A stretch of 63,915 nucleotides of DNA, from contig JAZDED010000013.1 in assembly GCA_043809145.1 (NCBI GenBank), forward strand, positions 1 through 63,915. Reading direction: 5' to 3'. The notes under the pieces are model-generated. The model was not told where the DNA came from. It did no database searches and was given only the letters and a program-made list of their open reading frames with translations. The DNA comes from Candidatus Omnitrophota bacterium. Its GTDB lineage: Bacteria; Omnitrophota; Gorgyraeia; Gygaellales; Profunditerraquicolaceae. The translations under genes and the position numbers were made by a program. This document shows, piece by piece, positions 1 through 63,915 of the stretch. Position 1 is the stretch's first letter, and each line of letters starts with the position of its first letter.

Positions 1-1077
1 ACTCCGCTTTATCCAGAGCACCAAAAATTAGCAGCCCAGATGTCTCCTTTTGGCGGTTGGCTTATGCCTATCCAGTATTCCCGTATTATTGAGGAGCATA
101 ACTGGACGCGCGCTAGTTCTTCGTTATTTGATATCTGCCATATGGGAGAGTTTATTATCCAGGGAGAGTTAAAGAATAGTAAGCTGGATACGATCCTGAC
201 TATGAATCTAAATAATCTCTGTGTAGGTAAATGCCGTTATGGCTTTATGCTTAATGAAAGAGGCGGGATTATCGACGATCTGGTTATTTATCGGATAGAA
301 GATGATCGATGGATGCTGGTAGTTAATGCTGCTACGACAGATAATGATGAAGCGCATTTAATAAAACACCTTTCTGGTGTTTCTCGAATTGAGAATATTT
401 CTTCAAAAATTGGCAAACTGGATATCCAAGGCCCTTTATCCCGGGAGATTTTAAAGAAACACTTCGGAAATAGAATAGATGAGCTGGGTTATTATGGTTT
501 TGCATATTTTGATATTTTAGGCGAAAAGAACATTATCAGCCGCAGCGGTTATACCGGTGAATTAGGTTTTGAGATATATTTAAGCAATGCAAAGATACCT
601 GCGCTCTGGAGCCTTATTTTAGAAGACAAGCGGGTAAAGCCTGCGGGCCTGGGAGCAAGAGATACCTTACGTTTGGAGATGGGGTATAGTTTGTACGGCC
701 AGGATATTGATGAGAATACTTCGCCGCTTGAGGCTGGCCTGGGGAAATTTGTAGATTTTAATAAGGATTTTATGGGCAAAACCGCCTTATTAAAACAAAA
801 GAAAGAAGGAGTTAAGAATAGATTAATCGGTTTTATGACTAATTCCCGCAGATCGGCACGTCATAACTATAAAATATTTAGTCGCAATGACGAGATAGGT
901 TTTGTTACTAGCGGTTCATTTTCTCCTAGTTTATCCTGTGGTATCGGCATGGGTTATGTTACCCTAGAGACAGGAATCGGGGGCAAGATTTTACTCAAAG
1001 AAGGTAATATAGAGATTGAAGCTACTACCACAGAGAGGCCTTTTTATAAACAGGGCACTGCAAGATTTAAAGATTAA
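1..1077 (+). CDS. gcvT: Glycine cleavage system aminomethyltransferase T (5'-truncated by window edge)
   Basis: Frame is open from base 1 (TPLYPEHQKLAAQMSPFGGWLMPIQY). Motifs FDICHMGE, SRSGYTGELGFE, GLGARDTLRLEMG. Confidence 0.96.
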   Translation, partial: TPLYPEHQKLAAQMSPFGGWLMPIQYSRIIEEHNWTRASSSLFDICHMGEFIIQGELKNSKLDTILTMNLNNLCVGKCRYGFMLNERGGIIDDLVIYRIEDDRWMLVVNAATTDNDEAHLIKHLSGVSRIENISSKIGKLDIQGPLSREILKKHFGNRIDELGYYGFAYFDILGEKNIISRSGYTGELGFEIYLSNAKIPALWSLILEDKRVKPAGLGARDTLRLEMGYSLYGQDIDENTSPLEAGLGKFVDFNKDFMGKTALLKQKKEGVKNRLIGFMTNSRRSARHNYKIFSRNDEIGFVTSGSFSPSLSCGIGMGYVTLETGIGGKILLKEGNIEIEATTTERPFYKQGTARFKD

Positions 1078-1185
1078 TTGTGCACCTTGCGCTTATAAGG
1101 GCACCCGGCTCTATAGGAATGCGTCGGTGTCCCCTTCGTAAGGGAATTGCGCAGGTGTTGTGTGCGTACACAAAGGGGGATAATA

Positions 1186-1578
1186 ATGGAAGAGGTTCGT
1201 GAAGGATTATATTATACTAAAGACCATGAATGGGTAAAGATCGAAGGGCCGCTTACTACTATTGGAATTACTGATCACGCCCAGCATTCTTTGGGCGATA
1301 TCACTTTTGTCGAACTGCCAAAGATGGGAGCAAGCCTCAAGCAGTCTGAGCAGTGCGCAACGGTAGAGTCTATTAAGGCTGCCTCGGATATTTATGCCCC
1401 CCTTTCAGGCAAGGTGGTAAAGGTTAACGAAGCGTTAAATTCTAATCCTGCCTTAATTAATCAGGATTCCTACGGACAGGGTTGGTTGGCAGTCATTGAG
1501 ATAAAAGATATTGAAGAAAAGAAGAAATTGTTGACGGATAAAGATTACACCCAATACCTGGAAGGTTTAAAAAAATGA
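1186..1578 (+). CDS. gcvH: Glycine cleavage system H protein
   Basis: YTKDHEWV, IGITDHAQ, lipoyl-lysine motif VESIKAASDIYAP. ATG at 1186 follows SD AAGGGGG. Confidence 0.96.
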   Translation: MEEVREGLYYTKDHEWVKIEGPLTTIGITDHAQHSLGDITFVELPKMGASLKQSEQCATVESIKAASDIYAPLSGKVVKVNEALNSNPALINQDSYGQGWLAVIEIKDIEEKKKLLTDKDYTQYLEGLKK

Positions 1579-2912
1579 GTTTTGTTCCGCATACCCGGGA
1601 AGAAATTCAACAGATGCTTAAAGCTATTGGCGTATCGGCAGTTGAGGATCTTTTTAAGGAGATCCGGCCGCAATTAAGAGCAAAGTCTTTCGATATTCCT
1701 GAAGGTAAATCCGAGTTTGAAACTGTAGAGATAATGAAAAATTTGGCAGCTAAGAATTCCACCAACCTGATTAATTTTCTGGGGGCGGGATTCTATGACC
1801 ACTATATCCCGGCAGCAGTGGATGCTCTGGCCAGCCGCGGAGAGTTTTATACTGCCTATACTCCTTACCAGCCGGAGTGTTCACAAGGATGGCTGCAGGC
1901 AATCTATGAATACCAGACAGCTATTTGTGAGCTTACCGGGCTGGATGTCAGCAATGCCTCTCTTTATGATGGAGGTACGGCCCTTTATGAGGCTATGATG
2001 ATGGCTATAAAGATTACTAATAGGAAAAAGATAATCGTTGATAGCGGAGTGAATTTTATCTACCGTCAGATGCTTTACACCTATACTTCGAATTTGGCAA
2101 TTGAATTTATCGAGACTCCGGTTGTGCACGGACAGAGCTGTCGAGCCGAGATCTATAAACATCTAGACGATAAGACTGCCGCTGTAATCGTGCAGAATCC
2201 AAATTTTTTTGGAGCCATAGATGATTTTTCAGATATAGTAGAGCAGGCGCACGCTAAAGGGGCTCTTGCTATATCTTCGGTCTATCCTTTATCTTTAGGT
2301 TTATTAAAAACCCCGGCAGAGATGGGCATAGATATTGCTACCGGTGAAGGCCAAAGCTTGGGTTTACCGCTTTCTTTCGGCGGACCGTACCTTGGTTTTA
2401 TGGCTGCGCGCAGTGATTATATGCGCAGGATGCCGGGAAGAATAGCGGGCGCTACAATCGATAAAGACGGTAAAAAGGGATACGTGCTTACCTTGCAGGC
2501 CAGGGAACAGCATATCCGCAGAGAGAAGGCAACCTCTAATATATGTTCTAATGAAGCCCTCTGCGCTTTAAGGGCAGTAATCTATTTAAGCCTTTTAGGA
2601 AAAGAGGGCTTAAAGGAATTAGCCCGGACCAATTTTCAGAATGCCGAATACGCCAAAACTCTGCTGGATAAAGTTAAGGGTGTAGAAGTCAAAAGAAGTT
2701 CGCCTACTTTTAATGAATTTACTCTGTGCTTATCCAGGAATGCCGAAGAGGTAGTAACCCAAATGCAGAAAAAAGGCTTTATCGCCGGATTTCCTGTAGG
2801 AAGATTTTATAAACAAATGCCTAATTACCTGGTAGTCTCGGTTACCGAGAAAAGGACTAAAGAAGAGATAGAGGATTTTGTAGAAAATATCGAAGGAGTA
2901 TTGTGCGTTTAA
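1575..2912 (+). CDS. gcvPA: Glycine dehydrogenase subunit 1
   Basis: FLGAGFYDHYIP, FYTAYTPYQPE, NASLYDG, LQAREQHIRREKATSNICSN. Confidence 0.96.
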   Translation: MSFVPHTREEIQQMLKAIGVSAVEDLFKEIRPQLRAKSFDIPEGKSEFETVEIMKNLAAKNSTNLINFLGAGFYDHYIPAAVDALASRGEFYTAYTPYQPECSQGWLQAIYEYQTAICELTGLDVSNASLYDGGTALYEAMMMAIKITNRKKIIVDSGVNFIYRQMLYTYTSNLAIEFIETPVVHGQSCRAEIYKHLDDKTAAVIVQNPNFFGAIDDFSDIVEQAHAKGALAISSVYPLSLGLLKTPAEMGIDIATGEGQSLGLPLSFGGPYLGFMAARSDYMRRMPGRIAGATIDKDGKKGYVLTLQAREQHIRREKATSNICSNEALCALRAVIYLSLLGKEGLKELARTNFQNAEYAKTLLDKVKGVEVKRSSPTFNEFTLCLSRNAEEVVTQMQKKGFIAGFPVGRFYKQMPNYLVVSVTEKRTKEEIEDFVENIEGVLCV

Positions 2913-4354
2913 TATACGAAAAAAGCATTCAGGGTAAAAGAGCGGTAAAACTGCCTCAGCCGGCAGGTAAATTAATTTTAGATTTGCCGAAAAAATTCCT
3001 GCGTCAAAAAGAGGCTAACTTGCCGGAGGTCTCGGAATTAGACGTGGTTAGGCATTTTACTAATCTTTCCCGATTGAACTTTTCGGTGGATACCAATTTT
3101 TATCCGCTAGGCTCATGCACCATGAAATACAATCCTAAGTTTACGGAGAAAATCGCTCAACTGGAGGGGTTTTACGCCCTACATCCATTATTGGCGCAAT
3201 TAAAAACGGGAGAGAATTTAACTCAAGGCGCTTTGGAAGTAATCTGGGAAACAGAAAAGTTGTTGTGTGAGATTACCGGGATGAAGGCATTTACCACCCA
3301 GCCTTTGGCCGGCGCGCACGGAGAATTAACCGGGGTAATGTTAATCGCAGCGTTTCATAAAAATAATGGACAGAAGAGAAAATATATTTTGGTCCCGGAT
3401 TCTTCGCACGGTACAAACCCATCCAGTGCAGCTATTGCCGGATACGAAATAGTTTCTATTCCTACAGGTAAAGATGGCTGTGTGGATTTGAATGTATTCG
3501 AGTCTTGTCTTAATAAAGATGTGGCAGCAGCAATGCTTACTTGTCCAAACACCTTAGGCATATTTGAAAAGGATATTCAGGAGATCTGTTCTGCCGCGCA
3601 TCAGGCCGGAGCTCTTGTTTATTATGACGGAGCAAACCTGAATGCTATCCTTGGTAAGGCCCGTCCCGGTGACTTAGGGTTTGATGTGGTACATCTGAAT
3701 CTGCACAAGACCTTTGCCGCTCCGCACGGAGGCGGAGGGCCAGGCGCAGGCCCAGTAGGAGTGAGCCAGAGATTAGCTAAATTCTTGCCTGTGCCGAGAG
3801 TGATCAAGAATAAAGAGAATAAATTTTATTTGGATTTTGAATGTGCCGAATCCATTGGGCACATCGCTCCCCTTTATGGAAACTTCCAGGTAATTCTAAA
3901 AACTTATGCCTATATTCTTTTGCTCGGTAAAGCGGGATTGATTGAAGTAAGCGAGGCGGCAGTCTTAAATGCCAATTACCTGCGCGTAAAGTTAAAGAAT
4001 TATTTTTATTTACCTTATGATTTAATCTGTATGCATGAATGTGTATTCTCAGCGGCCAAGCTTAAGGAAAAGTATGGAATAAGCGCTTTGGATATTGCCA
4101 AGTATTTAATCGATTCTGGTATTCATCCTCCCACTATATATTTTCCCTTAATTGTCCCGGAGGCTTTGATGATTGAGCCTACCGAGACAGAATCTAAAGA
4201 GGCCCTGGATGAGTTTATAAAAATTATGCAGGATATTGCCCGCCTGTGCAAGGAAAACCCTCAAAGGTTAAAAGATGCTCCCCTGAATATGCCGGTTAAG
4301 AGGCTCGATGAGACAAAAGCCGCCCGGGATTTAAACCTTAGGTGGAAACCATAA
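2903..4354 (+). CDS. gcvPB: Glycine dehydrogenase subunit 2 (PLP)
   Basis: YPLGSCTMKYNP, HLNLHKTF (PLP lysine), PHGGGGPG, MIEPTETES. Confidence 0.96.
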   Translation: MRLIYEKSIQGKRAVKLPQPAGKLILDLPKKFLRQKEANLPEVSELDVVRHFTNLSRLNFSVDTNFYPLGSCTMKYNPKFTEKIAQLEGFYALHPLLAQLKTGENLTQGALEVIWETEKLLCEITGMKAFTTQPLAGAHGELTGVMLIAAFHKNNGQKRKYILVPDSSHGTNPSSAAIAGYEIVSIPTGKDGCVDLNVFESCLNKDVAAAMLTCPNTLGIFEKDIQEICSAAHQAGALVYYDGANLNAILGKARPGDLGFDVVHLNLHKTFAAPHGGGGPGAGPVGVSQRLAKFLPVPRVIKNKENKFYLDFECAESIGHIAPLYGNFQVILKTYAYILLLGKAGLIEVSEAAVLNANYLRVKLKNYFYLPYDLICMHECVFSAAKLKEKYGISALDIAKYLIDSGIHPPTIYFPLIVPEALMIEPTETESKEALDEFIKIMQDIARLCKENPQRLKDAPLNMPVKRLDETKAARDLNLRWKP

Positions 4355-4367
4355 CATTTAATCAAAT

Positions 4368-5198
4368 ATGAAAAAATGGCGCTTGATCTTAAGCGGTTAC
4401 AATGACCCTTATGCCAATATGGCCATTGATGAGGCGCTTTGTCGCAGGCAGGCTGACCCAGGAGCTCTGCCGGTTGTGCGGATTTACGGCTGGGAGCCGG
4501 CAAGCTTCTCATTAGGATATTTTCAAAAACCGGAAAGTCTTTTTAATCTCAAGGTTTGCCGGCAGGAGAATATTTCTTTTGTGCGCAGGTTTACCGGAGG
4601 AGAGATTATTTTTCATAAAGATGATTTGACCTATAGCGTGTGTTGCCGGCGAGATGATTTAGGCATCTTCGGTTCAATAGATGAGAGTTACAAAATTATC
4701 TCTGGTTTTATCCTGGAGGCTTATCGTTCTTTAGGTTTAGAAGCGGAATTTTTTTCTGCAGTAAAGACTTTTAAACAAAAAGAATCTCCTACGGGAGCAC
4801 TTTGTTTTTCCTCCAAGGAAGGATATGATATTACCATACAAGAAAAAAAGATCGGTGGCTCTGCGCAGAGGAGGAGGAAGAAAGTAATCTTTCAACATGG
4901 TTCAATTCCTTTAAAAATGGGGACTAACCTTTGCGCGCTTTTTTTAAACGATGATATATCCGGTATAGATAATAAGGTTATTTCGCTGGAAGAGGCTTTG
5001 GGTAGGCCAATACATTTTGGCGAGCTTTCAGAGGCATTGATAGTATCATTTACCAAGGTTTTTAATGTTGACCTGCAAATAGCTTGCTTGGATGCTCAAG
5101 AAGTAGAGTTGTCCGGAATATTAATCCGGGAGAAATACCGTAATCCTGAATGGAACCTTTATCGTAAAAACACGCTATTTTCTACCGTAGAATGTTGA
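4368..5198 (+). CDS. Lipoate-protein ligase / octanoyltransferase (LipM/LplA family)
   Basis: NMAIDEAL, VRRFTGG, KKIGGSAQRR, QHGSI; lies between gcvPB and lipA. Confidence 0.88.
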   Translation: MKKWRLILSGYNDPYANMAIDEALCRRQADPGALPVVRIYGWEPASFSLGYFQKPESLFNLKVCRQENISFVRRFTGGEIIFHKDDLTYSVCCRRDDLGIFGSIDESYKIISGFILEAYRSLGLEAEFFSAVKTFKQKESPTGALCFSSKEGYDITIQEKKIGGSAQRRRKKVIFQHGSIPLKMGTNLCALFLNDDISGIDNKVISLEEALGRPIHFGELSEALIVSFTKVFNVDLQIACLDAQEVELSGILIREKYRNPEWNLYRKNTLFSTVEC

Positions 5199-6058
5199 AT
5201 ACTTTAAAAAAGCCGGAATGGTTAAATAAAAAGGTGAGTTTAAGCGCCTGCCGGGATACCCAGGTTTTTCTTAAAAGTTTAAACTTGAATACAGTTTGTC
5301 AGGAAGCCAGATGTCCAAATATCGGTGAATGTTTTTCTCAGAAAAATGCCACCTTCTTAATTCTGGGAGATACCTGTACCAGGAATTGTTCTTTTTGCGC
5401 GGTTAAGAAAGGTCTTCCGCTTGCGCTTGACTATAATGAGGCAGAAAAGATAACCTTTGCCGTAAGAAAGCTTGGCATAAACTATGTGGTGATAACCAGT
5501 GTTACCCGGGATGACCTTAACGATGGAGGTTCTGGGCTCTTTGCGCAGGTTGTGCTAGCCTTGCGCCGTAAAATCGCGAATATAAAAATCGAAGTTTTGG
5601 TTCCCGATTTTAAAGGCCAGAAAGAAGCAGTTATAACTGTGGTTGAAGCTGGTCCCCTTGTTTTAGCGCATAATCTGGAAACGGTGCCGCGCCTTTACGC
5701 AAAAATAAGGCCGCAGGCAGATTATCAGCGTTCCTTAATGCTTTTGCAGAACGCTAAAATTTATGGTAAAATCTATAGTAAGTCCGGGCTTATGTTAGGC
5801 CTGGGCGAAAGCGAAGATGAGGTTTTAAAGGTTTTAAGGGATTTACGCCGGGTGAATTGCGATTTTTTAAATCTGGGACAGTATTTATCTCCCGGTTTGA
5901 GTAATTATCAGGTTCAGGAGTATGTAACTCCGAATAAATTTGGATATTTCAAAGAGAAGGCCATAGAGATGGGTTTTCTCTATGTGGCAAGCGCTCCTTA
6001 TGTGCGTAGTTCTTATTTAGCGGATGAGTATTTTAAGAATAAGGGGGATTCAAAATGA
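5192..6058 (+). CDS. lipA: Lipoyl synthase
   Basis: TVCQEARCPNIGEC, CTRNCSFC radical SAM motif, HNLETV, RSSY. Confidence 0.96.
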   Translation: MLNTLKKPEWLNKKVSLSACRDTQVFLKSLNLNTVCQEARCPNIGECFSQKNATFLILGDTCTRNCSFCAVKKGLPLALDYNEAEKITFAVRKLGINYVVITSVTRDDLNDGGSGLFAQVVLALRRKIANIKIEVLVPDFKGQKEAVITVVEAGPLVLAHNLETVPRLYAKIRPQADYQRSLMLLQNAKIYGKIYSKSGLMLGLGESEDEVLKVLRDLRRVNCDFLNLGQYLSPGLSNYQVQEYVTPNKFGYFKEKAIEMGFLYVASAPYVRSSYLADEYFKNKGDSK

Positions 6059-7023
6059 AGATAATTCTGACCGGGGGAGCAGGGTTTATCGGAAGCTGCC
6101 TTTTGAGTAAACTAAATGCCAAAGGTATCGATGATATTATAATCGTGGATAAACTCGGCAGTTCAGATAAGTGGAAGAACCTGGAAGGTAAGAAATTTGA
6201 AGACTATATAGATAAAGACAGATTTTTGGATTATCTGGAAAGCAACCGGATTATTGGCCCGGTTGACACTGTTATTCATATGGGGGCTTGTACATCTACT
6301 GTCGAGACCAACGCTTCTTATATGTTGGAGAATAACTATAGCTATTCTAAAAGGTTATGCTCCTGGGCGTTAAAAAATAAGGCGCATTTTTTATATGCTT
6401 CTTCGGCAGCAACTTATGGAGACGGCAAATTAGGTTATAGCGATATGGATGCGGTTACTTTAACGCTTCATCCTCTTAATATATACGGTTATTCTAAACA
6501 CCTTTTTGACCTGTGGTTAATCAAGAATAAACTCATAGAGAAAGTAACCGGATTTAAATTTTTCAATGTCTTTGGCCCCAATGAGTATCACAAGGAAGAG
6601 ATGCGCAGTGTCATCGCTAAATCATTCACCCACGTAGTTAAGTCCGGGGTGATGAAATTATTTATGTCTTATCGGATGGAATATGCTGACGGAGAACAAA
6701 AAAGGGATTTTATTTATGTCAAAGATGCGGTAGAGATGGTTTATTATTTTATTGAGAATTTAAACCAAAAAGGTATTTTTAATATCGGCACAGGGCAAGC
6801 GCGCACCTGGAAAGATGTAGCCGGAGCATTGTTTGCTACATTAGATAAAAAGCCGCAGGTTGAATATGTCCCCATGCCCGAGACTATCCGGGATAAATAC
6901 CAATATTTTACGCAAGCCGAGACTGATAAACTGAAAGCAGCAGGCTGTAGGCATAAGTGCATGAGCCTGGAGGATGCGGTTAAGGATTATGCGGGGTATT
7001 TAGAGAATCAAAGTTATTTGTAG
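6055..7023 (+). CDS. hldD: ADP-L-glycero-D-manno-heptose 6-epimerase
   Basis: TGGAGFIGS, YASSAATYG, YGYSK, FNVFGPNEYHK, RDFIYVKD. Confidence 0.92.
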   Translation: MKIILTGGAGFIGSCLLSKLNAKGIDDIIIVDKLGSSDKWKNLEGKKFEDYIDKDRFLDYLESNRIIGPVDTVIHMGACTSTVETNASYMLENNYSYSKRLCSWALKNKAHFLYASSAATYGDGKLGYSDMDAVTLTLHPLNIYGYSKHLFDLWLIKNKLIEKVTGFKFFNVFGPNEYHKEEMRSVIAKSFTHVVKSGVMKLFMSYRMEYADGEQKRDFIYVKDAVEMVYYFIENLNQKGIFNIGTGQARTWKDVAGALFATLDKKPQVEYVPMPETIRDKYQYFTQAETDKLKAAGCRHKCMSLEDAVKDYAGYLENQSYL

Positions 7024-7106
7024 TTTGGCAAAATTAATCTCTCAGCCTGTTAGCTTGGCGAAGCAATCTTTTAAAAAACAAGTGTGTATTTTAAGAGGAG
7101 GAAGAA

Positions 7107-7853
7107 GTGCCGCAGGTTAAATTAAAGGTTCAGCTTTTAGACGTGACCCAGAATGCCACCGGGCTTATTTACGCTGCTTGCAGGCAGTGTTATTCTGCAA
7201 AGTTCGCCGGAGATATCTTTGAAGATACCAAAGATGATATCGTGAAGATGGAAGAGTTTATTCAGAAGGTGGCGGAGTCCGGGCATGAGAGCCCTTTAGA
7301 ACATGTAAAATTTACCTTTGCTATTTGTGGTGTTTCCCGCGCGTTGACACACCAGCTGGTAAGGCACAGGATCGCTTCTTTTTCTCAGCAGAGTCAGCGC
7401 TATGTTAAGGCTGTGGATTTCAATTATATTATTCCTCCTTCTATAGAGGAGGATAAGCACTTAAGGGAAAAATTTATAAGGATAATGCAGGATATTCAAA
7501 AAGGCTACGATGAATTTCTACAGTCTTTTAAAAAAATAGGGGCCAGCGGAGAAAAGGTTAACCAGGATGCCCGATTTATTCTACCACAGGCAGCAGAGAC
7601 CAAGATTGTAGTGAGTATGAATTGCCGGGAATTGCTGCATTTTTTTGCCGTACGCTGCTGCAATCGCGCCCAATGGGAGATACATTTTCTTGCGGATGAA
7701 ATGTTAAAGTTGTGCCAGGATAAACTTCCTGCTGTTTTTAAGCATTCCGGAGCCAAGTGCGTAAAATTAAGCTATTGCCCGGAATCAGCTCAATTCAGCT
7801 GCCGAAAATTCCCTCTTAAGGAAGAGATAATTAAGAAGAAGAGTCAGGTTTAA
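7107..7853 (+). CDS. thyX: FAD-dependent thymidylate synthase
   Basis: GHESPLEH, RALTHQLVRHRIASFSQQSQRY, DARFILP. GTG start with SD AGGAGG. Confidence 0.95.
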   Translation: MPQVKLKVQLLDVTQNATGLIYAACRQCYSAKFAGDIFEDTKDDIVKMEEFIQKVAESGHESPLEHVKFTFAICGVSRALTHQLVRHRIASFSQQSQRYVKAVDFNYIIPPSIEEDKHLREKFIRIMQDIQKGYDEFLQSFKKIGASGEKVNQDARFILPQAAETKIVVSMNCRELLHFFAVRCCNRAQWEIHFLADEMLKLCQDKLPAVFKHSGAKCVKLSYCPESAQFSCRKFPLKEEIIKKKSQV

Positions 7854-7869
7854 TTAAAATTTTGCGCCT

Positions 7870-8541
7870 ATGATTAGAGACGGCATACTGGTAATTAATA
7901 AGCCGAAGGGGATGACTTCCCATGATGTGGTAGCTTTTGTGCGCAGGAAACTAGGTATCAAAAAGGTCGGCCATGCCGGAACATTAGATCCCATAGCTAC
8001 GGGTGTGTTAGTAGTCCTGGTAGGGACAGCGACAAAACTGTTTGAACAATTCTTGAATTTTGATAAAGAATATGTAGCGACTTTAACCCTGGGCAAAAGG
8101 ACTACAACCGGAGACAGCCAGGGAGAGCCTCTTGAAGAAAAGGGATTCGATGCTGTTAATAATGAATTGATCAAAGAAACGGCATCTTTTTTTATCGGCG
8201 AACAGATGCAGGTTCCACCAATGGTCTCGGCTCTTAAGCATAAGGGAAAAAGGCTTTATAAGATTGCCAGAAAAGGCAAAGAGGTAGAGCGCCAGGCACG
8301 CAAAATAACCATTAAGGACCTCAAGGTTATAAAAATAGAACTCCCGCATATTCAATTTTATGTCAAATGTACCCGCGGCACCTATGTGCGGCAGCTAGCC
8401 GAAGATATGGCGCAGAGGCTTGGATGCGTCGGCCATGTTTCGCAGATCGAGCGCCAGAGTATCGGAAGGTTTAATATTAAGGACGGGCTTTTGCTTTCTC
8501 AGGTAGAGCAGTCTAGTATTAAACCATATTCAGTCGCGTAA
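7870..8541 (+). CDS. truB: tRNA pseudouridine(55) synthase
   Basis: KPKGMTSHDVV, GHAGTLDP, QVPPMVSALK, GTYVRQL. Confidence 0.95.
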   Translation: MIRDGILVINKPKGMTSHDVVAFVRRKLGIKKVGHAGTLDPIATGVLVVLVGTATKLFEQFLNFDKEYVATLTLGKRTTTGDSQGEPLEEKGFDAVNNELIKETASFFIGEQMQVPPMVSALKHKGKRLYKIARKGKEVERQARKITIKDLKVIKIELPHIQFYVKCTRGTYVRQLAEDMAQRLGCVGHVSQIERQSIGRFNIKDGLLLSQVEQSSIKPYSVA

Positions 8542-8650
8542 AATTAATGCCTAAAAATATGCTTATATTTTCGCCAATCCCTAAAGTTCAGGGTAATACT
8601 TTTGCAAGGTAATTGCCACCAGGAGAGAGGCGGGAGTCTGTTTATATCCT

Positions 8651-8679
8651 TTGACGGCTTGGTAATTGGGAAGTACAAT
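8651..8679 (+). promoter_or_regulatory. Sigma70-type promoter for the microprotein/DEAD-box helicase unit
   Basis: TTGACG-17 nt-TACAAT. Confidence 0.7.
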
Positions 8680-8731
8680 ATATCATGCTTACAGTTAGTT
8701 AGAAAGGCAGAAACCAAGGAAGGGAGATAAT

Positions 8732-8878
8732 ATTAAGAAGATAAAAACATCAATTAAAGGTAGAAAGTGTAAATATCCGCGCTGCAAACATATTTTAAGT
8801 ATTTATAACCATGAACTTTATTGCCATGTCCATCTGGGCATGGCTGTTGGAGTTTCTAAACATAAAAGGCCAAAATAA
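8732..8878 (+). CDS. Putative 48-aa CCCH zinc-finger microprotein with non-canonical ATT start (not in ORF track)
   Basis: Frame reads KKIKTSIKGRKCKYPRCKHILSIYNHELYCHVHLGMAVGVSKHKRPK*, giving C-x4-C-x12-C-x2-H. SD AAGGAAGGGAG ends 5 nt before ATT; the stop is 2 nt before the helicase ATG. Confidence 0.55.
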   Translation: MKKIKTSIKGRKCKYPRCKHILSIYNHELYCHVHLGMAVGVSKHKRPK

Positions 8879-8880
8879 TC

Positions 8881-10122
8881 ATGAATGCGCATTCAGACAA
8901 AATCAGTTCCAATTCTAAAAGTTTTTATGGGCTGGGGATTGCCCCTAAGATACTGGATACATTGGAGCGGATAAAATTTAAAGTTCCTACTTTAATTCAA
9001 TTTAAGGCCATACCTTTAGGTATTGAGGGTAAGGATCTTATTGGTATTGCTCAAACCGGTACCGGAAAAACCCATGCTTTTGCGATCCCTATGGTTCAGC
9101 GCCTGGAGCAAAAACAAGGTATAGGATTAGTCTTGGCTCCCACCCGGGAACTGGCTGTTCAGATTGACGAAGCTTTTCAAAAGATTGCGCATCCGTTTGG
9201 CATGCATACTGCCTGTCTTATCGGAGGCGCGTCTATGCCAGAACAGGTAAGGGCGTTGCGTAAGAATCCACGTATAATAATCGCTACTCCCGGCAGGCTC
9301 ATTGATCATATCAGTCAGTGGAATGTTATGCCTGATGAAGTTGTTATGCTGGTTTTGGATGAGGCTGATCGCATGTTGGATATGGGTTTTGCTCCCCAAA
9401 TAGATAAAATCCTGCGCTTTCTACCTAAAGACCGCCAGACCATGCTTTTTTCTGCTACCATTCCTCAGGAGATTATCAGTATAGCAGCCAAACATATGAA
9501 GCTTCCGGTTTCGGTGGAGATTGCCCCTTCCGGCACTACTGCCGAGAAGATTACTCAGGAGTTATTTATTGTCAGAAAAGAGGCCAAGTCTAAACTCTTG
9601 AATAAGCTTCTTGCGCTTTATCATGGGCCAATGCTTTTGTTTTCCCGGACTAAATATAATGCCAGAAAAATAGCTTTACTAATCAGGGGTATGGGATACA
9701 GCGCGGTAGAAATGCATTCTAACCGTTCGATGGCTCAGCGTAAAGATGCCCTTATGGGTTTTAAATCCGGAAGGTATAAGGTTCTGGTAGCTACGGATAT
9801 AGCCGCCCGGGGAATTGACGTTACTGGAATTGAAGTGGTGCTTAATTATGACCTTCCCGAGGATGCGCAGAATTATGTGCACCGCATTGGCCGCACTGGC
9901 AGGGCAGAGAACAAAGGGCACGCTATATCTTTTGCCACGCCTGACCAAAAAAATGATGTTCAGAATATTGAAAAACTTATCCGGGCCACCTTACCTGTCT
10001 CCAAGCATCCTGAAATGGCTGTGGAGAATTTTGTTGATGTTACGGCTTTGCCTGCGTTTAAGCCTAAGAGGCAGCACTCCCGCCAGCGCAATAATCACTT
10101 CCGCCGCAGGAATATTAAATGA
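8881..10122 (+). CDS. DEAD-box RNA helicase (RhlE-like)
   Basis: AQTGTGKT, PTRELA, TPGR, LDEADRMLDMGF, SAT, ARGID, HRIGRTGR. Confidence 0.95.
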   Translation: MNAHSDKISSNSKSFYGLGIAPKILDTLERIKFKVPTLIQFKAIPLGIEGKDLIGIAQTGTGKTHAFAIPMVQRLEQKQGIGLVLAPTRELAVQIDEAFQKIAHPFGMHTACLIGGASMPEQVRALRKNPRIIIATPGRLIDHISQWNVMPDEVVMLVLDEADRMLDMGFAPQIDKILRFLPKDRQTMLFSATIPQEIISIAAKHMKLPVSVEIAPSGTTAEKITQELFIVRKEAKSKLLNKLLALYHGPMLLFSRTKYNARKIALLIRGMGYSAVEMHSNRSMAQRKDALMGFKSGRYKVLVATDIAARGIDVTGIEVVLNYDLPEDAQNYVHRIGRTGRAENKGHAISFATPDQKNDVQNIEKLIRATLPVSKHPEMAVENFVDVTALPAFKPKRQHSRQRNNHFRRRNIK

Positions 10123-10135
10123 TGAGTCAATCAAA

Positions 10136-11941
10136 ATGAAGGTTCTCAAAATTATATTCATAGCCTTGGCATTGTTAATTACAGCTATTATTATTATAGC
10201 GCTAATCTTGATTAAGTCTTTTGATGTTAACCGTTATAAGGCGCAGATTATCGCCGCGGCGGATAAAGCCTTAAACCGCCAGCTCAATTTTTCCCGGGCA
10301 AACCTGGACGTATCATTTACAAAAGGCATAACCCTAAAAATAAGAGATATCACAGTTTCTGATGACCCGGATTTTAGCAAAGATAAGTTCCTTAAGGTCA
10401 AAGATATTTTGGTTACCCTGGATTTACTTAAATATTTTTCTATTAAGGAAGTTAATATCCCGGCGCTTTTAATTGATGCCCCTTGGCTGAAGATAATCCG
10501 TAAAAAAGATGGCTCGATTAATGTCGCTACCATCGCGCAGGCTTCATCCATTCAAACAAACCCAGGGCTCGGAGTAGCTGTTCTACCGGCGATAATGATC
10601 AATTCCCTTAAGTCCGGAAACGGTAGAGTTTCTTTTATAGATAATTCTTTTGAGCCGCCCTTAAATTTGGAGATTAACGATCTAAGTATTCAGTTCGACA
10701 AGATATCGCTCAGTGAACCCTTCCCTTTTCTGGTGGAGGCCTCAGTGTTGAGTTCAAAAAAAAATATCAGGATAGATGGATTGGCGCAGATTAACCTTAA
10801 AAGCAATGAGGTGATTATTACTAACCTCAAAGGCTCGACCGAGCTTTCTAATATACTCTTGGATAGAATTCCGGTTATTTTTCCTTTAGCCTCGGGAGTG
10901 GTTTTACCAGAGAGCCTTAAGGGCCAAATGGAACTCAAGGTCGATAAAGTAAGCGCGGGAGCTAAAGGCTTGAGTGATTTTATGGCACATATCTTATTAC
11001 CGAATGCAATCCTGAAATTTAATGAGCTTGGTTCGCTGTTGACTGTTTCTAAAATGGAAATGAGAGTAACTCCCAAGGATATCTTTCTAGATAAAGCCTT
11101 GCTAAGTATAGGCACAGGTTTAGTAGATGTAAGCGCAGGATTAAGCGATTATCTGGGTAAGCAGAAATATAATTTTTTGGGTTACCTTACCAATCTAAAG
11201 ATTGAAGAAATAGTTGATACGGATAAAATGCCAGCGCAGGCAGAAGGAGAGATTTCTGGTAAGGTTAAAGCTTGGGGCGCGGGATTTACACCTCAAGATA
11301 TCCAATCTAATTTATCTGCAGAACTAGATTTATCGGTGAGTAAGGGAAAGCTAAAAGGCATTAATGTCCTGCGCGCAGTCTTGGATAAGATATCGATTAT
11401 TCCCGGATTATCCCAAAAGATTGAAGAGGGGCTGCCGGAACGCTTTAAACAAAAACTTGTCCAGAAGGATACCTTAATATCTGATACGAGATTTATAATT
11501 GGTATTGAAAATGGGAAAATTATGCTTAAGGAGACTACTATCGGAGCAGACGAGTTCTTATTTAAGGGGCAGGGTGAGTCTGATTTTAACGGCGCCTTTC
11601 GGCTTGAAGGACAATTTCTTATTTCTGCGGAACTTTCCAGCAGTATGGTAGCTCAGGTTTCCCAGCTGCAATACCTTTTAAATGATGCCGGACAGATTTA
11701 CCTGCCGCTTAAGATTTCCGGAGCGGCAAAAGAATTGCAGTTTATCTTAGATACCGATTATATTGCGCGCAAACTATTGGCAGAGCAAGGAAAGAAGCAG
11801 TTATTTAATATTTTGGATAAAGTCTTCGGCGTAAGTCAACCTGAAATTTCGATTGAAAATACAACCACGCAAAATGAGACAGTCATAAAGCCTTCGGCGC
11901 AAGAATCAATCGGAGGCATCCTACGTGGAATACTTAGGTAA
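10136..11941 (+). CDS. AsmA family protein
   Basis: Likely start MKVLKIIFIALALL (ATG 10136) with an N-terminal TM helix, FDVNRYKAQI, RIIRKKDGSINV, and a beta-rich body. Confidence 0.8.
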   Translation: MKVLKIIFIALALLITAIIIIALILIKSFDVNRYKAQIIAAADKALNRQLNFSRANLDVSFTKGITLKIRDITVSDDPDFSKDKFLKVKDILVTLDLLKYFSIKEVNIPALLIDAPWLKIIRKKDGSINVATIAQASSIQTNPGLGVAVLPAIMINSLKSGNGRVSFIDNSFEPPLNLEINDLSIQFDKISLSEPFPFLVEASVLSSKKNIRIDGLAQINLKSNEVIITNLKGSTELSNILLDRIPVIFPLASGVVLPESLKGQMELKVDKVSAGAKGLSDFMAHILLPNAILKFNELGSLLTVSKMEMRVTPKDIFLDKALLSIGTGLVDVSAGLSDYLGKQKYNFLGYLTNLKIEEIVDTDKMPAQAEGEISGKVKAWGAGFTPQDIQSNLSAELDLSVSKGKLKGINVLRAVLDKISIIPGLSQKIEEGLPERFKQKLVQKDTLISDTRFIIGIENGKIMLKETTIGADEFLFKGQGESDFNGAFRLEGQFLISAELSSSMVAQVSQLQYLLNDAGQIYLPLKISGAAKELQFILDTDYIARKLLAEQGKKQLFNILDKVFGVSQPEISIENTTTQNETVIKPSAQESIGGILRGILR

Positions 11942-12087
11942 GCAAAATTCATAAAAACCATTCTTATATTTCAAAAAAATCATAATTATAACGAGAAGTA
12001 AACAGGCTCCTGTTAAGTTGAATACTTTGTGGAGCCAGGGTTTTTGAGGTATGTAAAAAAAGTAAATAAAGTGTTCAATCTAAGGGG

Positions 12088-12519
12088 CTAGAATTTTACC
12101 TTAAAGGTATATTTAATCTGATCATCGGAAAATTGAGGCCGGCCCTTGATATCCAAAAGAGTAATACTTGCCTTTTCTTTGACCCACTCTTCGATTTCTT
12201 TAGCTTTAAAGTATGGATAGAAAATATCCAGGCCTAATGCTTTTCTCCAGTCTTCTCTCAGTGATTCTCTTTCAGCCTTACTTAATTTAGGGCGTTTATG
12301 TTTATCTTTCTCCGGTGGCAGGTGAGTTAAGGTATTCAACGAACCTAAGAAGGCGTCTTGTCTGGCTTCCTTCAAAGAATAAATACCAGCCATATGGTTA
12401 GCAGGGCTCTGTTGTTTTGGGTTAAAATTTACACCTGCATTTTGAGGCCAGGCATAAAAAGCGGGGGTAAGAGTAATTATGGATATTATCAGGAGTTTCC
12501 TGGAAATAGGCTGCAGCAT
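12088..12519 (-). CDS. Hypothetical exported protein with C-terminal beta-signal-like tail
   Basis: SD AAGAAGGGG before ATG 12519; signal-peptide-like N-terminus; ends QIKYTFKVKF. Confidence 0.6.
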   Translation of the reverse strand: MLQPISRKLLIISIITLTPAFYAWPQNAGVNFNPKQQSPANHMAGIYSLKEARQDAFLGSLNTLTHLPPEKDKHKRPKLSKAERESLREDWRKALGLDIFYPYFKAKEIEEWVKEKASITLLDIKGRPQFSDDQIKYTFKVKF

Positions 12520-12610
12520 GGAAGTTACCCCTTCTTTCATATACGTTCTTCTACTTAAATTATAACATAATATTAGAGCCCTGGCAGAGGGTTAAGATTG
12601 CCTAATTAAT

Positions 12611-12639
12611 TTGACATAACTCTCTTTATACTATATAAT
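12611..12639 (+). promoter_or_regulatory. Consensus sigma70 promoter of lysS
   Basis: TTGACA-17 nt-TATAAT. Confidence 0.85.
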
Positions 12640-12648
12640 TATACAACT

Positions 12649-14094
12649 ATGGATATTAATGAAATTATAGAGCAAAGAAGGCAGAAAGCCGACTCATTAA
12701 AAGCTAAAAATGTGCCCTTGTATCCGGCTTCGGTTCCGGAATATACTCCTATTGGGCTATTGCTGGCGGACTTTCAGGAAGGTAAAAAAGAGAGCCTTTG
12801 CGGCAGGATTATGGCTAAGCGGTTGCATGGCAAGGTTATTTTTATGGACTTGCGTGATTCCAGCGGTAAAATTCAATTATATATTAAGGCAGATTTTGCA
12901 GGTAAGGAGAATTTCGAACTTTTAACAGAGATAGATATCGCTGATATCATTAATGTTAAGGGAGAATTGTTTAAGACACATACCGGAGAATTTACTCTTA
13001 AAGTAGAGAGTTTCCTACTTCTCTCTAAGGCTCTTAGGCCGCTTCCGGAAAAGTGGCACGGATTAAAGAATATTGAGATACGCTATCGGCAGCGTTACCT
13101 TGATTTGATCAGTAACCAGGAAGTAAAAGAGGTATTTTTGCAAAGGCAGCAGATTATTCGAAGATTGCGCAATTTCCTGGATTCTCAGGGTTTCCTGGAG
13201 GTGGAGACGCCGATGATGCATGATATCGCCGGCGGCGCTGCAGGCAGGCCTTTTAAGACACATCATAACGAATACGATATGGAGCTGTTTTTAAGAATTG
13301 CTCCGGAGTTATACCTGAAGCGTTTATTAGTCGGAGGCCTGGATAGGGTTTATGAGATAAACCGTAACTTTCGCAATGAAGGCGTATCTACAAGGCATAA
13401 TCCGGAATTTACCATGCTAGAGGTCTATGCCGCTTATGCCGGATATGAATATATGATGCAATTATGCCAGGACCTGATTGTTAATACCACTAGGGATGTT
13501 TTAGGTAAGACTACATTTGAGTATAATGGTAAAATCGTGGATTTAACCCAGCCATGGAAGAAGGTTTCGTTTGCCGGGTTGGTCAAGGAGAAATTTGATA
13601 TCCAGCCTTCGGACGAAGCTCATGTTATGCTTGAGAAGCTGCAGGCTAAAGGTTTTGCCAGGGATAAGAAGAAGCTAACTCGTTCACAGATCAGTAAGAT
13701 TATTGAAGAAAACCTGGAGCATGATAAGAGCAATAATCCTGTCTTTGTTACTGATTATTTTACGACCCTCTGCCCCTTGGCTAAGGCTAGAGAAGACAAC
13801 CCTTTAATTTCAGAGAGATTTGAGGTTTATATTGCCGGGATGGAGATAGGTAATGCTTATTCTGAGCTCAATGACCCTTTAGAGCAAAGAAAACGTTTTG
13901 AAGATGAGATTAAGGATGCGCAGGATGCCGAAAATAAGGTTTTGGATGAAGATTACTGCCTGGCCTTGGAATACGGGATGCCTCCGGCAGGAGGATTAGG
14001 TATCGGTGTGGACAGGCTGGTAATGCTATTGACCAATCAACCTTCGATTCGTGACGTTATATTATTTCCTTTGTTAAGGCCCGAGAATAAATAG
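12649..14094 (+). CDS. lysS: Lysine--tRNA ligase (class II)
   Basis: PLPEKWHGL, RYRQRYLDL, FLRIAPELYLKRL, RNFRNEG, EYGMPPAGGLGIGVDRL. Confidence 0.97.
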   Translation: MDINEIIEQRRQKADSLKAKNVPLYPASVPEYTPIGLLLADFQEGKKESLCGRIMAKRLHGKVIFMDLRDSSGKIQLYIKADFAGKENFELLTEIDIADIINVKGELFKTHTGEFTLKVESFLLLSKALRPLPEKWHGLKNIEIRYRQRYLDLISNQEVKEVFLQRQQIIRRLRNFLDSQGFLEVETPMMHDIAGGAAGRPFKTHHNEYDMELFLRIAPELYLKRLLVGGLDRVYEINRNFRNEGVSTRHNPEFTMLEVYAAYAGYEYMMQLCQDLIVNTTRDVLGKTTFEYNGKIVDLTQPWKKVSFAGLVKEKFDIQPSDEAHVMLEKLQAKGFARDKKKLTRSQISKIIEENLEHDKSNNPVFVTDYFTTLCPLAKAREDNPLISERFEVYIAGMEIGNAYSELNDPLEQRKRFEDEIKDAQDAENKVLDEDYCLALEYGMPPAGGLGIGVDRLVMLLTNQPSIRDVILFPLLRPENK

Positions 14095-14096
14095 TA

Positions 14097-15287
14097 ATGC
14101 GCGCGCAAATTTTACTTAGCTGGCGTTATTTATTTACCAAGAGAAAAGAAAAATTTGTTACTCTGATAAGCCTGATTTCTATCGCGGGCGTAGCAATCGG
14201 AGTCACTGCCTTAATTGTTGTTATAGCGGTGATGAGGGGTTTTGACCGGGAATTAAAAGATAAGATTGTAGGTAATTCTGCACATCTGACTATTACTAAT
14301 TACCGGGGTATGCAATATTCCGAACACCTGGGTATTGTTGAAAAAATCAAATCTCATCCGCACATCTTAAGTTCCAGCCCCTATGTTCAGGGCCAGGTAT
14401 TAATTCGAGAAGGGGATAAATTTTTTGCCGTAGGTTTTCGCGGTATTGAACCGGATAAAGAGAAACATGTGAGCCGGGTCGGAAATTACCTTGTTTCGGG
14501 TAATTTGAATAAACTATCAGGCTCGACAGTAATCGTGGGCAGAGAGTTAGCTAATTATCTGGGCTTCGGCCTGGGATCGGAATTGACCGTCTATTCTCCC
14601 TTGGGTAAGCAGTACAACCTGAAAGTAGCGGGTATTTTTTATTCCGGAATGTATGATTATGATATGAATCTTATCTTCTTGCCATTAAATACAGGCCAGG
14701 AGATTTTAGGATGGGAAGGCCAGATTAGCGCTGTGAACCTGAAGTTGGATAATCTTTACCGCGCCGATAAGGTAAAAAAGGAGCTATACCAGATACTCGG
14801 ATTTGACTATCACTTAAAGACCTGGATGGAACAGAATATAAATTTCTTTGCGGCTTTAAAACTAGAGAAGTTTACCATGTTTATTATTCTAACTCTAATA
14901 ATCCTGGTGGCCTCATTTAATATCATAAGTACGCTGATGATCATGGTTGTTGAAAAAACTAAAGATATCGGAATACTCAAGGCCCTGGGGGCAAGCTCAC
15001 GTGTAATCAAAAGCACCTTTACTTTTGTTGGGCTTATTATCGGCGGGTTGGGTACTTTCTGTGGGGTGCTGGGAGGAGTAACGATCTGTCTTTTATTAAG
15101 TAAATACCAGTTTGTGAAATTGCCTCCTGATATTTACTATATTGATAAGATACCGGTTTCTCTAGCCATATGGCCAGACCTCTCACTTATCATCGCTGCT
15201 GCTATATTAATTAGCCTGGTCTCTACGATTTATCCGGCGAGAATTGCCGCGCGGTTGAAGCCCGTAGAGGCCTTGAGATATGAATAA
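14097..15287 (+). CDS. Lipoprotein-releasing ABC transporter permease LolC/E
   Basis: IAGVAIGVTALIVVIAVMRGF, EKTKDIGILKALGA, PVEALRYE. Confidence 0.9.
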   Translation: MRAQILLSWRYLFTKRKEKFVTLISLISIAGVAIGVTALIVVIAVMRGFDRELKDKIVGNSAHLTITNYRGMQYSEHLGIVEKIKSHPHILSSSPYVQGQVLIREGDKFFAVGFRGIEPDKEKHVSRVGNYLVSGNLNKLSGSTVIVGRELANYLGFGLGSELTVYSPLGKQYNLKVAGIFYSGMYDYDMNLIFLPLNTGQEILGWEGQISAVNLKLDNLYRADKVKKELYQILGFDYHLKTWMEQNINFFAALKLEKFTMFIILTLIILVASFNIISTLMIMVVEKTKDIGILKALGASSRVIKSTFTFVGLIIGGLGTFCGVLGGVTICLLLSKYQFVKLPPDIYYIDKIPVSLAIWPDLSLIIAAAILISLVSTIYPARIAARLKPVEALRYE

Positions 15288-15310
15288 AAAAATATGCTTT
15301 TAGTTTTTGG

Positions 15311-15361
15311 CCGTCAGCTTTTTTGCTGATAGCTGAGAGCTGATAGCTAAAAAGCTGACGG
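15311..15361. repeat. 13-bp perfect inverted repeat enclosing 7-nt tandem repeats
   Basis: CCGTCAGCTTTTT (15311-23) pairs with AAAAAGCTGACGG (15349-61); the loop reads GCTGATA GCTGAGA GCTGATA GCT. Confidence 0.85.
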
Positions 15362-15363
15362 AT

Positions 15364-16032
15364 ATGCTGGAAGCCAAGAACATACATAAGATTTACTCCA
15401 GAACCAATAAGGATGTTGAGGTATTAAAGGGATTGGAGTTAAGGATAGATAAAGGCGTATTTGCGGCCGTAGTCGGTCCTTCGGGGGCAGGTAAATCTAC
15501 TCTCTTGCATATTTTGGGCGGGCTGGATAGTCCGACAACAGGAGCCGTGTATTTTAAGGGCAAGGATATTTATAGTTTAAAAGATAGCGCCCTATGTGAA
15601 TTAAGAAACAAGAGCATAGGATTTGTTTTTCAATTTTATCATCTGTTGCAGGAGTTTACGGTTATAGAGAATGTATTGATGCCGGCAATGGTGGGCGCTA
15701 GGGGTAGCTTCGGAAACAATGAGAAAAAGTCAGCGTTGGAATTACTGGATATGGTGGGTTTAGACAAAAGAGGAGAACATTTTCCGTCAGAGTTATCCGG
15801 CGGGGAACAGCAGAGGGTGGCATTGGTCAGGGCATTAATCAATAACCCTGAGATTCTCTTTTGTGATGAACCAACTGGAAACCTTGATTCCCAGTCCGGC
15901 AAAGAAGTGATTTCTTTAATTCGCAGTCTCAATAAGGATAAAGGCATGACTGTGGTTCTGGTAACGCATAATCTGGAATTGGTTGGCTCTACGGACCGCC
16001 TCTGCCGGCTGGAGGATGGGAAGTTGGGGTAG
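15364..16032 (+). CDS. lolD: Lipoprotein-releasing ABC transporter ATP-binding protein
   Basis: GPSGAGKST, LSGGEQQRV, CDEPTGNLD; follows lolC/E. Confidence 0.88.
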   Translation: MLEAKNIHKIYSRTNKDVEVLKGLELRIDKGVFAAVVGPSGAGKSTLLHILGGLDSPTTGAVYFKGKDIYSLKDSALCELRNKSIGFVFQFYHLLQEFTVIENVLMPAMVGARGSFGNNEKKSALELLDMVGLDKRGEHFPSELSGGEQQRVALVRALINNPEILFCDEPTGNLDSQSGKEVISLIRSLNKDKGMTVVLVTHNLELVGSTDRLCRLEDGKLG

Positions 16033-16082
16033 AAATATTTACTCCGACTGCTGGTGGAGAAAAGTTGATAAATAAGGATTTA

Positions 16083-16162
16083 ACTCCAATAGCCAAGTAT
16101 CATATTATCGCTATTGGAGTAAATTTGCATATAATATAAAGATAGCAAATTTAGGAGGGTAG
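16083..16162 (+). repeat. Double-hairpin/SD leader element, copy 1 (before ilvE)
   Basis: ACTCCAATAGC..GCTATTGGAGT stem, TAAATTTGC..GCAAATTTA stem, then GGAGGGTAG. Confidence 0.85.
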
Positions 16163-16165
16163 ATA

Positions 16166-17035
16166 ATGAAAGTTTATATCAATGGCAAGTTTTACGAAAA
16201 GAACGAGGCTAAAATTTCGGTTTTTGACCATGGCCTGCTTTATGGCGATGGAGTATTTGAAGGTATTCGCGCTTATGGCCGCTTGGTTTTTAAACTGAAG
16301 GAACATGTAGAGCGTCTTTATGAATCCGCGCACAGTATTATGCTTAAAATACCCATGAGTAAGGATGAGATGGCAAAGGCTGTTGTGCAGACTCTTAAAA
16401 CCAACCATCTAAATGATGCTTATATCCGCCTGGTGGTAACACGCGGAGAAGGCGATCTTGGGCTTGACCCGCGCAAGTGTATCGGTCATGCCGCGGTGAT
16501 AATTATTACCGACAGAATAACCCTTTATCCGGAGAAATTCTACAAGCAAGGCCTGGAGATCATTACTGTGCCTACGGTAAGAAATCTGCCCGAGGCTTTA
16601 AATCCCCAGATAAAATCTTTAAATTATCTTAACAATATCCTGGCTAAGATTGAGGCGGTGAATTCCGGATACAACGAGGCTATTATGCTGGATTCGTTAG
16701 GGTATGTTGCAGAATGCACGGGTGATAATATTTTTCTGGTTAAAAGGAAACATCTCTATACTCCGCCGCAATGCATGGGAAGCCTGCGCGGGATTACCCG
16801 GGACGCGGTTTTAGAAATAGCCAGAAAGAGCGATGTGCCCGTACATGAACATGTGGTGACCCGGCATGAGGTATACATTTCCGATGAATGTTTTTTAACC
16901 GGAACTGCGGCTGAGATTATCCCCGTGGTCAAGGTTGACGGCAGGGTTATTGGTGAAGGTCGTCCAGGAAAAATTACCCTCGCCCTAATTAAGAAATTCA
17001 AGGAACTTACTAAGAGAGAAGGAGTAAGGTATTAA
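16166..17035 (+). CDS. ilvE: Branched-chain amino acid aminotransferase
   Basis: DHGLLYGDGVFEGIR, IKSLNYL (PLP Lys), ECTGDNIF, FLTGTAAEIIPV. Confidence 0.93.
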   Translation: MKVYINGKFYEKNEAKISVFDHGLLYGDGVFEGIRAYGRLVFKLKEHVERLYESAHSIMLKIPMSKDEMAKAVVQTLKTNHLNDAYIRLVVTRGEGDLGLDPRKCIGHAAVIIITDRITLYPEKFYKQGLEIITVPTVRNLPEALNPQIKSLNYLNNILAKIEAVNSGYNEAIMLDSLGYVAECTGDNIFLVKRKHLYTPPQCMGSLRGITRDAVLEIARKSDVPVHEHVVTRHEVYISDECFLTGTAAEIIPVVKVDGRVIGEGRPGKITLALIKKFKELTKREGVRY

Positions 17036-17532
17036 TGCTTTGTAATATATGTAATAAGAATCAGGCTACGGTGCATCTGACCGAAATAATTGACGACCAG
17101 ATGAACGAGTTGCATTTATGCGAGGAGTGCGCCAGGAATAAGAGCGTTCAAATGGAACAGCAATTTGGCCTGGCGGATTTATTAGCTGGCCTTACCGAGT
17201 TCGGCAAGGTTCCCGAAGAAAAAGATTCTCCGGAAATAAAATGCCCTAACTGCGGGCTTAATTTTAAGGAGTTTAAAAAAGTCGGCCGCCTGGGTTGCAG
17301 CGATTGCTATAATGCGTTTAAGAAATATTTGGCTCCGCTTTTAAAAAGGATTCACGGTTCAGGTGTGCATGCGGGCAAAGCCCCCGTAGGAGTAGCTAAG
17401 GATGTTAAGAAAAATTCTGAAATGCAGGAATTGCGCCAGTCGCTTCAGAAGGCGATTGAAAACGAACAATTTGAAGATGCCGCCCGGATAAGGGATGTAA
17501 TCAAAGATTTGGAAAAAAAAGAAAAGGCTTAA
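17035..17532 (+). CDS. mcsA: McsA, activator of protein arginine kinase (UvrB/C motif)
   Basis: CNIC..ATVHLT, LHLCEECA, CPNCG, GRLGCSDCY, FEDAARIRD. Confidence 0.93.
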   Translation: MLCNICNKNQATVHLTEIIDDQMNELHLCEECARNKSVQMEQQFGLADLLAGLTEFGKVPEEKDSPEIKCPNCGLNFKEFKKVGRLGCSDCYNAFKKYLAPLLKRIHGSGVHAGKAPVGVAKDVKKNSEMQELRQSLQKAIENEQFEDAARIRDVIKDLEKKEKA

Positions 17533-17547
17533 AAGCAAGGATATGCT

Positions 17548-18597
17548 ATGCAGATTAACGACTTTCTAAATCATACTACTGAATGGCTTAAAGGCACAGG
17601 GCCTCATTCGGATATCGTAATCTCCAGCCGCGTGCGCTTGGCCAGAAACATAGAGAAAAGTTCTTTTCCTCAGTGGGCGAATAAAAAGCAGAGTAAGGAT
17701 ATTTTGGATATTATTGAGGTGGCGGCAAAAAGAATAGATTACCTGAAAGAAACTACTATTTTCCACCTGGCAGATATGGATGCGGTGGATAAACAGTTCT
17801 TGATTGAGAGGCACCTGATGTCCCATGAACATGCTCAAAAAACTGATTCCAAGGCTGTTATAGTCGATGACGAAGAAATAATTTCAATTATGGTCAATGA
17901 AGAAGACCATATACGCGCGCAGGTGATGCAATCAGGTTTTAATCTTTTCGAGGGTTGGAATATTATGAATAAAATAGATGACTTTCTTTCCCAGGAGTTA
18001 CCCTTTGCTTATTCTTCTACTTGGGGATATCTAACGGCATGCCCTACAAATACCGGAACAGGTATGCGCGGCTCGGTAATGCTGCATCTGCCTGCCTTGG
18101 TGATGAGCAGGCAGATAAACCAGGTTCTGGCTGCAATATCTAAATTGCAGTTTACCGCCCGCGGATTATACGGGGAAGGTACTCAGGCCAGCGGTAATTT
18201 CTTCCAGGTTTCAAATCAGGTTTCCTTGGGACATAGTGAGAATGAAATCCTGGAGAACCTCAATGGGTTAATCCGTCAGATCATTGAGCAGGAGACTCAG
18301 GCTCGGGAAATAATGCTTAATCAGAACCGGGCGATGTTGGAAGATAAGATTCACCGCAGTTACGGAATTATCCAGAACGCGCATATTATTTCCAGCCAAG
18401 AAACTATTGAATTATTATCTATGGTTAGGCTGGGTTCGGACCTGGGAATAATTAAGGATATGGATAGAGCCAGGGTAAATGAATTATTTATTATGATTTT
18501 ACCCGCGCACTTGCAAAAGTTGGAGAAACGTAAACTCTCTTCGCAGGAGAGAGATATTAAAAGGGCAGAGTTGATTAGGAGTAGGTTAGGAAAATAA
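17548..18597 (+). CDS. mcsB: Protein arginine kinase McsB
   Basis: ISSRVRLARN, IMVNEEDH, GYLTACPTNTGTGMRGSVMLHLP, RGLYGEG. Confidence 0.95.
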   Translation: MQINDFLNHTTEWLKGTGPHSDIVISSRVRLARNIEKSSFPQWANKKQSKDILDIIEVAAKRIDYLKETTIFHLADMDAVDKQFLIERHLMSHEHAQKTDSKAVIVDDEEIISIMVNEEDHIRAQVMQSGFNLFEGWNIMNKIDDFLSQELPFAYSSTWGYLTACPTNTGTGMRGSVMLHLPALVMSRQINQVLAAISKLQFTARGLYGEGTQASGNFFQVSNQVSLGHSENEILENLNGLIRQIIEQETQAREIMLNQNRAMLEDKIHRSYGIIQNAHIISSQETIELLSMVRLGSDLGIIKDMDRARVNELFIMILPAHLQKLEKRKLSSQERDIKRAELIRSRLGK

Positions 18598-18638
18598 ACA
18601 GATATTCGAAACTGTCGCGGATAGGTAAAGATAATTTA

Positions 18639-18716
18639 GCTCCGATAGGTAAGTATTATATTATTGCTATCGGAGTAAATTGCTGCACCTATCGGTGCAG
18701 CAATTTAGGAGGGTAG
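18639..18716 (+). repeat. Double-hairpin/SD leader element, copy 2 (before clpC)
   Basis: GCTCCGATAG..CTATCGGAGT stem, perfect 14-bp TAAATTGCTGCACC/GGTGCAGCAATTTA hairpin, then GGAGGGTAG. Confidence 0.85.
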
Positions 18717-18717
18717 T

Positions 18718-21129
18718 ATGTTTAATCGTTTCACTGAAAGGGCAAGGAAAGTAATTATTCTGGCTAAAGAGGAAGCCAGGCGTTTTAATCACGATTACAT
18801 CGGGACCGAACATATTCTCCTGGGTTTAATCCGTGAGGGTGAAGGAGTAGCGGCTGTAGTCCTTGAAAAACTAGGGGCTTCTTTAGAGAATATACGTTTG
18901 GAGGTAGAGAAGTTGGTTCAGCCCGGTCCGGCAACCCAGATTATTGGAGACATACCTTTTACTCCGCGCGCGAAAAAGGCCTTGGAGCTGGCAGCAGAAG
19001 AAGCCAGAAGCCTCGGCCATAATTATATCGGCACAGAGCATCTTTTGTTAGGGCTTATTCGTGAAGAAGAGGGTGTGGCATCGCAGGTCATTTTAAATCT
19101 AGGTTTGGACTTGGAACAAGTTAGGAATAAGATTATGGAGGTTTTAGGTTCGGCTATTCCGGGATCGGACCAGAATCAGGCTAAGACTAAAACCCCTGCC
19201 CTGGATGTTTTTGGCAGAGATTTGATTACTTTAGCTAAAGACGATAAGCTTGATCCGGTAATTAACCGTAAAAATGAAATTGAACGGGTCATACAGATTT
19301 TAGGCCGCAGGACTAAGAATAATCCAGTATTGCTTGGAGAAGCCGGGGTAGGTAAAACTGCTATCGTGGAAGGTTTAGCCCAGGCTATTGTCGAGGGTAA
19401 TGTTCCCGAGGTATTAAGGCATAAGCGGATAGTGGTTTTGGATTTGGCTCTTATGGTTGCGGGAACAAAATATCGCGGACAATTCGAAGAAAGAATCAAG
19501 GCGGTTATGGAAGAAATCAAGCGTTCGCAGGACGTTATTATTTTTATCGATGAATTACACACTTTAGTCGGCGCCGGAGCTGCTGAGGGAGCAATCGATG
19601 CTTCTAATATCTTGAAGCCCGCTCTTTCGCGCGGGGAGATTCAGTGTATCGGGGCAACCACCCTTGATGAATACAGGAAGCATATCGAAAAGGATGCTGC
19701 TTTAGAAAGAAGGTTTCAGACGATTATGGTCGAGCCTCCTTCAATAGAGCAGACGATTGAGATTTTAAAAGGCCTGCGTGATAAATACGAGGCGCATCAC
19801 AAGGTAAGTTTTACCGATAGCGGCATTCAAGCAGCGGCTAAGTTTTCTGACCGTTATATCAGCGGTAGATTCTTACCGGATAAGGCCATTGACCTTATTG
19901 ATGAGGCTGGATCGCGGGCGCGATTAAATGTGCTAGTTGTGCCTCCGGAAGTTAAAAAACTCGAAGAGAAGATGGAGAATATTAGAAAAGAAAAAGAGAT
20001 TTTAATCAAGTCTCAGGATTTTGAAAAAGCTGCCGGATTAAGGGATCAGGAACGTCTCGCCCGCCAGGAATTAGAGGAACTTAATCGGGAATGGTCGCAG
20101 GCTAAGGATAAGATGCGTCCGGAGGTTAATGAAGAAGATATTGCCAAGATCGTATCGCAATGGACAGGGATACCTATCTTTAGGCTGGAGGAAAAGGAGA
20201 GCGAGAAATTATTAAAAATCGAAGACGAATTGCGTAAGCACGTAGTCGGGCAAGAGGAGGCTATATCAGCGATTGCCCATGCGGTCAGGCGTTCCCGCGC
20301 AGGCATAAAGGACCCTAAAAGGCCTATAGGTTCATTTGTTTTTTTAGGCCCTACGGGCGTAGGCAAGACTCTTTTAGCCAGGGCTTTGGCGGAATTCATG
20401 TTTGGTAATGAAAGTGCTCTTTTACAGCTGGATATGTCTGAGTATATGGAGAAAATCAATGTCTCGCGTTTACTTGGAGCTCCTCCGGGTTATGTGGGTT
20501 ATGAGGAGGGGGGGCAACTTACCGAGAGAGTAAGGCGCAGGCCTTATGCGGTAATTCTTCTAGATGAGATTGAAAAGGCTCATCCGGATGTTTTTAATCT
20601 ACTCCTGCAGGTTTTTGAAGAAGGAAGATTAACAGATAGTTTTGGCCGCAAGGTTGATTTCAGGAATACTATTGTGATTATGACTTCCAATGTTGGAGCA
20701 GAATTAATCCGGAAGAACAGCTCAATAGGTTTCCGTGACCATAAAGAAGAAGTAAATTACCAGGAGATGAAGGAGAAATTGCTGGAAGAGGTAAAACGCA
20801 CCTTTAAGCCGGAATTCTTAAACCGTATTGACGATATTATTGTTTTCAGGTCTTTAGTCAAGGAGGACTTACAGTGGATTGTAGATATCGAGATAGGTTA
20901 TGTAAACCAGCGTTTAAAGGAACATGGCTTATCGTTAGAAGTTACCCAGGAGGCCAAGGATTTGATTATTGAAAGAGGGTTCGATCCGGTTTTCGGAGCG
21001 CGGCCTCTAAAAAGGACAATCCAAAGGTTTTTAGAGGATCCTTTGGCGTCGGAGATAATTTCTAAAAAATTTAAAGAAGGCTCGCTGATCAAGGTTTTGC
21101 GTAAGGCGACCGAACTTTATTTTGAATAA
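18718..21129 (+). CDS. clpC: ATP-dependent Clp protease ATPase ClpC
   Basis: MFNRFTERARKV, two Clp-N repeats, GEAGVGKT and GPTGVGKT Walker A motifs, UVR coiled coil, FGARPL. Confidence 0.96.
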   Translation: MFNRFTERARKVIILAKEEARRFNHDYIGTEHILLGLIREGEGVAAVVLEKLGASLENIRLEVEKLVQPGPATQIIGDIPFTPRAKKALELAAEEARSLGHNYIGTEHLLLGLIREEEGVASQVILNLGLDLEQVRNKIMEVLGSAIPGSDQNQAKTKTPALDVFGRDLITLAKDDKLDPVINRKNEIERVIQILGRRTKNNPVLLGEAGVGKTAIVEGLAQAIVEGNVPEVLRHKRIVVLDLALMVAGTKYRGQFEERIKAVMEEIKRSQDVIIFIDELHTLVGAGAAEGAIDASNILKPALSRGEIQCIGATTLDEYRKHIEKDAALERRFQTIMVEPPSIEQTIEILKGLRDKYEAHHKVSFTDSGIQAAAKFSDRYISGRFLPDKAIDLIDEAGSRARLNVLVVPPEVKKLEEKMENIRKEKEILIKSQDFEKAAGLRDQERLARQELEELNREWSQAKDKMRPEVNEEDIAKIVSQWTGIPIFRLEEKESEKLLKIEDELRKHVVGQEEAISAIAHAVRRSRAGIKDPKRPIGSFVFLGPTGVGKTLLARALAEFMFGNESALLQLDMSEYMEKINVSRLLGAPPGYVGYEEGGQLTERVRRRPYAVILLDEIEKAHPDVFNLLLQVFEEGRLTDSFGRKVDFRNTIVIMTSNVGAELIRKNSSIGFRDHKEEVNYQEMKEKLLEEVKRTFKPEFLNRIDDIIVFRSLVKEDLQWIVDIEIGYVNQRLKEHGLSLEVTQEAKDLIIERGFDPVFGARPLKRTIQRFLEDPLASEIISKKFKEGSLIKVLRKATELYFE

Positions 21130-21137
21130 GGAGTTGA

Positions 21138-21923
21138 ATGTTTAAGTACCTATATATCCTAATAGGAAGGAACATTGTTTATCTGGTTTTTTTCTTAGGT
21201 GGGTTTACTAATCTGGCCTTACAGACTATTTATTGGACTTTTAGGCCTCCTTTTAAAACACGCAGGTTTCTTGAGCAGGTAAGAAAAACAGGCTCAGACA
21301 GCCTGCCTATTGTAGGCCTTATTTCATTATTCATTGGTGTTATATTTGCTTTTCAGATCTCTTATCTTATGCGCAGGATGGGTTCGGAGATGTATATTGC
21401 CAGCCTTGTTTCTCTATCTATAGTCAGGGAACTCGGGCCGGTAATAACTTCGCTTGTAGTCGCAGGCAGGGTGGGCGCGGCAATTACCGCCGAGATTGGT
21501 TCTATGCAAGTTACCGAGCAGGTTGATGCCTTGCAGACCTTAGCTACAAGCCCGGTGAAATACCTGGTTGTTCCACGGTTCTTGGCTTTAAGCCTTATGC
21601 TGCCTATTTTGACTCTTTACGCTAATATTATAGGAATTCTGGGAGGGTGGTTGATTTGCGTTTACAAATTAGGGATTACCTCTAGCATGTACTGGAATAT
21701 TGCTTTTGAGGCTTTGCAATTCAAAGATCTATTTACCGGATTGTTTAAGACGTTAATTTTCGGTATGGTTATTGCTTTTGTTAGCTGTTATGAAGGTTTT
21801 AATGTTAAGGGCGGGGCAGAAGGCGTGGGACAGGCAACTACCAGGTCAGTGGTATTATCTTTTGTTATGATTATCGCCTGCGACTGTTTTTTTACAGCTT
21901 TATTTTATTTTATCTTTCCCTAA
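21138..21923 (+). CDS. mlaE: MlaE family lipid ABC transporter permease
   Basis: VRELGPVIT, AGRVGAAITAEIGSMQVTEQVDAL, GGAEGVGQATT. Confidence 0.92.
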   Translation: MFKYLYILIGRNIVYLVFFLGGFTNLALQTIYWTFRPPFKTRRFLEQVRKTGSDSLPIVGLISLFIGVIFAFQISYLMRRMGSEMYIASLVSLSIVRELGPVITSLVVAGRVGAAITAEIGSMQVTEQVDALQTLATSPVKYLVVPRFLALSLMLPILTLYANIIGILGGWLICVYKLGITSSMYWNIAFEALQFKDLFTGLFKTLIFGMVIAFVSCYEGFNVKGGAEGVGQATTRSVVLSFVMIIACDCFFTALFYFIFP

Positions 21924-21924
21924 G

Positions 21925-22680
21925 ATGACGGTTATAGAGTTAGAAGGATTGAGTAAACAATTTAATTCTCACAGGGTCCTGATTGATCTCAGTTTAAAAA
22001 TTGAGCGAGGCTCGACCTTGGTTGTAATCGGCCGCTCCGGGTGCGGCAAGAGCGTTATGTTAAAACATATAATGGGTTTAATAAAGCCGGATGCGGGAAA
22101 GGTTATGATTGAGGGTAGGGATTTTTGGAAACTAAATGGGGACGAGCAGAACCAGATTGTTTCTCGGATGAATATGGTTTTTCAAGGCGGGGCATTATTT
22201 GATTCCCTTAGCGTGGGTGAGAATGTAGGATTTGAGATCATTGAACATAACTTAGTTGGAAAATCAGAGCTCCAATTCCGCGTAAAGGAGGCTCTGTCTC
22301 TGGTCGGCCTCTCAGGAATTAATAATCTTATGCCTGCGGAATTAAGCGGAGGCATGCGTAAACGCGTGGCGTTGGCCAGGGCATTGTGTATGCGGCCGGA
22401 AATTATCCTATATGATGAGCCCACGACCGGAGTCGACCCTATTACCGCTGATAGTATTAATGAACTTATTAAGGACTTGCACGACAAATTAAAAGTTACT
22501 TCTATAGTAGTCACGCATGATATGAAGAGCGCCTATAAGGTTGCGGATCAAGTTGCCATGCTTTATAACGGAAAAATTATTGCTTTCGGTACTCCACTCG
22601 AGATTCAGGAGAGCGCGGATCCGGTAGTACATCAGTTTATTAATGGTTTGGCCAAAGGCCCAATAACAGATTACGAGTAG
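21925..22680 (+). CDS. mlaF: MlaF family ABC ATP-binding protein
   Basis: GRSGCGKS, LSGGMRKRVALARA, LYDEPTTGVDP, VTHD. Confidence 0.9.
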   Translation: MTVIELEGLSKQFNSHRVLIDLSLKIERGSTLVVIGRSGCGKSVMLKHIMGLIKPDAGKVMIEGRDFWKLNGDEQNQIVSRMNMVFQGGALFDSLSVGENVGFEIIEHNLVGKSELQFRVKEALSLVGLSGINNLMPAELSGGMRKRVALARALCMRPEIILYDEPTTGVDPITADSINELIKDLHDKLKVTSIVVTHDMKSAYKVADQVAMLYNGKIIAFGTPLEIQESADPVVHQFINGLAKGPITDYE

Positions 22681-22706
22681 GCTTAATCTATAAACGGAGG
22701 TAGGCT

Positions 22707-23354
22707 ATGGAATTTGGGAAGACGAGGGTAGAATATAAAATAGGTTTTTTTGTTTTTACAGGATTAATCATACTTGTAATCTTTATTTTGATGATCGGAG
22801 ACCTTAAACACGCCTTTTCCAAACATAAAATAAACTTTATTTTTAATTTTGTTAATGGGGTCAAAATCGGTGCTCCAGTTAGATATGCCGGTTTGGATAT
22901 AGGAGAAATCAGGGATATGAAATTAATAACCTCTGAAGACGGAAAGTCTACTCTGGTTAAGCTGGAGGGTTGGGTAAAGCAGGAAATTAAGATTCCCATT
23001 GATTCCCAGGTTTGGGTGAATACTCTCGGCCTTTTAGGAGAGAAGTATGTGGAGATTATGCCTGGAAAAGACACTAAAAGATTTGTAGGGTATAATGGAA
23101 AGATGACAGGTAATGATCCTTTCGCCATGCAGGAATTTGGCGAATTGGGGCGCTCCATAGCTATTAAATTGGATAATGTTCTGACTGAAGTCCAGGATTT
23201 AGCCAGGTCGTTTGATGAGGGAATCACTCGCGTTAAAAATAAGGAAGGAACGGTTGGAAAGTTGCTTTATCAGGACGAGATCTATAATGATCTAAGGGAT
23301 ATGGTGCAGGACCTAAAAAAGCACCCCTGGAAGTTATTCTGGAAAACAAAATAG
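22707..23354 (+). CDS. mlaD: MlaD/MCE domain protein
   Basis: N-terminal TM helix, GVKIGAPVRYAG, TLGLLGEKYVEI. Confidence 0.88.
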   Translation: MEFGKTRVEYKIGFFVFTGLIILVIFILMIGDLKHAFSKHKINFIFNFVNGVKIGAPVRYAGLDIGEIRDMKLITSEDGKSTLVKLEGWVKQEIKIPIDSQVWVNTLGLLGEKYVEIMPGKDTKRFVGYNGKMTGNDPFAMQEFGELGRSIAIKLDNVLTEVQDLARSFDEGITRVKNKEGTVGKLLYQDEIYNDLRDMVQDLKKHPWKLFWKTK

Positions 23355-23356
23355 AT

Positions 23357-24739
23357 ATGTCCATTAAGACTAAAACTATATTTTCCTGTCAGACTTGCGG
23401 ATTCCAATCTCCCAAATGGCTGGGTAAATGCCCTGACTGTAATACCTGGAATGCTTTCGTAGAAGAGGATTATCAGCCAATAAACCCCAAAATTAAAGAG
23501 CGCGTTATTTCTTTATATAAAGATACCCCAGTCTTATTAAAAGATGTCCAGGAGAATGATTCTTCAAGGATTAAAATCGGCATTGATGAGTTGGACCGGG
23601 TTTTAGGAGGGGGGATAGTCCGGGGGTCGGTTGTTTTAATAGGCGGAGATCCGGGTATCGGTAAATCTACGCTGTCGCTTCAAATATCCAACCAGCTTGC
23701 AGGTAAGGGGCATACTGTCTTATATGTAAGTTCAGAGGAATCGGTTATACAGACCAAGATGCGGGCTAAGCGTTTGGGTACAGGGATAAAAGAGGGTGAT
23801 CTTTATATTGTTAATCAGGTCGACCTTTCTTGTATTTTAGAATATATAAAAAAGATAAAACCGCATTTGGTCATTATTGATTCTATTCAGGTAATATTTG
23901 AGCCGAGTATCAGTTCTTCGGCCGGAAGCGTCAGTCAGGTAAGGGAGTGCGCCGGATTACTTACGCAGCTGGCTAAAACCACCGGAATCCCTATTTTTAT
24001 TATCGGCCATGTTACTAAAGAGGGGATGATTGCCGGTCCGCGCGTATTGGAGCATATTGTGGATACCGTGCTTTATTTTGAAGGAGACAGATTCGCCGTA
24101 TACAGGATATTGCGGGCAGTAAAGAATAGATTTGGCTCTACTAATGAAATCGGAGTATTTGAAATGACTTCCTCGGGCCTTAAAGAGGTAAGAAACCCAT
24201 CGGAGATATTTCTATCCGAGAGGCCTAAACAGGCATCAGGTTCAGTGGTAGTGCCGATTATGGAGGGCAGCCGTCCTGTGTTGGTTGAAATTCAGGCGCT
24301 GGTAGCTAAAAGTAGTTTTGGTTATGCCCAGCGTAGAGCCCAAGGATTTGATTCTAACCGGCTGTCTTTATTGGTTGCGGTTTTGGAAAAAAGGATCGGT
24401 TTGAGCCTGGAAAATGAGGATATTTTTGTCAATGTTGCCGGAGGCATTAAAATAGAAGATCCGGCAGCTGATTTGGCAGTAGCAGTGGCAGTTGCTTCTT
24501 CTTTTCTGGAAAAGCTGGTTATTGATCAGGCGGTAGTTTTAGGGGAGGTAGGATTAGGGGGAGAACTAAGAGGGACTACTCAGGTAGCCTTGCGTATTAA
24601 CGAAGCAGCTAAATTAGGGTTTAAGCACGCTATTATACCAAAGAATAATACCAAAGGCCTTGATTATAAGAAAGATTTAATTGAATTATCTGCGGCTTCT
24701 GTTCTTAAGGAGGCTCTGGATATTGCGCTAAGGGGGTAA
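23357..24739 (+). CDS. radA: DNA repair protein RadA/Sms
   Basis: [29 protein letters not shown]. Confidence 0.96.
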
Positions 24740-24740
24740 C

Positions 24741-25721
24741 ATGAATATTCTATCTATTCGTATTATTTTCGTATGCTTGAGTTTATTTGTAGGCTATCAG
24801 GTAATGGATCCTTTTGGAAAAGGGTTCCTGGGAATTTTTGTTGGAATTGGGGCCAGCTTATTGATTATTGGTTTGGAGATGGGAATGCGCCGGGTTTCCA
24901 CCCGGGGGCTTTCCAGCGGCGTCTTCGGGTTAATCCTGGGTTTAATTATGTCCAAGCTTGTGGGCGATGCCATAAGCCTTACCGCTATGCCGCATTATAT
25001 GCTGTCTACGCTGAAAGTGGGTTTGACAGTAATATTTTCTTATCTATGTATGGTAGTTGCTTTAAGGGGCCAGGATGAATTCAGCCTGGTGATACCCTAT
25101 ATAAGATTGCGCCGCCAGGACCAGGTAGAAGAGGCAATATTATTGGATACCAGCGTAATTATCGATGGAAGGATCCAGGATATCTTAAGAACGAAATTTA
25201 TTGATGGCAAGATTATTGTGCCTCGTTTTGTGCTTAAGGAGCTGCAGCAGATTGCCGATTCTACAGATTCGATTAAGCGCCAGCGCGGCCGTCGCGGATT
25301 AGAAATACTCAACAGCCTGCAGAAGGCCGATTCTTTTAGTGTAACTATAAATGAAGAAGACCTGCCTGACCTCAAGGAGGTTGATGCCAAGCTGGTAAGG
25401 CTGGCCAAGATTATTGACGCCAAGATTCTTACTGTTGATTTTAATCTTAACCGGGTAGCGAGCCTGGAAGGGGTCACGGTTTTAAATATCAACGAATTGG
25501 CCAACTCATTAAAAATGGTTCTTTTTCCCGGTGAGCATATGCAGATTAAGCTTTTAAAAGAAGGCAAGGAATTCAATCAGGCTATAGGATATTTAGATGA
25601 CGGTACCATGGTTGTGGTTGAAGACGCCCGTAAGTTTATAGGCCAGGAGATGCGGGTAGTTGTTACTTCAGTATTGCAGACTCCTGCGGGAAGGATGATT
25701 TTTACTAAGATTATCCGCTAG
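24741..25721 (+). CDS. Membrane PIN/TRAM domain protein (YacL family)
   Basis: N-terminal TM helices, [35 protein letters not shown]. Confidence 0.92.
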
Positions 25722-25777
25722 GCGGATTAGAGATAATCTTCACCTGTTTTTTTTAGAACATATTAATTAATCAATAA

Positions 25778-26497
25778 ATGTATTTATCAGCGATAGTCTT
25801 GGCTGCTGGGAAAAGCTCAAGGTTTGAAAATAAGGTTTCTAAGCCCCTTGTTTATTTGGCCGGTCGTCCGGTGATAACTCATTCACTAAAAAACCTGGCC
25901 AAAAACAGACAGATAAAAGACATAATAGTCGTAGTAAATTCTTCCAATAAAGACAAAATCGCTTGGGCAATAAAAAAATACAGGATTAATAAAATTTCAG
26001 GAATTGTATTAGGTGGCCGTAGAAGGCAGGATTCAGTGTTTAACGGGCTTAAGGCTATTGATGATAAAACAGGCCTAGTTTTGATTCATGATGCTGCCCG
26101 GCCGCTTGTCGGGCAAAAAACAATTCTTGCGGTTATTCGGCAGGCAAAGCGGACAGGAGCGGCGATTACGGGAGTTCCGGTAAAGTCGACGATAAAAGAA
26201 GTCCGCAGGCCGCAGTCCACAGGCCAGAGCTGTCCCATGGTTAAGAAAAATATTGATAGAATAAATCTCTGGGAGGCGCAGACTCCCCAGGTGTTTAAAA
26301 AAGAAATAATCTTGAGGGCTTATGACAGGTTTAATAATGAAGATTTTACTGACGATGCAACTTTAGTGGAGAAATTAGGCGTGTCGGTCAACATAATTAT
26401 GGGAGCTTATTCGAATATTAAAATAACTATACCTGAGGATCTGGCAATTGCTGAAGCAATTCTAAAAAAAGGTAAAGGTAAAGAGAACCATGATTAG
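25778..26497 (+). CDS. ispD: 2-C-methyl-D-erythritol 4-phosphate cytidylyltransferase
   Basis: LAAGKSSRF, LIHDAARP, AQTPQVF, TDDA, NIKIT. Confidence 0.94.
   Translation: MYLSAIVLAAGKSSRFENKVSKPLVYLAGRPVITHSLKNLAKNRQIKDIIVVVNSSNKDKIAWAIKKYRINKISGIVLGGRRRQDSVFNGLKAIDDKTGLVLIHDAARPLVGQKTILAVIRQAKRTGAAITGVPVKSTIKEVRRPQSTGQSCPMVKKNIDRINLWEAQTPQVFKKEIILRAYDRFNNEDFTDDATLVEKLGVSVNIIMGAYSNIKITIPEDLAIAEAILKKGKGKENHD
26201..26228. repeat. 4 x 7-nt tandem repeat inside ispD
   Basis: GTCCGCA GGCCGCA GTCCACA GGCCAGA. Confidence 0.7.
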
Positions 26498-26963
26498 AAT
26501 TGGTATAGGTTATGATATCCATCGTTTAGTAAAGGGGCGTAAACTAATTTTGGGCGGGGTAGCAATTCCGTATTCCAAGGGCTTGTCCGGACATTCTGAT
26601 GCGGATGCGCTAATACACGCTATTTGTGACGCGCTGCTGGGGGCTGCTGCTTTGGGAGATATCGGCGAACATTTTCCGGACACCGATAAGCGCTATGAGG
26701 GAATATCCAGCGTAAAACTATTGACCAGGGTTCTGGCTCTTTTGAAGAAAAGAAAATTAAGTATAAATAATATTGATTGCATAATTATAGCCCAGGAACC
26801 AAAGCTTATTCTCTATAAAAATCAAATCCGAAGCAATATTTCGCGGCTTCTCGGGATAAAAGAAAGTTGCTTAAATGTAAAAGCTAAAACCAATGAAGGG
26901 TTAGGCGAACTTGGGAAACAAAAAGCTATTGCAGTCTATGCCGCTTGCCTGGTTGAAGCTTAG
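26490..26963 (+). CDS. ispF: 2-C-methyl-D-erythritol 2,4-cyclodiphosphate synthase
   Basis: RIGIGYDIHRL, GHSDAD..HAICDA, DIGEHFPD, KAKTNEGL. Confidence 0.96.
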   Translation: MIRIGIGYDIHRLVKGRKLILGGVAIPYSKGLSGHSDADALIHAICDALLGAAALGDIGEHFPDTDKRYEGISSVKLLTRVLALLKKRKLSINNIDCIIIAQEPKLILYKNQIRSNISRLLGIKESCLNVKAKTNEGLGELGKQKAIAVYAACLVEA

Positions 26964-27014
26964 AAACTAGCGGAGTTTCGCTGGATGCGCCTAGCGGCGC
27001 ATTTTGGTGCTCAA

Positions 27015-27094
27015 GCTCCAATAGGGTGAGTATTAAACTATCGCTATTGGAGTAAATTTGGACACGAGAAAACTATGCAAATTTAGGAGGGTAG
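27015..27094 (+). repeat. Double-hairpin/SD leader element, copy 3 (before cysE)
   Basis: GCTCCAATAG..CTATTGGAGT stem, TAAATTTG..CAAATTTA stem, then GGAGGGTAG. Shares identical 22-nt and 19-nt blocks with copy 1. Confidence 0.85.
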
Positions 27095-27097
27095 AGG

Positions 27098-27781
27098 ATG
27101 ATTCTGACTTTTAATATAATATTTATCCTTATAATTTTATCTGTATTAAAAGTTGTCATACTTTCTTTTGTTTTTTCCGAGGAGATTGAGGCGGCAAAGA
27201 AAAAGGACCCGGCAGCCAAGAGCAGGTTTGAGATTATTTTGTTATATCCCGGGTTGCACGCGTTAATCATTTATCGTGTCGCGCATTTCTTATACCGCCG
27301 GCACATGTTTATTCTAGCGCGCCTCCTAAGCCAGATAGCCAGGTTTCTTACGGGTATCGAGATTCACCCGGGAGCCAGCATTGGTAGAAGATTTTTTATA
27401 GACCATGGAATGGGTGTAGTTATCGGAGAGACTACGATTATTCAAGATGATGTGCTTTTGTATCAAGGAGTTACGCTGGGAGGTTCTAGCCTAGAACATG
27501 GTAAACGCCACCCGACTATAGGCAATAATGTTGTTATCGGTACCGGAGCCAAGGTTTTGGGTAATATTATTATCGGTGATAATTCTTATATTGGGGCAAA
27601 CGCAGTAGTGATTAAGGATGTGCCTCCTAATTCCACCGTAGTAGGCGTGCCGGGAAAAATTACCAAGCAGGATGGCAAGAAGCTCGATGTGAATTTGGAC
27701 CACACACATGTTCTTGATCCGATAATGCAGAATATCGAGGAGATAGAGAAGAGGATCAAGGATTTAGAGAATAATAATTAA
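27098..27781 (+). CDS. cysE: Serine O-acetyltransferase
   Basis: [42 protein letters not shown]. Confidence 0.95.
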
Positions 27782-27838
27782 GCAAAAGAGCAGAATTAAT
27801 TCAGATTATCGGTATATACAGTTTTAAACTCTCATACA

Positions 27839-29314
27839 ATGTCTATACACATATATAATTCTTTATCCCGCCAAAAGATTCCTTTTGAGCCGATAGATCC
27901 TCAAGAGATTAAAATGTATGTCTGCGGGCCTACGGTTTATGATGAGCCGCATATAGGGCATGCCCGAAGCGCTTATATCTTTGATGTTATCTGCCGCTAC
28001 CTGGAATTCAAAGGTTTCAAGGTAAAGTTTGTGCGCAATGTCACTGACGTGGATGATAAAATAATTGATAAGGCCAAAAAAGAATATCCGGGTGAAGATT
28101 TAAATACTGCATTTAAAAAAGTAGCTGATAAATACCTTGTTTCTTACCACCAGGCCTTAAGGAATTTAGGGATTAAATCCGAGCCCCCGGATATCTATGA
28201 ACCAAAGGCAAGCGAATATATCGCTAAGATGATTAGCTTTATCCAGGAATTGATTAGGCGCGGCAATGCCTATTTGGCAGGAGGGGATGTTTATTTTGAT
28301 ATTACCAAGGCTAAGGATTACGGGAAACTCTCCCACCAGTCTTTGGATAAGATGGAACCTGGTAGTAGAGTATCTTCGATAGAGAATAAAAAGAATCCTC
28401 TGGATTTTGCCTTGTGGAAATCCGCCAAGGAAAACGAGCCTTTCTGGGATAGCCCCTGGGGCAAAGGGCGCCCGGGTTGGCATATCGAATGTTCTGTGAT
28501 GAGTTCGGATATTTTAGGCGATGAGTTTGACATCCATGGCGGGGGTATGGATCTTATTTTTCCTCACCATGAGAATGAAGTAGCCCAGTCAGAAGGCGCA
28601 GGCAAAAAGTTCGCCCGCTACTGGATTCATCATGGCCTATTGACTATCAACGGCCAAAAGATGGCTAAGTCTCTGGGGAATTTCATCACCGTAGAGGATT
28701 TTCTTGCCAAGCACAAGGACGCAGACCTTTTGAAACTACTATTCCTTTCTACGCATTATTCGCATCCGGTGGATTATACTGAGGAGAAAATAAAAGTGAC
28801 TGAGAAACAAAAATATGATTTCAATACATTTTTCCAAAAGGTTTCTACCTGGAAGCAGATTTGGAATTATTGGATTTCTCAGCCAGAGTTAGTTTCTTTA
28901 AGAGCTAAGACTAAATCAAAGTTTTCAAATAAGGACAAAGAAAAAGTTGATAATACCGCTGAAAGCTTTGAAAAAGCGATGGATGATGATTTTAATGCAC
29001 CTAAGGCTTTAGGCTATTTATTTGAACTTAGAGATTTAGGTTTAAAGCTTATTTCATCTGATACGGAAGAAGGATTCAGTTACATAGAACTTTTATTGGA
29101 AAAATTTCTTAATTTATTTGGGATTTCTGTAAAAGGTTACATTTTATCCAAAGATGAATTAAAGTTATGTATCGATTCAGAGATTGCAAGAATAAAAAAA
29201 GATTATCAAAAATCTGATGCGTTGCGTGTCGCAGCTACGGGCGATTTTAATATTACTGTTAGTAATACTGCTGGTAGCATAGTTATTAACGTAGCAAAAA
29301 TATACAAAGTTTAG
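27839..29314 (+). CDS. cysS: Cysteine--tRNA ligase (divergent C-terminus)
   Basis: CGPTVYD..HIGHAR, GRPGWHIECS, HGGGMDLIFPHHENE, KMAKS, AMDDDFN. Confidence 0.95.
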   Translation: MSIHIYNSLSRQKIPFEPIDPQEIKMYVCGPTVYDEPHIGHARSAYIFDVICRYLEFKGFKVKFVRNVTDVDDKIIDKAKKEYPGEDLNTAFKKVADKYLVSYHQALRNLGIKSEPPDIYEPKASEYIAKMISFIQELIRRGNAYLAGGDVYFDITKAKDYGKLSHQSLDKMEPGSRVSSIENKKNPLDFALWKSAKENEPFWDSPWGKGRPGWHIECSVMSSDILGDEFDIHGGGMDLIFPHHENEVAQSEGAGKKFARYWIHHGLLTINGQKMAKSLGNFITVEDFLAKHKDADLLKLLFLSTHYSHPVDYTEEKIKVTEKQKYDFNTFFQKVSTWKQIWNYWISQPELVSLRAKTKSKFSNKDKEKVDNTAESFEKAMDDDFNAPKALGYLFELRDLGLKLISSDTEEGFSYIELLLEKFLNLFGISVKGYILSKDELKLCIDSEIARIKKDYQKSDALRVAATGDFNITVSNTAGSIVINVAKIYKV

Positions 29315-29351
29315 GAATAATGCTTTAATGTTTCTGAATCTTTGATAATTT

Positions 29352-29605
29352 AAATGAACCTGCTAGTCTCGTTCGCTCAGTGTCGATTTTCCCTAACGAC
29401 CTGTAAAATCTAGAGGGATGGCAATGTTCTTTCGCATTTTCGGCAGCTGCTGAACTCGCGCCTCTCGCTCTTGCGCAGAGTCGCTCAAACAGCATCGTTG
29501 TCCCGAGATTTCCCCGCATTCTGCGGGACTTCGGGATTCCCGAAAATACGAAAGCGTCCATTGCCTAAAATCGACATTCGCTCGCAAGACTGCCAGAGTT
29601 CATTT
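29352..29605. repeat. ~255-nt nested palindromic element (REP/MITE-like)
   Basis: Arms AAATGAAC/GTTCATTT, TGTCGATTTT/AAAATCGACA, GGCAATG/CATTGCC, CTTTCGCATTTTCGG/CCGAAAATACGAAAG; recurrent TCGCTC motifs. Confidence 0.8.
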
Positions 29606-29660
29606 GATTAAAGAAAAAATTATTTCAGACTTTTCATTGTATAAGTAAAGAGAGTAAAGA

Positions 29661-29672
29661 GGGGACGTTTCT
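29661..29672 (+). repeat. Direct repeat GGGGACGTTTCT, left copy
   Basis: Identical 12-mer at 30614-30625, on the other side of DUF3800. Confidence 0.7.
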
Positions 29673-29743
29673 GTTTTTAGCTGGTGGGGTTTGAGTTGGA
29701 TAGAGCGTAATAGGTAATTTATAGAGGCCGCTAAATATATTAT

Positions 29744-30484
29744 ATGAGATACTATTTTTTTTTAGATGAAACCGGTGATCACGGCTTAAGTTTTATAGAT
29801 AAGAATTTTCCATTATTTCTACTGTGTGGATGCTTAATTAGAGATGATAGATTACAAGAGCTGAATAGCAAGATCAGCAATTTTAAGATAAAATATTTTA
29901 AAACTAATGATGTTGTTTTACACTCTAGGGATATACGTAAATGTGAAGGTGCATTTCAGATATTATTTGATCTTAAGTTAAAAGAATCTTTTTACCAAGA
30001 CTTAAATTCCATAATAAGGGAGACTAGCTATAAAATTATAGCTGCGGCGATAAATAAAGAAGAACATATTAAAAAATATGGCAAAGGGGCAGCTGATCCT
30101 TACCGCCTTTCGCTTTCTTTCATAATAGAGCGTTTAATATTTTGCTTGGATGAGTTGGATAAGCAGGCAATCGTTGAAATTCGGAGCGAGCAAAGAGGGG
30201 CTAAAGAAGACACAATGCTAATCGCGCATTTTAACTCAATTTTAGATAGAGGCACATATTATATTACGCAGGAGAGACTAAAAGAGAAAATAGATAGTTT
30301 CAAATTTCACGGTAAAAGGGAGAATGTTATTGGTCTTCAAATAGCCGATTTAAGCGCATATCCTCTTGCCAGACATTTGTTGAGTCCCAAAGAGCCATAT
30401 GTTCCGTTTAATGTTTTAGAAGGTAAGATTTATTGCAATAAGGAAGGTGAAGCTGTGGGTTGGGGATTAAAACTATTTCCTTAA
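29744..30484 (+). CDS. DUF3800 domain protein
   Basis: N-terminal FLDETGD (DE motif), LHSRDIR, EQRGAKED, GLQIAD (QxxD motif), terminal GWGLKLFP; AT-rich. Confidence 0.85.
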   Translation: MRYYFFLDETGDHGLSFIDKNFPLFLLCGCLIRDDRLQELNSKISNFKIKYFKTNDVVLHSRDIRKCEGAFQILFDLKLKESFYQDLNSIIRETSYKIIAAAINKEEHIKKYGKGAADPYRLSLSFIIERLIFCLDELDKQAIVEIRSEQRGAKEDTMLIAHFNSILDRGTYYITQERLKEKIDSFKFHGKRENVIGLQIADLSAYPLARHLLSPKEPYVPFNVLEGKIYCNKEGEAVGWGLKLFP

Positions 30485-30511
30485 AACAAAAAGCCTTTCT
30501 TACGAAAGGCC
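30484..30511 (-). terminator. Intrinsic terminator, minus strand
   Basis: GGCCTTTC-GTAA-GAAAGGCT followed by TTTTGTTTT. Confidence 0.8.
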
Positions 30512-30556
30512 TTATGTCGACCGGGAGACACCCCGATCCTTTAATATAATCTCTAC
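30484..30556 (-). ncRNA. Candidate DUF3800-associated small structured RNA, convergent with the gene
   Basis: Minus strand: GAUCGGG-GUGUCU-CCCGGUC hairpin with a G.U pair (a C.A mismatch on plus), then a terminator with a GUAA loop; promoter directly upstream. Confidence 0.65.
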
Positions 30557-30562
30557 AAGTAA

Positions 30563-30590
30563 AGAATAACATATAATACGTTTTTGTCAA
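30563..30590 (-). promoter_or_regulatory. Sigma70-type promoter pointing toward the DUF3800 3' end
   Basis: Minus strand TTGACA-16 nt-TATTCT with TGn extended -10; no minus-strand gene lies downstream. Confidence 0.6.
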
Positions 30591-30613
30591 GAAAAAACAG
30601 TGAACAGTGAATT

Positions 30614-30625
30614 GGGGACGTTTCT
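30614..30625 (+). repeat. Direct repeat GGGGACGTTTCT, right copy
   Basis: Matches 29661-29672. Confidence 0.7.
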
Positions 30626-30675
30626 CATTTCTAGCGATATTGCTGTTGCGGGTGGCTTGGGCTGGATTTGAGATG

Positions 30676-30864
30676 GCTCAATAGAATTTTACTGGTTTTG
30701 GCGGAGCGCACATTAGAAGATTTTTTTGCAAAAGTCTGCAAGGGATTACGGCGAACGGGAGTATGCTAAACCCGCGTAAGCTTACTACGAAAGAGAGACG
30801 TAAACCGCAGCAGACGGAAAAAATTTTCGTGCGCGAAGCTAAGACCATAAAATTAATCGTGAGC
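30676..30864. repeat. ~190-nt nested palindromic element
   Basis: Arms GCTCA/TGAGC, AATTTTA/TAAAATT, GGTTTTGG/CTAAGACC, GCGCAC/GTGCGC, GAAGATTTTTTT/GAAAAAATTTTC, GTCTGC/GCAGAC. Confidence 0.75.
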
Positions 30865-30900
30865 GAGAAAACTGGCAAGGGTTATTAGATAAAGGAATCT

Positions 30901-31515
30901 ATGCGAGGAAAATTCATTACATTTGAAGGTTCGGAGGGCTGCGGAAAGAGCACACAGTCTAGACTGCTCTGCGCATATTTAAAGCGCAAGGGCTATGACG
31001 TGGTATTGTTGCGAGAGCCGGGAGGAACTAAGGTATCCGAGAAGATCCGTAGAATCCTCTTAGATTTTCGCAATGATTCCATGTCAGCTGAAAGCGAGAT
31101 GCTTTTATATATGGCAGCCAGGGCTCAGGTGGTAAGCGAAATAATTAAACCTGCTTTAAGCAAAGCTAAGATTGTTATCTCTGACAGATTCCTTGATTCT
31201 ACAATTGCCTATCAGGGTTTTGGTTTAGGTATGGATATAAAATTAATCAAATACCTGGGAAATTTTGTGACTCAGGGAATAAAGCCGAATTTAACTATTT
31301 TTCTGGATCTACCGGTTAGAAAAGGTTTATTTATGCGCAGCGGAAAAGAAGACCGCATTGAAAGACGTTGCTTTTCCTATCATCAGAAGGTAAGGCAAGG
31401 ATATTTAAGCTTGGCTAAAAGTGAGCCAAAAATAATCCGGGTAGTTAAAGTAGAAAAAGATAAATTAACCACTCAAAAGAATATACGGGAGCTAGTAAAC
31501 AAGTATGTCATTTAA
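30901..31515 (+). CDS. tmk: Thymidylate kinase
   Basis: FITFEGSEGCGKSTQ, REPGGT, SDRFLDST.AYQG. Confidence 0.96.
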   Translation: MRGKFITFEGSEGCGKSTQSRLLCAYLKRKGYDVVLLREPGGTKVSEKIRRILLDFRNDSMSAESEMLLYMAARAQVVSEIIKPALSKAKIVISDRFLDSTIAYQGFGLGMDIKLIKYLGNFVTQGIKPNLTIFLDLPVRKGLFMRSGKEDRIERRCFSYHQKVRQGYLSLAKSEPKIIRVVKVEKDKLTTQKNIRELVNKYVI

Positions 31516-32461
31516 GAATATTTTAGGCCATCAGGCGGTAATAGAGAGGATAAGAAGTTCAATAGATAATAATCGCTTGGCTGCAGCTTATTTATTTATC
31601 GGACAAGATGGAGTAGGGAAGTTTCTGACGGCAAAAACACTCTCCAAGGCCATCAATTGCCAGGACGATAATTCGGATTCCTGCGATAAGTGTTCCAGCT
31701 GTTTGAGAATTGAAAAAAATCAGCATCCGGATGTGCAGGTACTGGATTTTGAGAATGCCGATATCAAGATTGAATATATAAGGCAATTACAGAAGGATGC
31801 TTCTCTAAGGCCGTACGAAGCCAGAAAAAAGGTCTTTATCATTAATAATGCCCACAAGCTGAATCACGAATCTTCGAACGCTTTTTTAAAAACACTGGAA
31901 GAACCGCCTAAAAGCAGCCTGATTATTCTGGTGAGTTCCAAGCCGCAGCTAATTCTGGCGACTATTTTATCCAGGTGCCAGACGCTGAAATTTTATCCTT
32001 TTCCTAGAAGGGAGCTGGAACTTTTTTTAAATAAAGATTATTCTATTGAGAATAATCTGGCGCATTTTCTGGCTTATTATACCGAAGGCAGCCTTGGCGA
32101 GGCTATAAAATTTAAAGATAAGGATATGCTTAGCCGCAAGAACAGGATCATTGACGCTATTTCCTCGGGTGGGGTTAAACATTCTCGCAGTCAGGAGTTT
32201 AAGACCAGAGATGAATTATATTTTGCTTTGAACATTTTGAGTTCTTGGTTCAGGGATATTTATCTGGCTAAGATTCAGGGCGTATCTAGCGATATAATAA
32301 ACCTTGACCGTAAAAACGAGTTGGAGAGAATCGCGTCACGATATTCTTTTATCAAACTGGATAATATATTTAAGACTATTTCCGAATCGTTATTTTATAC
32401 AGAAAGTAACGTCAATATTAAGCTGTTAATACTCAACTTAAAAATATCTCTGGAGAACTAA
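31505..32461 (+). CDS. holB: DNA polymerase III delta' subunit
   Basis: AYLFIGQDGVGK, CDKCSSC, HPD, NAFLKTLEEPP, TILSRC. Confidence 0.94.
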   Translation: MSFKNILGHQAVIERIRSSIDNNRLAAAYLFIGQDGVGKFLTAKTLSKAINCQDDNSDSCDKCSSCLRIEKNQHPDVQVLDFENADIKIEYIRQLQKDASLRPYEARKKVFIINNAHKLNHESSNAFLKTLEEPPKSSLIILVSSKPQLILATILSRCQTLKFYPFPRRELELFLNKDYSIENNLAHFLAYYTEGSLGEAIKFKDKDMLSRKNRIIDAISSGGVKHSRSQEFKTRDELYFALNILSSWFRDIYLAKIQGVSSDIINLDRKNELERIASRYSFIKLDNIFKTISESLFYTESNVNIKLLILNLKISLEN

Positions 32462-32463
32462 AA

Positions 32464-33255
32464 ATGGATAAAATGATTTTACTCAGGTTGCGGGATTCCG
32501 GTCAGAACCTTTGTTATAATATGGGCGAGTTGACTCTGAAAGAAGGGGATTGTGTGATTATAGAGCATGACCGCGGTTTGGATTACGCCCAGATTGTTAG
32601 CCTGAAGACTCCGCCTCACTCCTGCGAGGGCGCAAAACAGGCGCCTAAAAAGGTGGTGCGTTTGGCCACGGATAATGACCTGAAGAAAATCAAGGATAAC
32701 CGGATTAAATCCAAGGAGGCTTTTAATACTTGCCAGAAGAAAATAGATGAACATAAACTGGAGATGAAACTGGTGCACGCGGAGTATTCGTTTGATCTGA
32801 CCAAGATAATCTTTTATTTTACCTCAGAAGATAGGGTTGATTTCAGGAACCTGGTTAAGGATTTGGCTAAGATATTTAAGGCCAGGATTGAGTTGAGGCA
32901 GATTGGGGTCAGGGATGAGGCAAAATTATTCGGTGGTTTTGGGCCTTGCGGCCGCGAATTGTGTTGTGTGAGTTTCTTGAATGATTTCGAACCGGTGACT
33001 ATTAAAATGGCCAAGGAAGAGGGCTTGCCCTTGAATCCGCCTAAGATTTCGGGTATTTGCGGAAGGTTGATGTGCTGCTTAAGTTATGAATATGAAACTT
33101 ATAAAGCTTTGGGAAAAGGGCTTCCCCGAGAAGGAGAGAGGATTAATACCGAAAAGGGCAGAGGAAAGGTTATTAATGTTAATGTTTTTAAGCGCATGGT
33201 CTCGGTCCAGTTGGAAGAAGGCCAAATAATTGAGTTAAATTATAAAGATAAGTAA
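32464..33255 (+). CDS. ricT: PSP1/RicT (YaaT) family protein
   Basis: RVDFRNLVKDLA, RIELRQIGVRDEAK, GPCGRELCC, KISGICGRLMCCL. Confidence 0.9.
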   Translation: MDKMILLRLRDSGQNLCYNMGELTLKEGDCVIIEHDRGLDYAQIVSLKTPPHSCEGAKQAPKKVVRLATDNDLKKIKDNRIKSKEAFNTCQKKIDEHKLEMKLVHAEYSFDLTKIIFYFTSEDRVDFRNLVKDLAKIFKARIELRQIGVRDEAKLFGGFGPCGRELCCVSFLNDFEPVTIKMAKEEGLPLNPPKISGICGRLMCCLSYEYETYKALGKGLPREGERINTEKGRGKVINVNVFKRMVSVQLEEGQIIELNYKDK

Positions 33256-33261
33256 AAAAAT

Positions 33262-34785
33262 ATGGCTAATAAATTTTATATCACTACTCCCATATATTAT
33301 GTAAATGCTTCTCCGCATATCGGGCATTCTTATACTAATATCGCTGCAGATATCCTGGCGCGTTTTATGCGCCAACGCCTGGGAAGAGAGAATGTTTGGT
33401 TTCTGACCGGGACTGATGAGCATGGGCAGAAGATCCAAAAGGCTGCCGATGAAGCAAATTTGTCCCCCCAGGAATTTGTGGATAAAGTAGTGGTTCAATT
33501 CAAATATTTATGGGAGAAGTTGAATATCTCTTACGATGATTTTATCCGTACTACTGAATTCCGTCATATTCTAACTGTGACTCGAGTGCTGGAAATCTTA
33601 AAGAATAAGAAGCCCACTCCGGATATTTATGAAGCAAAATACGAAGGTTGGTATTGTATTCCTTGCGAAACCTTTTGGCCAAAGACCCAAATCGAGGAAA
33701 AGCTCTGCCCGGACTGTAAGAGGCCGATAGAAGAGATCAGTGAAACAAATTATTTTTTTAGGCTTTCCAATTACCAGGGTTGGCTCATTGAATATATTGA
33801 GGCAAACCCCGGGTTTGTTCAACCGGCGAACAGGCGTCATGAAGTACTCAGTTTCTTGAAACTCAATCGGCTTACAGATTTATGTATCTCCCGGCCCAAG
33901 GAGCGCCTAAGTTGGGGTATACCTTTACCATTCAGCCCGCAACATGTTACTTATGTCTGGTTTGACGCGCTGATTAATTACATCAGCGCCGTGGGGACTT
34001 TTGATAAGGATGGCAAATATATATCTGGCTGGTGGGGAAAAGATACTCAAGTAGTGCATTTAATCGGCAAGGATATCTTAAGGCACCATGCGGTCTACTG
34101 GCCGATTATGCTGCATGCTTTGAATATTGAATTTCCTAAAGACATGACTATATTCGCCCATGGTTGGTGGATGATGGGGCAGGATAAGATGTCTAAATCC
34201 CGGGGGAACGCTGTTGCCCCCTTGGATATGGCGGATAAATTTGGAATAGATACCTATAGGTACTTTCTATTACGCGATGTTCCATTCGGCCTGGATGGTA
34301 ATTTTTCAGAGGAGTCAATAATCAAGAGGTTCAACAGCGATCTGGCTAATGACTTGGGAAACTTGGTTTATCGCAGCCTGACTATGGTAGAGAAGTATTT
34401 CCAGGGGAAAATACCCCAAGAAGGGGTTTTGAATGAGCAAGGTAAAAGAATCAAAGCGAGCATCCAGGCGTTATCGACAGAACCAGATTTGGCATTGAAC
34501 ATTGGTTTTAATTTCAGCCTGGGGCTGGAGAAGATTTGGAATCTTATTGCCATGGCTAATAAATATGTCGAAGAGACAAAACCCTGGAATCTTGTTAAGG
34601 AGGCCAAGACAACAGAGCTTGAGGCTTTTATCCGGCTTTTGGTAGATGTGATTAAAGCGGTTGCCGATGCAATATATGCTTTTATGCCGGATACTGCTAA
34701 ATCCATAAAAGAGCAGTTTGGCGACCAAGAAATCAAGAAGGGAAGCCCATTATTTCCCCGCATCGATACTAAGCCTAAGAACTAA
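33262..34785 (+). CDS. metG: Methionine--tRNA ligase (short form)
   Basis: YITTPIYYVN..PHIGH, YVWFDAL, KMSKS, DLANDLGNL. Confidence 0.96.
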   Translation: MANKFYITTPIYYVNASPHIGHSYTNIAADILARFMRQRLGRENVWFLTGTDEHGQKIQKAADEANLSPQEFVDKVVVQFKYLWEKLNISYDDFIRTTEFRHILTVTRVLEILKNKKPTPDIYEAKYEGWYCIPCETFWPKTQIEEKLCPDCKRPIEEISETNYFFRLSNYQGWLIEYIEANPGFVQPANRRHEVLSFLKLNRLTDLCISRPKERLSWGIPLPFSPQHVTYVWFDALINYISAVGTFDKDGKYISGWWGKDTQVVHLIGKDILRHHAVYWPIMLHALNIEFPKDMTIFAHGWWMMGQDKMSKSRGNAVAPLDMADKFGIDTYRYFLLRDVPFGLDGNFSEESIIKRFNSDLANDLGNLVYRSLTMVEKYFQGKIPQEGVLNEQGKRIKASIQALSTEPDLALNIGFNFSLGLEKIWNLIAMANKYVEETKPWNLVKEAKTTELEAFIRLLVDVIKAVADAIYAFMPDTAKSIKEQFGDQEIKKGSPLFPRIDTKPKN

Positions 34786-34790
34786 GAACT

Positions 34791-35561
34791 ATGTTTATTG
34801 ATACCCATTGCCACCTTGATTTTCCAGAGTTTGATTTGGACAGAGAAGATGTTATTGGGCGTTGCCGGGAAAAGGGTATTGATTATATTATCAATATCGG
34901 TTCCAGTCTTGAAAATTCCCGGCGTAGCGTAAATTTAGCCAAAGAATATGATTTCATTTATGCAAGCGTTGGATGCCACCCTCATGACGCCGATTCCTGC
35001 GATGAAGGTGTTGTGACGGAATTAGAAAAGTTATCCTTGGCTGATAAAGTTATAGCTATCGGCGAGATTGGCCTGGATTATTACCGGAATTTATCCAGCC
35101 CTGATAATCAGCTCAAAGTTTTTACTCGGCTGGTTAATCTGGCAAAGAAGAGGCAACTTCCGGTAATCCTGCATAGCCGCCAAGCCCATGAAGATACCCT
35201 CAAAGTGCTCAAGGAGAATATGCCGCTAAGGGCTGTAGTGCATTGTTTTTCCGGAGGCCAGGATTTTCTTAAAAAGTGTTTGGACCTGGGTTTTTTTATT
35301 TCTTTTACCTGCAACATAACCTATAAAAAAGCCCAGGATTTAAGAGAGATGGTTAAATTGGCGCCCTTAAATAATCTTTTTTTGGAAACAGACGCGCCTT
35401 ATTTATCTCCGGAAGGCTTCCGGGGAAAAAGAAATGAACCGTGGCAGGTCAGGTTCTTAGCTGAAGAGATTTCTAAAATTAAAGGGATTAGCGTCGAGGT
35501 TGTTGCCCAAGCCACCAGCAATAATGCTATGAATTTCTTCGGGTTAAAGGTTAATAGATGA
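34791..35561 (+). CDS. tatD: TatD family hydrolase
   Basis: IDTHCHL, AIGEIGLDY, HSR, HCFSG, ETDAPYL. Confidence 0.94.
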   Translation: MFIDTHCHLDFPEFDLDREDVIGRCREKGIDYIINIGSSLENSRRSVNLAKEYDFIYASVGCHPHDADSCDEGVVTELEKLSLADKVIAIGEIGLDYYRNLSSPDNQLKVFTRLVNLAKKRQLPVILHSRQAHEDTLKVLKENMPLRAVVHCFSGGQDFLKKCLDLGFFISFTCNITYKKAQDLREMVKLAPLNNLFLETDAPYLSPEGFRGKRNEPWQVRFLAEEISKIKGISVEVVAQATSNNAMNFFGLKVNR

Positions 35562-36679
35562 ATTCTAAAGTAGCTCTTGTCAAATGCGCTGATTACGATT
35601 CCGGTATGGTTATAGCAGCCGTTAAAAGAGCGGTTGACTTAATCGGAGGCATACAGGTTTTTATTAAACCCAGTAGTAAGGTTTTGGTCAAACCGAATCT
35701 ATTAATAGCCAAAGAGCCGGAGTTTGGAATTACTACCCATCCGGAAGTGGTCAGGGCAACTATCAGGGTATTAAAAGAGATTAACTGCGATATATGCGTA
35801 GGTGATAGCCCTAGCGCGTGGGGTAATCAGGAAATTGCGCTGGAGGAATTATATTCCCGTACCGGAATGAAAGAGCTCTGCCGGCAGGAGGATGTCAGGT
35901 TGGTAGCTTTTAATAAAAAGCACTGGAAGAATGAATTTCCCCTGACTAATTGGCTTATGGAAACAGATTATCTGGTTAATATTCCTAAATTCAAGACACA
36001 TCAGATAACTTTTTTATCCGGCGCGGTAAAGAATATCTTTGGCCTTATTCCAGGCAGTTACAAGGCCCAGCTGCATAAGTTTCATTTTACTCCTGAAGAG
36101 TTTTCCAGAATGTTGGTTGATCTTTATGCCCAAGTCCGTCCCAGCCTGAATATTTTAGACGGGATTACGGCTATTGAGGGCGATGGCCCCGGGACTAGCG
36201 GTAGATTGCGTAATGCAGGCTTAGTGCTAGCTTCTAGCGATGCAGTGGCTTTGGATAGCGTGCTGGCTCTAATTATGGGAGTTGAACCCGGTTCTATTCT
36301 TACCAATAGCCAGGCAGCGCAGAGAGGGTTGGGTTCCAATGATTTAAAAGATATTCTTATCCTGGGGGAGAGTATAGATAACTCCAGGTTAAAATCATTT
36401 CAGTTTCCCAGTGTTCCTTTGTTGCAGAAAAAAGGCGTTTCTCCTTTTTTAAAACCGGTGTTGAAATATATCAAGTGTTATCCTTATTGCATACACCAGA
36501 AATGTACCAGGTGCCTTAGTTGTGTTGAGATCTGTCCCCAGAAAGTAATTTCTATAAGAAAAAATAGAATAGTATTCGATTATAAAGGATGTATATCGTG
36601 TTTTTGCTGCCAGGAGAGCTGTCCTTTTTCCGCTCTCAAAGTTAAGAAGAGCCTGCTGGCTAAAATAGCTGGTTTATAA
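35558..36679 (+). CDS. DUF362 domain Fe-S protein with C-terminal 2x[4Fe-4S] ferredoxin
   Basis: VLVKPNL, THPEVV, PKFKTH, AVKN.FG, EGDGP, CTRCLSCVEICP, CISCFCCQESCP. Confidence 0.88.
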   Translation: MNSKVALVKCADYDSGMVIAAVKRAVDLIGGIQVFIKPSSKVLVKPNLLIAKEPEFGITTHPEVVRATIRVLKEINCDICVGDSPSAWGNQEIALEELYSRTGMKELCRQEDVRLVAFNKKHWKNEFPLTNWLMETDYLVNIPKFKTHQITFLSGAVKNIFGLIPGSYKAQLHKFHFTPEEFSRMLVDLYAQVRPSLNILDGITAIEGDGPGTSGRLRNAGLVLASSDAVALDSVLALIMGVEPGSILTNSQAAQRGLGSNDLKDILILGESIDNSRLKSFQFPSVPLLQKKGVSPFLKPVLKYIKCYPYCIHQKCTRCLSCVEICPQKVISIRKNRIVFDYKGCISCFCCQESCPFSALKVKKSLLAKIAGL

Positions 36680-36682
36680 AAT

Positions 36683-37324
36683 ATGGGAAGCAATCCCGAT
36701 TTATTAAGTTTAAGAATAGCTTTGGATCAGGCTATTACTTACGGAACACAAAAAGAAGCTTTTGCTATTGCGGTTAAGGCGTTAAAAGAATCTGAAGACA
36801 AGGCCATTTTGCCGGAGATTGAATATTTTCGCGGGCAAGTTAAGATGCTTGAGGGTGATTACCGGGGAGCTGCCTTGCATTTTCAGGAGGTCTTAAGGCA
36901 TAATCCCTCTGACGGGGCAGCTTATAATGACTGGGCTTTGTCTTTGGTAGAGCTGGGTATAATCGACGAGGTCCTGGTCTTATTTGATAAGGGGATTGTT
37001 GTGGAACCGGATTATGCCACTATTTATCATAATAAAGGTTGGCTATTGAATAATATCGGCCGGCATAGCGAGGCAGTTGCCTGTTTTAACCAGGCCCTTA
37101 ATTTGGAACCGGATAGAGCAGTTACTTATGATAATCTTGCCGACGCCTTATTCAATCTGGGAGAATATAGGAGGGCTTTTTTATCTTACCGCAAAGTCCT
37201 GGAGCTTTTGCCGCTTGGTTCCTGCGCTGAAATAAGGCAAGAGATTCTGGTGAAGCTTGATTTTATCGAAAAGGAATTTCTTAAATCCCAAAAGAAAGAA
37301 GGGAGTGGCGATGATGAAGAATAA
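36683..37324 (+). CDS. TPR repeat protein
   Basis: Repeated TPR units (AYNDWALSL, IYHNKGWLL, TYDNLADAL). Confidence 0.85.
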   Translation: MGSNPDLLSLRIALDQAITYGTQKEAFAIAVKALKESEDKAILPEIEYFRGQVKMLEGDYRGAALHFQEVLRHNPSDGAAYNDWALSLVELGIIDEVLVLFDKGIVVEPDYATIYHNKGWLLNNIGRHSEAVACFNQALNLEPDRAVTYDNLADALFNLGEYRRAFLSYRKVLELLPLGSCAEIRQEILVKLDFIEKEFLKSQKKEGSGDDEE

Positions 37325-38390
37325 AATCTTTGCTTTTTTTCTTTTTTTTATCTTAAATCTGCTTTCTGCTCAATTTCTATTATGTTCTGATGAAGAGCCG
37401 GAATTATTAAATTCTAAGAAGTTAATGCTTACTAATGTAACCGCACTTTTGGAGGTTCCGGTTGCCAAAGGCAAGAGTAACATTTTCTGCGCTGGTTTTA
37501 ATATGGCTTGGGATATTTTGGCGGAGGATGTATTTGACCAGCCTTTTAAGGTTGAAGGTGACCCGGAAATGATGCAACTTCTTAATAATAAGGCGATTTC
37601 CAAAAGAGATATTCCGGATAAAGATTATTTTGTCATTGCCGGTTTAAAAGAAGAGGGGATTGAACGGCGCCTGCTTAAGGGAGAGAGGGATAAGTTTGGC
37701 AATGATATGCCCGTAGATATAAGGCTGGATAACCATAACGATATTGTTGTTTACGCGCATTTCATTAAAGAGCCCAAATTTACTTATGAGTTTGAAAGCC
37801 TGGAAGAGCCAGTAATGTTCAACGGCTTTAGCGCCGTCAGCGCCTTTGGTATTCTGAATTACGATTATGGAGAAGCTTCTCAGAATGTGGGAAAACAGGT
37901 CAGCGTTTTTGACTATCAGGACGATAAGGATTTTATTATTCTTCTTAAGACAAATATAGAAAACGAGCAGCTGATTTTAGCTAAGACTGCTCCGCAAAAA
38001 ACACTTTTGGAAACTGTTAATAATGTGCTTAGCCGAGTGAAAAAAAATCAGCCCAGTGATTTGGTTAAAGGAGACACCCTGCAGATACCCAAGATAGATT
38101 TTAACCTTAGCCATAATTTCGAAGAGCTCTCCGGTAAATATATATCAAATGTCGTGCTCAGGAATCCTTTGATTGCCAAAGCGCTCATGATTGTGCGCTT
38201 CAAATTCAATCAGGAAGGCGGGATGCAAAATTCTGACCTTGGAGTAGGTACTTTGGGAATGAGCACAACCGTAAAACAGAAAAAACTTATCTTTGATAAG
38301 CCATTTCTTGTTATGCTTAAGCTCAGGGATGCCAAATTGCCGTATTTTGCTATGTGGGCGGGAAATTCCGAGCTCTTTAGCAAGGAATAA
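37311..38390 (+). CDS. Exported serpin-like hypothetical protein
   Basis: SD GAAGGGAG; signal peptide; NIFCAGFNMAW; LQIPKIDF; FNQEG...LIFDKPFL...PYFAMW resembles the serpin C-terminal signature. Confidence 0.55.
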   Translation: MMKNKIFAFFLFFILNLLSAQFLLCSDEEPELLNSKKLMLTNVTALLEVPVAKGKSNIFCAGFNMAWDILAEDVFDQPFKVEGDPEMMQLLNNKAISKRDIPDKDYFVIAGLKEEGIERRLLKGERDKFGNDMPVDIRLDNHNDIVVYAHFIKEPKFTYEFESLEEPVMFNGFSAVSAFGILNYDYGEASQNVGKQVSVFDYQDDKDFIILLKTNIENEQLILAKTAPQKTLLETVNNVLSRVKKNQPSDLVKGDTLQIPKIDFNLSHNFEELSGKYISNVVLRNPLIAKALMIVRFKFNQEGGMQNSDLGVGTLGMSTTVKQKKLIFDKPFLVMLKLRDAKLPYFAMWAGNSELFSKE

Positions 38391-38395
38391 ATTAT

Positions 38396-39436
38396 ATGCG
38401 CATAAAAAGTATAGATTGGCAGAATAATAAGATAAAGATAATCGATCAAACCAGATTACCCAAGCGTTTGGAGTATCTGTATGTTAATGATATTAGGATG
38501 CTCTGGAGAGCAATCCGGCAGCTAAAGGTGAGGGGCGCTCCTGCTTTGGGCGCGGCCGCGGCTTTAGGCGTTTATCTGGGAATTCGGGATTTTAAGGGGA
38601 TTGATTTAAATAAATTTTTCCAAACCCTGAAAAAGGTCTCCCGGTATATTGCCAGTTCCCGTCCCACAGCCAGGAATCTTTTTTGGGGCCTGGAGCGGAT
38701 GAATAGGGTTAGCCGGGAAAATAAGCATAAAAGCATAAACCGGATTAAGTTTTTGCTATTAAAAGAGGCCAAAGAAATTATTGAGGAAGATAGATTGCTT
38801 TGCCGTAAGATAGGCTCATACGGCGAGAAACTTATTTCTAGCCGGGATAGTATATTGACTATTTGTAATGCCGGTATTTTGGCTACCGTAGATTACGGAA
38901 CGGCATTAGGGGTGATCTATGCAGCCAGCGCCAGAGGTAAGAAGATCTCGGTTTATTCCTGCGAAACTCGGCCCCTTTTACAGGGGGCGCGGTTGACTAC
39001 CTGGGAATTAAAGAGGCAAGGTATAGACGTGACTTTGATCTGCGATAGTATGGCCGCCGTTCTTATGCAGCAAGGAAAGATCGACAAGGTTATTGTAGGG
39101 GCAGATAGGATTGCGGCAAACGGTGATACTGCCAATAAGATCGGTACTTATGCCTTGGCAGTTTTATGCCGCCAGCACAATATTCCTTTTTATGTGGCGG
39201 CTCCCTATTCTACCTTTGACTTGAGTATTAAGAGCGGCAAAGAGATTAATATAGAGCAGAGGCCTGCCGAAGAGATAACTACACTTTTTTTCAAATATCC
39301 TATGGCTGCCGGGAATATTAAGGTTTTTAATCCTGCTTTTGATATGACTCCGTCTAAATATATCACAGCTTTTATTACCGATAAGGGGGTTATCAGATAT
39401 CCATTTAAAATGAATATAAAGAGAATAATGGTCTAG
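38396..39436 (+). CDS. mtnA: Methylthioribose-1-phosphate isomerase
   Basis: IDQTRLP, VRGAPALG, SRPTARNL, CETRPLLQGARLT, ANKIGTY, NPAFD. Confidence 0.94.
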   Translation: MRIKSIDWQNNKIKIIDQTRLPKRLEYLYVNDIRMLWRAIRQLKVRGAPALGAAAALGVYLGIRDFKGIDLNKFFQTLKKVSRYIASSRPTARNLFWGLERMNRVSRENKHKSINRIKFLLLKEAKEIIEEDRLLCRKIGSYGEKLISSRDSILTICNAGILATVDYGTALGVIYAASARGKKISVYSCETRPLLQGARLTTWELKRQGIDVTLICDSMAAVLMQQGKIDKVIVGADRIAANGDTANKIGTYALAVLCRQHNIPFYVAAPYSTFDLSIKSGKEINIEQRPAEEITTLFFKYPMAAGNIKVFNPAFDMTPSKYITAFITDKGVIRYPFKMNIKRIMV

Positions 39437-39459
39437 CGAAAAATTTATAGTTTAAGATT

Positions 39460-40353
39460 ATGTTAATAAAAGATATTGGCGAGTTTGGTTTAATCGATAG
39501 AATAAGAAAGATTTCTAAAACCGGACCTTCTGTGATTAAAGGTATTGGCGATGATTGCGCCGTAGTAAAATACACCCCTGGAAAATATTTATTATTGACT
39601 AGCGATATGCTCATTTGTGATGTGGACTTTACCTCTACAGAGAAGCCCTATCTAGTCGGAAGAAAAGCTTTGGCCGTTTCCTTGAGTGATATAGCCGCCT
39701 GCGCAGGAGTCCCGTTATATGCATTGGTTTCTTTGGGGGTTCCAGCGCGGACCAAGATTAAATATATCGATGAATTTTATAGAGGAATGAATACCCTGGC
39801 TAAAAAATATAAGGTAAGTATTATCGGCGGGGATTTAAGCCGTTCTCGAAAAATCACAGTGGATGTAAGCGTAGCCGCAGAAGTGGATAAGGAAAAACTT
39901 GTTTTAAGAAATGGCGCCCGCAGGGACGACATTATCATGGTCAGCGGCAGGTTAGGCGGCTCAATAAAAGGCAAGCACCTTAAGTTTACCCCCCGCGTAA
40001 AGGAAGCCATTTTTCTAACAAAAAATTTCCGGATTAACTCTATGATTGATATTTCCGACGGACTAACGCAGGATTTAGGTCATATCCTAAAAGAAAGTTC
40101 TCACGGAGCAATTATATACGAGGATCTCATACCGCTTAGTAAATCTGCCCGAAGTTTAAACGATGCCTTGAATTCTGGCGAGGACTTCGAACTACTTTTT
40201 ACTCTATCTATTCCTCAAGCCAGGAAATTATTATCCAGCTCGCGCAAATTTATTCCTATTGGCCATATCATTGATAAGCGTTTTGGGTTGGTTTTGTTAG
40301 GTAAAAACGGCCGCGCCGTGAAAATAAAGCCGCGGGGATTCAAACATTTCTAA
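39460..40353 (+). CDS. thiL: Thiamine-monophosphate kinase
   Basis: GEFGLI, GIGDDCA, SLSDIAA, GGD, MIDISDGL, GEDFELLF. Confidence 0.94.
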   Translation: MLIKDIGEFGLIDRIRKISKTGPSVIKGIGDDCAVVKYTPGKYLLLTSDMLICDVDFTSTEKPYLVGRKALAVSLSDIAACAGVPLYALVSLGVPARTKIKYIDEFYRGMNTLAKKYKVSIIGGDLSRSRKITVDVSVAAEVDKEKLVLRNGARRDDIIMVSGRLGGSIKGKHLKFTPRVKEAIFLTKNFRINSMIDISDGLTQDLGHILKESSHGAIIYEDLIPLSKSARSLNDALNSGEDFELLFTLSIPQARKLLSSSRKFIPIGHIIDKRFGLVLLGKNGRAVKIKPRGFKHF

Positions 40354-40355
40354 AA

Positions 40356-40823
40356 ATGAATTTAAATTCCTTTTCCTTAAAAGAAACCCTTCGTATCGGC
40401 AAAAAAATAGCCGAGTTTGCGCGTAAAGGAGATGTGTTTTGTTTGAGCGGAGAGTTGGGAGCGGGAAAAACTCTATTGGCTAAAGGGATAGCCTGGGGAT
40501 TGGGAATAAATAAGGACGCAGTGATTAGCCCGACCTTTGTTATCTTGAGGCAGTATTCAGGCAGATTGCCGTTGTACCATTTTGACCTCTATCGGTTGAA
40601 TAATCCGGGTGAAATACTGGATCTAGGATATGAAGAATTTTTTTTTGGGGATGGCTTAACAATTGTTGAATGGCCGGATAGGTTAAAATGGCTGCTTCCC
40701 GAAGACTGCCTCAACATCAGGCTATCTATTCGCGGAGAAAATAAAAGAGCGTTTTCCATTCAGGCTAAGGGAAAGCGTTCAAAGTTACTATTGAGGTCTT
40801 TACATGAGAATCTTGGCAATTGA
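40356..40823 (+). CDS. tsaE: tRNA threonylcarbamoyladenosine biosynthesis ATPase
   Basis: GELGAGKT, SPTF, HFDLYRL, VEW. Confidence 0.94.
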   Translation: MNLNSFSLKETLRIGKKIAEFARKGDVFCLSGELGAGKTLLAKGIAWGLGINKDAVISPTFVILRQYSGRLPLYHFDLYRLNNPGEILDLGYEEFFFGDGLTIVEWPDRLKWLLPEDCLNIRLSIRGENKRAFSIQAKGKRSKLLLRSLHENLGN

Positions 40824-41493
40824 TACTTCCACAAAATCTTTTTGCTTGGGATTTTATGATGATGACAGGTTTTATGCTTATACGCTAGAGTTAAAGAGCA
40901 GGCTCTCTTCCTTGATTACTCCTAGTATACAAAGAGTAATTATGGCTGTGGGATTAGAAATAAGCGATATTGATTTTTTTTGTTGCGGCCTTGGCCCGGG
41001 TTCTTTTACGGGACTGCGTATCGGGCTGGCGACTATAAAAGGCTTGTGCTGGTCAATAAAAAAGCCGGTTATCGGAATATCGAGCTTGGAGATAATAGCG
41101 CTTAATGCGTCTAAAAAGGAAGGTTATATCGTTGTTCTGCTTGATGCCAAAAGAGGACTGGTTTATTGCGGTATTTATAAATCCAAAAACGGATTATTGA
41201 CCAGGGTTATGCAAGAGAGCTTGCTCAAGCCACAGGATCTATTTAGGAAAATTAATAGTGTAGCTAAAGACAATAGGGTTAGTTTTCTGGGTGATGCCGT
41301 AGAATTGTATAGAAAGGATATATTCTTAAATGTCCCTGCAGCAGAACTCCTGGATAGCGGGTACTGGTATCCTCAACCTCAGATTATGCTGGAGGCGGCT
41401 TTAAAGCAAATCAAAAAAAAGAAATTTTCGGATATACATAAAATACAGCCGCTTTATCTATATCCGGCGCATTGCCAGGTTAGAAAAAATTAA
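40804..41493 (+). CDS. tsaB: tRNA threonylcarbamoyladenosine biosynthesis protein
   Basis: ILAIDTS, GPGSFTGLRIG, DAKRG, PLY. Confidence 0.93.
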   Translation: MRILAIDTSTKSFCLGFYDDDRFYAYTLELKSRLSSLITPSIQRVIMAVGLEISDIDFFCCGLGPGSFTGLRIGLATIKGLCWSIKKPVIGISSLEIIALNASKKEGYIVVLLDAKRGLVYCGIYKSKNGLLTRVMQESLLKPQDLFRKINSVAKDNRVSFLGDAVELYRKDIFLNVPAAELLDSGYWYPQPQIMLEAALKQIKKKKFSDIHKIQPLYLYPAHCQVRKN

Positions 41494-41517
41494 TTACCGA
41501 TATGAGAGTTATTAAAT

Positions 41518-42624
41518 ATGCGATACTATAGGCCAACTTGGGCTGAAGTAAATCTTGGGAGCCTGATCTATAACTACCATCAGATCAAAGGATTAGTTTC
41601 AGCTAAGACTAAAATTATGGCTTGCGTTAAGGCTGACGCCTACGGCCACGGGATTATACGGGTGAGCCAAACCCTTGTTTCCTGCGGTGTAGATTTTTTA
41701 GGCGTGGCTTCTATTGAAGAAGGAATAACTTTAAGGGATGCGGGAATAAAGGTTCCGGTGTTAATCCTGGGGCAGGTGCTTAAGCAAGACGTAGCGCCTT
41801 TATTCCGCCACAAGCTTACCCCTACGGTATGCAGCCATGATTTAGCTGTAGTTTTGGATAAATTAGCTGCCTTAAAGAATCAAAAGATCATGATTCATAT
41901 TAAAGTAGATACCGGAATGGGGAGATTGGGGGTCTTAGGTAAGGATGCGCCGTTATTCATAAAGAAAATAAGCAGGTTAAAGCATCTGTTTATAGAGGGG
42001 GTATTTACTCATTTTCCTTCTTCCGATATTGATGAGCCTTTTACCTTGCGGCAAATAAAGGAATTTAAGTCTTTACTTACCGGGCTTAAAGAAGAGGGGA
42101 TTGCTATACCTCTAGCGCATGCGGCAAACAGCATGGCGATTATTGGTTACCCCCAGAGCCATTTTAACATGGTTAGGCCGGGTTTATCGCTTTATGGGCT
42201 TTATCCCCGGAAGAATCTGAATATTAAATTAAGGCCGGTTCTATCCTTAAAAACAAAAATTGTTTATCTAAAAAAAGTACCTTCTGGCTACGGTATAAGT
42301 TATGGCCGGACTTATAAAACCAAAAGCTCGACTCAAATTGCCACCTTGCCTATTGGTTATGGCGATGGGTACCCCAGGAATCTTTCGAATAAGTCCCGGG
42401 TATTAATACGCGGAGAAGTTTTTAGTATAAGCGGCAGGGTTTGTATGGATCAGGTTATGGTGGATATAGGAAACTTCCGGGCCAGGGTTGGAGATGAAGT
42501 AGCGCTTATCGGCAGGCAGGGGCAGGAAATTATTAGTGTTGAAGAATTAGCAGGGTTATCTAATACAATACCCTATGAGATTGTTTGCGGCCTGGGGAGT
42601 AGAATACCGCGGGTTTATACTTAA
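41518..42624 (+). CDS. alr: Alanine racemase
   Basis: VKADAYGHG, KVDTGMGRLG, VRPG, GYGDG, GRVCMDQ, TIPYE. Confidence 0.96.
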   Translation: MRYYRPTWAEVNLGSLIYNYHQIKGLVSAKTKIMACVKADAYGHGIIRVSQTLVSCGVDFLGVASIEEGITLRDAGIKVPVLILGQVLKQDVAPLFRHKLTPTVCSHDLAVVLDKLAALKNQKIMIHIKVDTGMGRLGVLGKDAPLFIKKISRLKHLFIEGVFTHFPSSDIDEPFTLRQIKEFKSLLTGLKEEGIAIPLAHAANSMAIIGYPQSHFNMVRPGLSLYGLYPRKNLNIKLRPVLSLKTKIVYLKKVPSGYGISYGRTYKTKSSTQIATLPIGYGDGYPRNLSNKSRVLIRGEVFSISGRVCMDQVMVDIGNFRARVGDEVALIGRQGQEIISVEELAGLSNTIPYEIVCGLGSRIPRVYT

Positions 42625-42628
42625 CTTA

Positions 42629-43723
42629 TTAAGGCAGGCGGCTGATAAAATATAAACTTAAGGTTAAAGCAACGATATGCGGCAGCGATATGGCCAGGAT
42701 AGGGATAAGTATTCCGGCAGTACCCATGGCTACGCTCACGGCATTAAAGACATAGTACAAGAAGCCCACCATTAGCGAAATCCCGAATGAAGCAATTCCC
42801 GTAGCGCGTTTTCTTAATTTTAGAGCAAAAGGTATTCCTAGGAGGACTATTATTACGCTGGTTAATGGCTCGCTGTATTTACGATAAAGGTCGACTTTTA
42901 GGTTGCGGATTACTGTAGTAGCTCCGCTTCGAGAAAGCTTATATATATATTTATTCAGTTCTGATATAGTCATGTGTTCCGGTCTTTCCCGTTGAGCCAG
43001 GAAATCCCGCGGGGTTTCCAGTATAGTGACTATATCCTCCTCCCTGTATTCAGGCTCGCTAGCTACCTGGCCGTTCTTATCGAAGTTGTAGGTAATGGAA
43101 TTATAAAGCTTCCACATCCCTTCCGCATAAGCCCCTTTTGTGGCTACGATTTTCTTGGTAATGTTTTGTTTTTGATCATGCTCCAGGATAGTAATTCCTT
43201 CCATGGTATTATCTTTAGGATAAAATTTGGTCACGAAATAGAGCCGGTTTCCTGCGCCGTACATGGATAAATTATCAATAATTTCATCTTTTTTTGTGTC
43301 TGTGGCGCTGCCTTCAAAACTATTTTTTATCTTTTGGGTAAAGACAAGGTTTCTGGGGACTAGTTTGTCATTTACCAAAAAGACCAGGAGGCTTACGAGT
43401 ACTCCAAACATAATCGCGGTCTGGGTTATTTGCGCTATGCTTAATCCGCTAGAGCGCATAGCTAGTATTTCGTTATCGCGGTTAAGTTTGGCAAAGGTGT
43501 ATAAGGTAGCCAGAAGGCAGGCCAGGGGTGAGGTTTGGACAAAGATAATCGGCAGATAAGAGAAATAATACTGTTTGAGTATGTTAAGGCTGATATGGTG
43601 TTCCAATATCTGCTCTAGGTTCGTAAGTATATCGCCGACTATATAAAGAAAGAAAATAATAAAGAGCCAGCCCAGGAAGATGTTGATTACTGATTTTATG
43701 ATATAGCGGTCTAATATACGCAT
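42629..43723 (-). CDS. lptG: LPS export ABC permease LptG-like
   Basis: MRILDRYI, DNEILAMRSSG, 6-TM YjgP/Q layout; downstream of the lptF-like gene. Confidence 0.8.
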   Translation of the reverse strand: MRILDRYIIKSVINIFLGWLFIIFFLYIVGDILTNLEQILEHHISLNILKQYYFSYLPIIFVQTSPLACLLATLYTFAKLNRDNEILAMRSSGLSIAQITQTAIMFGVLVSLLVFLVNDKLVPRNLVFTQKIKNSFEGSATDTKKDEIIDNLSMYGAGNRLYFVTKFYPKDNTMEGITILEHDQKQNITKKIVATKGAYAEGMWKLYNSITYNFDKNGQVASEPEYREEDIVTILETPRDFLAQRERPEHMTISELNKYIYKLSRSGATTVIRNLKVDLYRKYSEPLTSVIIVLLGIPFALKLRKRATGIASFGISLMVGFLYYVFNAVSVAMGTAGILIPILAISLPHIVALTLSLYFISRLP

Positions 43724-44805
43724 ATCCTGAAGGTTAAGAATAGGCCTAGAATCCCTAAGATAATATTTGGCAGCCAGGGCGCAAGCGATGGATTAAGATA
43801 GCCCTGTAAACCTAAGGCCTCGAAGCCGATTAAGAGGAGGTAGTAGGTGCCTACGATAAGAAAAGCTATTCCCATGTTAATGGATTTTTCCCTGCGCCGG
43901 GTGATTATTGCCATAGGTATTCCTAGGAGCATAAAAAGAAAGCAGGAAAAGGCCAGGGCTATCTTTTGATGGATTTCAGCGATAAGCGGAGCAGGGTCAA
44001 TAGCCTCTTTTTTTAGTTTAGTAATTTCAGATGTTAGTTCGGCGATGTTCATATCCCGGGGTTTTTTATCGATTTTATCCTTATCTCGCATTTGGGCCAG
44101 GTTCAGGGTGAGAAAGTAGGTCTTGAAATTAAGTTTGTAGAAAATATTGGGGTTATTAGGGTCTGGTTCGTCAGCCGTACCGTCAATCAGTTTTAATTTA
44201 ATTATATTTTTTTCCTGCGGGATAAATTCTCCTCTTTTGGCAACAATGACACGCGTAGGTTTGTCATCACCCTGGGGTTCGTAGATACGCACATTGATAA
44301 GTTTGTTCTGTTCTATGGAATAGATAAAAAGGATGTAACGCTCAAATGAATTAATAAAGACTCCTGGCTCCAGAGCAGCTGCAGGATTTTTTACTCCTAC
44401 TTCGAAAAGAGTTTTTCTAGTAGCAAAGTGGGCGTAAGGTATGACCCGGTCATTAAATAAGACCAGTATCAGGCTTAAAATAATTCCGAGGATCAAAAGT
44501 GGAATGATGAGTTTAGTAATATTGATACCCGAGGCCTTGATAGTCGTTATCTCGTTATCGCTGGATAGCCTACCTAAAGAAAGAAGCACTGCTAAGAGCA
44601 CCGCGGTAGGCAGCGTATAGGTTAAGAGGCTGGGAATCATAAGGAGGAATAATTTTCCGACAGTAAGGATATCCACTCCTTTATCAATAACCAATTCTGC
44701 TATTTTTACCAGGTTTCCCAGGATCATAGCAAAGGTCAAGACACAAAGGGCTAGAAATAAAGGGCCTAAGAATTCTTTAAGAAAATATTCTCTGAGTATC
44801 TTCAT
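43711..44805 (-). CDS. lptF: LPS export ABC permease LptF-like
   Basis: LGRLSSDNEIT..KASG, PGVF, WLPNI. Confidence 0.8.
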   Translation of the reverse strand: MKILREYFLKEFLGPLFLALCVLTFAMILGNLVKIAELVIDKGVDILTVGKLFLLMIPSLLTYTLPTAVLLAVLLSLGRLSSDNEITTIKASGINITKLIIPLLILGIILSLILVLFNDRVIPYAHFATRKTLFEVGVKNPAAALEPGVFINSFERYILFIYSIEQNKLINVRIYEPQGDDKPTRVIVAKRGEFIPQEKNIIKLKLIDGTADEPDPNNPNIFYKLNFKTYFLTLNLAQMRDKDKIDKKPRDMNIAELTSEITKLKKEAIDPAPLIAEIHQKIALAFSCFLFMLLGIPMAIITRRREKSINMGIAFLIVGTYYLLLIGFEALGLQGYLNPSLAPWLPNIILGILGLFLTFRICVY

Positions 44806-44824
44806 TGTAGATTTATGTGCTCGC

Positions 44825-45553
44825 TTAGTTGGCCAGGGTCAATACCAAAACCTGTTTAGCTTGGCCCTGTGATTTGAGTAACAGGGCTGCTTCTGATAAG
44901 GTGGCGCCTGTGGTTAAAACATCGTCGATAATAAGAATATTTTTACCTTTGGCTATCTCGCTATTCTTTAAAGTAAAACAACCTTTAATATTTGTAAAAC
45001 GTTTTAGATCATCTAACTCTGTCTGGGAGCGAGTATGGCGGTTACGTACAAGGATATCTTTGACTACTGTCTTTGAGAATCTCGCGCCTATATAATTACC
45101 GAGAATTTCTGCCTGGTTGAATTCCCGTTCCCGCCTGCGCGTAGCGGATAAGGGAATAGGTATAATAAAATCTACCGTGTTTATCGGAAGCTCGTATTCA
45201 TTGACAAAGTTAACTATTATTCCGCAAAGATATTCCGCCAGATGCTTTTTACCGCTGTATTTAAACTGATGGATTAGTTCCTTGATTACCCCTTCGTAGA
45301 TACAGGGAGCAAAGGCCCGGTCAAAATTAAGTTTTTTCTTGCTGCAAAGGCGGCAGATTTTATTATTAATACCTTTTTTACCCAGGTTCCTGCCGCAGTG
45401 AAAACAAAAGGGGGGAAGATTAAACTTGATTTTATCCCGGCATCCTGAGCAGAGTATCTGTTTTTGCTGCTCTTGCGGTAATCTTTTTCTGCAAGCCAGG
45501 CAGATTGCCGGATAAAGTAAATCCAGGAATCCCTTAATAAGCCCTTTAAACAT
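44825..45553 (-). CDS. comF: ComF family protein (double zinc ribbon + PRTase)
   Basis: Likely start MFKGL at 45553; CLAC/CSGC/CFHC/CRLC; RREREFNQA; ILIIDDVLTTGAT. Confidence 0.9.
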   Translation of the reverse strand: MFKGLIKGFLDLLYPAICLACRKRLPQEQQKQILCSGCRDKIKFNLPPFCFHCGRNLGKKGINNKICRLCSKKKLNFDRAFAPCIYEGVIKELIHQFKYSGKKHLAEYLCGIIVNFVNEYELPINTVDFIIPIPLSATRRREREFNQAEILGNYIGARFSKTVVKDILVRNRHTRSQTELDDLKRFTNIKGCFTLKNSEIAKGKNILIIDDVLTTGATLSEAALLLKSQGQAKQVLVLTLAN

Positions 45554-45560
45554 CCACCAT

Positions 45561-45589
45561 ATAATAACAATTAAATAGATAATTGTCAA
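45561..45589 (-). promoter_or_regulatory. Sigma70 promoter of comF-lptF-lptG
   Basis: Minus strand TTGACA-17 nt-TATTAT with TGn; 7 nt separate the -10 from the ATG. Confidence 0.7.
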
Positions 45590-45614
45590 AAGAATTGACG
45601 GATATGGATACTTC

Positions 45615-45642
45615 TTGTAGTAAAAAGAGGCTATGCTATAAT
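45615..45642 (+). promoter_or_regulatory. Divergent promoter for the histidine kinase/receiver operon
   Basis: TTGTAG-16 nt-TATAAT with TGn extension. Confidence 0.55.
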
Positions 45643-45678
45643 ACAGTAAAAAAACAGACTGAGAAAAGGTTGCTGGAA

Positions 45679-47841
45679 ATGCATATTACGCTAAGTAAAA
45701 TTCAAGAGATTGCGGACAAGGTACTTTTTCCTCCGCACAGGAAAATATGGCATCTTTATATCGTCATCACTATCTTGTTTGTCCTTCCAATACTATGTTT
45801 ATCCTTTTTTACTTTGTTTGACACATATCGCAGTGCCACTAAATTTGCACTCTCGGAGAATAAATCAGAGGCTTTTCTTATCGCAAATATTTTGAGGGAA
45901 AGATTGGATTTGCTGGCTGAATTTGGCGCAGCCATTGCTCAGAGGCCGGACCTCATTAACTCGGTTAAGGAATGCAGGTGGGATGAAGCTATCAAGGCAG
46001 TTGATCGTGTTCCGTTGGATTTTGAATATGTTGACCGGGTACTATTGGTAGATAAACAGGGAGTTGTAAAAGCACAGGTCCCGAATTATCCAAATTATGT
46101 TGGTTTAAAACGGTCTGATACCGGTTGGTATCGCGGCGTAACCAGGCAGTGGCAAACAACCGTTTCCCAGGTTTATGTCGATCCTATTATACCTAATAGA
46201 AATATCATTTCTGTTGCTGTTCCGATAAAAATATTATCCAGCCTTATAAGTTATGACGTGGATAATACCTATGATGCGGGAAACCCGGAGCAGTTTGGAG
46301 GCATACTTCTACTTCATGTCCCGGTAAAAATATTTGCTAACCTGGTAAAGGAAGAATCAATGGTTGACCCCGGTGAATTTATTTATATTGTTGATGATTC
46401 CGGGAATTTAGTGGCTCATCCTAAATTTCAAGAGATTAGTGGGATTATTGATTATAAGCAAGCCCCCGTGGTGCAAAAGCTTCTTGCCGGCAAGCATGGA
46501 TCTGAAGTAAACTACAATCCCATCGAGAAAGAAAAAAGAGTGGTTGCCTTTGAATGCGTTCAAAAATACAGATGGGGCGTAGTAGTAGTTAAACCATACG
46601 TTCTTGCTTTTGCGGAGAGAAATAAAAGTATTAAGAGCGTGGTAATCATCTATTCAATCGCGCTTATATTGTCTCTATTTGTGGTTGTGCTGATTGTATT
46701 TGTTCTTGCGGAGCGTAGGCGCATCGATGTACTTAAGGATGATTTTGTCAGCACCGTTTCGCATGAAATACGTAATCCGCTTTTTGCTATTCGTGAATCA
46801 GTTGCCCAGGTAACCGAAGGTATCCGGGGGCCAATTACCAAAGAACAGAATGATTTTCTTGTAATTGCACTTACCAGCATTGACCGGCTCTCCAGGATTA
46901 TAAATGATCTTCTAGATGTTTCCAAGATGGAAGCGGGTAAGTTGAGGCTAAATTTTAAATGGTGTAATATTGTTGAAACATCAAGGCGCGTTTCATCTGT
47001 TTTCTTATCTCAGGCTAAAACTAAGGGTGTTGAAATAAGAGAAAGGTTACCCGTTGAGCCAGCTTATATTTTTATTGATGAAGGAAGAGTTGAGCAGGTA
47101 TTTTTTAACCTTATCAGTAACGCGCTTAAATTTACACAGCGTGGTTTTATTGAAGTAGAGATTATTGATAAAAAAGATGCTGTTGAATGTTTGGTTTCAG
47201 ATTCTGGGATCGGAATTCACAAGGAACAATTAAGCGGAATTTTTTCGAAATTGAAGAAGTATGTTTCCACTAGCCGCGGCCGGGGCAAGGGAACAGGATT
47301 AGGATTGGCTATTACCAAAGAAGTCATCTCAATGCACGGAGGGAACATCTCAATAGCAAGCACAGTGGATAAGGGCACTACGGTTACCTTTTCCCTGCCA
47401 AAATATTCACCACAAGAGGCAACTGCCCGGTTTCTAGATAACGTGATTCCAATTGGCAACAAAAAAAGGTCTCTGGAAATGATCTTTTACGATATTGGTG
47501 ATTTGGGGAGGCTGAAGTCAAAACTTGGAAACGAGAAAACAGTTTTTATCAGGTATAAATTAGTGAAGCTTATATATGTTAATATCCGCCGTGTTTCAGG
47601 AGATATATTGTTAATAGGCGAAAATGCATTTCTTATTCTTTTGCCTCAACTTGATGCGGCGCATGCTACGTTAGTAGCCAAGAAAATAGACGACTCTATT
47701 AATGATTATTTGGCGGCAGAAGCTCTATCAGCGGAAGTAAAAATAAATTCTTTAGTGATTACGTATCCACAAGTAAATAATAATAAAGAAATATTTGCCA
47801 AGATTATTAATCTTATCGCAGAATGTAAGATGCGTAAATAA
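45679..47841 (+). CDS. Cache-domain sensor histidine kinase with degenerate GGDEF-like C-terminus
   Basis: Two TM helices, dCache-type motif YIVDDSGNLVAHP, H-box VSHEIRNPL, NLISNALKF, GTGLGL; tail ...IGENAFLILLP. Likely start ATG 45679. Confidence 0.88.
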   Translation: MHITLSKIQEIADKVLFPPHRKIWHLYIVITILFVLPILCLSFFTLFDTYRSATKFALSENKSEAFLIANILRERLDLLAEFGAAIAQRPDLINSVKECRWDEAIKAVDRVPLDFEYVDRVLLVDKQGVVKAQVPNYPNYVGLKRSDTGWYRGVTRQWQTTVSQVYVDPIIPNRNIISVAVPIKILSSLISYDVDNTYDAGNPEQFGGILLLHVPVKIFANLVKEESMVDPGEFIYIVDDSGNLVAHPKFQEISGIIDYKQAPVVQKLLAGKHGSEVNYNPIEKEKRVVAFECVQKYRWGVVVVKPYVLAFAERNKSIKSVVIIYSIALILSLFVVVLIVFVLAERRRIDVLKDDFVSTVSHEIRNPLFAIRESVAQVTEGIRGPITKEQNDFLVIALTSIDRLSRIINDLLDVSKMEAGKLRLNFKWCNIVETSRRVSSVFLSQAKTKGVEIRERLPVEPAYIFIDEGRVEQVFFNLISNALKFTQRGFIEVEIIDKKDAVECLVSDSGIGIHKEQLSGIFSKLKKYVSTSRGRGKGTGLGLAITKEVISMHGGNISIASTVDKGTTVTFSLPKYSPQEATARFLDNVIPIGNKKRSLEMIFYDIGDLGRLKSKLGNEKTVFIRYKLVKLIYVNIRRVSGDILLIGENAFLILLPQLDAAHATLVAKKIDDSINDYLAAEALSAEVKINSLVITYPQVNNNKEIFAKIINLIAECKMRK

Positions 47842-47856
47842 AAGGAGAATATTACT

Positions 47857-48237
47857 ATGCAAAAAAAAATACTTATTGCCGATGACGATGTGTCTTTAGT
47901 TAATGTGCTTACGTCGCGCCTACAGCAGCATAATTATAAGGTGCTCTGCGCTTTTGACGCTGCGCAAGTAATGACTATAGCAATGTCGGATAGTCCGGAT
48001 CTTATTATTTTAGATATCAAGATGCCTGCCGGTACCGGCAAAGGAGCATTGGAGTATCTTAAGGGTTCGGGTAAAACATTTCCAATTCCAGTGATTGTCA
48101 TGACGGCTTACCCGGACGAAAACCTGCGAAAGCTTGCTATTGAGAAAGGTGCGGTTGATTTTTTCGAGAAACCTTTTCCGATTGAGAAACTTCTGGAGAG
48201 CATGGCCAGGGTTCTTCAGGAAGAAGAACGGACGTAA
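47857..48237 (+). CDS. Stand-alone receiver (REC) protein 1
   Basis: ADDD, LIILDIKMP, MTA, FEKP. Confidence 0.92.
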   Translation: MQKKILIADDDVSLVNVLTSRLQQHNYKVLCAFDAAQVMTIAMSDSPDLIILDIKMPAGTGKGALEYLKGSGKTFPIPVIVMTAYPDENLRKLAIEKGAVDFFEKPFPIEKLLESMARVLQEEERT

Positions 48238-48257
48238 TATTGTATAATTTTATTGAT

Positions 48258-48620
48258 ATGACGCAGAAGATACTAATTATAGATGACGAGCCGGACATTG
48301 TAAAGCTGCTTGAGTCAAGGTTAAAATCAAATAATTATGAGGTGATCGTTGCCTTTGACGGAAAGTCCGGGCTTGAACTTGCCAGGCAACAAAGGCCGGA
48401 TTTAATTATCCTGGATGTAGTTATGCCAAATATGGGTGGTTTTGAGGTTCTTCATGCATTAAAGCATGGCTCGCAGACAAGTATGATCCCTGTTATTATG
48501 CTTACGCAAAAGAGGGATTCGGGGTCAATGCTGGATGCGCATGAACAAGGCGGCACAGATTATATTTCTAAACCGTTTGATCCGCAAGAGCTATTAAAAG
48601 TCATAAAAAGATACGTTTAA
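48258..48620 (+). CDS. Stand-alone receiver protein 2
   Basis: IDDE, LIILDVVMP, MLT, ISKPF; likely ATG 48258. Confidence 0.92.
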   Translation: MTQKILIIDDEPDIVKLLESRLKSNNYEVIVAFDGKSGLELARQQRPDLIILDVVMPNMGGFEVLHALKHGSQTSMIPVIMLTQKRDSGSMLDAHEQGGTDYISKPFDPQELLKVIKRYV

Positions 48621-48644
48621 ACAATTTTTTTCTAAGGAGTACTC

Positions 48645-49016
48645 GTGGATAAAAAAATCCTTGTGGTGGACGATGAGATGGAGAATGTTACTCTTATAAC
48701 CTCCAGACTAAATGCCCATCAATTCCAGACGATCAGCGCCTGTAACGGCGAAAGTTGTATTGAAAAGGCGTTACAGGAAAAACCAGACTTGATAATTCTT
48801 GATATCATCATGCCGGGTTTAAGCGGTTATGAAGTATGCCGAAAACTCAAAAGCGATGAGCGTACTCGAAATATTCCGATTATTATGCTTACTGCGCTTG
48901 CCCAGGAAAAAGACTTAAATGAGGGGCTTGAGGCGGGTGCCTTGTGCTTTATAAGCAAACCCTTTAACCCCGCAGATTTAATAATCGAGGTTAAACAGGC
49001 ATTAGAAGATAATTGA
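48645..49016 (+). CDS. Stand-alone receiver protein 3
   Basis: VDDE, LIILDIIMP, MLTA, ISKPF; GTG start with SD AAGGAG. Confidence 0.92.
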   Translation: MDKKILVVDDEMENVTLITSRLNAHQFQTISACNGESCIEKALQEKPDLIILDIIMPGLSGYEVCRKLKSDERTRNIPIIMLTALAQEKDLNEGLEAGALCFISKPFNPADLIIEVKQALEDN

Positions 49017-49051
49017 ATATTCGGCTAATCAGATCAGGCGGTTTTAAAAAT

Positions 49052-49435
49052 ATGAAGAAAATAATGGTAGTTGAAGATGATCCTAATGTTCTAAGTGTTG
49101 TGGTATCAAGGCTTGAGGCAAGCGGTTTTGTTGTTAAAGTTGCCGAAGATGGCCAGACGGCGCTCGAGCAAATATATAAGGAAAAACCGGATTTGATTAT
49201 ATTAGACCTGATGCTGCCTGTACGTGACGGGATGTCAGTATGCAATCAACTTAAACGAGAGAAAAAATTTTGTAAGATTCCCATAGTAATGCTGACCGCT
49301 AAGGATAGAGAAACAGATATAAAGTTAGGCAGTCTTGTTGGAGCAGATTTGTATATTACTAAGCCTTTTGATACAAAAGAATTAGTTTCAAAAATTGATC
49401 AGCTTCTAAAAGAGGCAGGGGATCCGCAAGATTAA
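49052..49435 (+). CDS. Stand-alone receiver protein 4
   Basis: VEDD, LIILDLMLP, MLTA, ITKPF; likely ATG 49052. Confidence 0.92.
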   Translation: MKKIMVVEDDPNVLSVVVSRLEASGFVVKVAEDGQTALEQIYKEKPDLIILDLMLPVRDGMSVCNQLKREKKFCKIPIVMLTAKDRETDIKLGSLVGADLYITKPFDTKELVSKIDQLLKEAGDPQD

Positions 49436-49612
49436 GGCTTGATTAGGTGTGTGTTAATATGGCATAAGTTGTTTTATTACGTATTCATATCTTAAAGCCC
49501 CACATTTGTTTGTTAATTATCTCACCTGGCTGTATTTCTGTATACGCTTAAGCAGAGAGTTTAAGCTATTTAATATAAAAAAATCGTCCTAGTTGACAGA
49601 GTTACGAATATA

Positions 49613-49641
49613 TTGACAGTGGCTATTCTGGATAGTAAAAT
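49613..49641 (+). promoter_or_regulatory. Sigma70 promoter of pyrE
   Basis: TTGACA-17 nt-TAAAAT; a second TTGACAG lies 20 nt upstream. Confidence 0.7.
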
Positions 49642-49649
49642 AAATCATC

Positions 49650-50216
49650 ATGGATAAAAAAATAATAAATATAGAGGAGTTCAAGGAAAGGCTACTTGTA
49701 CTGCTGAAAACAGAGGCATTCCGTAAGGGAAACTTTGTTTTGTCTTCCGGAAAAACCAGCAATTTCTATTTGGATGGCAGGGTTTTGACCCTTACCCCAG
49801 AGGGAGTGTATTTGGCAGCTTATATTATCCTGGATATGGTTAAGGATAAGGGTATACATGCTATCGGCGGGCCGACGCTGGGCGCTGATCCTATCGTAGG
49901 AGCCATCGGAGCGATAAGCCACATTGAGAATATACCGCTTAAGACCTTTATCGTACGCAAACACGCCAAAGGGCATGGTATGCAAAAACAGATTGAGGGC
50001 CCGGAACTTGTAAGGGGGAGCCGGGTGGTTATTATTGACGATGTAGCTACGAGCGGAAAATCGCTCCTTGAGGCCAAAGAAGCCCTGGATAATGCCGGAG
50101 TAAGCATAGAGGAGGCAATAGTCCTGGTGGATCGTCAGGAAGGGGCACAGCAAAATCTTAGTCAAGCAGGTGTTAGGTTTCGTTCCATATTCACTATTCA
50201 AGATCTGGATAAATAA
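49650..50216 (+). CDS. pyrE: Orotate phosphoribosyltransferase
   Basis: FVLSSGKTSNFYLD, GGPTLGADP, RKHAKGHG, IIDDVATSGKS. Confidence 0.94.
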   Translation: MDKKIINIEEFKERLLVLLKTEAFRKGNFVLSSGKTSNFYLDGRVLTLTPEGVYLAAYIILDMVKDKGIHAIGGPTLGADPIVGAIGAISHIENIPLKTFIVRKHAKGHGMQKQIEGPELVRGSRVVIIDDVATSGKSLLEAKEALDNAGVSIEEAIVLVDRQEGAQQNLSQAGVRFRSIFTIQDLDK

Positions 50217-50229
50217 TATCAAAACTTAA

Positions 50230-51474
50230 GTGCAGAAAAAACAGGTTGTTGTAGTTGGCGCAGGGCCTGCCGGGATGATGGCGGCAATCCGCGCTAGCGA
50301 GCTAAAATCCGATGTATTCCTCATCGAGAAGAATCCTACCCTAGGCAAGAAACTTCTTTTAAGCGGTAAAGGGCGCTGTAACCTGACCAATGCATGCGCT
50401 ATGGACGAATTTTTATCCAATTTTTCTCATCACGGCCAGTTCCTCAGAGACGCCTTCGGAAAGTTCTTTAATCAGGATCTCATAGATTTTTTTGAAAAGA
50501 GGGGATTGGGGATGAGGGAGGAAAGGCAGCGCCGGATTTTCCCGGTAAGCGACCGCTCTGCTAGTGTGTTGAATATACTAAAGAATGAATTGGATAAAAG
50601 GCACATAAAGCTATTTTTAAACAACCCAGTAAAGGATATATTAGTAAAAAATTGCGTGGTCTGCGGAGTTCATTTTGGTGAAAACGAATTTCTAAAGACA
50701 AACAGTTTGATTTTGGCCACAGGTGGTGTAAGTTATAAGTTTACCGGTTCTACCGGGGAAGTCTTTAATTTACTAAAGAAATTAGGCCATACTATAATTG
50801 AATTGAAACCAGGGTTAGTGCCTTTAATAGTCAGCCAGAATTACCCCAGTTTTTTAGAGGGCCTGGTTTTAAAAAACATCTGTTTGGAGTTCGTTTCTCC
50901 TAAGTCCAGGATAATTTCTCAAAGTGGCGAGCTTTTATTTACAGGGACCGGGATTTCCGGGCCATTGGTTCTTTCTTTGAGCGGCAAGGCCGGTGATTTA
51001 CTAAGAAAAGACGGCAGTCTTTATGTGAATATTGATTTAAAGCCAGCTTTATCCATTCAGCAGTTGGAAAATCGCCTACTCAGGGAATTTAATATTAATT
51101 CCAATAAGAGCATACGTAAAATTATGGGAGAATTACTTCCTTTAAGGCTGATAGATTTATTTATCCGTATCCTGGGTTTTGACCCACGAAAAAAAGCAAA
51201 TCAGGTTACCGCTAACCAAAGGCGTAAATTTGCTTATCTATTAAAGTCCTGGCGGTTGGACATATGCGCAACTTCACCTTTGGACCAAGCAATGATTACG
51301 CGCGGAGGTGTTTCTTTAAAAGAGATTAATCCTAGGACTATGGAGTCGCGTCTGATTAAAGGGCTTTATTTTGCCGGAGAGATGATTGATATTGACGCGG
51401 ACACCGGAGGGTTCAATTTGCAGGCGGCTTTTTCTACCGGGTATCTGGCCGGAGGATCCGCAGCTTTGAGTTAA
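50230..51474 (+). CDS. HI0933/BaiN-like flavoprotein
   Basis: VGAGPAGMMAA, GKKLLLSGKGRCNLTN, ATGG.SY..TGSTG, TRGGV, GGFNLQAAFSTG. Confidence 0.92.
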   Translation: MQKKQVVVVGAGPAGMMAAIRASELKSDVFLIEKNPTLGKKLLLSGKGRCNLTNACAMDEFLSNFSHHGQFLRDAFGKFFNQDLIDFFEKRGLGMREERQRRIFPVSDRSASVLNILKNELDKRHIKLFLNNPVKDILVKNCVVCGVHFGENEFLKTNSLILATGGVSYKFTGSTGEVFNLLKKLGHTIIELKPGLVPLIVSQNYPSFLEGLVLKNICLEFVSPKSRIISQSGELLFTGTGISGPLVLSLSGKAGDLLRKDGSLYVNIDLKPALSIQQLENRLLREFNINSNKSIRKIMGELLPLRLIDLFIRILGFDPRKKANQVTANQRRKFAYLLKSWRLDICATSPLDQAMITRGGVSLKEINPRTMESRLIKGLYFAGEMIDIDADTGGFNLQAAFSTGYLAGGSAALS

Positions 51475-51478
51475 TAAA

Positions 51479-52849
51479 ATGACGCAAATATACTTAGCTT
51501 CCAATTCCAGGGCCAGAAGAAGCCTACTAAAGAACCTGGGCTTAAAATTCAAAATCTTGCCGACTGATATTGCGGAAAGAATGAAACTTCCCGGGCTTTC
51601 TTACACTGCATTAGTAAAGGCCAACGCCTTAAGAAAAGCACAGGCAGCTCTTCAAAGCATAAAGAGGGGAGTTGTTATTGCCGCTGACACTATTACTGTT
51701 CAGGAAGGCAAGATCTACGGTAAGCCTGTTGACTACAAAGCTGCCCGGAGGATGCTTAAGAAAATTTCTCTATCACCGCAATATGTTTATACCGGTATCG
51801 CGGTGATAGAGAAAGATAAAGCTATAGGTAAAGAGAAAATAATGTTGGATTGCGAGAAAACCAAAGTTTATATGAACAGGATAACCGACAAGGAGATTAA
51901 CGCTTATTTTAAAAGAACCTCGCCTTTAGACAAGGCCGGTAGTTTTGATATTCAGGGTGAGGGCGCGTTTTTTATCCGTAGAATCGAAGGTTGTTTCTAT
52001 AATGTAGTTGGTCTTCCTTTAAGTAAGCTCTACACTATCTTTAAGAAACTTAATATTAAGCTGCTAATGTTTTTTCTACCTGTTACCTGCTATCTGCTAT
52101 CTACTTTTCTTTTATCTGGCTGCTCAACGGAATATAACCTGGTTACCGGAGAGCAGGAGTCATACTATTATTCTACAGAAAAAGAGGTGGCGATGGGTAA
52201 GAATATTGCCCGGCAGATAGAGAAGGAATATAATTCTACCAATATTGATCCTATTCTTGAGAAAAAGGTTAAAGATATCGGAGCCAGAATAGCGCAGGTC
52301 TCAGACCGTAAAGAGATAGAATATCATTTTAGCGTGTTGGATGAGGATGAAGTCAATGCGGTTTCTCTTCCCGGAGGCTATATTTATATATTTAAGGGGC
52401 TGGCTGAAAAGGTAAAATCCGATGACGAACTGGCCGCAGTTTTGGCCCATGAGGTTGCGCATGTGGTAGCCAGGCATAGCATCAAGAAACTCCAGGCTAT
52501 GACCGGGTATTCTATTTTGAGATTTTTAATGCTTCCTTTGCCTCAAGGGGGCCAGGTTGGGCAGGCAGCAGACCTTGCTTTTATAGAGATACTTACCGGA
52601 TATTCCCGCGAAGACGAACTTTTAGCTGATCAACTCGCAGCCCGTTATGCAAAGTTGGCCGGATATAATCCCAGGGCCATGATTGATTTTCTGGAAACCC
52701 TGCAGGATATTAACCGGCGCAGGCCGCTTACTCCTAAGAATTATATACGCACGCATCCTTATGTGCCGGACAGGATTAGAGTAGTGAAAGAGGAATTGGG
52801 CGAGAAGATTGATTTTACCGATTATATTAATATAGAGCAGAAAAAATAG
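51479..52849 (+). CDS. Fusion: Maf nucleotide pyrophosphatase + lipobox + M48 Zn-metalloprotease
   Basis: Maf motifs LASNS, ADT, GKP, DKAG, NVVGLP; hydrophobic stretch ending LSGC; HEVAH and SREDELLAD M48 motifs, all in one frame. Confidence 0.85.
   Translation: MTQIYLASNSRARRSLLKNLGLKFKILPTDIAERMKLPGLSYTALVKANALRKAQAALQSIKRGVVIAADTITVQEGKIYGKPVDYKAARRMLKKISLSPQYVYTGIAVIEKDKAIGKEKIMLDCEKTKVYMNRITDKEINAYFKRTSPLDKAGSFDIQGEGAFFIRRIEGCFYNVVGLPLSKLYTIFKKLNIKLLMFFLPVTCYLLSTFLLSGCSTEYNLVTGEQESYYYSTEKEVAMGKNIARQIEKEYNSTNIDPILEKKVKDIGARIAQVSDRKEIEYHFSVLDEDEVNAVSLPGGYIYIFKGLAEKVKSDDELAAVLAHEVAHVVARHSIKKLQAMTGYSILRFLMLPLPQGGQVGQAADLAFIEILTGYSREDELLADQLAARYAKLAGYNPRAMIDFLETLQDINRRRPLTPKNYIRTHPYVPDRIRVVKEELGEKIDFTDYINIEQKK
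52076..52103. repeat. 4 x 7-nt tandem repeat at the Maf/M48 junction
   Basis: CTACCTG TTACCTG CTATCTG CTATCTA. Confidence 0.7.
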
Positions 52850-52878
52850 AGGGCCAATACGCCGATAGCGCCAATAAC

Positions 52879-53865
52879 ATGAATAGCCCATTCGGAGTCC
52901 TAGAGTTTTTGCACTGGAACCACTCCTGGAATAATTTTAAGTACCCCTCCCGCGAAGAATTGGAGAGGGTTATAGATTTAATGAAGGAAGCAGGCGTGGG
53001 GTGGGTGCGTATGGATTTTCTCTGGCAGGATATTGAGCCAGAGCAGGGCAAATTTGATTTTGGAAAATATGATCAAATAGTTTCTCTGCTAAATAGCAAA
53101 AGAATAAATATTTTAGGTTTATTACATTACAGCGCTCCCTGGGCTTCTAGTTGCGGAGAATGGAATTGCCCTCCTCAAAATAACGAGTTATTTGTAAAAT
53201 ATACTTCGGAAGTAGTAAGCCGGTATAAAGACAAGGTAAAATATTGGGAGATCTGGAATGAGCCGGACTCCGCCATATATTGGAAGAATCAGGACGGATT
53301 AAAAAGCTATACTCTGCTGCTCAGGGATGTTTATCTTGCGCTTAAAAAAATAGATCCGGAGTGTAAAATTTTAAACGGCGGCCTGGCCAATGGTATAGCC
53401 GGCGTGAATCATCTATATGATAATGGGGCTAAAGATTATTTTGATATTTTAAACCTGCACATTTTTGAGTCGCCATTTAACCCGGGCGCGGACAAGAGGA
53501 TAGCCAGTTATCCCAAGTTAGCCTATAAAATCATGTCCAGAAACGGCGACAGCCATAAAAAGGTTTGGATTACCGAGATAGGGTGTCCGGGAGTAAAAAG
53601 GTGGTCCAAGGTAAAACCATGGTGGTTGGGCAGGAATCCGAACCTGTCTGAGCAGGCCAAGTGGCTGAAAGAAGTTTATAGCCAACTTTTAAGATTGCCT
53701 TATACGGAAAAAGTTTTTTGGGCATTTTTTCGAGATTGCAAAGAGCATTGGAAAAATGGCATTGATTATTTTGGCCTGATTACCTGGGATTATTCCCGTA
53801 AGCCTTCTTTTACAGCTTTTAAAGAGTGCGTAGAAGATTGGCGTAGTAAAGGAGAGTTAAAATGA
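52879..53865 (+). CDS. Clan GH-A glycoside hydrolase (GH39/GH5-like)
   Basis: WVRMDFLW, WEIWNEPD (acid/base), WITEIG (nucleophile). Confidence 0.8.
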   Translation: MNSPFGVLEFLHWNHSWNNFKYPSREELERVIDLMKEAGVGWVRMDFLWQDIEPEQGKFDFGKYDQIVSLLNSKRINILGLLHYSAPWASSCGEWNCPPQNNELFVKYTSEVVSRYKDKVKYWEIWNEPDSAIYWKNQDGLKSYTLLLRDVYLALKKIDPECKILNGGLANGIAGVNHLYDNGAKDYFDILNLHIFESPFNPGADKRIASYPKLAYKIMSRNGDSHKKVWITEIGCPGVKRWSKVKPWWLGRNPNLSEQAKWLKEVYSQLLRLPYTEKVFWAFFRDCKEHWKNGIDYFGLITWDYSRKPSFTAFKECVEDWRSKGELK

Positions 53866-54365
53866 TTGACGTAATTTTAAGAAGGAGAAGTATTCGTAAA
53901 TACGCTAAAGCTGATGTGGCCGAACAAGATATCCGATTAATTTTGCAGGCAGCTATGAGCGCGCCTTCTGCGGGAAATCAGCAACCCTGGCATTTTATAG
54001 TTACACGTGAAAGAAAAACCCTGGATGCCGTCACAGATGTGCATCCCCACTCTTCGATGATTAAAGAAGCTCCGCTAGCTATTTTTGTTTGCGCAGACCT
54101 TAATGCGGAGAAGCATAAAGGTTATTGGGTTCAGGATTGTTCGGCCTGTACCCAGAATATTCTTCTGGCGGTAGAATCTTTGGGCTTAGGCGCAGTTTGG
54201 CTGGGAGTGTACCCCAGAGAGGATAGGGTCAAGGGAATTAAAAAATTATTGAATCTTCCCGAACATATTATGCCTTTTTCTGTAATTCCTATCGGACATT
54301 CAGCAGAAAAACCGGATAATATAGATAGGTTTGACCAAAAGAGGATCCATCAGAATAGTTGGTAA
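53862..54365 (+). CDS. Nitroreductase family protein
   Basis: RRSIRKY, APSAGNQQPWHF, QDCSAC.QNILLA, GLGAVW. Confidence 0.92.
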   Translation: MIDVILRRRSIRKYAKADVAEQDIRLILQAAMSAPSAGNQQPWHFIVTRERKTLDAVTDVHPHSSMIKEAPLAIFVCADLNAEKHKGYWVQDCSACTQNILLAVESLGLGAVWLGVYPREDRVKGIKKLLNLPEHIMPFSVIPIGHSAEKPDNIDRFDQKRIHQNSW

Positions 54366-54399
54366 AGAAAAATAAATTATATTTAAAAAGGAGGAAGCT

Positions 54400-54681
54400 A
54401 TGTGTTACGGTGTACCGATTGCAGCATCAATAGTGACAGTATTTGTCTGGAAGAAAACCCATTCTCTTAAAACCTGGTGGCTTCTGCTTCTTTTTTTAGG
54501 CGGCAGCCTATTTGGGTTTATTGACCATCTTTGGAATAAGGAATTATTCCTAATTTCGGCTGATTGGGCAAAAGACCTGGCTTTGGGTGCAGTTATAACG
54601 CTGGGTATATTCTTGACCTGGGGGATACTCGTACTTTCCGGCAGGAATAATCCTGCTTTGAATATACAAGAACTACGTTAA
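54400..54681 (+). CDS. Small membrane protein, unknown function
   Basis: Strong SD AAGGAGG; three hydrophobic segments; DHLWN motif. Confidence 0.7.
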   Translation: MCYGVPIAASIVTVFVWKKTHSLKTWWLLLLFLGGSLFGFIDHLWNKELFLISADWAKDLALGAVITLGIFLTWGILVLSGRNNPALNIQELR

Positions 54682-54803
54682 GGCAATATTTGTCTCAAAA
54701 AAATTCGGTTAAGCAAAAATGTAGCGGCCAATTTTTTGACCTGTAATTGACATAACAGGGCTATCCCTAAAAAATATGATTGCAAAAAACCCAATTTGTG
54801 AAT

Positions 54804-57800
54804 ATGGAAGATAAAGAATTAATCTATATTGACGATCTTACCGGAATCTATAACCGCCGGGCTTTCAAGGAAAACCTGGAAAAAGACCTTTCTTTACCCG
54901 AAGAACAGGTAAAAGATTTATACCTGGCGCTCACCGACCTCGACCATTTCAAGAAGATCAATGATACTTACGGGCATCTTAGCGGAGATTACATGATTAA
55001 GGCCTTTGCCGATGCCCTTACCCAGGGATTAAAGGGTACGGATAGTTTGGTTGCCAGATACGGCGGTGATGAATTTATAGTTATTTTAAGGAAAATGGAT
55101 AAGCAAAATATAATCAATCTCTTGGATAAGGTCAGGCAGGATTTGGCTCAAAAAGAATTTATTCTTCCGGAGAATAATCAGAGTATAAAAGTTACCATGA
55201 GTATTGGCATTTCAGGGTATCCTACCGACGGCAGGAACGTAGATGACCTTTTTTCCCAGGCTGACCAGGCGTTATATTCTTCAAAGCGCCTAGGCAGAAA
55301 TCGCCTGTCTCTGGCCAAGGATATTCTTGAGCAGGTTAAAGAGGAGAAGAGGGTAGAGGATGCAATCCTCAAACCTTTTTTTGTGGGCAGGGAAAATGAA
55401 TTTAACGAGGCTAAGAAGTTTTTATTCGGTGAAGAGACACACAAGGTCGTATTGATTGATGGCGATGTTGGAGTAGGTAAAAGCAGGATTTTAAATGAGA
55501 TCTTTGCGGCGACAAAAGAAAAAAATATTGAGGCTTTTCTTCTGGTTTGTTCGGAACTGCAGAAAGATAAACCCTACGGGCTCCTGGCAGATATTATAAA
55601 TGCTATCAGCCACAACCGCCTGGAGCCATGCCAGAAGATATATGACTCTTTAAAACCAAAGCAAAAAAAAGCCCTTTCAGGCCTCCCTACTCTAAAACTG
55701 CTTACCGGGTCTTCGGAAGCGATTACCGAATGGGATGCTGATGCCAGGTTAAATTTGTTCCAAGGCCTGGTGGATTTACTTGAACACATACTTAATGAGC
55801 TTAAACCGGTTATTTTGATTGATAACTTGGACTGGATTGATGAGGCAAGCGTGGAGATATTAAGTTACCTGATAGTTTCCAGAAAAGACTCTCCCCTTTC
55901 TCTTTGCGCCAGTGATAGCCGGCCAAGCAGCAAAAAAGACAAAAGGGAATCTCATCTGGATACCCTGCTCACTGAAGTCGCCGAATTCGAAATCGTTCCC
56001 CATATAACCCTGCCAACCCTGACAGAATATTCAATTCGTTATCTGTTGAATAGTATTTTTGGCGATGGCGTGATCCCTGACCATTTTATATCAAATGTTT
56101 GTTCTGTCACCAGAGGCAACCCCTTCTTTATTACCGAGTTATTAAGGGATTTATTAGCTAGAAACGTAGTCTATTTAAAATATCCGGAATGGGTATTCAA
56201 TGAAAAAAACGAAGCCCTGCCCCATGACTTAAAAGAATTATTGATGAGCAAGTTTAAGAGCATGGATCAGGAGGAGAAGGAGCTTTTGATGGCCGCAGCC
56301 GGCCTGGGAGGGAATCTTAAGTTTGACTTTCTCTCGAAATTAAAGAATATGAATAGCGGGTATCTTCAGGACATAATCGGTAATACCGCAGATAAAAATA
56401 TCTTTAATAAGGCTGAGGTGGGCATTTCAGGGGCGCTTGCTTTTAACAATGAAATGACCAGGGCTTTATTTTATGAGAGTATTGACGAAGAGACCAAGAA
56501 GAAGATACATTTCGATATCGCAACCGCGCTGGAAAATGAAAATAAGGGAAGCCTTGAGTCCATAAGTTCGGAACTGGCATATCACTTTAATAAAGCAAAC
56601 TTCATGGCTAAGGTAAAAGAGTATAGCGCAATAGCCTTGGCCTATATGGACAAACTTTTTTCTGACGCGGAGACAGAAAAGATCATTGAGGAGGCTGTCC
56701 GGCAAAGAGAAGAAAAAGACAAGTTTGAGCCGATAAAGGACGAGTCTTGGCCTTTTATCATGGAGATTATTACTTCTTTTAATTCGGCGATAAAAAATAT
56801 GCAATCCTATCAAGGATATAATGCCCTAACAGACAGAATGATAGAAAAGATTGTGTCTATTCTGGGTCAATTATTTAAGATGCAGAATAATCTTACATTT
56901 TGCAACCCTCAGGGAGTATCCAAGGACTCTAATTTAGTCTTGGTAAACGGGCAGGAATTTAAAAAGGCTACTGCTGTAGAAGAGACGGTGAGAAGAAGGT
57001 TAGTAGATATTTTAAAAATATCAAATATAGGCAGTATTACCTTTACCCGTGGCACGAAGAAGAAGGACCTGGAGATTTTTATCAGCATTTTAGGTAACCA
57101 AAAGCTCCTGTTTGAAAAGAAGGAGAATTGGTCAAAGGTTTTAGCTGAAAATAAGATTAGCGGCCTCAAGATTGATACAGTGCTTTATAAAAGAATACTT
57201 TCGGAAGATGAGAAGAATGAGTTTCACAAGGATTTTATCAAGGATTTTGTATCTAAAAAAGTAGCGATAGAGGATGTGGCTGGCGCGGGACAAAATGTGC
57301 AAATCAGCCTGGATAAAAGAATCCAGGGCATGTCGGAGCTGGAGAAGAATGTATTTGCTAAAACTATCGCGCATCTGCCAATAGATATAATTATGGGTGC
57401 TATAGCGGATGAATATAAAGGCCGCAAAGGCGCTATCCTGGATATCAAGGATATGGTTCTGGTTTATATAAGGAATGTCCAGCAAAAAGAACAATTTGCC
57501 CTGCTTTTACATAAACATTTGGATAAACTGGGTGTTTCAAAGGAGTGTTTCTCCTGGCTGATTGATGAAACGGATTTTCTGCAGTATCCGGTTACTAAAA
57601 GGGCCAATACATATATAAATACCGACGCCAAGACAATTTTAGAGATGGGGGTAATTGAAAACCTCAAGCCCACCCTTATTGAGCTTTTTAGCGCGAATGA
57701 GGATGAAGTGGCAAAAAGAGTGACGGATAAATATCTAAGTAATCTTCAAAGCGATGTCGCCGAATTCCGGGTTTATATGGGCAATACCTTGCAAGAGATT

Positions 57801-58664
57801 GTCAGTATTATTCCGGCTAAAATTTCTGCAGATTATATTAAAATAATCGCAAACACATTTAAGGAATCTTTAAAGAAGGAAAGTGACGCAACTGTTTACG
57901 CCTATTTAATAAAGAATGCGGGTTTGTTAATTTATAAGTTTTTGGAATTAAATGACTTTGAGAATATAGACAGTTTGCTGTTTTTATTGAATGAATTTGC
58001 AGGGGCAGCTTACCCAGTGGAATGGAAAAGAGATTTGACTCAAAAGGCATTGCAGGAATTCGATTCCGCAGACTTAAATACTCAATTGGCAGAGCTAATG
58101 AATGAGGCTGCTTTTGACAGTTCTAAAAACACTATTCTTGTGAGCATATTGAAGAAATTGATGCCTGCCCCTATTCCTTATCTTATTGATTTAATGTTAA
58201 AAAGGTCTGCGATTTCGTTGCCCTTTGAATGGTATTCGCAGAACCTGCAGATCATAGGTATATTCAAGGAATATAAGGCGGAGATTGTATCCGAGATAGA
58301 GGTAATGCTGGAACATGAGAATAAAGTAGACCTGGCCTTTGATTTACTGAAGAATTTCCCGGATGATAATCTTCTCTATTTTTATGAAAAGGCTTTATCG
58401 AGCAAGAAAGACAAAGTTCATAGGCGTGCCGTAAAAGCGCTGGCTGAACTGGATACAGAGGCGTCTCTAAAGAAGGTAGAAAATATATTTGCTAATATTG
58501 ATTCTGATGCGCAGAGGAAGGTCATCCAGTCTATATCTGAACACGGCCATAGTAAGCAAGCCCTTGTTTTTTTACTGAGGCTGAAAGACTCTCAAAACCA
58601 AGCGCATAATAGAAAAGAAATTCTTGAAGCTATAGAGAAGTTAAGAACCAGAAGCGGCGGTTAA
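54804..58664 (+). CDS. GGDEF diguanylate cyclase - STAND/AAA_16 NTPase - helical (TPR/HEAT-like) protein
   Basis: DLDHFKKINDTYGH, RYGGDEF, FVGRENE, GDVGVGKS, ILIDNLDWID, RGNPFF; C-terminal HEAT-like helices. Likely ATG 54804. Confidence 0.82.
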   Translation: MEDKELIYIDDLTGIYNRRAFKENLEKDLSLPEEQVKDLYLALTDLDHFKKINDTYGHLSGDYMIKAFADALTQGLKGTDSLVARYGGDEFIVILRKMDKQNIINLLDKVRQDLAQKEFILPENNQSIKVTMSIGISGYPTDGRNVDDLFSQADQALYSSKRLGRNRLSLAKDILEQVKEEKRVEDAILKPFFVGRENEFNEAKKFLFGEETHKVVLIDGDVGVGKSRILNEIFAATKEKNIEAFLLVCSELQKDKPYGLLADIINAISHNRLEPCQKIYDSLKPKQKKALSGLPTLKLLTGSSEAITEWDADARLNLFQGLVDLLEHILNELKPVILIDNLDWIDEASVEILSYLIVSRKDSPLSLCASDSRPSSKKDKRESHLDTLLTEVAEFEIVPHITLPTLTEYSIRYLLNSIFGDGVIPDHFISNVCSVTRGNPFFITELLRDLLARNVVYLKYPEWVFNEKNEALPHDLKELLMSKFKSMDQEEKELLMAAAGLGGNLKFDFLSKLKNMNSGYLQDIIGNTADKNIFNKAEVGISGALAFNNEMTRALFYESIDEETKKKIHFDIATALENENKGSLESISSELAYHFNKANFMAKVKEYSAIALAYMDKLFSDAETEKIIEEAVRQREEKDKFEPIKDESWPFIMEIITSFNSAIKNMQSYQGYNALTDRMIEKIVSILGQLFKMQNNLTFCNPQGVSKDSNLVLVNGQEFKKATAVEETVRRRLVDILKISNIGSITFTRGTKKKDLEIFISILGNQKLLFEKKENWSKVLAENKISGLKIDTVLYKRILSEDEKNEFHKDFIKDFVSKKVAIEDVAGAGQNVQISLDKRIQGMSELEKNVFAKTIAHLPIDIIMGAIADEYKGRKGAILDIKDMVLVYIRNVQQKEQFALLLHKHLDKLGVSKECFSWLIDETDFLQYPVTKRANTYINTDAKTILEMGVIENLKPTLIELFSANEDEVAKRVTDKYLSNLQSDVAEFRVYMGNTLQEIVSIIPAKISADYIKIIANTFKESLKKESDATVYAYLIKNAGLLIYKFLELNDFENIDSLLFLLNEFAGAAYPVEWKRDLTQKALQEFDSADLNTQLAELMNEAAFDSSKNTILVSILKKLMPAPIPYLIDLMLKRSAISLPFEWYSQNLQIIGIFKEYKAEIVSEIEVMLEHENKVDLAFDLLKNFPDDNLLYFYEKALSSKKDKVHRRAVKALAELDTEASLKKVENIFANIDSDAQRKVIQSISEHGHSKQALVFLLRLKDSQNQAHNRKEILEAIEKLRTRSGG

Positions 58665-58705
58665 AAACGGAAGAATCCTCAAGTTGTGTTCAACTCATGT
58701 ATTTT

Positions 58706-58787
58706 TGCGGAGGGAGGGAGTTGAACCCTCAAGGGTTACCCCATACGCTTCTGAGACGTACGCGTATGCCAATTCCGCCACCCCCGC
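58706..58787 (-). tRNA. tRNA-Leu(CAG), CCA not encoded
   Basis: Acceptor stem GCGGGGG/CCUCCGC, anticodon arm UACGU-CUCAGAA-GCGUA, long variable arm, T arm GAGGG-UUCAACU-CCCUC. Confidence 0.95.
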
Positions 58788-58820
58788 GCAATAGGAAGAT
58801 TTTTTTGTGATTAGAATGTA

Positions 58821-58849
58821 AGTATAGCCTACCAGTTCTTTTCTGTCAA
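58821..58849 (-). promoter_or_regulatory. Promoter of tRNA-Leu
   Basis: Minus strand TTGACA-17 nt-TATACT. Confidence 0.8.
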
Positions 58850-58944
58850 CCACTTATAAGTTTACATATCAGGCCAAATTTGCGGTAAACCAATATTTTA
58901 AGGAATATGCCAATATTTGTACTGTTTTATATAAGATAAAAGGA

Positions 58945-58973
58945 TTGCTGGCGTATTATTTTACTGATATAAT
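58945..58973 (+). promoter_or_regulatory. Promoter of the AEC transporter-smpB unit
   Basis: TTGCTG-17 nt-TATAAT with TGn. Confidence 0.65.
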
Positions 58974-58992
58974 AAGCATCTTTGGAGGATAA

Positions 58993-59949
58993 ATGCTCAT
59001 AGAATCTCTTAAAATAACCAGCAATGCCATAATTCAGAGCTTTATTCTGGGCCTGGTAGGTTATTTTCTCATCAAGCGCAATATATTGGGCCAAGAGGGG
59101 TTAAAGGCATTAAGCCGTCTGGTTTTGGAGATAACTTTACCTGCGCTTATCTTGTACAGGCTGTGTAAGGATTTTGATTTCAGCCGTTATCCGGATTGGT
59201 GGATTTATCCTTTGATTAGCGTAGTAATCAGTATAATCGCTATTTTTGTAGGTTTTTTGTTTACCGGTTTTATTAAAGATAATTTGGATAAAAGGCAGTT
59301 TTTGAGCCTGGTTTCTTTCCAGAATTCCGGTTATCTGCCGTTAGTCCTGATTGCCTCGCTTCTACCTCCGGACAAGGCAGATATTATGTTGATTTATCTT
59401 TTCTTATTCCTCTTGGGATTTAATCTTCTGCTTTTTTCTCTGGGGGTCTATATCTTAAACTACAGCCGGGGGAAAAAGTTTGACTGGGTGAGTTTATTTA
59501 ATCCACCGGTGATTGCGACCGTAGTCGGCTTATTAATGGTCTTTTTGAACTTACAGAAGTTTATACCCGGCTTAATTATTAAGCCATTGGAGATGGTCGG
59601 TGATTGTACTTTGCCGCTATCGATTTTTGTGGTAGGCGGAAACCTGGCTTCTATTCAATTATTGAAGGTGGATAGAAAAGGGATCTCGCTTTTAATCCTG
59701 GTAAAATTAATTCTTTTGCCTCTTATGGGGCTATGGTTTGTTTCATATTTCCGACTGCCCCAGCTGCTTGGACTTTTAATCGTGATGCAGTTGGCTATGC
59801 CTTCGGCAACCAATCTGGCCGTAATCTTAAACCGCTATAAGAAAGAAGACAAATTAATCAGCCAGGGGATATTTTATAGCCATTTATTCAGCCTGGTTAC
59901 TGTGCCTCTTTTTTTAAGTTTCTATTTTGCCAGGCTTATGCTAAAATGA
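58993..59949 (+). CDS. AEC family transporter
   Basis: About 10 TM helices; FQNSGYLPL, FNPPVIAT, QLAMPSA. Confidence 0.88.
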   Translation: MLIESLKITSNAIIQSFILGLVGYFLIKRNILGQEGLKALSRLVLEITLPALILYRLCKDFDFSRYPDWWIYPLISVVISIIAIFVGFLFTGFIKDNLDKRQFLSLVSFQNSGYLPLVLIASLLPPDKADIMLIYLFLFLLGFNLLLFSLGVYILNYSRGKKFDWVSLFNPPVIATVVGLLMVFLNLQKFIPGLIIKPLEMVGDCTLPLSIFVVGGNLASIQLLKVDRKGISLLILVKLILLPLMGLWFVSYFRLPQLLGLLIVMQLAMPSATNLAVILNRYKKEDKLISQGIFYSHLFSLVTVPLFLSFYFARLMLK

Positions 59950-60401
59950 GTAATACAGCCTCTACTAACCGTAAGGCATTCCGGGATTATGTGGTATTGG
60001 AAACTCTTGAATGCGGTATTGAGTTAAAAGGAGGCGAAGTCAAGTCCATTCGCGATGGCAGGATGAACCTGGAAGACAGTTTTGCCCGTATTGATAAAGG
60101 GGAGATGTCGGTATACAACATCCATATCAGCCCTTACACGCAGGCAAGCTATATGAATGTTGAGCCAACCAGGGTTAGAAAGCTACTTTTACATAAAAGA
60201 CAGATTATACGGTTAATGGGTAAAGTAACCCAAAAGGGCCTTACCCTGGTTCCCTTGAAGCTTTATTTTAACGAGAGAGGTTTTGCCAAGATTGAACTGG
60301 GTTTATGCAAAGGCAAAAAGCTTTTTGATAAGAGGGAAGATATCAAGCGCCGGGAAGTAGATTTGACAATGCGCCGGGCGATGAGGAATGTGAGGAAATA
60401 G
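59946..60401 (+). CDS. smpB: SsrA-binding protein
   Basis: NRKAFRDY, GIELKGGEVKS, RKLLLHK, KLFDKRE. Confidence 0.96.
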   Translation: MSNTASTNRKAFRDYVVLETLECGIELKGGEVKSIRDGRMNLEDSFARIDKGEMSVYNIHISPYTQASYMNVEPTRVRKLLLHKRQIIRLMGKVTQKGLTLVPLKLYFNERGFAKIELGLCKGKKLFDKREDIKRREVDLTMRRAMRNVRK

Positions 60402-60463
60402 TAGTCCCTCGCGTAAACGCTCGGGATCAAATTTCTTCAAAAGAAAAAAGTATAGAAAATTGA

Positions 60464-60871
60464 GGGGGTGAAAGGTCTCGACTTAGGATAGTTGGGTAAG
60501 AGCAGCATGCCGCGGAGGCAAGGTCGGCCGCGTTAACAATCCTTGCACAATTAAACGCAAAACCAACAATGGTTAACCGTCTACCAGTAGTCGGATCAGT
60601 AATGGTTCAGCCTCCGGTAGCGGGCGTTCCAGCCTTTAGCTTAATATAAGCTAAAGCCTCTCACCAGGTTGCCTGTGGCTTGAATGAGAGCCCTTAGCAG
60701 GATAGTTCTGGCCAGTTTGCCTTTGGGGCCAGGGCGAAATTAAAAAGGCTGCGCCCGGATGTATCCTGCCTGTCGGAGCCGTCGGGGTTAAGTTTAAAAG
60801 ATCAGGCTAAGCATGTAGTGGCTCTTATGCTTCTACTTAAGGACGCGGCTTCAATGCCGCCACCTCCACCA
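60464..60871 (+). ncRNA. ssrA: tmRNA
   Basis: 5' GGGGGUG pairs with CACCUCC-ACCA and has the G3.U alanine identity pair; GCAUGCCG/pk1 region; directly after smpB. Confidence 0.95.
60557..60649 (+). other. tmRNA tag reading frame, 30 codons: AKPTMVNRLPVVGSVMVQPPVAGVPAFSLI*
   Basis: Resume GCA lies 10 nt after pk1 (..CCTTGC ACAATTAAAC GCA); the TAA falls in the H5-like hairpin CTTTAGCTT/AAGCTAAAG. Confidence 0.75.
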
Positions 60872-61115
60872 ATTTTTTCTGACAAAGAAAAAATTGGTGG
60901 CACTCAAGCGAACGTTAAACGGCACGACAAGTGCCGTAGTGAGCGGAGTGCATACCATTTCCGACAAGGAAATTTTTGGTGGCACTCAAATAGGCACCGC
61001 AAAAAGCGTGCGGTGTAATTCACCGACCGCAAGGTTATAGTGAATTAAGCGTAGCCGAGCGACAAGCGAGGCAGCGAGTGTGGCGCCACCAATCCGACAA
61101 GCCCCGCTGCGCGGG
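60866..61115. repeat. Cluster of hairpins with recurrent GACAA after the tmRNA 3' end
   Basis: GACAA at 60881, 60926, 60963, 61061 and 61096; TTGGTGGCACTCAA occurs twice. Confidence 0.75.
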
Positions 61116-61140
61116 ATAACTAAACAGAAGCGTAAGGAGT

Positions 61141-62493
61141 TTGATGAAAGGAATAAATATGACAAGCAGACTATGGATTAAGCTGTGCAAGCTGGTTTTC
61201 ATTCCGACAGTTTTATTAATTGCGTTTTTTATCTCTACTCTTTGCCCTAAGATTCTTTTGGCAGCGGATAAGGCTGAAAAAGAGTATATCTTAATCGGCC
61301 ATCCTAATCCTTCTACAGGCCCGCTTTCTGAAATGGGAGAGGTTTCGCCCTGGATCGATGATCAATTCGTCGAGAAGATTAATGCCGGGGGAGGTATTTA
61401 TATTAAGGAGTATGGCAAGAAATTACCGATAAAGGTAAAGATAGTAGATACTGAAAGCAATCCTACCAAAGCCATTAGAGTGGCTACTGACCTAATACTG
61501 CAAGATAAGGTTGATATGATGGTGGTCATGCATACTCCGGATACGGTTAATCCGGTAACTGCTGTTTGCGAAAGGTATGAAATTCCCTGTGTGTCTACTC
61601 AGGCTCCTATTGATCCCTGGTTAAGCAACGGACCGTATAAATGGTCATTCCATAGTTTCTGGAACATTGATTCTTTGGCTGATGTTTATTTAGGAATATG
61701 GGATATAAATGCTAACCAGACCAACAAGGTAGTAGGTTGCCTTTGGCCTGGAGACGCCGACGGCATAGCTTTTTCTGAAGTTTTTAATAAAAAACTTCCT
61801 GCCCGCGGCTACAAATACGTAAACTACGAAGGTTTCTCTCATGGCATAAGCGACTTTAGCCCGGCAATCAACCTTTTTAAAAAAGAAAATGTTGAGATAC
61901 TTACCGGCGTATTAATATTTCCGGATTGGGTTAATTTCTGGAGGCAGAGTATTAAGTTAGGTTTTTATCCTAAAATTGTTACTATGGCTAAGGCTATTCT
62001 TTTCCCCAGCTCAGTTAATACCATGGTGTTAGAAGGCTTTTTACCCGAAGGCTGGACTACGGAGGTTTGGTGGAACCAGGATTTTCCTTTTAAATACTCA
62101 CTTATCGGCCATGATACATATGATGCTAAGGGGCTTAGCGAAAACTGGAGTAAAGATACAGGAAAACAGCCGACCATGGTTTTGGGATTTGTGCATGCCG
62201 GATTTGAGATTGCTATAGACGCGCTTAAAAGGGCGCAAACTTTGGATAAAGAGAAGTTGCGCCAGGCCATAGAAGATACTGACCTGGATACGATAATCGG
62301 GCATATTAAGTTTAACTCTGAAAACTATTGCCTAACGAAACTTGTCGGAGGCCAGTGGCTTAGAGGAAGCAGTTGGCCCTGGGAGCTAAAGGTTATTTAT
62401 GATCCGGCTAATCTTACAACAACTAAAACGCAGGGGATGTTTTTTCCTATGCCTAAGACTGTTTTGCCAGATTTAAAATCCAAGGCTAAATAG
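61141..62493 (+). CDS. Periplasmic ligand-binding protein (LivJ/Peripla_BP_6-like)
   Basis: N-terminal hydrophobic segment; IG..NP.TGPL, INAGGGI, VDTESNP, LDTIIGHIKF. Confidence 0.82.
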   Translation: MMKGINMTSRLWIKLCKLVFIPTVLLIAFFISTLCPKILLAADKAEKEYILIGHPNPSTGPLSEMGEVSPWIDDQFVEKINAGGGIYIKEYGKKLPIKVKIVDTESNPTKAIRVATDLILQDKVDMMVVMHTPDTVNPVTAVCERYEIPCVSTQAPIDPWLSNGPYKWSFHSFWNIDSLADVYLGIWDINANQTNKVVGCLWPGDADGIAFSEVFNKKLPARGYKYVNYEGFSHGISDFSPAINLFKKENVEILTGVLIFPDWVNFWRQSIKLGFYPKIVTMAKAILFPSSVNTMVLEGFLPEGWTTEVWWNQDFPFKYSLIGHDTYDAKGLSENWSKDTGKQPTMVLGFVHAGFEIAIDALKRAQTLDKEKLRQAIEDTDLDTIIGHIKFNSENYCLTKLVGGQWLRGSSWPWELKVIYDPANLTTTKTQGMFFPMPKTVLPDLKSKAK

Positions 62494-62502
62494 GGGGTAT
62501 TT

Positions 62503-63915
62503 ATGGTGTCGCTTAAGAATAAAGTCTGGGTGGGTATTTCTTCCATTCTTATTAGTTTTGTAATTATCGCCATTTTAGTGGCAATGGCAATAATAAATAA
62601 ACAGAGTGAAGATTCTGCCAGGCGTATCCTCAAGAGTGCCTATAATATTATTAATTACAGTATATTGGAGAAAAATAAGAAGCTTCTTAACGCAGCCTTG
62701 CAGCTGTCCTCGATAGAAGACATGGGAGGAAAGGTAAAGTATATCAAGGATAGCAGCAGTTTCTTTAAATATAATATTATGCGTCCGACGTATGTATCGC
62801 TAACCAGCTTATTGTATAATATCGCTTTGTCCGCTGATATCGAGAGGGCAGCTTTTTTTAATTTGGATAAGGAACTTATATCTTTTGCCATTATAGGGAA
62901 GAATAATTCTACGGTTGGGTTTCAATATAATAATCAGACTATCGAAACTGCTTTGCTATCGGAAAATCAGAAACTTGTTGACAGCTCTTGGCAGAAAAAG
63001 GAGAGTATCCCGTATTTAGGGATCAACTGGTCGCAATTGGCAAGAAGCGGAGTCGATACGCCTTTCCAGATAAGCGGGAGCGCCTTGTATCTGGTAGTTA
63101 ATACTCCGATTATAGGCATTGATTATAATTCTGCTGAAGGAGCGATGGAGTTTAGGCAGGTAGGGAGAGTGGCGGTCTCCCAGTCCTTAGGGGAAGATTT
63201 TGTGCGCAAGATGTCTGATTTAACGGGAGTAGATGTGAGTATCATCCATAAAGAAGGTTTGATCTCTGGGACCATAAGGAGCAATGAGAAGATTGATTTT
63301 AATGGCCTTGCCCGCCCTAAGAACTCCCGGTCTTTAATTGGCCGGCCGATATTCAAAGATTTTAATTTAGGCAATAAAGATTACTTTGAGATCATGCTGC
63401 CTCTATACTCCGGCCCTGAATGCATAGCAGTAATCAGTTCATTTTATTCAAAAGAAACAGCTAATGCCCAGGCCCTGCAGATAGTCAGGTTTCTGGCTTT
63501 ACTATATACGATTACGGTTATTCTGATTATTCCTTTGCTGGCTTTTATGTTCGCGCGCTGGGTAATTAATCCCATCAAAAGAATCGCAGATATGATGCGC
63601 CAGATAACAGCCAAGAAGGATCTTAATAAGAGGCTTAAGGTAGATAGCAATGATGAGATCGGTGAATTAGCCAGGGCATTTAATCAGATGGCTCATGATC
63701 TGCAAGAGACTACTACTTCTATAGGGAGCCTTCATAATGAGATTGAAGAGAGGAAAAAGATAGAAATAGAACTTAAATCTGCCTATGGCCAATTGCAGGC
63801 TGCCCAGGCTCAATTAGTGCAATCCTCCAAGATGGCTTCAGTGGGACTATTAGCCGGAGGTGTTGCCCATGAGATCAATAACCCTTTGACCGGAGTCTTG
63901 AATAATGTGCAATTG
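62503..63915 (+). CDS. HAMP sensor histidine kinase (3'-truncated by window edge; absent from ORF track)
   Basis: Translated by hand from ATG 62503 (SD GGGGG): two TM helices, HAMP ([14 protein letters not shown]), H-box [25 protein letters not shown]. Confidence 0.9.

Follow-up and report, generated by a model that had tools for sequence, protein, structure and literature searches.

A probable BOX/REP-like modular repeat ending in a Shine-Dalgarno sequence before unrelated genes of an Omnitrophota genome

Why do three genes in one stretch of an Omnitrophota genome, an ilvE-type gene, clpC and a cysE-like gene, begin directly behind almost the same leader? The stretch analysed, referred to here as the window, is 63,915 nt long and is contig C13 of a 965-kb MAG (45 contigs, 66% complete, 41% G+C). 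The first-pass annotation had considered either a cis-regulatory switch or protein-binding site common to the three genes, or a mobile element donating a strong Shine-Dalgarno (SD) sequence. On balance, we incline to the view that the element is an undescribed, BOX/REP-like modular intergenic repeat, co-transcribed with its neighbours and gained, lost and homogenised over time, whose terminal module supplies a ribosome-binding site (RBS).

Three leader copies in the window

The three copies end a few bases short of ATG codons, each of which opens a long ORF:

16077-16162, + strand: copy 1, before the ATG at 16166 of an ilvE-type gene
18633-18716, + strand: copy 2, before the ATG at 18718 of clpC
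27009-27094, + strand: copy 3, before the ATG at 27098 of a hexapeptide acyltransferase gene (cysE-like)

By Pfam, the ORF behind copy 1 is a class IV aminotransferase (ilvE-type) and the one behind copy 2 a ClpC-type AAA+ protein. The ORF behind copy 3 is a hexapeptide acyltransferase that could be cysE, its Pfam match being to the Hexapep repeat only. All three copies follow one plan: a hairpin (H1), a second element, the block AGGAGGGTAG and, 1-3 nt further on, the ATG. H1 reads (A/G)CTCCRATAG ... CTATYGGAGT, with a stem of 10-11 bp and an A/T-rich loop of 14-16 nt. The second element, with AAATT(T) ... AATTT at its ends, is A/T-rich and weak in copies 1 and 3 and a perfect 13-bp, G+C-rich hairpin in copy 2. 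Mean column identity of the aligned copies is 78%, and copies 1 and 3 contain the identical 22-mer TATCGCTATTGGAGTAAATTTG and 19-mer GCAAATTTAGGAGGGTAGA, both as first described. The pattern CTCCRATAG-N14-22-CTATYGGAGTAAATT has three exact matches in the window (0.00 expected from 100 shuffles), and the SD block AATTTAGGAGGGTAG likewise has three (0.01 expected from shuffles), which confirms, far above chance, the earlier claim of ~80-nt modules directly before ATG codons at 16083-16162, 18639-18716 and 27015-27094. The individual parts of the copies and their immediate flanks are as follows:

16033-16064, + strand: degenerate hairpin AAATATTTACTCCGACTGCTGGTGGAGAAAAG, clamped by CTCC/GGAG, directly 3' of the stop codon of the upstream ABC ATPase-like ORF
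16083-16120, + strand: copy 1 H1, ACTCCAATAGC ... GCTATTGGAGT, with an 11-bp stem and a 16-nt A/T-rich loop
16121-16152, + strand: copy 1 module A, or weak H2, with the closing stem AAATTTG ... CAAATTT
16153-16162, + strand: copy 1 terminal SD module AGGAGG-GTAG, before the ilvE-type ATG at 16166
18612-18638, + strand: left-hand module of copy 2, CTGTCGCGG ... AAAGATAATTTA, found also at C14:56550 and C40:60 and partly at C34:37100
18639-18676, + strand: copy 2 H1, GCTCCGATAG ... CTATCGGAGT, with a compensatory A-U to G-C change relative to copies 1 and 3
18677-18706, + strand: copy 2 G+C-rich H2, AAATTGCTGCACC-TATC-GGTGCAGCAATTT, 13 bp, with the same paired columns as module A
18707-18716, + strand: copy 2 SD module AGGAGG-GTAG, before the clpC ATG at 18718
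26970-27014, + strand: T module, GCGGAGTTTCGCT-GGATGCGCC-TAGC-GGCGCATTTTGGTGCTCAAG, a separate repeat to the left of copy 3
27015-27053, + strand: copy 3 H1
27054-27084, + strand: copy 3 module A, or weak H2, near-identical to sequences before pfk (C33:103280) and before the ORF at C33:104112
27085-27094, + strand: copy 3 SD module AGGAGG-GTAG, before the cysE-like ATG at 27098

The T module recurs at C33:103300, C35:10000-10100 and C45:23400 and on C19 and C8. The degenerate hairpin at 16033-16064 is akin to the second module class (B/H1-like).

A genome-wide family of concatenated modules

Searches of the MAG by sequence similarity, with an nhmmer profile and with a covariance model (R1) placed members of the family at ~30 places on 12 contigs. 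The inventory comprises 13 complete units, defined as H1, H2, AGGAGG(-GTAG) and a start codon, together with ~20 further partial or tandem units, so the label of a three-copy element was too narrow. At least 17 genes, functionally unrelated to one another, lie behind these units. They include gap (GAPDH), pfk, clpP, clpC, recA, rpmA (L27), yebC, the ilvE-type gene, an AsnC-type regulator, a glycosyltransferase-like protein and several membrane or unknown proteins, as well as a serA-like gene named from its N-terminus only and a NifU-like gene named by N-terminal resemblance only. Because these genes have no common pathway, a regulon-specific riboswitch is not indicated: the element is not pathway-specific and is no switch for ilvE, clpC or cysE.

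Comparison with known regulatory elements agrees with the initial view that this is neither a known riboswitch or T-box nor a CIRCE or CtsR operator. Searched against Rfam at the gathering threshold, the whole window returned only a tmRNA and one tRNA, with nothing for the element; in E-value mode the best match to copy 1 had an E-value of 1.4, and nine further element-bearing loci returned RNase P RNA only. The operator patterns, TTAGCACTC-N9-GAGTGCTAA for CIRCE and the direct repeat GGTCAAA-NAN-GGTCAAA for CtsR, had no match within 3 substitutions in or near copies 1-3. The only CIRCE in the genome lies before groES on contig C12.

The family is uniformly oriented. At all 12 loci with an assignable neighbour the element is in-strand and directed toward the start of the next gene, and none lies inside an ORF, in contrast to the random orientation that the first-pass annotation named as the mark of a plain REP. 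An all-against-all comparison of 343 intergenic regions gave a similar picture: 57 regions share repeats, and the repeat pairs have the same gene-relative orientation in 159 cases vs the opposite orientation in 7. This gene-ward orientation is inseparable from the direction of replication, since strand bias in the genome is extreme and tracks GC skew, with 847 of 929 neighbouring ORF pairs co-directional and 93-100% of the coding sequence of contigs on one strand. The genome is also compact (93% coding, median gap 16 nt), and 31% of gaps genome-wide are 60 nt or longer.

The affected intergenic regions consist almost wholly of modules concatenated head to tail in one direction. Apart from H1, these are module B (AAATATCYGTAGYTTAAGTATTTGGYAAGATATTT); module A (AAATTTGGAYACAAGAAAAYTRKGCAAATTT), for which a G+C-rich hairpin between AAAT and AATTT is the alternative; module T (GCGGAGTTTCGCTAGATGCGCC-TTCG-GGCGCATCTTGGTGCTCAAG); and the terminal block AGGAGG-GTAG(A). 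The B, H1, A/H2, T and SD modules combine variously, with one to three H1+A units per locus. Tandem arrays of two to three H1+A units (~72 nt each) stand upstream of the AsnC-type gene, clpP, gap and recA, and another lies at the end of contig C40; the recA array has two units, and gap is preceded by three H1 units. Between the modules stands a palindrome, AAATTT or AAATATTT, that might be a site of recombination or a target site. The cassettes before cysE and pfk, including the T module, are ~93% identical over ~115 nt, which shows, as judged from the two sequences, an apparently recent duplication or gene conversion.

Pairing in both hairpins is maintained across the family. Over the 13 complete units, H1 is 96% paired with three doubly changed pairs (G-C/A-U, A-U/C-G/U-A and U-A/C-G), and for H2 the figures are 76% and six. 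Since the copies are kin by duplication, fewer independent events lie behind these changes than the counts suggest. The observed covariation score was reached by none of 500 shuffles, and sliding the partners against each other abolishes the pairing. Mismatches in H1, read on the sense strand, comprise eight G-U and four A-C, which indicates neither which strand folds nor folding as RNA. The same mismatch also recurs in subfamilies at different loci (T-C at stem position 8; C-T or T-C at position 6), and this looks like copying instead of selection for perfect pairing. Outside the stem, the H1 loop is conserved as AGTATTA-N-AYTAT, and the feet of the hairpin read TTTA-ACTCC / GGAGT-AAAT.

Several further structures were considered. 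Alternative pairings of CTCC with the SD, or of ATTTA/TAAAT with H1 or H2, are possible on paper and involve invariant bases only. Pseudoknot pairing of the H1 loop (CCAAGU) with AUUUGG in module A is not kept in copies with a G+C-rich H2, and an upstream ORF starting at the TTG of module A is not conserved. Reading the T module as an rrn boxB-boxA was likewise rejected, the resemblance being weak when set against the clade's own boxA (TGTTCTTTGACAA).

The terminal Shine-Dalgarno module and the relatives

Turning to the 3' end of the element, GGAGG occurs 4-11 nt before the start codon of a long ORF at 236 sites, and GTAG follows at 18 of them, compared with 8 for the runner-up tetramer. Nearly all of the 18 GGAGG-GTAG sites are preceded by a repeat module (...AAATTT-A, ...GTGCTCA-A or ...GTACTCAA-A). 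Because GGAGG and the ATG are anywhere between 5 and 11 nt apart, the conserved unit must end at GTAG(A), the last few bases being specific to each locus. The 16S rRNA 3' end in seven relatives is the canonical GGATCACCTCCTTTCT; GTAG therefore brings no extra pairing, and an extended SD/anti-SD duplex was rejected as its explanation. Empty orthologous junctions of relatives read AAGGAGGAA, and in view of this difference the conservation through AGGAGG into GTAG makes the SD look element-borne. The AGGAGG of the cassette is thus a candidate RBS for the next gene, and probably serves as such.

Minimum-free-energy folds of most copies, from this genome (G000) and from relatives, form H1 and H2, with AGGAGG left single-stranded immediately 3' of H2. 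In the ensemble, the SD is unpaired with a probability of 0.49, vs 0.43 with the upstream part shuffled, which is no real difference. The idea that H2 holds the SD open is therefore unsupported, although the minimum-free-energy folds mostly free the SD, and no translation benefit could be computed from SD accessibility. In the serA copy, the 5' strand of H2 (CCCTCC) could pair with the SD instead.

Outside this genome, R1 gave weaker matches in ~7-8 of 40-41 relatives (all other genera) and in ~4 of 300-301 genomes across the phylum, weak outside its own genome, to which the model is thus essentially specific. The matches in relatives have the same two-hairpin-plus-SD plan with genus-specific stems, as in G020 (ATCCCTCG...CTCGGGAT-CAATTTGC...GCAAATT-GAGGAGG) and G002 (ATACCCCC...GGGAGGTAT-AGATTT...AAATCT-AGGAGG); in G002 the 3' arms retain GGGAGG despite a C-A mismatch. 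The plan is found again in G348, which belongs to another family of the same class. The family is accordingly lineage-specific, spanning several genera and at least one other family of the class. In MAFFT alignments, H1 arms from different genera are shifted by one column, and a cross-genus covariance model was not obtainable. Cassettes in relatives precede groES, gap, acpP and other genes, including, by inspection only, an atpE-like (F0 subunit c-like) gene. Counting this genome too, cassettes precede acpP in two genera (G010 and G022, with compensatory differences) and gap in two (G000 and G020, the latter with its own H1-H2). The persistence of the two-hairpin-plus-SD plan across genera could equally mean a host function.

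Two junctions that are syntenic in ~30 genera, galT-gap and mcsB-clpC, allow empty and filled states to be compared. About half of the genera have a stop codon, 0-40 nt, AAGGAGG and an ATG, and G000 has three H1 units before gap and one cassette before clpC. Other genera have unrelated repeats at the same two junctions, either ACACCTGGCGC-type hairpins or inverted blocks of TGTCAGG, CGTAATT, TAAGTTG, CAAAAT and AATGACTAA. The reverse is seen at groES, whose leader has a cassette in G020 and none in G000, and at hisI-like and aldolase-like genes, which have one in relatives and none in G000. Together, these empty, filled and reverse cases identify the cassette as an insertion that is gained and lost, as opposed to an ancestral leader. 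The filled share of the galT-gap and mcsB-clpC junctions (~45%) is moderately above the 31% of gaps that reach 60 nt, and there is no strong evidence that these genes attract cassettes. A look-up of identical proteins, aimed at strain-level alleles, returned no record. A junction pattern searched in one genome per prokaryote species gave four matches in unrelated taxa and none in a relative, in a collection that possibly lacks the nearest genomes. In a metagenome collection it gave two matches, none in a relative, and the one inspected had no cassette. We read the four matches as chance hits, and both counts are too small to suggest a shared family.

A cis-regulatory switch or protein site shared by ilvE, clpC and cysE is difficult to reconcile with a following of unrelated genes, with genera empty at the same junctions and with tandem arrays of two to three units. 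A mobile SD donor is the better fit, and the two parts of that proposal fared differently: the donated SD is supported by the conservation through AGGAGG to GTAG and by the GGAGG-GTAG sites, and mobility is what we infer, since no transposase or target duplication was found for the element.

Competing readings and known repeat systems

The organism uses canonical promoters: TTGACA-17-TATACT precedes a tRNA, TTGACA-17-TATAAT lies upstream of the two-unit recA array, and groES has a TTGACA-type promoter with a perfect CIRCE. The groES cassette of G020 has the CIRCE operator on one side and the SD on the other, and is thus inside the 5' UTR. These positions suggest that the cassette is a co-transcribed leader or intercistronic spacer. 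A terminator scan detected no terminator-like site at any of the three window copies, and a terminator reading was accordingly rejected. The element might instead be a portable promoter cassette, with TTAACT (5' foot of H1) as a -35-like and TAnnnT (H1 loop) as a -10-like hexamer, such that tandem units would act as tandem promoters. Copy 1 indeed reads TTAACT-17-TATTAT (9/12), some cassettes come after terminator-like T modules, and arrays precede genes that are expected to be highly expressed. However, the best sigma-70 match over 22 sense H1 units averages 7.3/12, with only 2 of the 22 reaching 9/12, near the values for antisense units (mean 6.6) and for ordinary intergenic windows (mean 6.0, with 9% reaching 9/12), and so a promoter fails as a general explanation. 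The canonical promoters noted above, the position of the G020 cassette downstream of promoter and CIRCE, and the T modules on C45 and C8 that abut the SD and leave no room for a promoter also count against this reading, which leaves the covariation of the stems unexplained. We regard it as highly improbable.

A closer competitor takes the SD as native and the element as a single-stranded-DNA element derived from REP/RAYT or IS200/IS605 systems that docks at it: the hairpins would be recognised by a Y1 (HUH) transposase, insertion would occur by a G-rich target, orientation would reflect the replication strand and any effect on RNA would be incidental. Y1_Tnp/RAYT-like genes are common in the family (47 of 61 genomes), the element is hairpin-based with a conserved GTAG tetranucleotide, its orientation is fully confounded with gene and replication strand, and it is gained and lost at orthologous sites. 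Nevertheless, no Y1 transposase gene (PF01797) is present in the recovered 66% of the genome, and among eight Y1 genes inspected in the family the flanks contain GGGACACCCT-type REPs or nothing recognisable, and none has H1. Those of G010, G013 and G020 are flanked by the REP pair GGGACACCCT/AGGGTGTCCC, not by H1-type hairpins. In the element GTAG comes after the SD and is separated from the foot of H2 by 6 nt, whereas REPs have it directly 5' of the palindrome, and the arrays are direct tandems, unlike the inverted pairs of REPINs and BIMEs. An SD that looks element-borne, given its conservation into GTAG vs the sequence of empty sites, also argues against docking at a native SD. We consider this docking reading possible and not likely. 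As to traces of insertion, neither a transposase nor terminal inverted repeats nor a target-site duplication could be identified, and the ends of the element have only CTCC/GGAG in common; the AAATTT flanking the modules could represent duplicated targets, the empty alleles compared being not close enough to decide. Another reading is a host-encoded leader or gene-boundary signal, in which a class-conserved factor (an endoribonuclease, an S1-like ribosome loader or another RNA-binding protein) would read the H1-H2 RNA and process it, stabilise it or load ribosomes, the uniformity of the copies being due to co-evolution. The pyrimidine/purine-clamped H1, the AAATTT-type H2 and the SD flush at its foot, which recur across several genera and in a single genome from another family, accord with such a signal, as do an H1 loop conserved beyond the need of a plain hairpin, the GGGAGG kept in G002 in spite of its mismatch, the cassettes before acpP and gap in two genera each, and the A/U-rich single-stranded tract beside the SD. 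Against this, the same junctions are empty in about half of the genera and hold unrelated repeats in others, their fill rate is not far above the share of long gaps, SD accessibility shows no predicted gain, mismatch-bearing copies propagate and no candidate factor was identified. A host signal of this kind therefore appears unlikely. The same can be said of its most far-reaching form, an improbable class-wide Omnitrophota plug-in device for ribosome loading or gene boundaries, in which a dedicated putative factor acting on RNA or single-stranded DNA would fix the orientation at the stop-to-start gap, replacing translational coupling with autonomous initiation, possibly with processing at the hairpin feet, and keeping the copies uniform by co-evolution.

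For the modular repeat that we favour, we propose that the short modules (H1, A/H2 and the accessory B and T) would concatenate head to tail between co-directional genes, with the array ending in an AGGAGG-GTAG that would be the RBS of the next gene, and that the cassette would be co-transcribed within an mRNA leader or intercistronic spacer. Within the genome it would be gained, lost, tandemly duplicated and homogenised, spreading by copy-and-paste or gene conversion. As the native gap from stop codon to SD is 0-40 nt, an insert of 120-270 nt would be expected to abolish translational coupling, and only correctly oriented inserts with their own RBS for the downstream gene would survive. Survival would thus require an RBS to be brought along, and the surviving copies would for this reason be SD-tipped and gene-ward.

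To our knowledge, a repeat family that is strictly gene-oriented and has an RBS as its terminal module has not been described. A literature search for repeats in Omnitrophota found no paper, and neither Shine-Dalgarno nor ribosome-binding sites are mentioned anywhere in a recent review of prokaryotic MITEs. If the cassette supplies the RBS, it would be a selfish or semi-domesticated repeat that persists in a very compact genome by paying for the coupling that it destroys. In the annotation of Omnitrophota MAGs, such leaders are prone to being mistaken for riboswitches or regulons, and the repeats break assemblies; conversely, the SD modules help to fix start codons. The shared plan with lineage-specific stems also offers a testable case for a trans-acting partner.

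Small intergenic repeats are known from many bacteria, and hairpins or A/U-rich enhancers that act in 5' UTRs (the ompA-type stem-loop and S1-binding tracts) are known as single-gene features. The element resembles the latter in its stable hairpin, A/U-rich tract and AGGAGG 5-11 nt from the ATG, and differs in being a repeated cassette whose computed SD accessibility is not improved. With the IS200/IS605-derived PATEs it has in common hairpin ends, the absence of terminal inverted repeats and an orientation specific to the replication strand; unlike them, it has exchangeable modules, and neither TnpA/TnpB nor defined left and right cleavage motifs were found for it. The REP/BIME/REPIN-RAYT systems of Proteobacteria are similar in being short imperfect palindromes in operon gaps, present in many copies, gained and lost and associated with a conserved GTAG, and RAYT-like genes are common in this bacterial family. 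However, the GTAG (or CGTC) of REPs stands at the 5' foot of a 20-40 nt palindrome and that of the element follows the SD. REPs occur in both orientations and in inverted pairs, in contrast to direct arrays of a single orientation here, and RAYT genes, absent from the recovered genome, are flanked in relatives by a different REP.

Correia elements of Neisseria (CREE/NEMIS) have 26-bp terminal inverted repeats, a TA target duplication and an IHF site (PMC2649163), none of which was seen in the element. The two are alike as small, non-coding, transcribed inserts adjacent to genes, and CREE alters the expression of neighbours through promoter creation or RNase III cleavage (PMC2649163), but CREE is not orientation-locked and has no SD end. 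The BOX element of Streptococcus pneumoniae, boxA-boxB(n)-boxC (Croucher et al. 2011, PMC3049150), is comparable in organisation and not by homology, with no evident similarity in sequence. BOX occurs in both orientations and is enriched between convergent genes (PMC3049150), whereas the element described here is in-strand at 12 of 12 loci; BOX has not been described as terminating in an RBS for the gene that follows, and its proposed tie to IS inverted repeats found no counterpart here. Both are composites of short modules with an internal module that is absent or tandemly repeated, both are intergenic, near gene starts and predicted to form stem-loops on transcription, and both are lineage-restricted, with other module sets in related taxa. 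The distinct modules and tandemly variable internal module that characterise the BOX type are both found in the element.

The T module and an embedded hairpin

A separate repeat module, T, consists of a hairpin (GATGCGCC-TTCG-GGCGCATC) followed by TTGGTGCTCAAG or GTGCTTTAAC, and occurs both in the window and on other contigs of the same genome (G000). Its 3′ side carries either H1, the first hairpin of the element studied, or GAGGGTAG and a start codon directly.

Occurrences of the T module in G000
26970-27014: T module in the window
C33:103300: T module
C35:10000-10100: T module
C45:23400: T module
C19:1763: T module
C8:8560: T module

The module bears a loose similarity to the rrn boxB-boxA pair; however, the boxA of rrn operons in this clade reads TGTTCTTTGACAA. 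In the copy upstream of pfk (C33:103300-103400, -), a 45-nt hairpin module (ATCCACGGGATAACCCTTCCCATACATTTTTTAGGGATGGGGTTA) breaks the sequence after TTTCGCTA; it recurs at C34:75450, there 3′ of TTTCGTTA. This hairpin could be either a nested insertion, with TA at each side, or a further module of the same grammar.

Repeat modules at gene boundaries and in leaders

Coding-strand bias in G000 is extreme: in most contigs a single strand carries 93-100% of the coding sequence, a bias that follows GC skew (±0.12-0.18). The median inter-ORF gap is 16 nt. The 3′ end of the RNase P RNA gene directly adjoins B-type accessory modules and H1 modules, which are followed by yebC, so these repeat modules serve as filler between an RNA gene and a protein-coding gene as well.

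C12:34598-35082 (locus L024:1689-2173), -: RNase P RNA gene (RF00010), 172.6 bits

On contig C33 (104157-104172, -), the TAA stop codon of the upstream ORF falls within GAGTAAATTT, the start of a module combining the AAATTT-bounded element A with the SD. This module appears to provide the stop codon of one gene together with the SD of the next.

In G000, groES (C12:46994-47100, -) has a promoter of textbook form as well as a perfect CIRCE operator, which is the sole CIRCE in the assembly. Ahead of groES in the related genome G020 (locus L035), an H1-H2 cassette is inserted between CIRCE and the SD. On contig C35 of G000 (17023-17456, -), a canonical promoter (TTGACA-N16-TATCAT) precedes a structured leader of approximately 150 nt. 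An AAATT...AATTT hairpin and AGGAGGGGG there stand ahead of a 27-codon Cys/His-rich ORF (MDITIKYMLRPVAHCKEGCHHVSWVRR) that could encode a leader peptide or a microprotein.

Intergenic filler and RAYT-like genes in related genera

At two syntenic junctions, galT-gap (L052-L080) and mcsB-clpC (L088-L116), the repeats filling the gap are unrelated between genera. One type of filler comprises ACACCTGGCGC-type hairpins; the other comprises inverted blocks built from short units, 6-9 nt in length (TGTCAGG, CGTAATT, TAAGTTG, CAAAAT, AATGACTAA and CGCTATACGCT). Across this bacterial family, intergenic gaps seem generally to be filled with hairpin-forming sequence.

Of 61 genomes of the family, 47 contain RAYT-like Y1 transposase genes, which encode 160-230 aa.

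L117-L123 (G020, G010, G014 and G013): inspected RAYT-like Y1 transposase loci

Hairpins of the form GGGACACCCT...AGGGTGTCCC lie on both flanks of these genes in G010, G013 and G020. This layout is classical for REP-RAYT systems and differs from the H1-type element of G000.

Follow-up and report, generated by a model that had tools for sequence, protein, structure and literature searches.

A conserved Maf-M48 fusion with a predicted internal lipoprotein signal: a putative polyprotein in Omnitrophota

How can a single open reading frame (ORF) encode both a nucleotide pyrophosphatase of the cytoplasm and a protease of the periplasm, and what becomes of the encoded chain? This question is raised by one locus in the window, i.e., the whole 63,915-nucleotide stretch of DNA from a Candidatus Omnitrophota bacterium (contig JAZDED010000013.1) that was analyzed here. 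The ORF is the sole long frame at the locus, and its features are collected in Table 1. A first-pass annotation had described in this one frame a complete Maf domain, followed by KKLNIK, a hydrophobic stretch, a cysteine, and an M48 domain with the motifs HEVAH and SREDELLAD, and both Pfam and the sequence agree with that description. The linker is likewise as described and reads K189-K-L-N-I-K194, then L195 to L-L-S-G214, and then C215-S-T-E-Y-N.

Table 1. Features of the Maf-M48 locus (positions of the window)
Feature	Position	Strand	Basis
pyrE-like phosphoribosyltransferase	49650-50216	+	Pfam
HI0933-like flavoprotein, ends 4 nt before Maf ATG	50230-51474	+	Pfam
Whole fused ORF, 456 aa + stop: Maf, predicted internal lipoprotein signal, M48	51479..52849	+	ORF call + Pfam
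Maf nucleotide pyrophosphatase domain, YhdE-like, residues 3-190	51485..52048	+	Pfam, TIGR00172, YhdE (4p0e) alignment
Basic n-region K189 K190 L N I K194, also native Maf C terminus	52043..52060	+	Maf C termini of unfused relatives
Hydrophobic h-region L195-G214, 20 uncharged residues, lipobox L212-S213-G214 at end	52061..52120	+	Sequence, homologue alignment
ATG of M197, probably vestigial start of formerly separate M48 gene	52067..52069	+	Unfused G129/G139 ATGA
TGC, Cys215: predicted diacylglyceryl-modified +1 residue, LspA cleavage point G214/C215	52121..52123	+	120/120 homologues
Predicted mature M48 lipoprotein, C215-K456, 242 aa, LoiP-like size, without TPR domain	52121..52846	+	LoiP model, 3c37 match
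HEVAH zinc-binding/catalytic motif, H324, E325, H328	52448..52462	+	Invariant, 62 aligned homologues
E380 of E-x-x-A-D motif (within SREDELLAD), presumed third zinc ligand	52616..52618	+	Invariant column

The N-terminal domain matches Pfam Maf (PF02545) over residues 3 to 190 (E = 5.8e-51; 173.3 bits against a cut-off of 27), covering 186 of the 187 profile positions, and NCBIfam TIGR00172 ("maf") with 153.6 bits against a cut-off of 117.15. The Maf signature S-R-E-K-D-K, represented in YhdE by Ser10, Arg13, Glu33, Lys52, Asp70, and Lys82 (PMC3899018), is present in full as S10, R13, E33, K53, D70, and K82, all of which are invariant or nearly so among 62 aligned homologues. Regarding the subfamily, the motif R12-T71-Q153 of YhdE is set against W-Q-E of YceF (PMC3899018); the corresponding positions here are A12, T71, and Q159, i.e., two of three are of the YhdE type and none is of the YceF type. 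The alanine at position 12 is nearly invariant among the Maf-M48 homologues of the clade, and the R12A variant of YhdE has near-wild-type activity with dTTP (PMC3899018). With the YhdE-type Maf proteins (E. coli YhdE, PDB 4p0e; B. subtilis Maf, PDB 1ex2/4heb; Tchigvintsev et al. 2013, PMC3899018), the domain shares its full length, the six signature residues, T71, and Q159, whereas it differs from YhdE in carrying Ala for Arg12 and from the whole type in a C terminus that continues into a predicted signal peptide rather than ending. A search of the genome, which is 66% complete, found the fused Maf as the only one.

The second domain matches Pfam Peptidase_M48 (PF01435) at residues 260 to 439 (E = 9.2e-33; 114.1 bits, cut-off 20.3), and the protein ends about 15 residues beyond it. 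D379, E380, A383, and D384 are invariant among the 62 aligned homologues, and E380 is the residue that, from knowledge of the M48 family, we take to be the third zinc ligand. The LoiP equivalog model (NF052399) aligns end to end, signal included (residues 206 to 439 to positions 8 to 243 of 247), at 44.9 bits against a cut-off of 365, and the BepA equivalog model (NF052400) scores 101.3 bits against 570, with no C-terminal TPR domain being present. Since these scores lie far below both cut-offs, the fused M48 protein is an orthologue of neither. With E. coli LoiP (YggG) and PDB entry 3c37 ("Peptidase, M48 family"; E = 1.3e-30), it has in common an M48 unit of about 240 residues with HExxH and E-x-x-A-D motifs, a preceding lipobox, and the lack of a TPR domain; what sets it apart is the internal position of its predicted signal peptide. 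Judged from the invariant S-R-E-K-D-K and HExxH...E residues, both enzymes look active. An AlphaFold2 model comprises two confident domains and a linker (residues 197 to 230) with pLDDT values below 50, the pTM being 0.49; in this prediction, Maf and M48 are without a fixed mutual orientation.

The fusion is real and conserved far beyond chance, as is shown here by several searches. The best 120 database homologues have 441 to 469 residues, contain both Pfam domains in every case, and are 63 to 68% identical to the window protein outside its own entry. The uninterrupted fusion was counted in at least 120 protein clusters from NCBI, JGI, ENA, and Logan assemblies, and the identical protein is recorded on two contigs. 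A stop-free match over residues 1 to 455 occurs in 28 of 201 sampled Omnitrophota genomes, and all 18 genomes examined from the organism's own family carry the fusion. A stop between the domains in close relatives, which the first-pass annotation had named as evidence that would speak against a genuine fusion, was looked for, and close relatives have none. An exhaustive scan of 1.84 billion representatives returned, among the best 150 matches, 2 full-length fused proteins and junction-spanning fragments, the others being single-domain proteins; this library carries no names, and the taxonomy of the two fused representatives rests on the homologue and Omnitrophota genome searches. The fusion appears to be confined to one Omnitrophota group, in keeping with the earlier remark that the architecture is not one recognized from model organisms; it is, however, already named in public databases, as "Maf and M48 domain-containing protein." A literature search found no paper linking Maf, M48, and Omnitrophota. 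Upstream, the gene order of the window recurs in a 66%-identical relative, and in a 42%-identical fused relative a pyrE-like gene is followed by Maf-M48. The pyrE-like, HI0933-like, and Maf-M48 genes thus show conserved synteny and probably form one operon.

Outside the fused group, the two genes offer a view of how the join came about. In most families of the class, maf and M48 genes are unlinked, and they are separate genes in G129, G139, G151, G167, G155, and many other genomes. The unfused maf/M48-lipoprotein pairs of the first four genomes are orthologous to the two parts of the window fusion and stand in the same order, but they consist of two ORFs, whereas the window fusion has no stop/start boundary. 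In G129 and G139, the stop codon of maf and the start codon of M48 share the sequence ATGA, and in both genomes the unfused M48 protein starts with a lipoprotein signal of its own (in G129, MTPMLFICLSLVVLLSGC). The window retains both the ATG of M197 and an overlapping TAA in the +1 frame (positions 52065 to 52067); from the sequence, a one-base frame change would join such overlapping maf and M48 genes. A single origin of the fusion was rejected on the M48 tree (AU p = 2e-8), whereas a single origin of the linkage, with fused and adjacent genes taken together, gave a borderline p of 0.057 on the same tree and was not rejected. Since the fused forms are not one clade on the M48 tree, fusion or fission took place more than once, and such repetition poses the least difficulty if the fused gene and the separate genes yield the same products.

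The join itself has the layout of a lipoprotein precursor, with basic residues (K189, K190, and K194), a hydrophobic segment (L195 to G214), and L-S-G-C215; this signal is not placed at the N terminus of the precursor and instead starts about 190 residues in, behind the folded Maf domain. That the n-region is supplied by the Maf C terminus, as had been suggested, is borne out by the unfused Maf proteins, whose C termini read ...GKFGIKVL, ...KFGVHVL, and ...KVKVDIF directly before the stop. The charges are unevenly distributed, with three lysines ahead of the hydrophobic segment and a Glu-rich sequence behind it. The lipobox cysteine is found in 120/120 best fused homologues, and the residue at -1 to it is Gly in 118 and Ala in 2; position +2 is occupied by Ser, Ala, or Thr (Ser in the window protein), and 107 of the 120 conform to the strict pattern [LVI][ASTVI][GAS]C. 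Within a linker of 10 to 23 residues that is otherwise less than 60% conserved, C215 is invariant and G214 nearly so. The uncharged stretch before the cysteine mostly spans 17 to 23 residues in the organism's own family (median across clusters, 20), compared with a median of 14 among 20 lipoprotein signals at the N termini of other proteins in the genome and of 14.5 among the unfused orthologues. Fused forms of other orders and some within the own family have only about 10 to 13 hydrophobic residues (e.g., ICILCFILSG followed by C), a stretch that is predicted to be too short for a stable transmembrane helix.

The unfused orthologues show what can happen to the cysteine when the genes are apart. 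In those of three families (f25, f9, and f7) it is replaced, and the signals have ends of the signal peptidase I type, e.g., ...EASA followed by EYN. Because these orthologues have lost the cysteine, it is dispensable for the M48 fold. That the lipobox was lost in three unfused families and in no fused one is no more than suggestive, as the losses are phylogenetically clustered. The alignments presented here show purifying selection on both active sites and on the lipobox. The genome was also scanned for further internal lipoboxes with a regular expression that excluded proline and therefore missed Maf-M48 itself; it gave one match, in a protein with multiple transmembrane segments, and this match is given no weight.

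Of the two alternatives proposed in the first-pass annotation, a polyprotein cut by Lgt and LspA is favored, whereas a trans-envelope coupling protein is less supported; the preference follows from the invariant lipobox cysteine, the small residue at -1, the variable stretch resembling a signal peptide, the unfused lipoprotein orthologues, and the enzymes of the pathway. Specifically, we consider it rather probable that the fusion is an N-in/C-out polyprotein that Lgt and LspA cut in two, yielding a stub of Maf plus signal peptide on one side and an M48 lipoprotein on the other. The fused gene arose from a translationally coupled maf/M48-lipoprotein pair in which stop and start overlapped and a frame change removed the boundary. 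Translation and folding of the Maf part (residues 1 to about 194) would take place in the cytoplasm, after which the internal signal, composed of the basic residues of the Maf C terminus, about 20 hydrophobic residues, and L-S-G-C215, would insert N-in/C-out via Sec/SRP, and the M48 domain would be translocated to the periplasm. Lgt would then place diacylglycerol on C215, LspA would cut between G214 and C215, and Lnt would N-acylate the new N terminus; the envelope would thereby receive an M48 lipoprotein of the usual kind, with Ser at +2. On the cytoplasmic face, Maf would retain the signal peptide at its C terminus as a tail in the membrane and might then either stay tail-anchored or be freed by a protease that degrades signal peptides, e.g., an RseP-like M50 enzyme. 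We infer the insertion, the lipidation, the cleavage, and the fate of Maf.

As to the enzymes, Lgt is present in the organism's own genome, whereas LspA and Lnt were not found in it at its 66% completeness. For LspA, the count is 149 of 150 among high-quality Omnitrophota genomes and 17/17 among the other family members; of the 21 family genomes searched for Lnt, 18 score above the family cut-off. LptF and LptG are encoded in the window, which indicates an outer membrane. Pfam LolA (PF03548) was matched in none of the 21 family genomes, a result that is uninformative, as the model matches merely 5 of 14 control genomes.

What argues against cleavage is the length of the h-region in the own family (median 20), which is typical of a stable membrane anchor. 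Long h-regions block signal peptidase I. A literature search found no documented case in which Lgt or LspA acts on a lipobox that follows a folded domain at a distance of about 200 residues. More tentatively, and as a picture that we hold to be possible although somewhat doubtful as a whole, Lgt and LspA would serve as a polyprotein processor, their substrate being an internal lipobox that lies behind a folded cytoplasmic enzyme, at a distance of about 200 residues; the cut would leave Maf tail-anchored at the inner membrane face, the h-region of the family would have been lengthened to about 20 residues, the envelope protease and a membrane-localized pyrophosphatase would be made 1:1, and within Omnitrophota the arrangement would have been gained, or lost again, on more than one occasion.

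The same h-region length lies at the root of the main, though unlikely, alternative, in which the chain would remain uncut as a bitopic (type II) inner-membrane protein, with Maf at the cytoplasmic face, M48 in the periplasm, and a permanent transmembrane helix between them, the two domains being functionally coupled or not. A stretch of 17 to 23 residues is long enough to cross the bilayer and exceeds the usual lipoprotein signals of this genome, and the single ORF has long been conserved. A plain anchor, however, gives no reason for a cysteine in 120/120 and Gly or Ala at -1 in 120/120 homologues amid a segment that otherwise drifts, nor would the short hydrophobic stretches in the fused forms of other orders and in some own-family members suit it. 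Moreover, the unfused orthologues are either lipid-anchored or soluble in the periplasm, so that tethering would mean a large change of location, accepted repeatedly, and an obligatory coupling of the two enzymes is at odds with maf and M48 being unlinked in most families.

Cleavage of the polyprotein outside the lipoprotein pathway, whether by signal peptidase I, by the M48 domain acting on its own chain, or by some further protease, is improbable. The M48 domain is a protease, and the unfused orthologues of three families use signals of the signal peptidase I type, as would befit such a cut; but no fused member has lost the lipobox, the residues before the cysteine match the lipobox pattern and not A-x-A, and an h-region of 20 residues disfavors signal peptidase I.

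We regard it as quite improbable that the M48 lipoprotein is separately initiated at M197 (52067), with the full-length fusion as a minor or nonfunctional by-product. An in-frame ATG does mark the exact former boundary between the genes, and its surroundings are AT-rich; the first-pass annotation had placed it at 52068, whereas it occupies 52067 to 52069, and its statement that the ATG has no Shine-Dalgarno (SD) sequence holds. The missing SD is no counterargument to initiation there, since GGAG, GAGG, or AGGA is found upstream of just 17 of the 54 putative genes of the window (and of 45 of 321 internal ATGs), and the Maf start has none either. The non-conservation of the methionine is the better argument: the earlier proposal that an internal start might yield M48 separately was checked against the 120 homologues, and any Met within the n/h region occurs in merely 30 of them, Leu, Phe, Val, and Ile being common there. 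Furthermore, a product starting at M197 would be devoid of a basic n-region, as the lysines lie upstream, and the genome's sole Maf would carry the whole M48 chain in each full-length product. Finally, it has a negligible probability that an error of assembly or sequencing removed a stop or shifted the frame and so joined two genes in this contig only: the overlap of the +1-frame TAA with the ATG (52065 to 52069) means that a one-base error could in principle fuse the genes, but the conservation of the fusion, with the same uninterrupted frame in more than 120 independent clusters and 28 genomes, rejects it.

With Lgt/LspA cleavage as the preferred reading, a bacterial parallel is the cytochrome b-c1 precursor FbcH of Bradyrhizobium japonicum, reportedly (in work by Thony-Meyer and colleagues of about 1989 to 1991) one ORF whose product is cut at a signal peptide in its interior to give two mature proteins. 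Like FbcH, Maf-M48 is one ORF, and its predicted internal signal stands between two parts that occur elsewhere as proteins of their own; in FbcH, the upstream part is a membrane protein and the cut is made by signal peptidase I, whereas Maf-M48 has a soluble enzyme of the cytoplasm in the upstream position and a lipobox (signal peptidase II) at the end of its signal. Viral polyproteins whose internal signal peptides are cut by host signal peptidase, as in flavi-, pesti-, and bunyaviruses (e.g., PMC5113920), follow the same logic, in that one internal signal sends the part behind it across the membrane and also sets the place of the cut. They belong to the eukaryotic endoplasmic reticulum and signal peptidase I and involve no lipid modification, unlike the Maf-M48 model. 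Human ASMTL (Maf plus a methyltransferase-like domain; PDB 2p5x; match E = 1e-22; discussed in PMC3899018) is another natural Maf fusion, but its two domains share a single compartment and are not separated by a membrane signal, unlike those of Maf-M48.

Both domains are ordinary, and the interest lies in the join. If the polyprotein model is right, the fusion would be a test case for Lgt and LspA acting on a signal that is not N-terminal, for a soluble cytoplasmic enzyme serving as a giant "n-region" of a lipoprotein signal, and for the fate of a protein left on a cleaved signal peptide. Should the chain instead stay uncut, a house-cleaning enzyme for nucleotides and a protease of the periplasm would be joined across the membrane, which is an unusual combination. 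If the polyprotein model is right, overlapping stops and starts are a route by which operons of small, compact genomes can become polyproteins at little apparent cost, and the annotation of multi-domain proteins in uncultured phyla should allow for a fused ORF that does not equal a fused mature protein.

The fused open reading frame combines Maf, a KKLNIK/hydrophobic/Cys segment and an M48 protease in one frame, and both the Pfam domains and the linker sequence bear out this part of the first-pass annotation. Pfam detected a complete Maf domain (residues 3 to 190; E = 5.8e-51; 186 of 187 profile positions) and a Peptidase_M48 domain (residues 260 to 439; E = 9.2e-33), and the linker between them consists, in order, of K189-K-L-N-I-K194, 20 uncharged residues (L195 to G214), and C215-S-T-E-Y-N. 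In NCBIfam, the N-terminal half exceeded the cut-off of TIGR00172 'maf'; residues 206 to 439 matched positions 8 to 243 of 247 of the model for LoiP, a short M48 lipoprotein of E. coli, with the signal covered and a score far under the cut-off. HEVAH and SREDELLAD lie where the annotation had placed them, and the internal ATG is present, but one base away from the coordinate assigned to it (52068).

Positions of the Maf-M48 fusion and of related features in the window and in other Omnitrophota genomes
Feature	Position or locus	Strand	Remark
Maf-M48 fused ORF	51479-52849	+	456 aa, single long frame
Internal ATG (M197)	52067-52069	+	sequence
dCache histidine kinase (752 aa), then four single-domain response regulators in tandem (126, 126, 123, 140 aa)	45583-49435		
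Fused relative P0122	L058-L060, 6001-7302		433 aa
Cys-less unfused M48 orthologues	L032 (G143); L034 (G175); L044-L045 + L047-L048 (G029, G027, G049, G105); L049 + L052 (G113, G023)		

A word-indexed protein search returned 2113 significant matches to the fused protein. The best 120 clusters all comprise 441 to 469 aa, cover 98 to 100% of the query and contain both Pfam domains, with identities of 63 to 68% outside the window's own entry; they derive from NCBI, JGI, ENA, and Logan assemblies, and the named entries are nearly all Candidatus Omnitrophota, two being labelled only 'bacterium'. Public databases already list this architecture, some homologues being named 'Maf and M48 domain-containing protein'. 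When 201 Omnitrophota genomes were scanned, a stop-free match over residues 1 to 455 was found in 18 of 18 genomes of the organism's own family, Profunditerraquicolaceae (59 to 67% identity), and in ten genomes from six other families of the class (44 to 52%). An assembly artefact is ruled out, as the same uninterrupted fusion occurs in the 120 best clusters, from multiple assembly sources and many genomes. When 1.84 billion representatives were scanned exhaustively, the top 150 matches contained two full-length fused proteins and junction-spanning fragments; the remaining matches were single-domain only, so the architecture appears confined to this Omnitrophota group.

Conserved columns were determined from an alignment of 62 sequences. 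Residues S10, R13, E33, K53, D70, and K82, which form the Maf signature motif (PMC3899018), are invariant or nearly so, and H324, E325, H328, and the E380-x-x-A-D motif of the M48 domain are invariant throughout; on these grounds both halves look like working enzymes. The Maf subfamily positions (A12-T71-Q159) are those of E. coli YhdE with Arg12 replaced, and the R12A variant of YhdE retains near-wild-type activity on dTTP (PMC3899018). The fused copy is the only Maf found in this genome. Within the linker, conservation is limited to its end: among the best 120 homologues, the lipobox Cys is kept in all 120, the preceding residue is Gly (118) or Ala (2), the +2 residue is Ser, Ala, or Thr, and 107 match the lipobox pattern strictly. 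The hydrophobic stretch of the fused homologues is less than 60% conserved and varies from 10 to 23 residues. Unfused orthologues from three families (f25, f9, and f7) have signal-peptidase-I type ends in place of the Cys, directly before the conserved EYN (e.g., ...SFEASA before EYN). The M48 fold therefore does not depend on this Cys, and in some lineages the protease is predicted to be a soluble periplasmic protein. The fused relative P0122, 42% identical, keeps D70 and the lipobox and has AWAGGFNVEE in place of the family's DKAGSFDIQG, so catalysis by its Maf half may have degenerated despite the retained fusion.

The AlphaFold2 model, predicted from an alignment, features two confident domains, Maf (residues 1 to 190) and M48 (about 231 to 445), with mean pLDDT values per 10-residue block mostly between 80 and 97 and of about 50 to 70 near residues 151 to 180, 330 to 380, and 411 to 430. 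Since pLDDT stays below 50 in the linker (197 to 230) and the pTM of the whole model is 0.49, the two domains are modeled without a fixed mutual orientation, which would fit, if weakly, a flexible signal segment.

In a tree of 50 M48 domains, including 13 fused sequences from the own family, the unfused G155 protein is the sister of these 13 (SH-aLRT 96), and fused lineages from outside the family are scattered among those with adjacent or unlinked genes. Grouping all fused sequences cost 90 log-likelihood units and was rejected (AU p = 2e-8); grouping fused with adjacent ones was borderline (p = 0.057). Fusion, fission, or both therefore occurred more than once. In four genomes of the class, maf and the M48 gene are separate frames that lie directly one after the other, maf first; in G129 and G139, the stop of maf and the start of the M48 gene overlap as ATGA (...AAA GTT TTA TGA / ATG ACA CCG...), and the M48 protein starts with an ordinary lipoprotein signal (MTPMLFICLSLVVLLSGC before ASEFN in G129). 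A one-base frame change within this overlap would join the two frames. The junction in the window reads ...AAG CTG CTA ATG TTT..., with a +1-frame TAA overlapping the M197 codon, and M197, at the old gene boundary, would be the scar of fusion. The Maf C-terminus reads KKLNIKLL here, compared with GKFGIKVL and KVKVDIF, each followed by a stop, in unfused relatives; as the annotation had proposed, it appears now to double as the basic n-region of the internal signal. In the rest of the class, maf and M48 genes lie on different contigs, so close linkage is limited to a subset of lineages.

The annotation had also considered a trans-envelope coupling of the two functions, for which no support was obtained, the genes being unlinked in most families and the neighbors uninformative: a pyrE-like phosphoribosyltransferase, an HI0933-like flavoprotein, a glycoside-hydrolase-like protein, and a nitroreductase suggest no shared pathway. 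The order pyrE-like, HI0933-like, Maf-M48 in the window corresponds to pyrE-like, Maf-M48 in a 42%-identical fused relative; in G155, of the sister family, the M48 lipoprotein gene directly follows pyrE-like, and HI0933-like then maf lie on another contig (L021 = G155:C1, L022 = G155:C2). It looks as if an HI0933-maf segment had been cut out of a pyrE ... M48 cluster or, in other lineages, inserted into it. The conserved pyrE-like to maf order fits the pyrimidine-nucleotide chemistry of Maf and leaves the protease unaddressed. The kinase/response-regulator block sits between comF-like and pyrE-like genes, which are direct divergent neighbors in relatives (L057, L058), and thus appears to have been inserted into a conserved gene order.

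The simplest account of the invariant lipobox would be that the lipoprotein pathway still acts on the fused chain, because the lipobox follows a freely drifting hydrophobic stretch, the M48 domain is an ordinary lipoprotein when separately encoded, and Lgt, LspA, and Lnt all occur in the lineage. Lgt is encoded in this genome; LspA and Lnt were not found in it, at a completeness of only 66%. Of 150 high-quality Omnitrophota genomes, 149 have LspA, as do 17 of 17 other own-family genomes, and Lnt exceeds its family cut-off in 18 of 21 own-family genomes. LptF and LptG, encoded inside the window, indicate an outer membrane and periplasm. The Pfam LolA model, which is insensitive, matched nothing in 21 own-family genomes; either LolA is too diverged for it or lipoprotein sorting differs. 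An RseP-like M50 protease occurs in 20 of these 21 genomes; in the family relatives G205, G210, G211, and G219, weak M50-like matches also lie within open frames that are 10,731 to 68,606 aa long, consistent with a 2026 bioRxiv preprint on very long Omnitrophota proteins.

We consider it probable that the chain is a polyprotein. The internal signal, with three Lys ahead and acidic residues behind, would insert N-in/C-out, the M48 domain would be translocated, C215 lipidated, and the chain cleaved by LspA ahead of C215, giving the same M48 lipoprotein as in unfused relatives and a Maf with the signal peptide still attached at its C-terminus. That the chain instead stays uncut, with the hydrophobic stretch as a stable anchor, seems unlikely, although the own-family stretch is of stable-anchor length (median 20 across clusters, 18.5 across genomes), against medians of 14 in 20 N-terminal lipoprotein signals from this genome and 14.5 among the unfused orthologues; alternatively, selection could have favored SRP targeting of the internal signal, or a tail that anchors Maf stably once the chain is cut. 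Cleavage by some other protease is quite improbable. Internal initiation at M197 in this one genome is similarly improbable: such a start is not conserved, just 30 of the best 120 homologues having a Met at any n- or h-region position. GGAG, GAGG, or AGGA precedes the first start codon by 4 to 20 nt in about one third of the window's 54 putative genes, so Shine-Dalgarno arguments are weak in this genome.

A literature search retrieved no paper on a Maf-M48 fusion or on any internal lipobox. To our knowledge, the nearest precedent is the cytochrome b-c1 precursor FbcH of Bradyrhizobium, in which signal peptidase I cleaves at an internal signal. Both are single precursors with an internal signal between the parts, but in Maf-M48 the upstream part is a soluble cytoplasmic enzyme and the junction a predicted signal-peptidase-II site. 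Both enzymes are ordinary and we infer the key step, cleavage; the feature itself is real, widespread, and cleanly testable. If the M48 lipoprotein is the same whether fused or unfused, gaining or losing the fusion would carry no visible cost, which would account for the repeated changes of state.

Follow-up and report, generated by a model that had tools for sequence, protein, structure and literature searches.

Across the phylum Candidatus Omnitrophota, the C-terminal Ala-Ala of the peptide tag encoded by transfer-messenger RNA (tmRNA, ssrA) tracks ClpX, a relationship that is newly described here, and the tmRNA encoded in the window (the whole 63,915-nt stretch of DNA that was analysed) comes from an order without a detectable ClpX, in which the C-terminus of the tag now evolves mainly under RNA constraint. 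The feature itself is a genuine tmRNA and a lineage-level variant in its tag biology, and the organism is assigned to Candidatus Omnitrophota from the relatives of its SmpB in named genomes. Taken as a whole, the explanation that we regard as likely is that an open reading frame (ORF) consisting of structured RNA sets length and composition of the tag, that loss of ClpX has relaxed the AA end, and that the remaining proteases clear the tagged products.

For identifying the gene, Rfam and ARAGORN were used. Model RF00023 matches positions 60464-60871 of the forward strand with 156.8 bits (gathering score 47), with model positions 1-374 being covered. With its default threshold, ARAGORN reported a tRNA-Leu alone from the whole window and missed the tmRNA, which was recovered with the -ps option together with the tag AKPTMVNRLPVVGSVMVQPPVAGVPAFSLI*, identical letter for letter to the 30-residue Val/Pro-rich peptide ending in FSLI that had been proposed in a preceding sequence-only reading of this DNA. 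The two ends of the RNA pair in a 7-bp acceptor stem (GGGGGUG on the 5' side with CACCUCC on the 3' side), in which the alanine-specifying G3-U70 pair can be read from the sequence. The T-stem has 5 bp, while the T-loop comprises 6 nt instead of 7, visible as a 1-nt deletion in the Rfam alignment and rare in the phylum (4 of 103 Omnitrophota tmRNAs). GCA at 60557-60559 occupies the consensus resume position of the Rfam alignment and is thus well placed after pseudoknot 1, as had been claimed; the sequence before it is UUAAAC, whose U (-5) and A (-4) match U85/A86 of E. coli. At -5/-4, 91 of 147 Omnitrophota tmRNAs carry TA and 52 carry CA. The TAA stop (60647-60649) had likewise been correctly located in the helix 5 hairpin and lies, according to the folds, at the junction of the loop and the 3' arm.

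The gene of the protein partner, smpB, is located upstream, with 62 nt between its 3' end and the start of ssrA. The set of features that is standard for RF00023 tmRNAs was found, i.e., a full-length CM match, a tRNA-like domain, resume codon, frame and stop, SmpB and a discrete RNA. As to the latter, RNA contigs assembled from three groundwater metatranscriptomes span 60464-60871 and neither of the flanks, and one RNA contig of 313 nt covers the entire tag ORF and shows just one strain variant (T60591C, Val12 to Ala). The window tmRNA is expressed as a discrete stable RNA with the predicted ends, and the tmRNA-SmpB pair is functional-looking and expressed.

Table 1. Features of the window referred to in the text, with positions in the 63,915-nt stretch and the evidence for each.
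Feature	Position	Strand	Evidence
McsA-like protein (UVR motif)	17035-17532	+	Pfam UVR, E = 2.2e-7; directly 5' of mcsB
McsB protein arginine kinase	17548-18597	+	Pfam ATP-gua_Ptrans, E = 5.8e-68
ClpC, 803 aa	18718-21129	+	1053 bits to B. subtilis ClpC (PDB 3J3S/3J3T), residues 1-789
smpB (tmRNA protein partner, 151 aa)	59946-60401	+	Pfam SmpB, E = 2e-57, profile positions 2-143 of 143
ssrA, one-piece tmRNA, 408 nt	60464-60871	+	Rfam RF00023 match and ARAGORN -ps
5' tRNA-like domain	60464-60489	+	ARAGORN, tmRNA positions 1-26
Pseudoknot 1 region, 5' of resume codon	60509-60546	+	Rfam alignment: GCAAGGU...AUCCUUGC hairpin on PK1 helix
Tag frame: GCA resume codon, 30 codons (AKPTMVNRLPVVGSVMVQPPVAGVPAFSLI), TAA stop	60557-60649	+	ARAGORN -ps; kept in the order
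ORF hairpin 1 (AACCA-ACAA-UGGUU), read K-P-T-M-V	60561-60574	+	MFE folds
Central ORF hairpin, GUAA (GNRA) tetraloop 60599-60602, codons 7-23	60577-60623	+	MFE folds
Helix 5, 5' arm encodes F-S-L-I, stop codon after loop	60631-60659	+	MFE folds and covariation
3' tRNA-like domain, 6-nt T-loop UUCAAU, encoded CCA	60834-60871	+	ARAGORN, tmRNA positions 371-408
Terminator-like perfect inverted repeat overlapping tmRNA 3' end	60866-60900	+	Repeat search: 15-nt arms, 100% complementary

The 30-residue tag ending in ...FSLI does not contain a single Asp or Glu, bearing out the scarcity of acidic residues noticed before, and shows a GRAVY value of +0.90 compared to -0.43 for ANDENYALAA. Tags of 30 relatives from the same family and order comprise 23-35 residues with a high content of Pro, Val, Ala and Met, and their ends are ...VPAFGLN, ...FGFN, ...VLPH or ...VLP; the one nearest to the window's tag is ANHTMVNRLSAIQPAFSPLVVPPVAGALAFGVH. 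An AA end is missing from all 31 tags of the order. That the frame or the resume codon has been mis-called and the true tag is short is an extremely improbable reading. The missing call with default ARAGORN settings and a short peptide that can be obtained from the +2 frame would speak for it, whereas the Rfam alignment puts GCA on the consensus resume position, and the U-A at -5/-4 and a GCN resume codon are conserved. Moreover, all 31 tmRNAs of the order have an open frame 0 of 23-35 codons, and within it the N-terminal motif ANT/AKP..V.NRL and the C-terminal motifs are found in one and the same frame despite the variable tag length. The other frames are closed after a median of 7 (+1) and 10 (+2) codons in these 31 tmRNAs, at sites which are not conserved. 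Thus, extraction of tags from related genomes established conservation of the long frame, and a conserved short frame leading to an ..AA end was not found among the 31 tmRNAs.

Long tags are a lineage-wide trait in Candidatus Omnitrophota, with 19-38 residues being the norm, and long tags without AA end are also present in named Omnitrophota MAGs. As an internal control, ssrA genes beside smpB in outgroups returned by the same search (Desulfobacterota, Dehalococcoidia, Brocadiia, Spirochaetota, and Bacillota) were found to encode ordinary tags of 9-11 residues of the ...ALAA type, for example, AETDLALAA, GERQFALAA, ANNQMAMAA, and ANNNAELALAA. Of about 150 ARAGORN tag calls in the phylum, 22 were mis-framed or missing and were re-derived by hand from the conserved resume context. 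As default ARAGORN misses or mis-frames several such genes, annotation pipelines under-call Omnitrophota tmRNAs.

The length of these tags is accompanied by a pronounced RNA structure of the ORF, for which the evidence is computational throughout, the hairpins being MFE predictions. The segment 60550-60665 folds with -38.5 kcal/mol, corresponding to a z-score of -4.93 compared to dinucleotide shuffles. In 127 long Omnitrophota tag ORFs (last five codons excluded), the median z-score against codon-order shuffles is -2.65, and values below -2 are reached in 76% of them, regardless of whether the lineage has ClpX. Of the 127 ORFs, 46 are predicted to form hairpins with a GNRA or UNCG loop, compared to 2.8% of the shuffles. 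Close relatives exchange loops and stems in a way that keeps the helix and changes the peptide: GCAA and UUCG loops are swapped (M-A-T-L versus M-F-A-L), and so are ACAC/GUGU and ACCA/UGGU stems (N-T-x-V versus K-P-x-M-V), with relatives at the site of hairpin 1 showing ACAC...GUGU, read as N-T-x-V. In helix 5, relatives show compensatory changes at 9 of 11 pairs. In column-wise analysis, MAFFT/RNAalifold recovered helix 5 alone because indels scramble the inner region, and the central hairpin was therefore assessed by the per-sequence folds against codon shuffles and the tetraloop census. The conserved NRL and AGV motifs of the peptide correspond to the two strands of the predicted basal stem of this hairpin. 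Altogether, the predicted ORF hairpins would account for much of tag length and composition, the enrichment in Pro, Met-Val, Ala, and Gly arising because stems of the CCA/UGG and GCN/NGC type are read in frame.

For relating the tag end to the protease inventory, an even sample of 251 Omnitrophota genomes (all MAGs) was surveyed, of which 215 gave a tmRNA and 72 a ClpX above cut-off; 120 further tmRNAs were fetched and the tags tabulated against ClpX and Lon status. In ClpX-positive genomes, the tag ends in [L/I/F/M]AA without exception (38/38), and this end persists where the tag has 19-27 residues, as in ADKLSWNERAAGPVSVPSFAALPIAA and AKKMVNGFAPVVPMRPIVAPMALAA. In contrast, 81 of 90 ClpX-negative genomes show another end, with family-specific variants such as FGLN, LPH, VLP, ALAL/ALPL, SALGY, EALAVA, PALV, PVLA, and AGVR. 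The association is highly significant in a test that ignores phylogeny (Fisher p = 3e-24). AA was kept without a ClpX match in nine genomes (G058, family f26, genus g141 of family f43, G088, G200, and G226), among which f26 possesses Lon. Some of these nine may simply be incomplete MAGs, while others show that the AA end can persist without ClpX. On a tree of the tmRNA backbone (ORF removed), the ClpX label changes 13 times; as this tree is poorly resolved at depth, it was used for a lower bound alone, and at least six changes are forced by well-supported branches. A young ClpX-less clade within f43 still has tags ending in ...PLAA and ...PFAA, apart from a single genome with ...PFAV, which is the pattern expected if loss of AA comes after loss of ClpX.

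The codon positions at which tag ends differ distinguish the two situations. Differences in the last three tag codons were counted at codon positions 1, 2, and 3, giving 56, 0, and 165, respectively, in the ClpX-positive long-tag families (f15, f19, f20, f48, and f50), with 134 synonymous and 49 non-synonymous codon pairs, compared to 804, 616, and 680 in the window's order, with 165 synonymous and 962 non-synonymous pairs. The former is a strong signature of purifying selection on the peptide, whereas in the window's order peptide-level selection on the tag end is almost absent. Likewise, the terminal dipeptide is invariably AA in the ClpX-positive families, while nine different ones occur among 19 members of f1, the window's family. 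The FSLI end of the window derives from the FGLN of its family by UUC GGG CUU AAU changing to UUU AGC UUA AUA, with the 3' arm of helix 5 compensating, and, together with the lost peptide signature, this indicates that mainly RNA constraint governs the C-terminus. The codon data hence point to a relaxed C-terminal constraint rather than to a newly specified degron. Some conservation is left in the order, as 20 of 31 tags end with Asn and many contain PAGVPAF, so that a weak peptide-level signal is conceivable there, albeit these codons sit in helices.

An even more far-reaching reading of these data is that the tag no longer acts as degradation signal at all, with ribosome release alone being of importance and the peptide being a neutral read-out of a structured RNA. 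The near-even distribution of last-codon substitutions over codon positions and the large non-synonymous excess in the order are in favor of it, as are the high variability of C-termini inside families and the strong RNA-level signal in the ORF. We nevertheless consider it unlikely, since a tag of two residues, as exists elsewhere (PMC11915505), would suffice for release, but long ORFs persist, and all 31 tmRNAs of the order keep the ORF open for 23-35 codons and place the stop in helix 5. Furthermore, the tags remain apolar or unstructured and their end is never charged, and a small cell with few proteases would accumulate truncated proteins.

In the order of the window, 41 genomes were surveyed, 20 of them at least 90% complete. 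Not one of the 41 encodes ClpX (best score 33 bits at a cut-off of 371), Lon, HslU or SspB above cut-off, while ClpP was found in 39 and FtsH in all 41, nearly always with two paralogues. In the window's own genome, the usual clpX site shows tig-clpP followed by an aminotransferase gene. Consequently, ClpC-ClpP and FtsH are the only AAA+ protease systems remaining in the order, with the reservation that family models would overlook a strongly divergent substitute of ClpX or Lon. Both McsB and ClpC lie in the window, in agreement with the earlier reading, and ClpC is, judged from its sequence, a full-length orthologue of the B. subtilis protein: both GTEH repeats of the N-domain are retained, and its IGF loop, predicted to dock to ClpP, aligns with the VGF of B. 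subtilis. It is also the sole ClpP-docking unfoldase found in the lineage. The two FtsH paralogues of the window's genome possess TM segments, HExGH sites (HESGH and HEAGH) and an intact AAA domain. McsB-ClpC-ClpP as well as both FtsH proteins accordingly look competent. The proposal that tagged proteins are rerouted to a different protease thus stands as far as ClpX, SspB and HslU are missing and the AA end tracks ClpX, although Lon, one of the suggested receivers, is missing as well.

Lon had been put forward by analogy with the Mollicutes, in which a 27-residue tag occurs without ClpXP and the tagged proteins are degraded by Lon (PMC8403727; PMC10695633; Gur and Sauer, 2008). A switch of this kind, with the long tag being read by Lon, has next to no probability here: tag length is similar (30 versus 27 residues), and ClpX is missing and genomes are small in both groups, but not one of the order's 41 genomes has Lon, and about 96% of the phylum is without it, with detection in just 10-11 of 251 genomes. 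Moreover, Omnitrophota Lon accompanies short canonical tags of 8-11 residues (9 of 10 Lon-positive genomes), compared to a median of 26 residues in Lon-negative ones. As Lon is absent, the Mollicutes analogy fails on its defining protease, and Lon was rejected as tag reader. A similarity between VPTFMLN, presumably contained in the Mesoplasma florum tag, and VPAFGLN of the window's family was dropped for the same reason.

The other receiver suggested by the sequence-only reading, the McsB-ClpC system, is present and looks competent, yet McsB is encoded in 242 of 251 Omnitrophota, and whatever the tag type or ClpX status, it is present in all but one of the 197 genomes of high quality (196); due to this phylum-wide presence, it is not discriminating and was rejected as a marker. 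A specific version of this route would be that the tag has been re-specified as a ClpCP degron, with McsB phosphorylating a conserved Arg towards the N-terminus of the tag (R8 in ...MVNRL...), the phospho-arginine docking on the ClpC N-domain and ClpCP degrading the tagged protein. Clustering of the genes for the McsA-like protein, McsB, and ClpC in the window, a ClpC bearing both the GTEH repeats and the IGF docking loop, the presence of ClpP and absence of ClpX, and at least one Arg in 30 of 31 tags of the order, often within N/S-R-L, would fit such a role. On the other hand, tags free of Arg and Lys occur in other ClpX-less families, e.g., ANYNPVAEAEEILASEALAVA and the tags of f11, and a conserved Arg is also found in the ClpX-positive families f43 and f48. 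Besides, the Arg codon belongs to the basal stem of this order's central hairpin, and its conservation can be explained by RNA pairing, and with an Arg frequency of 5% a 28-residue tag is expected to hold this residue in about 76% of cases anyway. Phospho-arginine as the tag signal is hence quite unlikely.

Equally to be weighed is FtsH as the principal protease, with the hydrophobic tail (GRAVY +0.9) directing tagged proteins to or near the membrane and duplication of FtsH offsetting the lost cytosolic proteases. [quoted passage not shown] In addition, the long tail would supply the unstructured initiation segment of about 20 residues that FtsH needs, each of the 41 genomes of the order encodes FtsH, nearly always as two paralogues, and both copies of the window's genome bear TM segments and the HExGH site. 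However, the universal occurrence of FtsH means that the comparative signal does not discriminate, the tags of many ClpX-less families are acidic and amphipathic (AEAEAILA...) instead of hydrophobic, and long tags are found in ClpX-positive lineages too. We therefore regard a leading role of FtsH as rather unlikely. By elimination, the best assignment we infer is recognition of a generic hydrophobic tail by ClpCP, FtsH or both.

According to the explanation preferred here, i.e., a structured-RNA ORF combined with relaxation of the AA end after loss of ClpX, ssrA and SmpB would perform ordinary trans-translation, with alanine charging and entry into stalled ribosomes. Translation would resume at GCA 60557 and terminate at TAA 60647, thus adding the 30-residue tail. 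In most Omnitrophota, two further helices are predicted in the tag ORF ahead of the universal helix 5, namely a small hairpin on the 5' side and a long central one that often bears a GNRA or UUCG loop, and the Val/Pro-rich peptide would largely be a by-product of this selected RNA structure. With ClpX lost in the window's order, and SspB, HslU and Lon missing as well, the ...LAA-COOH end that ClpX binds would no longer be under selection. The C-terminus would then drift under the constraint of helix 5 only, leading to FGLN, FGFN, LPH and VLP ends and to FSLI in the window. Tagged proteins would probably still be cleared by ClpC-ClpP, possibly with the aid of McsA/McsB, and by the two membrane FtsH paralogues, with a long, unstructured and hydrophobic tail rather than a sequence-specific degron likely being recognized.

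Recognition of the ssrA tag by ClpXP is the textbook case of how a degron is read, and the switch of Mollicutes to Lon is, to our knowledge, the only natural exception that has been worked out. Omnitrophota represent a replicated natural experiment within one phylum, in which lineages with ClpX keep ...LAA even on tags of 20-27 residues and ClpX-less lineages, being also without Lon and HslUV, lose it. Two questions thereby become testable, namely what clears trans-translation products when all known readers are gone and to what extent RNA structure, as opposed to peptide function, shapes the tag of a tmRNA. A bolder proposal, to which we can subscribe only tentatively and which is open to considerable doubt, would be that much of Omnitrophota runs trans-translation without the known dedicated readers ClpX, SspB, Lon, and HslUV, and that the mRNA-like domain there has primarily turned into a structured RNA module, with two additional helices and selected tetraloops, from which family-specific and fast-evolving tails are translated. 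These tails would be read by a route so far undescribed for ssrA tags, either McsB-ClpCP and the conserved Arg or the duplicated FtsH, which would amount to a second natural rewiring of ssrA after that of Mollicutes, having occurred at least six times in the phylum. A full-text literature search on tmRNA tags of Omnitrophota/Omnitrophica found nothing relevant, and neither Omnitrophota tags nor ORF hairpins nor a connection with ClpX are treated in the tmRNA database papers of 2014 and 2025.

Compared to the canonical one-piece tmRNA-SmpB system (E. coli with ANDENYALAA, B. subtilis), the window's tmRNA shares the G3-U70 pair, PK1, the GCA resume codon, U-A at -5/-4, the stop in helix 5 and PK2-4, as well as the adjacent smpB and expression as a stable RNA. 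It differs in a tag that is three times longer, apolar, without acidic residues and ending in ...FSLI, in the two extra hairpins predicted in the ORF, in the 6-nt T-loop and in a genome without ClpX and SspB. Accordingly, of what defines a ClpXP-directed ...LAA-COOH degron, the AA end is absent and ClpX and SspB are not encoded. With the Mollicutes (Mesoplasma florum, Mycoplasma pneumoniae), the order of the window shares a long tag without ClpX end, small genomes, the loss of ClpX and the change of the tag end following protease loss. In contrast to these bacteria, however, it is without Lon and without an aromatic end of the YAFA type, and the tag shows relaxation, not re-specification; within Omnitrophota, Lon occurs together with short tags, which reverses the Mollicutes pattern.

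Two further systems correspond to the proteases that remain. With the McsB/phospho-arginine-ClpCP system of B. subtilis, the window has in common the cluster of mcsA-like gene, mcsB, and clpC, a ClpP, the docking loop and the N-domain repeats, whereas McsB is not specific to ClpX-less Omnitrophota. B. subtilis directs its ssrA-tagged proteins to ClpXP, and we know of no link between phospho-arginine and the ssrA tag. With E. coli FtsH, the order shares a membrane-bound AAA+ protease accepting apolar C-terminal tails, present in each of its genomes; while FtsH is a minor route beside ClpXP in E. coli, in this order of Omnitrophota it would be one of two routes and be represented by two paralogues.

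Within the tmRNA encoded in the window, the T-arm reads GCGGC-UUCAAU-GCCGC, giving a T-loop of 6 nt instead of the usual 7 nt, a feature shared by only 4 of the 103 scored tmRNAs from Omnitrophota. Probably, this shortened loop is the reason why ARAGORN at default settings fails to call ssrA. In run X1, a DNA contig from an almost identical strain lacks a 147-bp segment located just downstream of the gene and carries 11 different letters at this place. In the window, two direct repeat copies of 32 nt, 84% identical to each other, border this segment, and the 3' terminator arm of ssrA lies within the repeat. Possibly, the 147 bp represent a small insertion or the leftover of an integration at the tmRNA gene.

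Coordinates of features in the window and on contigs C12 and C34 of the same genome
Feature	Location	Length
T-arm of tmRNA	window 60848-60860	
Segment 3' of ssrA	window 60901-61047	147 bp
Direct repeat, first copy	window 60876-60907	32 nt
Direct repeat, second copy	window 60958-60989	32 nt
mcsA-like/mcsB/clpC cluster with radA	window 17035-24739	
GGDEF/AAA_16/HEAT-repeat ORF	window 54780-58664	1294 aa
tig-clpP locus (L248)	C34:1500-7000	
FtsH paralogue (L246)	C12:4439-6223	631 aa
FtsH paralogue (L247)	C34:66525-68003	586 aa

Elsewhere in the window, an mcsA-like gene, mcsB and clpC form a Firmicutes-style cluster with radA a few genes downstream, an arrangement kept across the phylum. It is immediately preceded by a gene for a class-IV aminotransferase, while ctsR is not adjacent to it. 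In a further large ORF, a GGDEF diguanylate cyclase domain at the N-terminus is joined to an AAA_16 ATPase of the STAND type and to HEAT repeats at the C-terminus, which is an uncommon architecture.

At the tig-clpP locus of the same genome, clpP is followed by a class-V aminotransferase gene in place of clpX, and the trigger factor ORF comprises only 293 aa, with matches to Trigger_N and Trigger_C and none to the PPIase domain. The shorter of the two FtsH paralogues, matched by the FtsH model only from about position 100, is conserved across the order. In some other Omnitrophota (genomes G270, G098, G100, G108, G116 and others), a ClpX-like paralogue of about 520 aa is encoded; its score of about 290–310 bits does not reach the 371 set as cut-off for ClpX, and it either accompanies a true ClpX or stands in its place. 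Genome G058 (family f14, 98% complete), the sole high-quality Omnitrophota genome without McsB, encodes the short canonical tag ANEHLALAA; searches for ClpX, Lon and McsB gave no match for any of them.

Throughout the phylum, Lon is scarce, being found in 10–11 of the 251 genomes. Where present, Lon tends to go together with short canonical tags of 8–11 aa of the ANELALAA type (families f17, f26, f28 and f39), and the median tag length in genomes without Lon amounts to 26 aa. The pattern known from Mollicutes is reversed in Omnitrophota.
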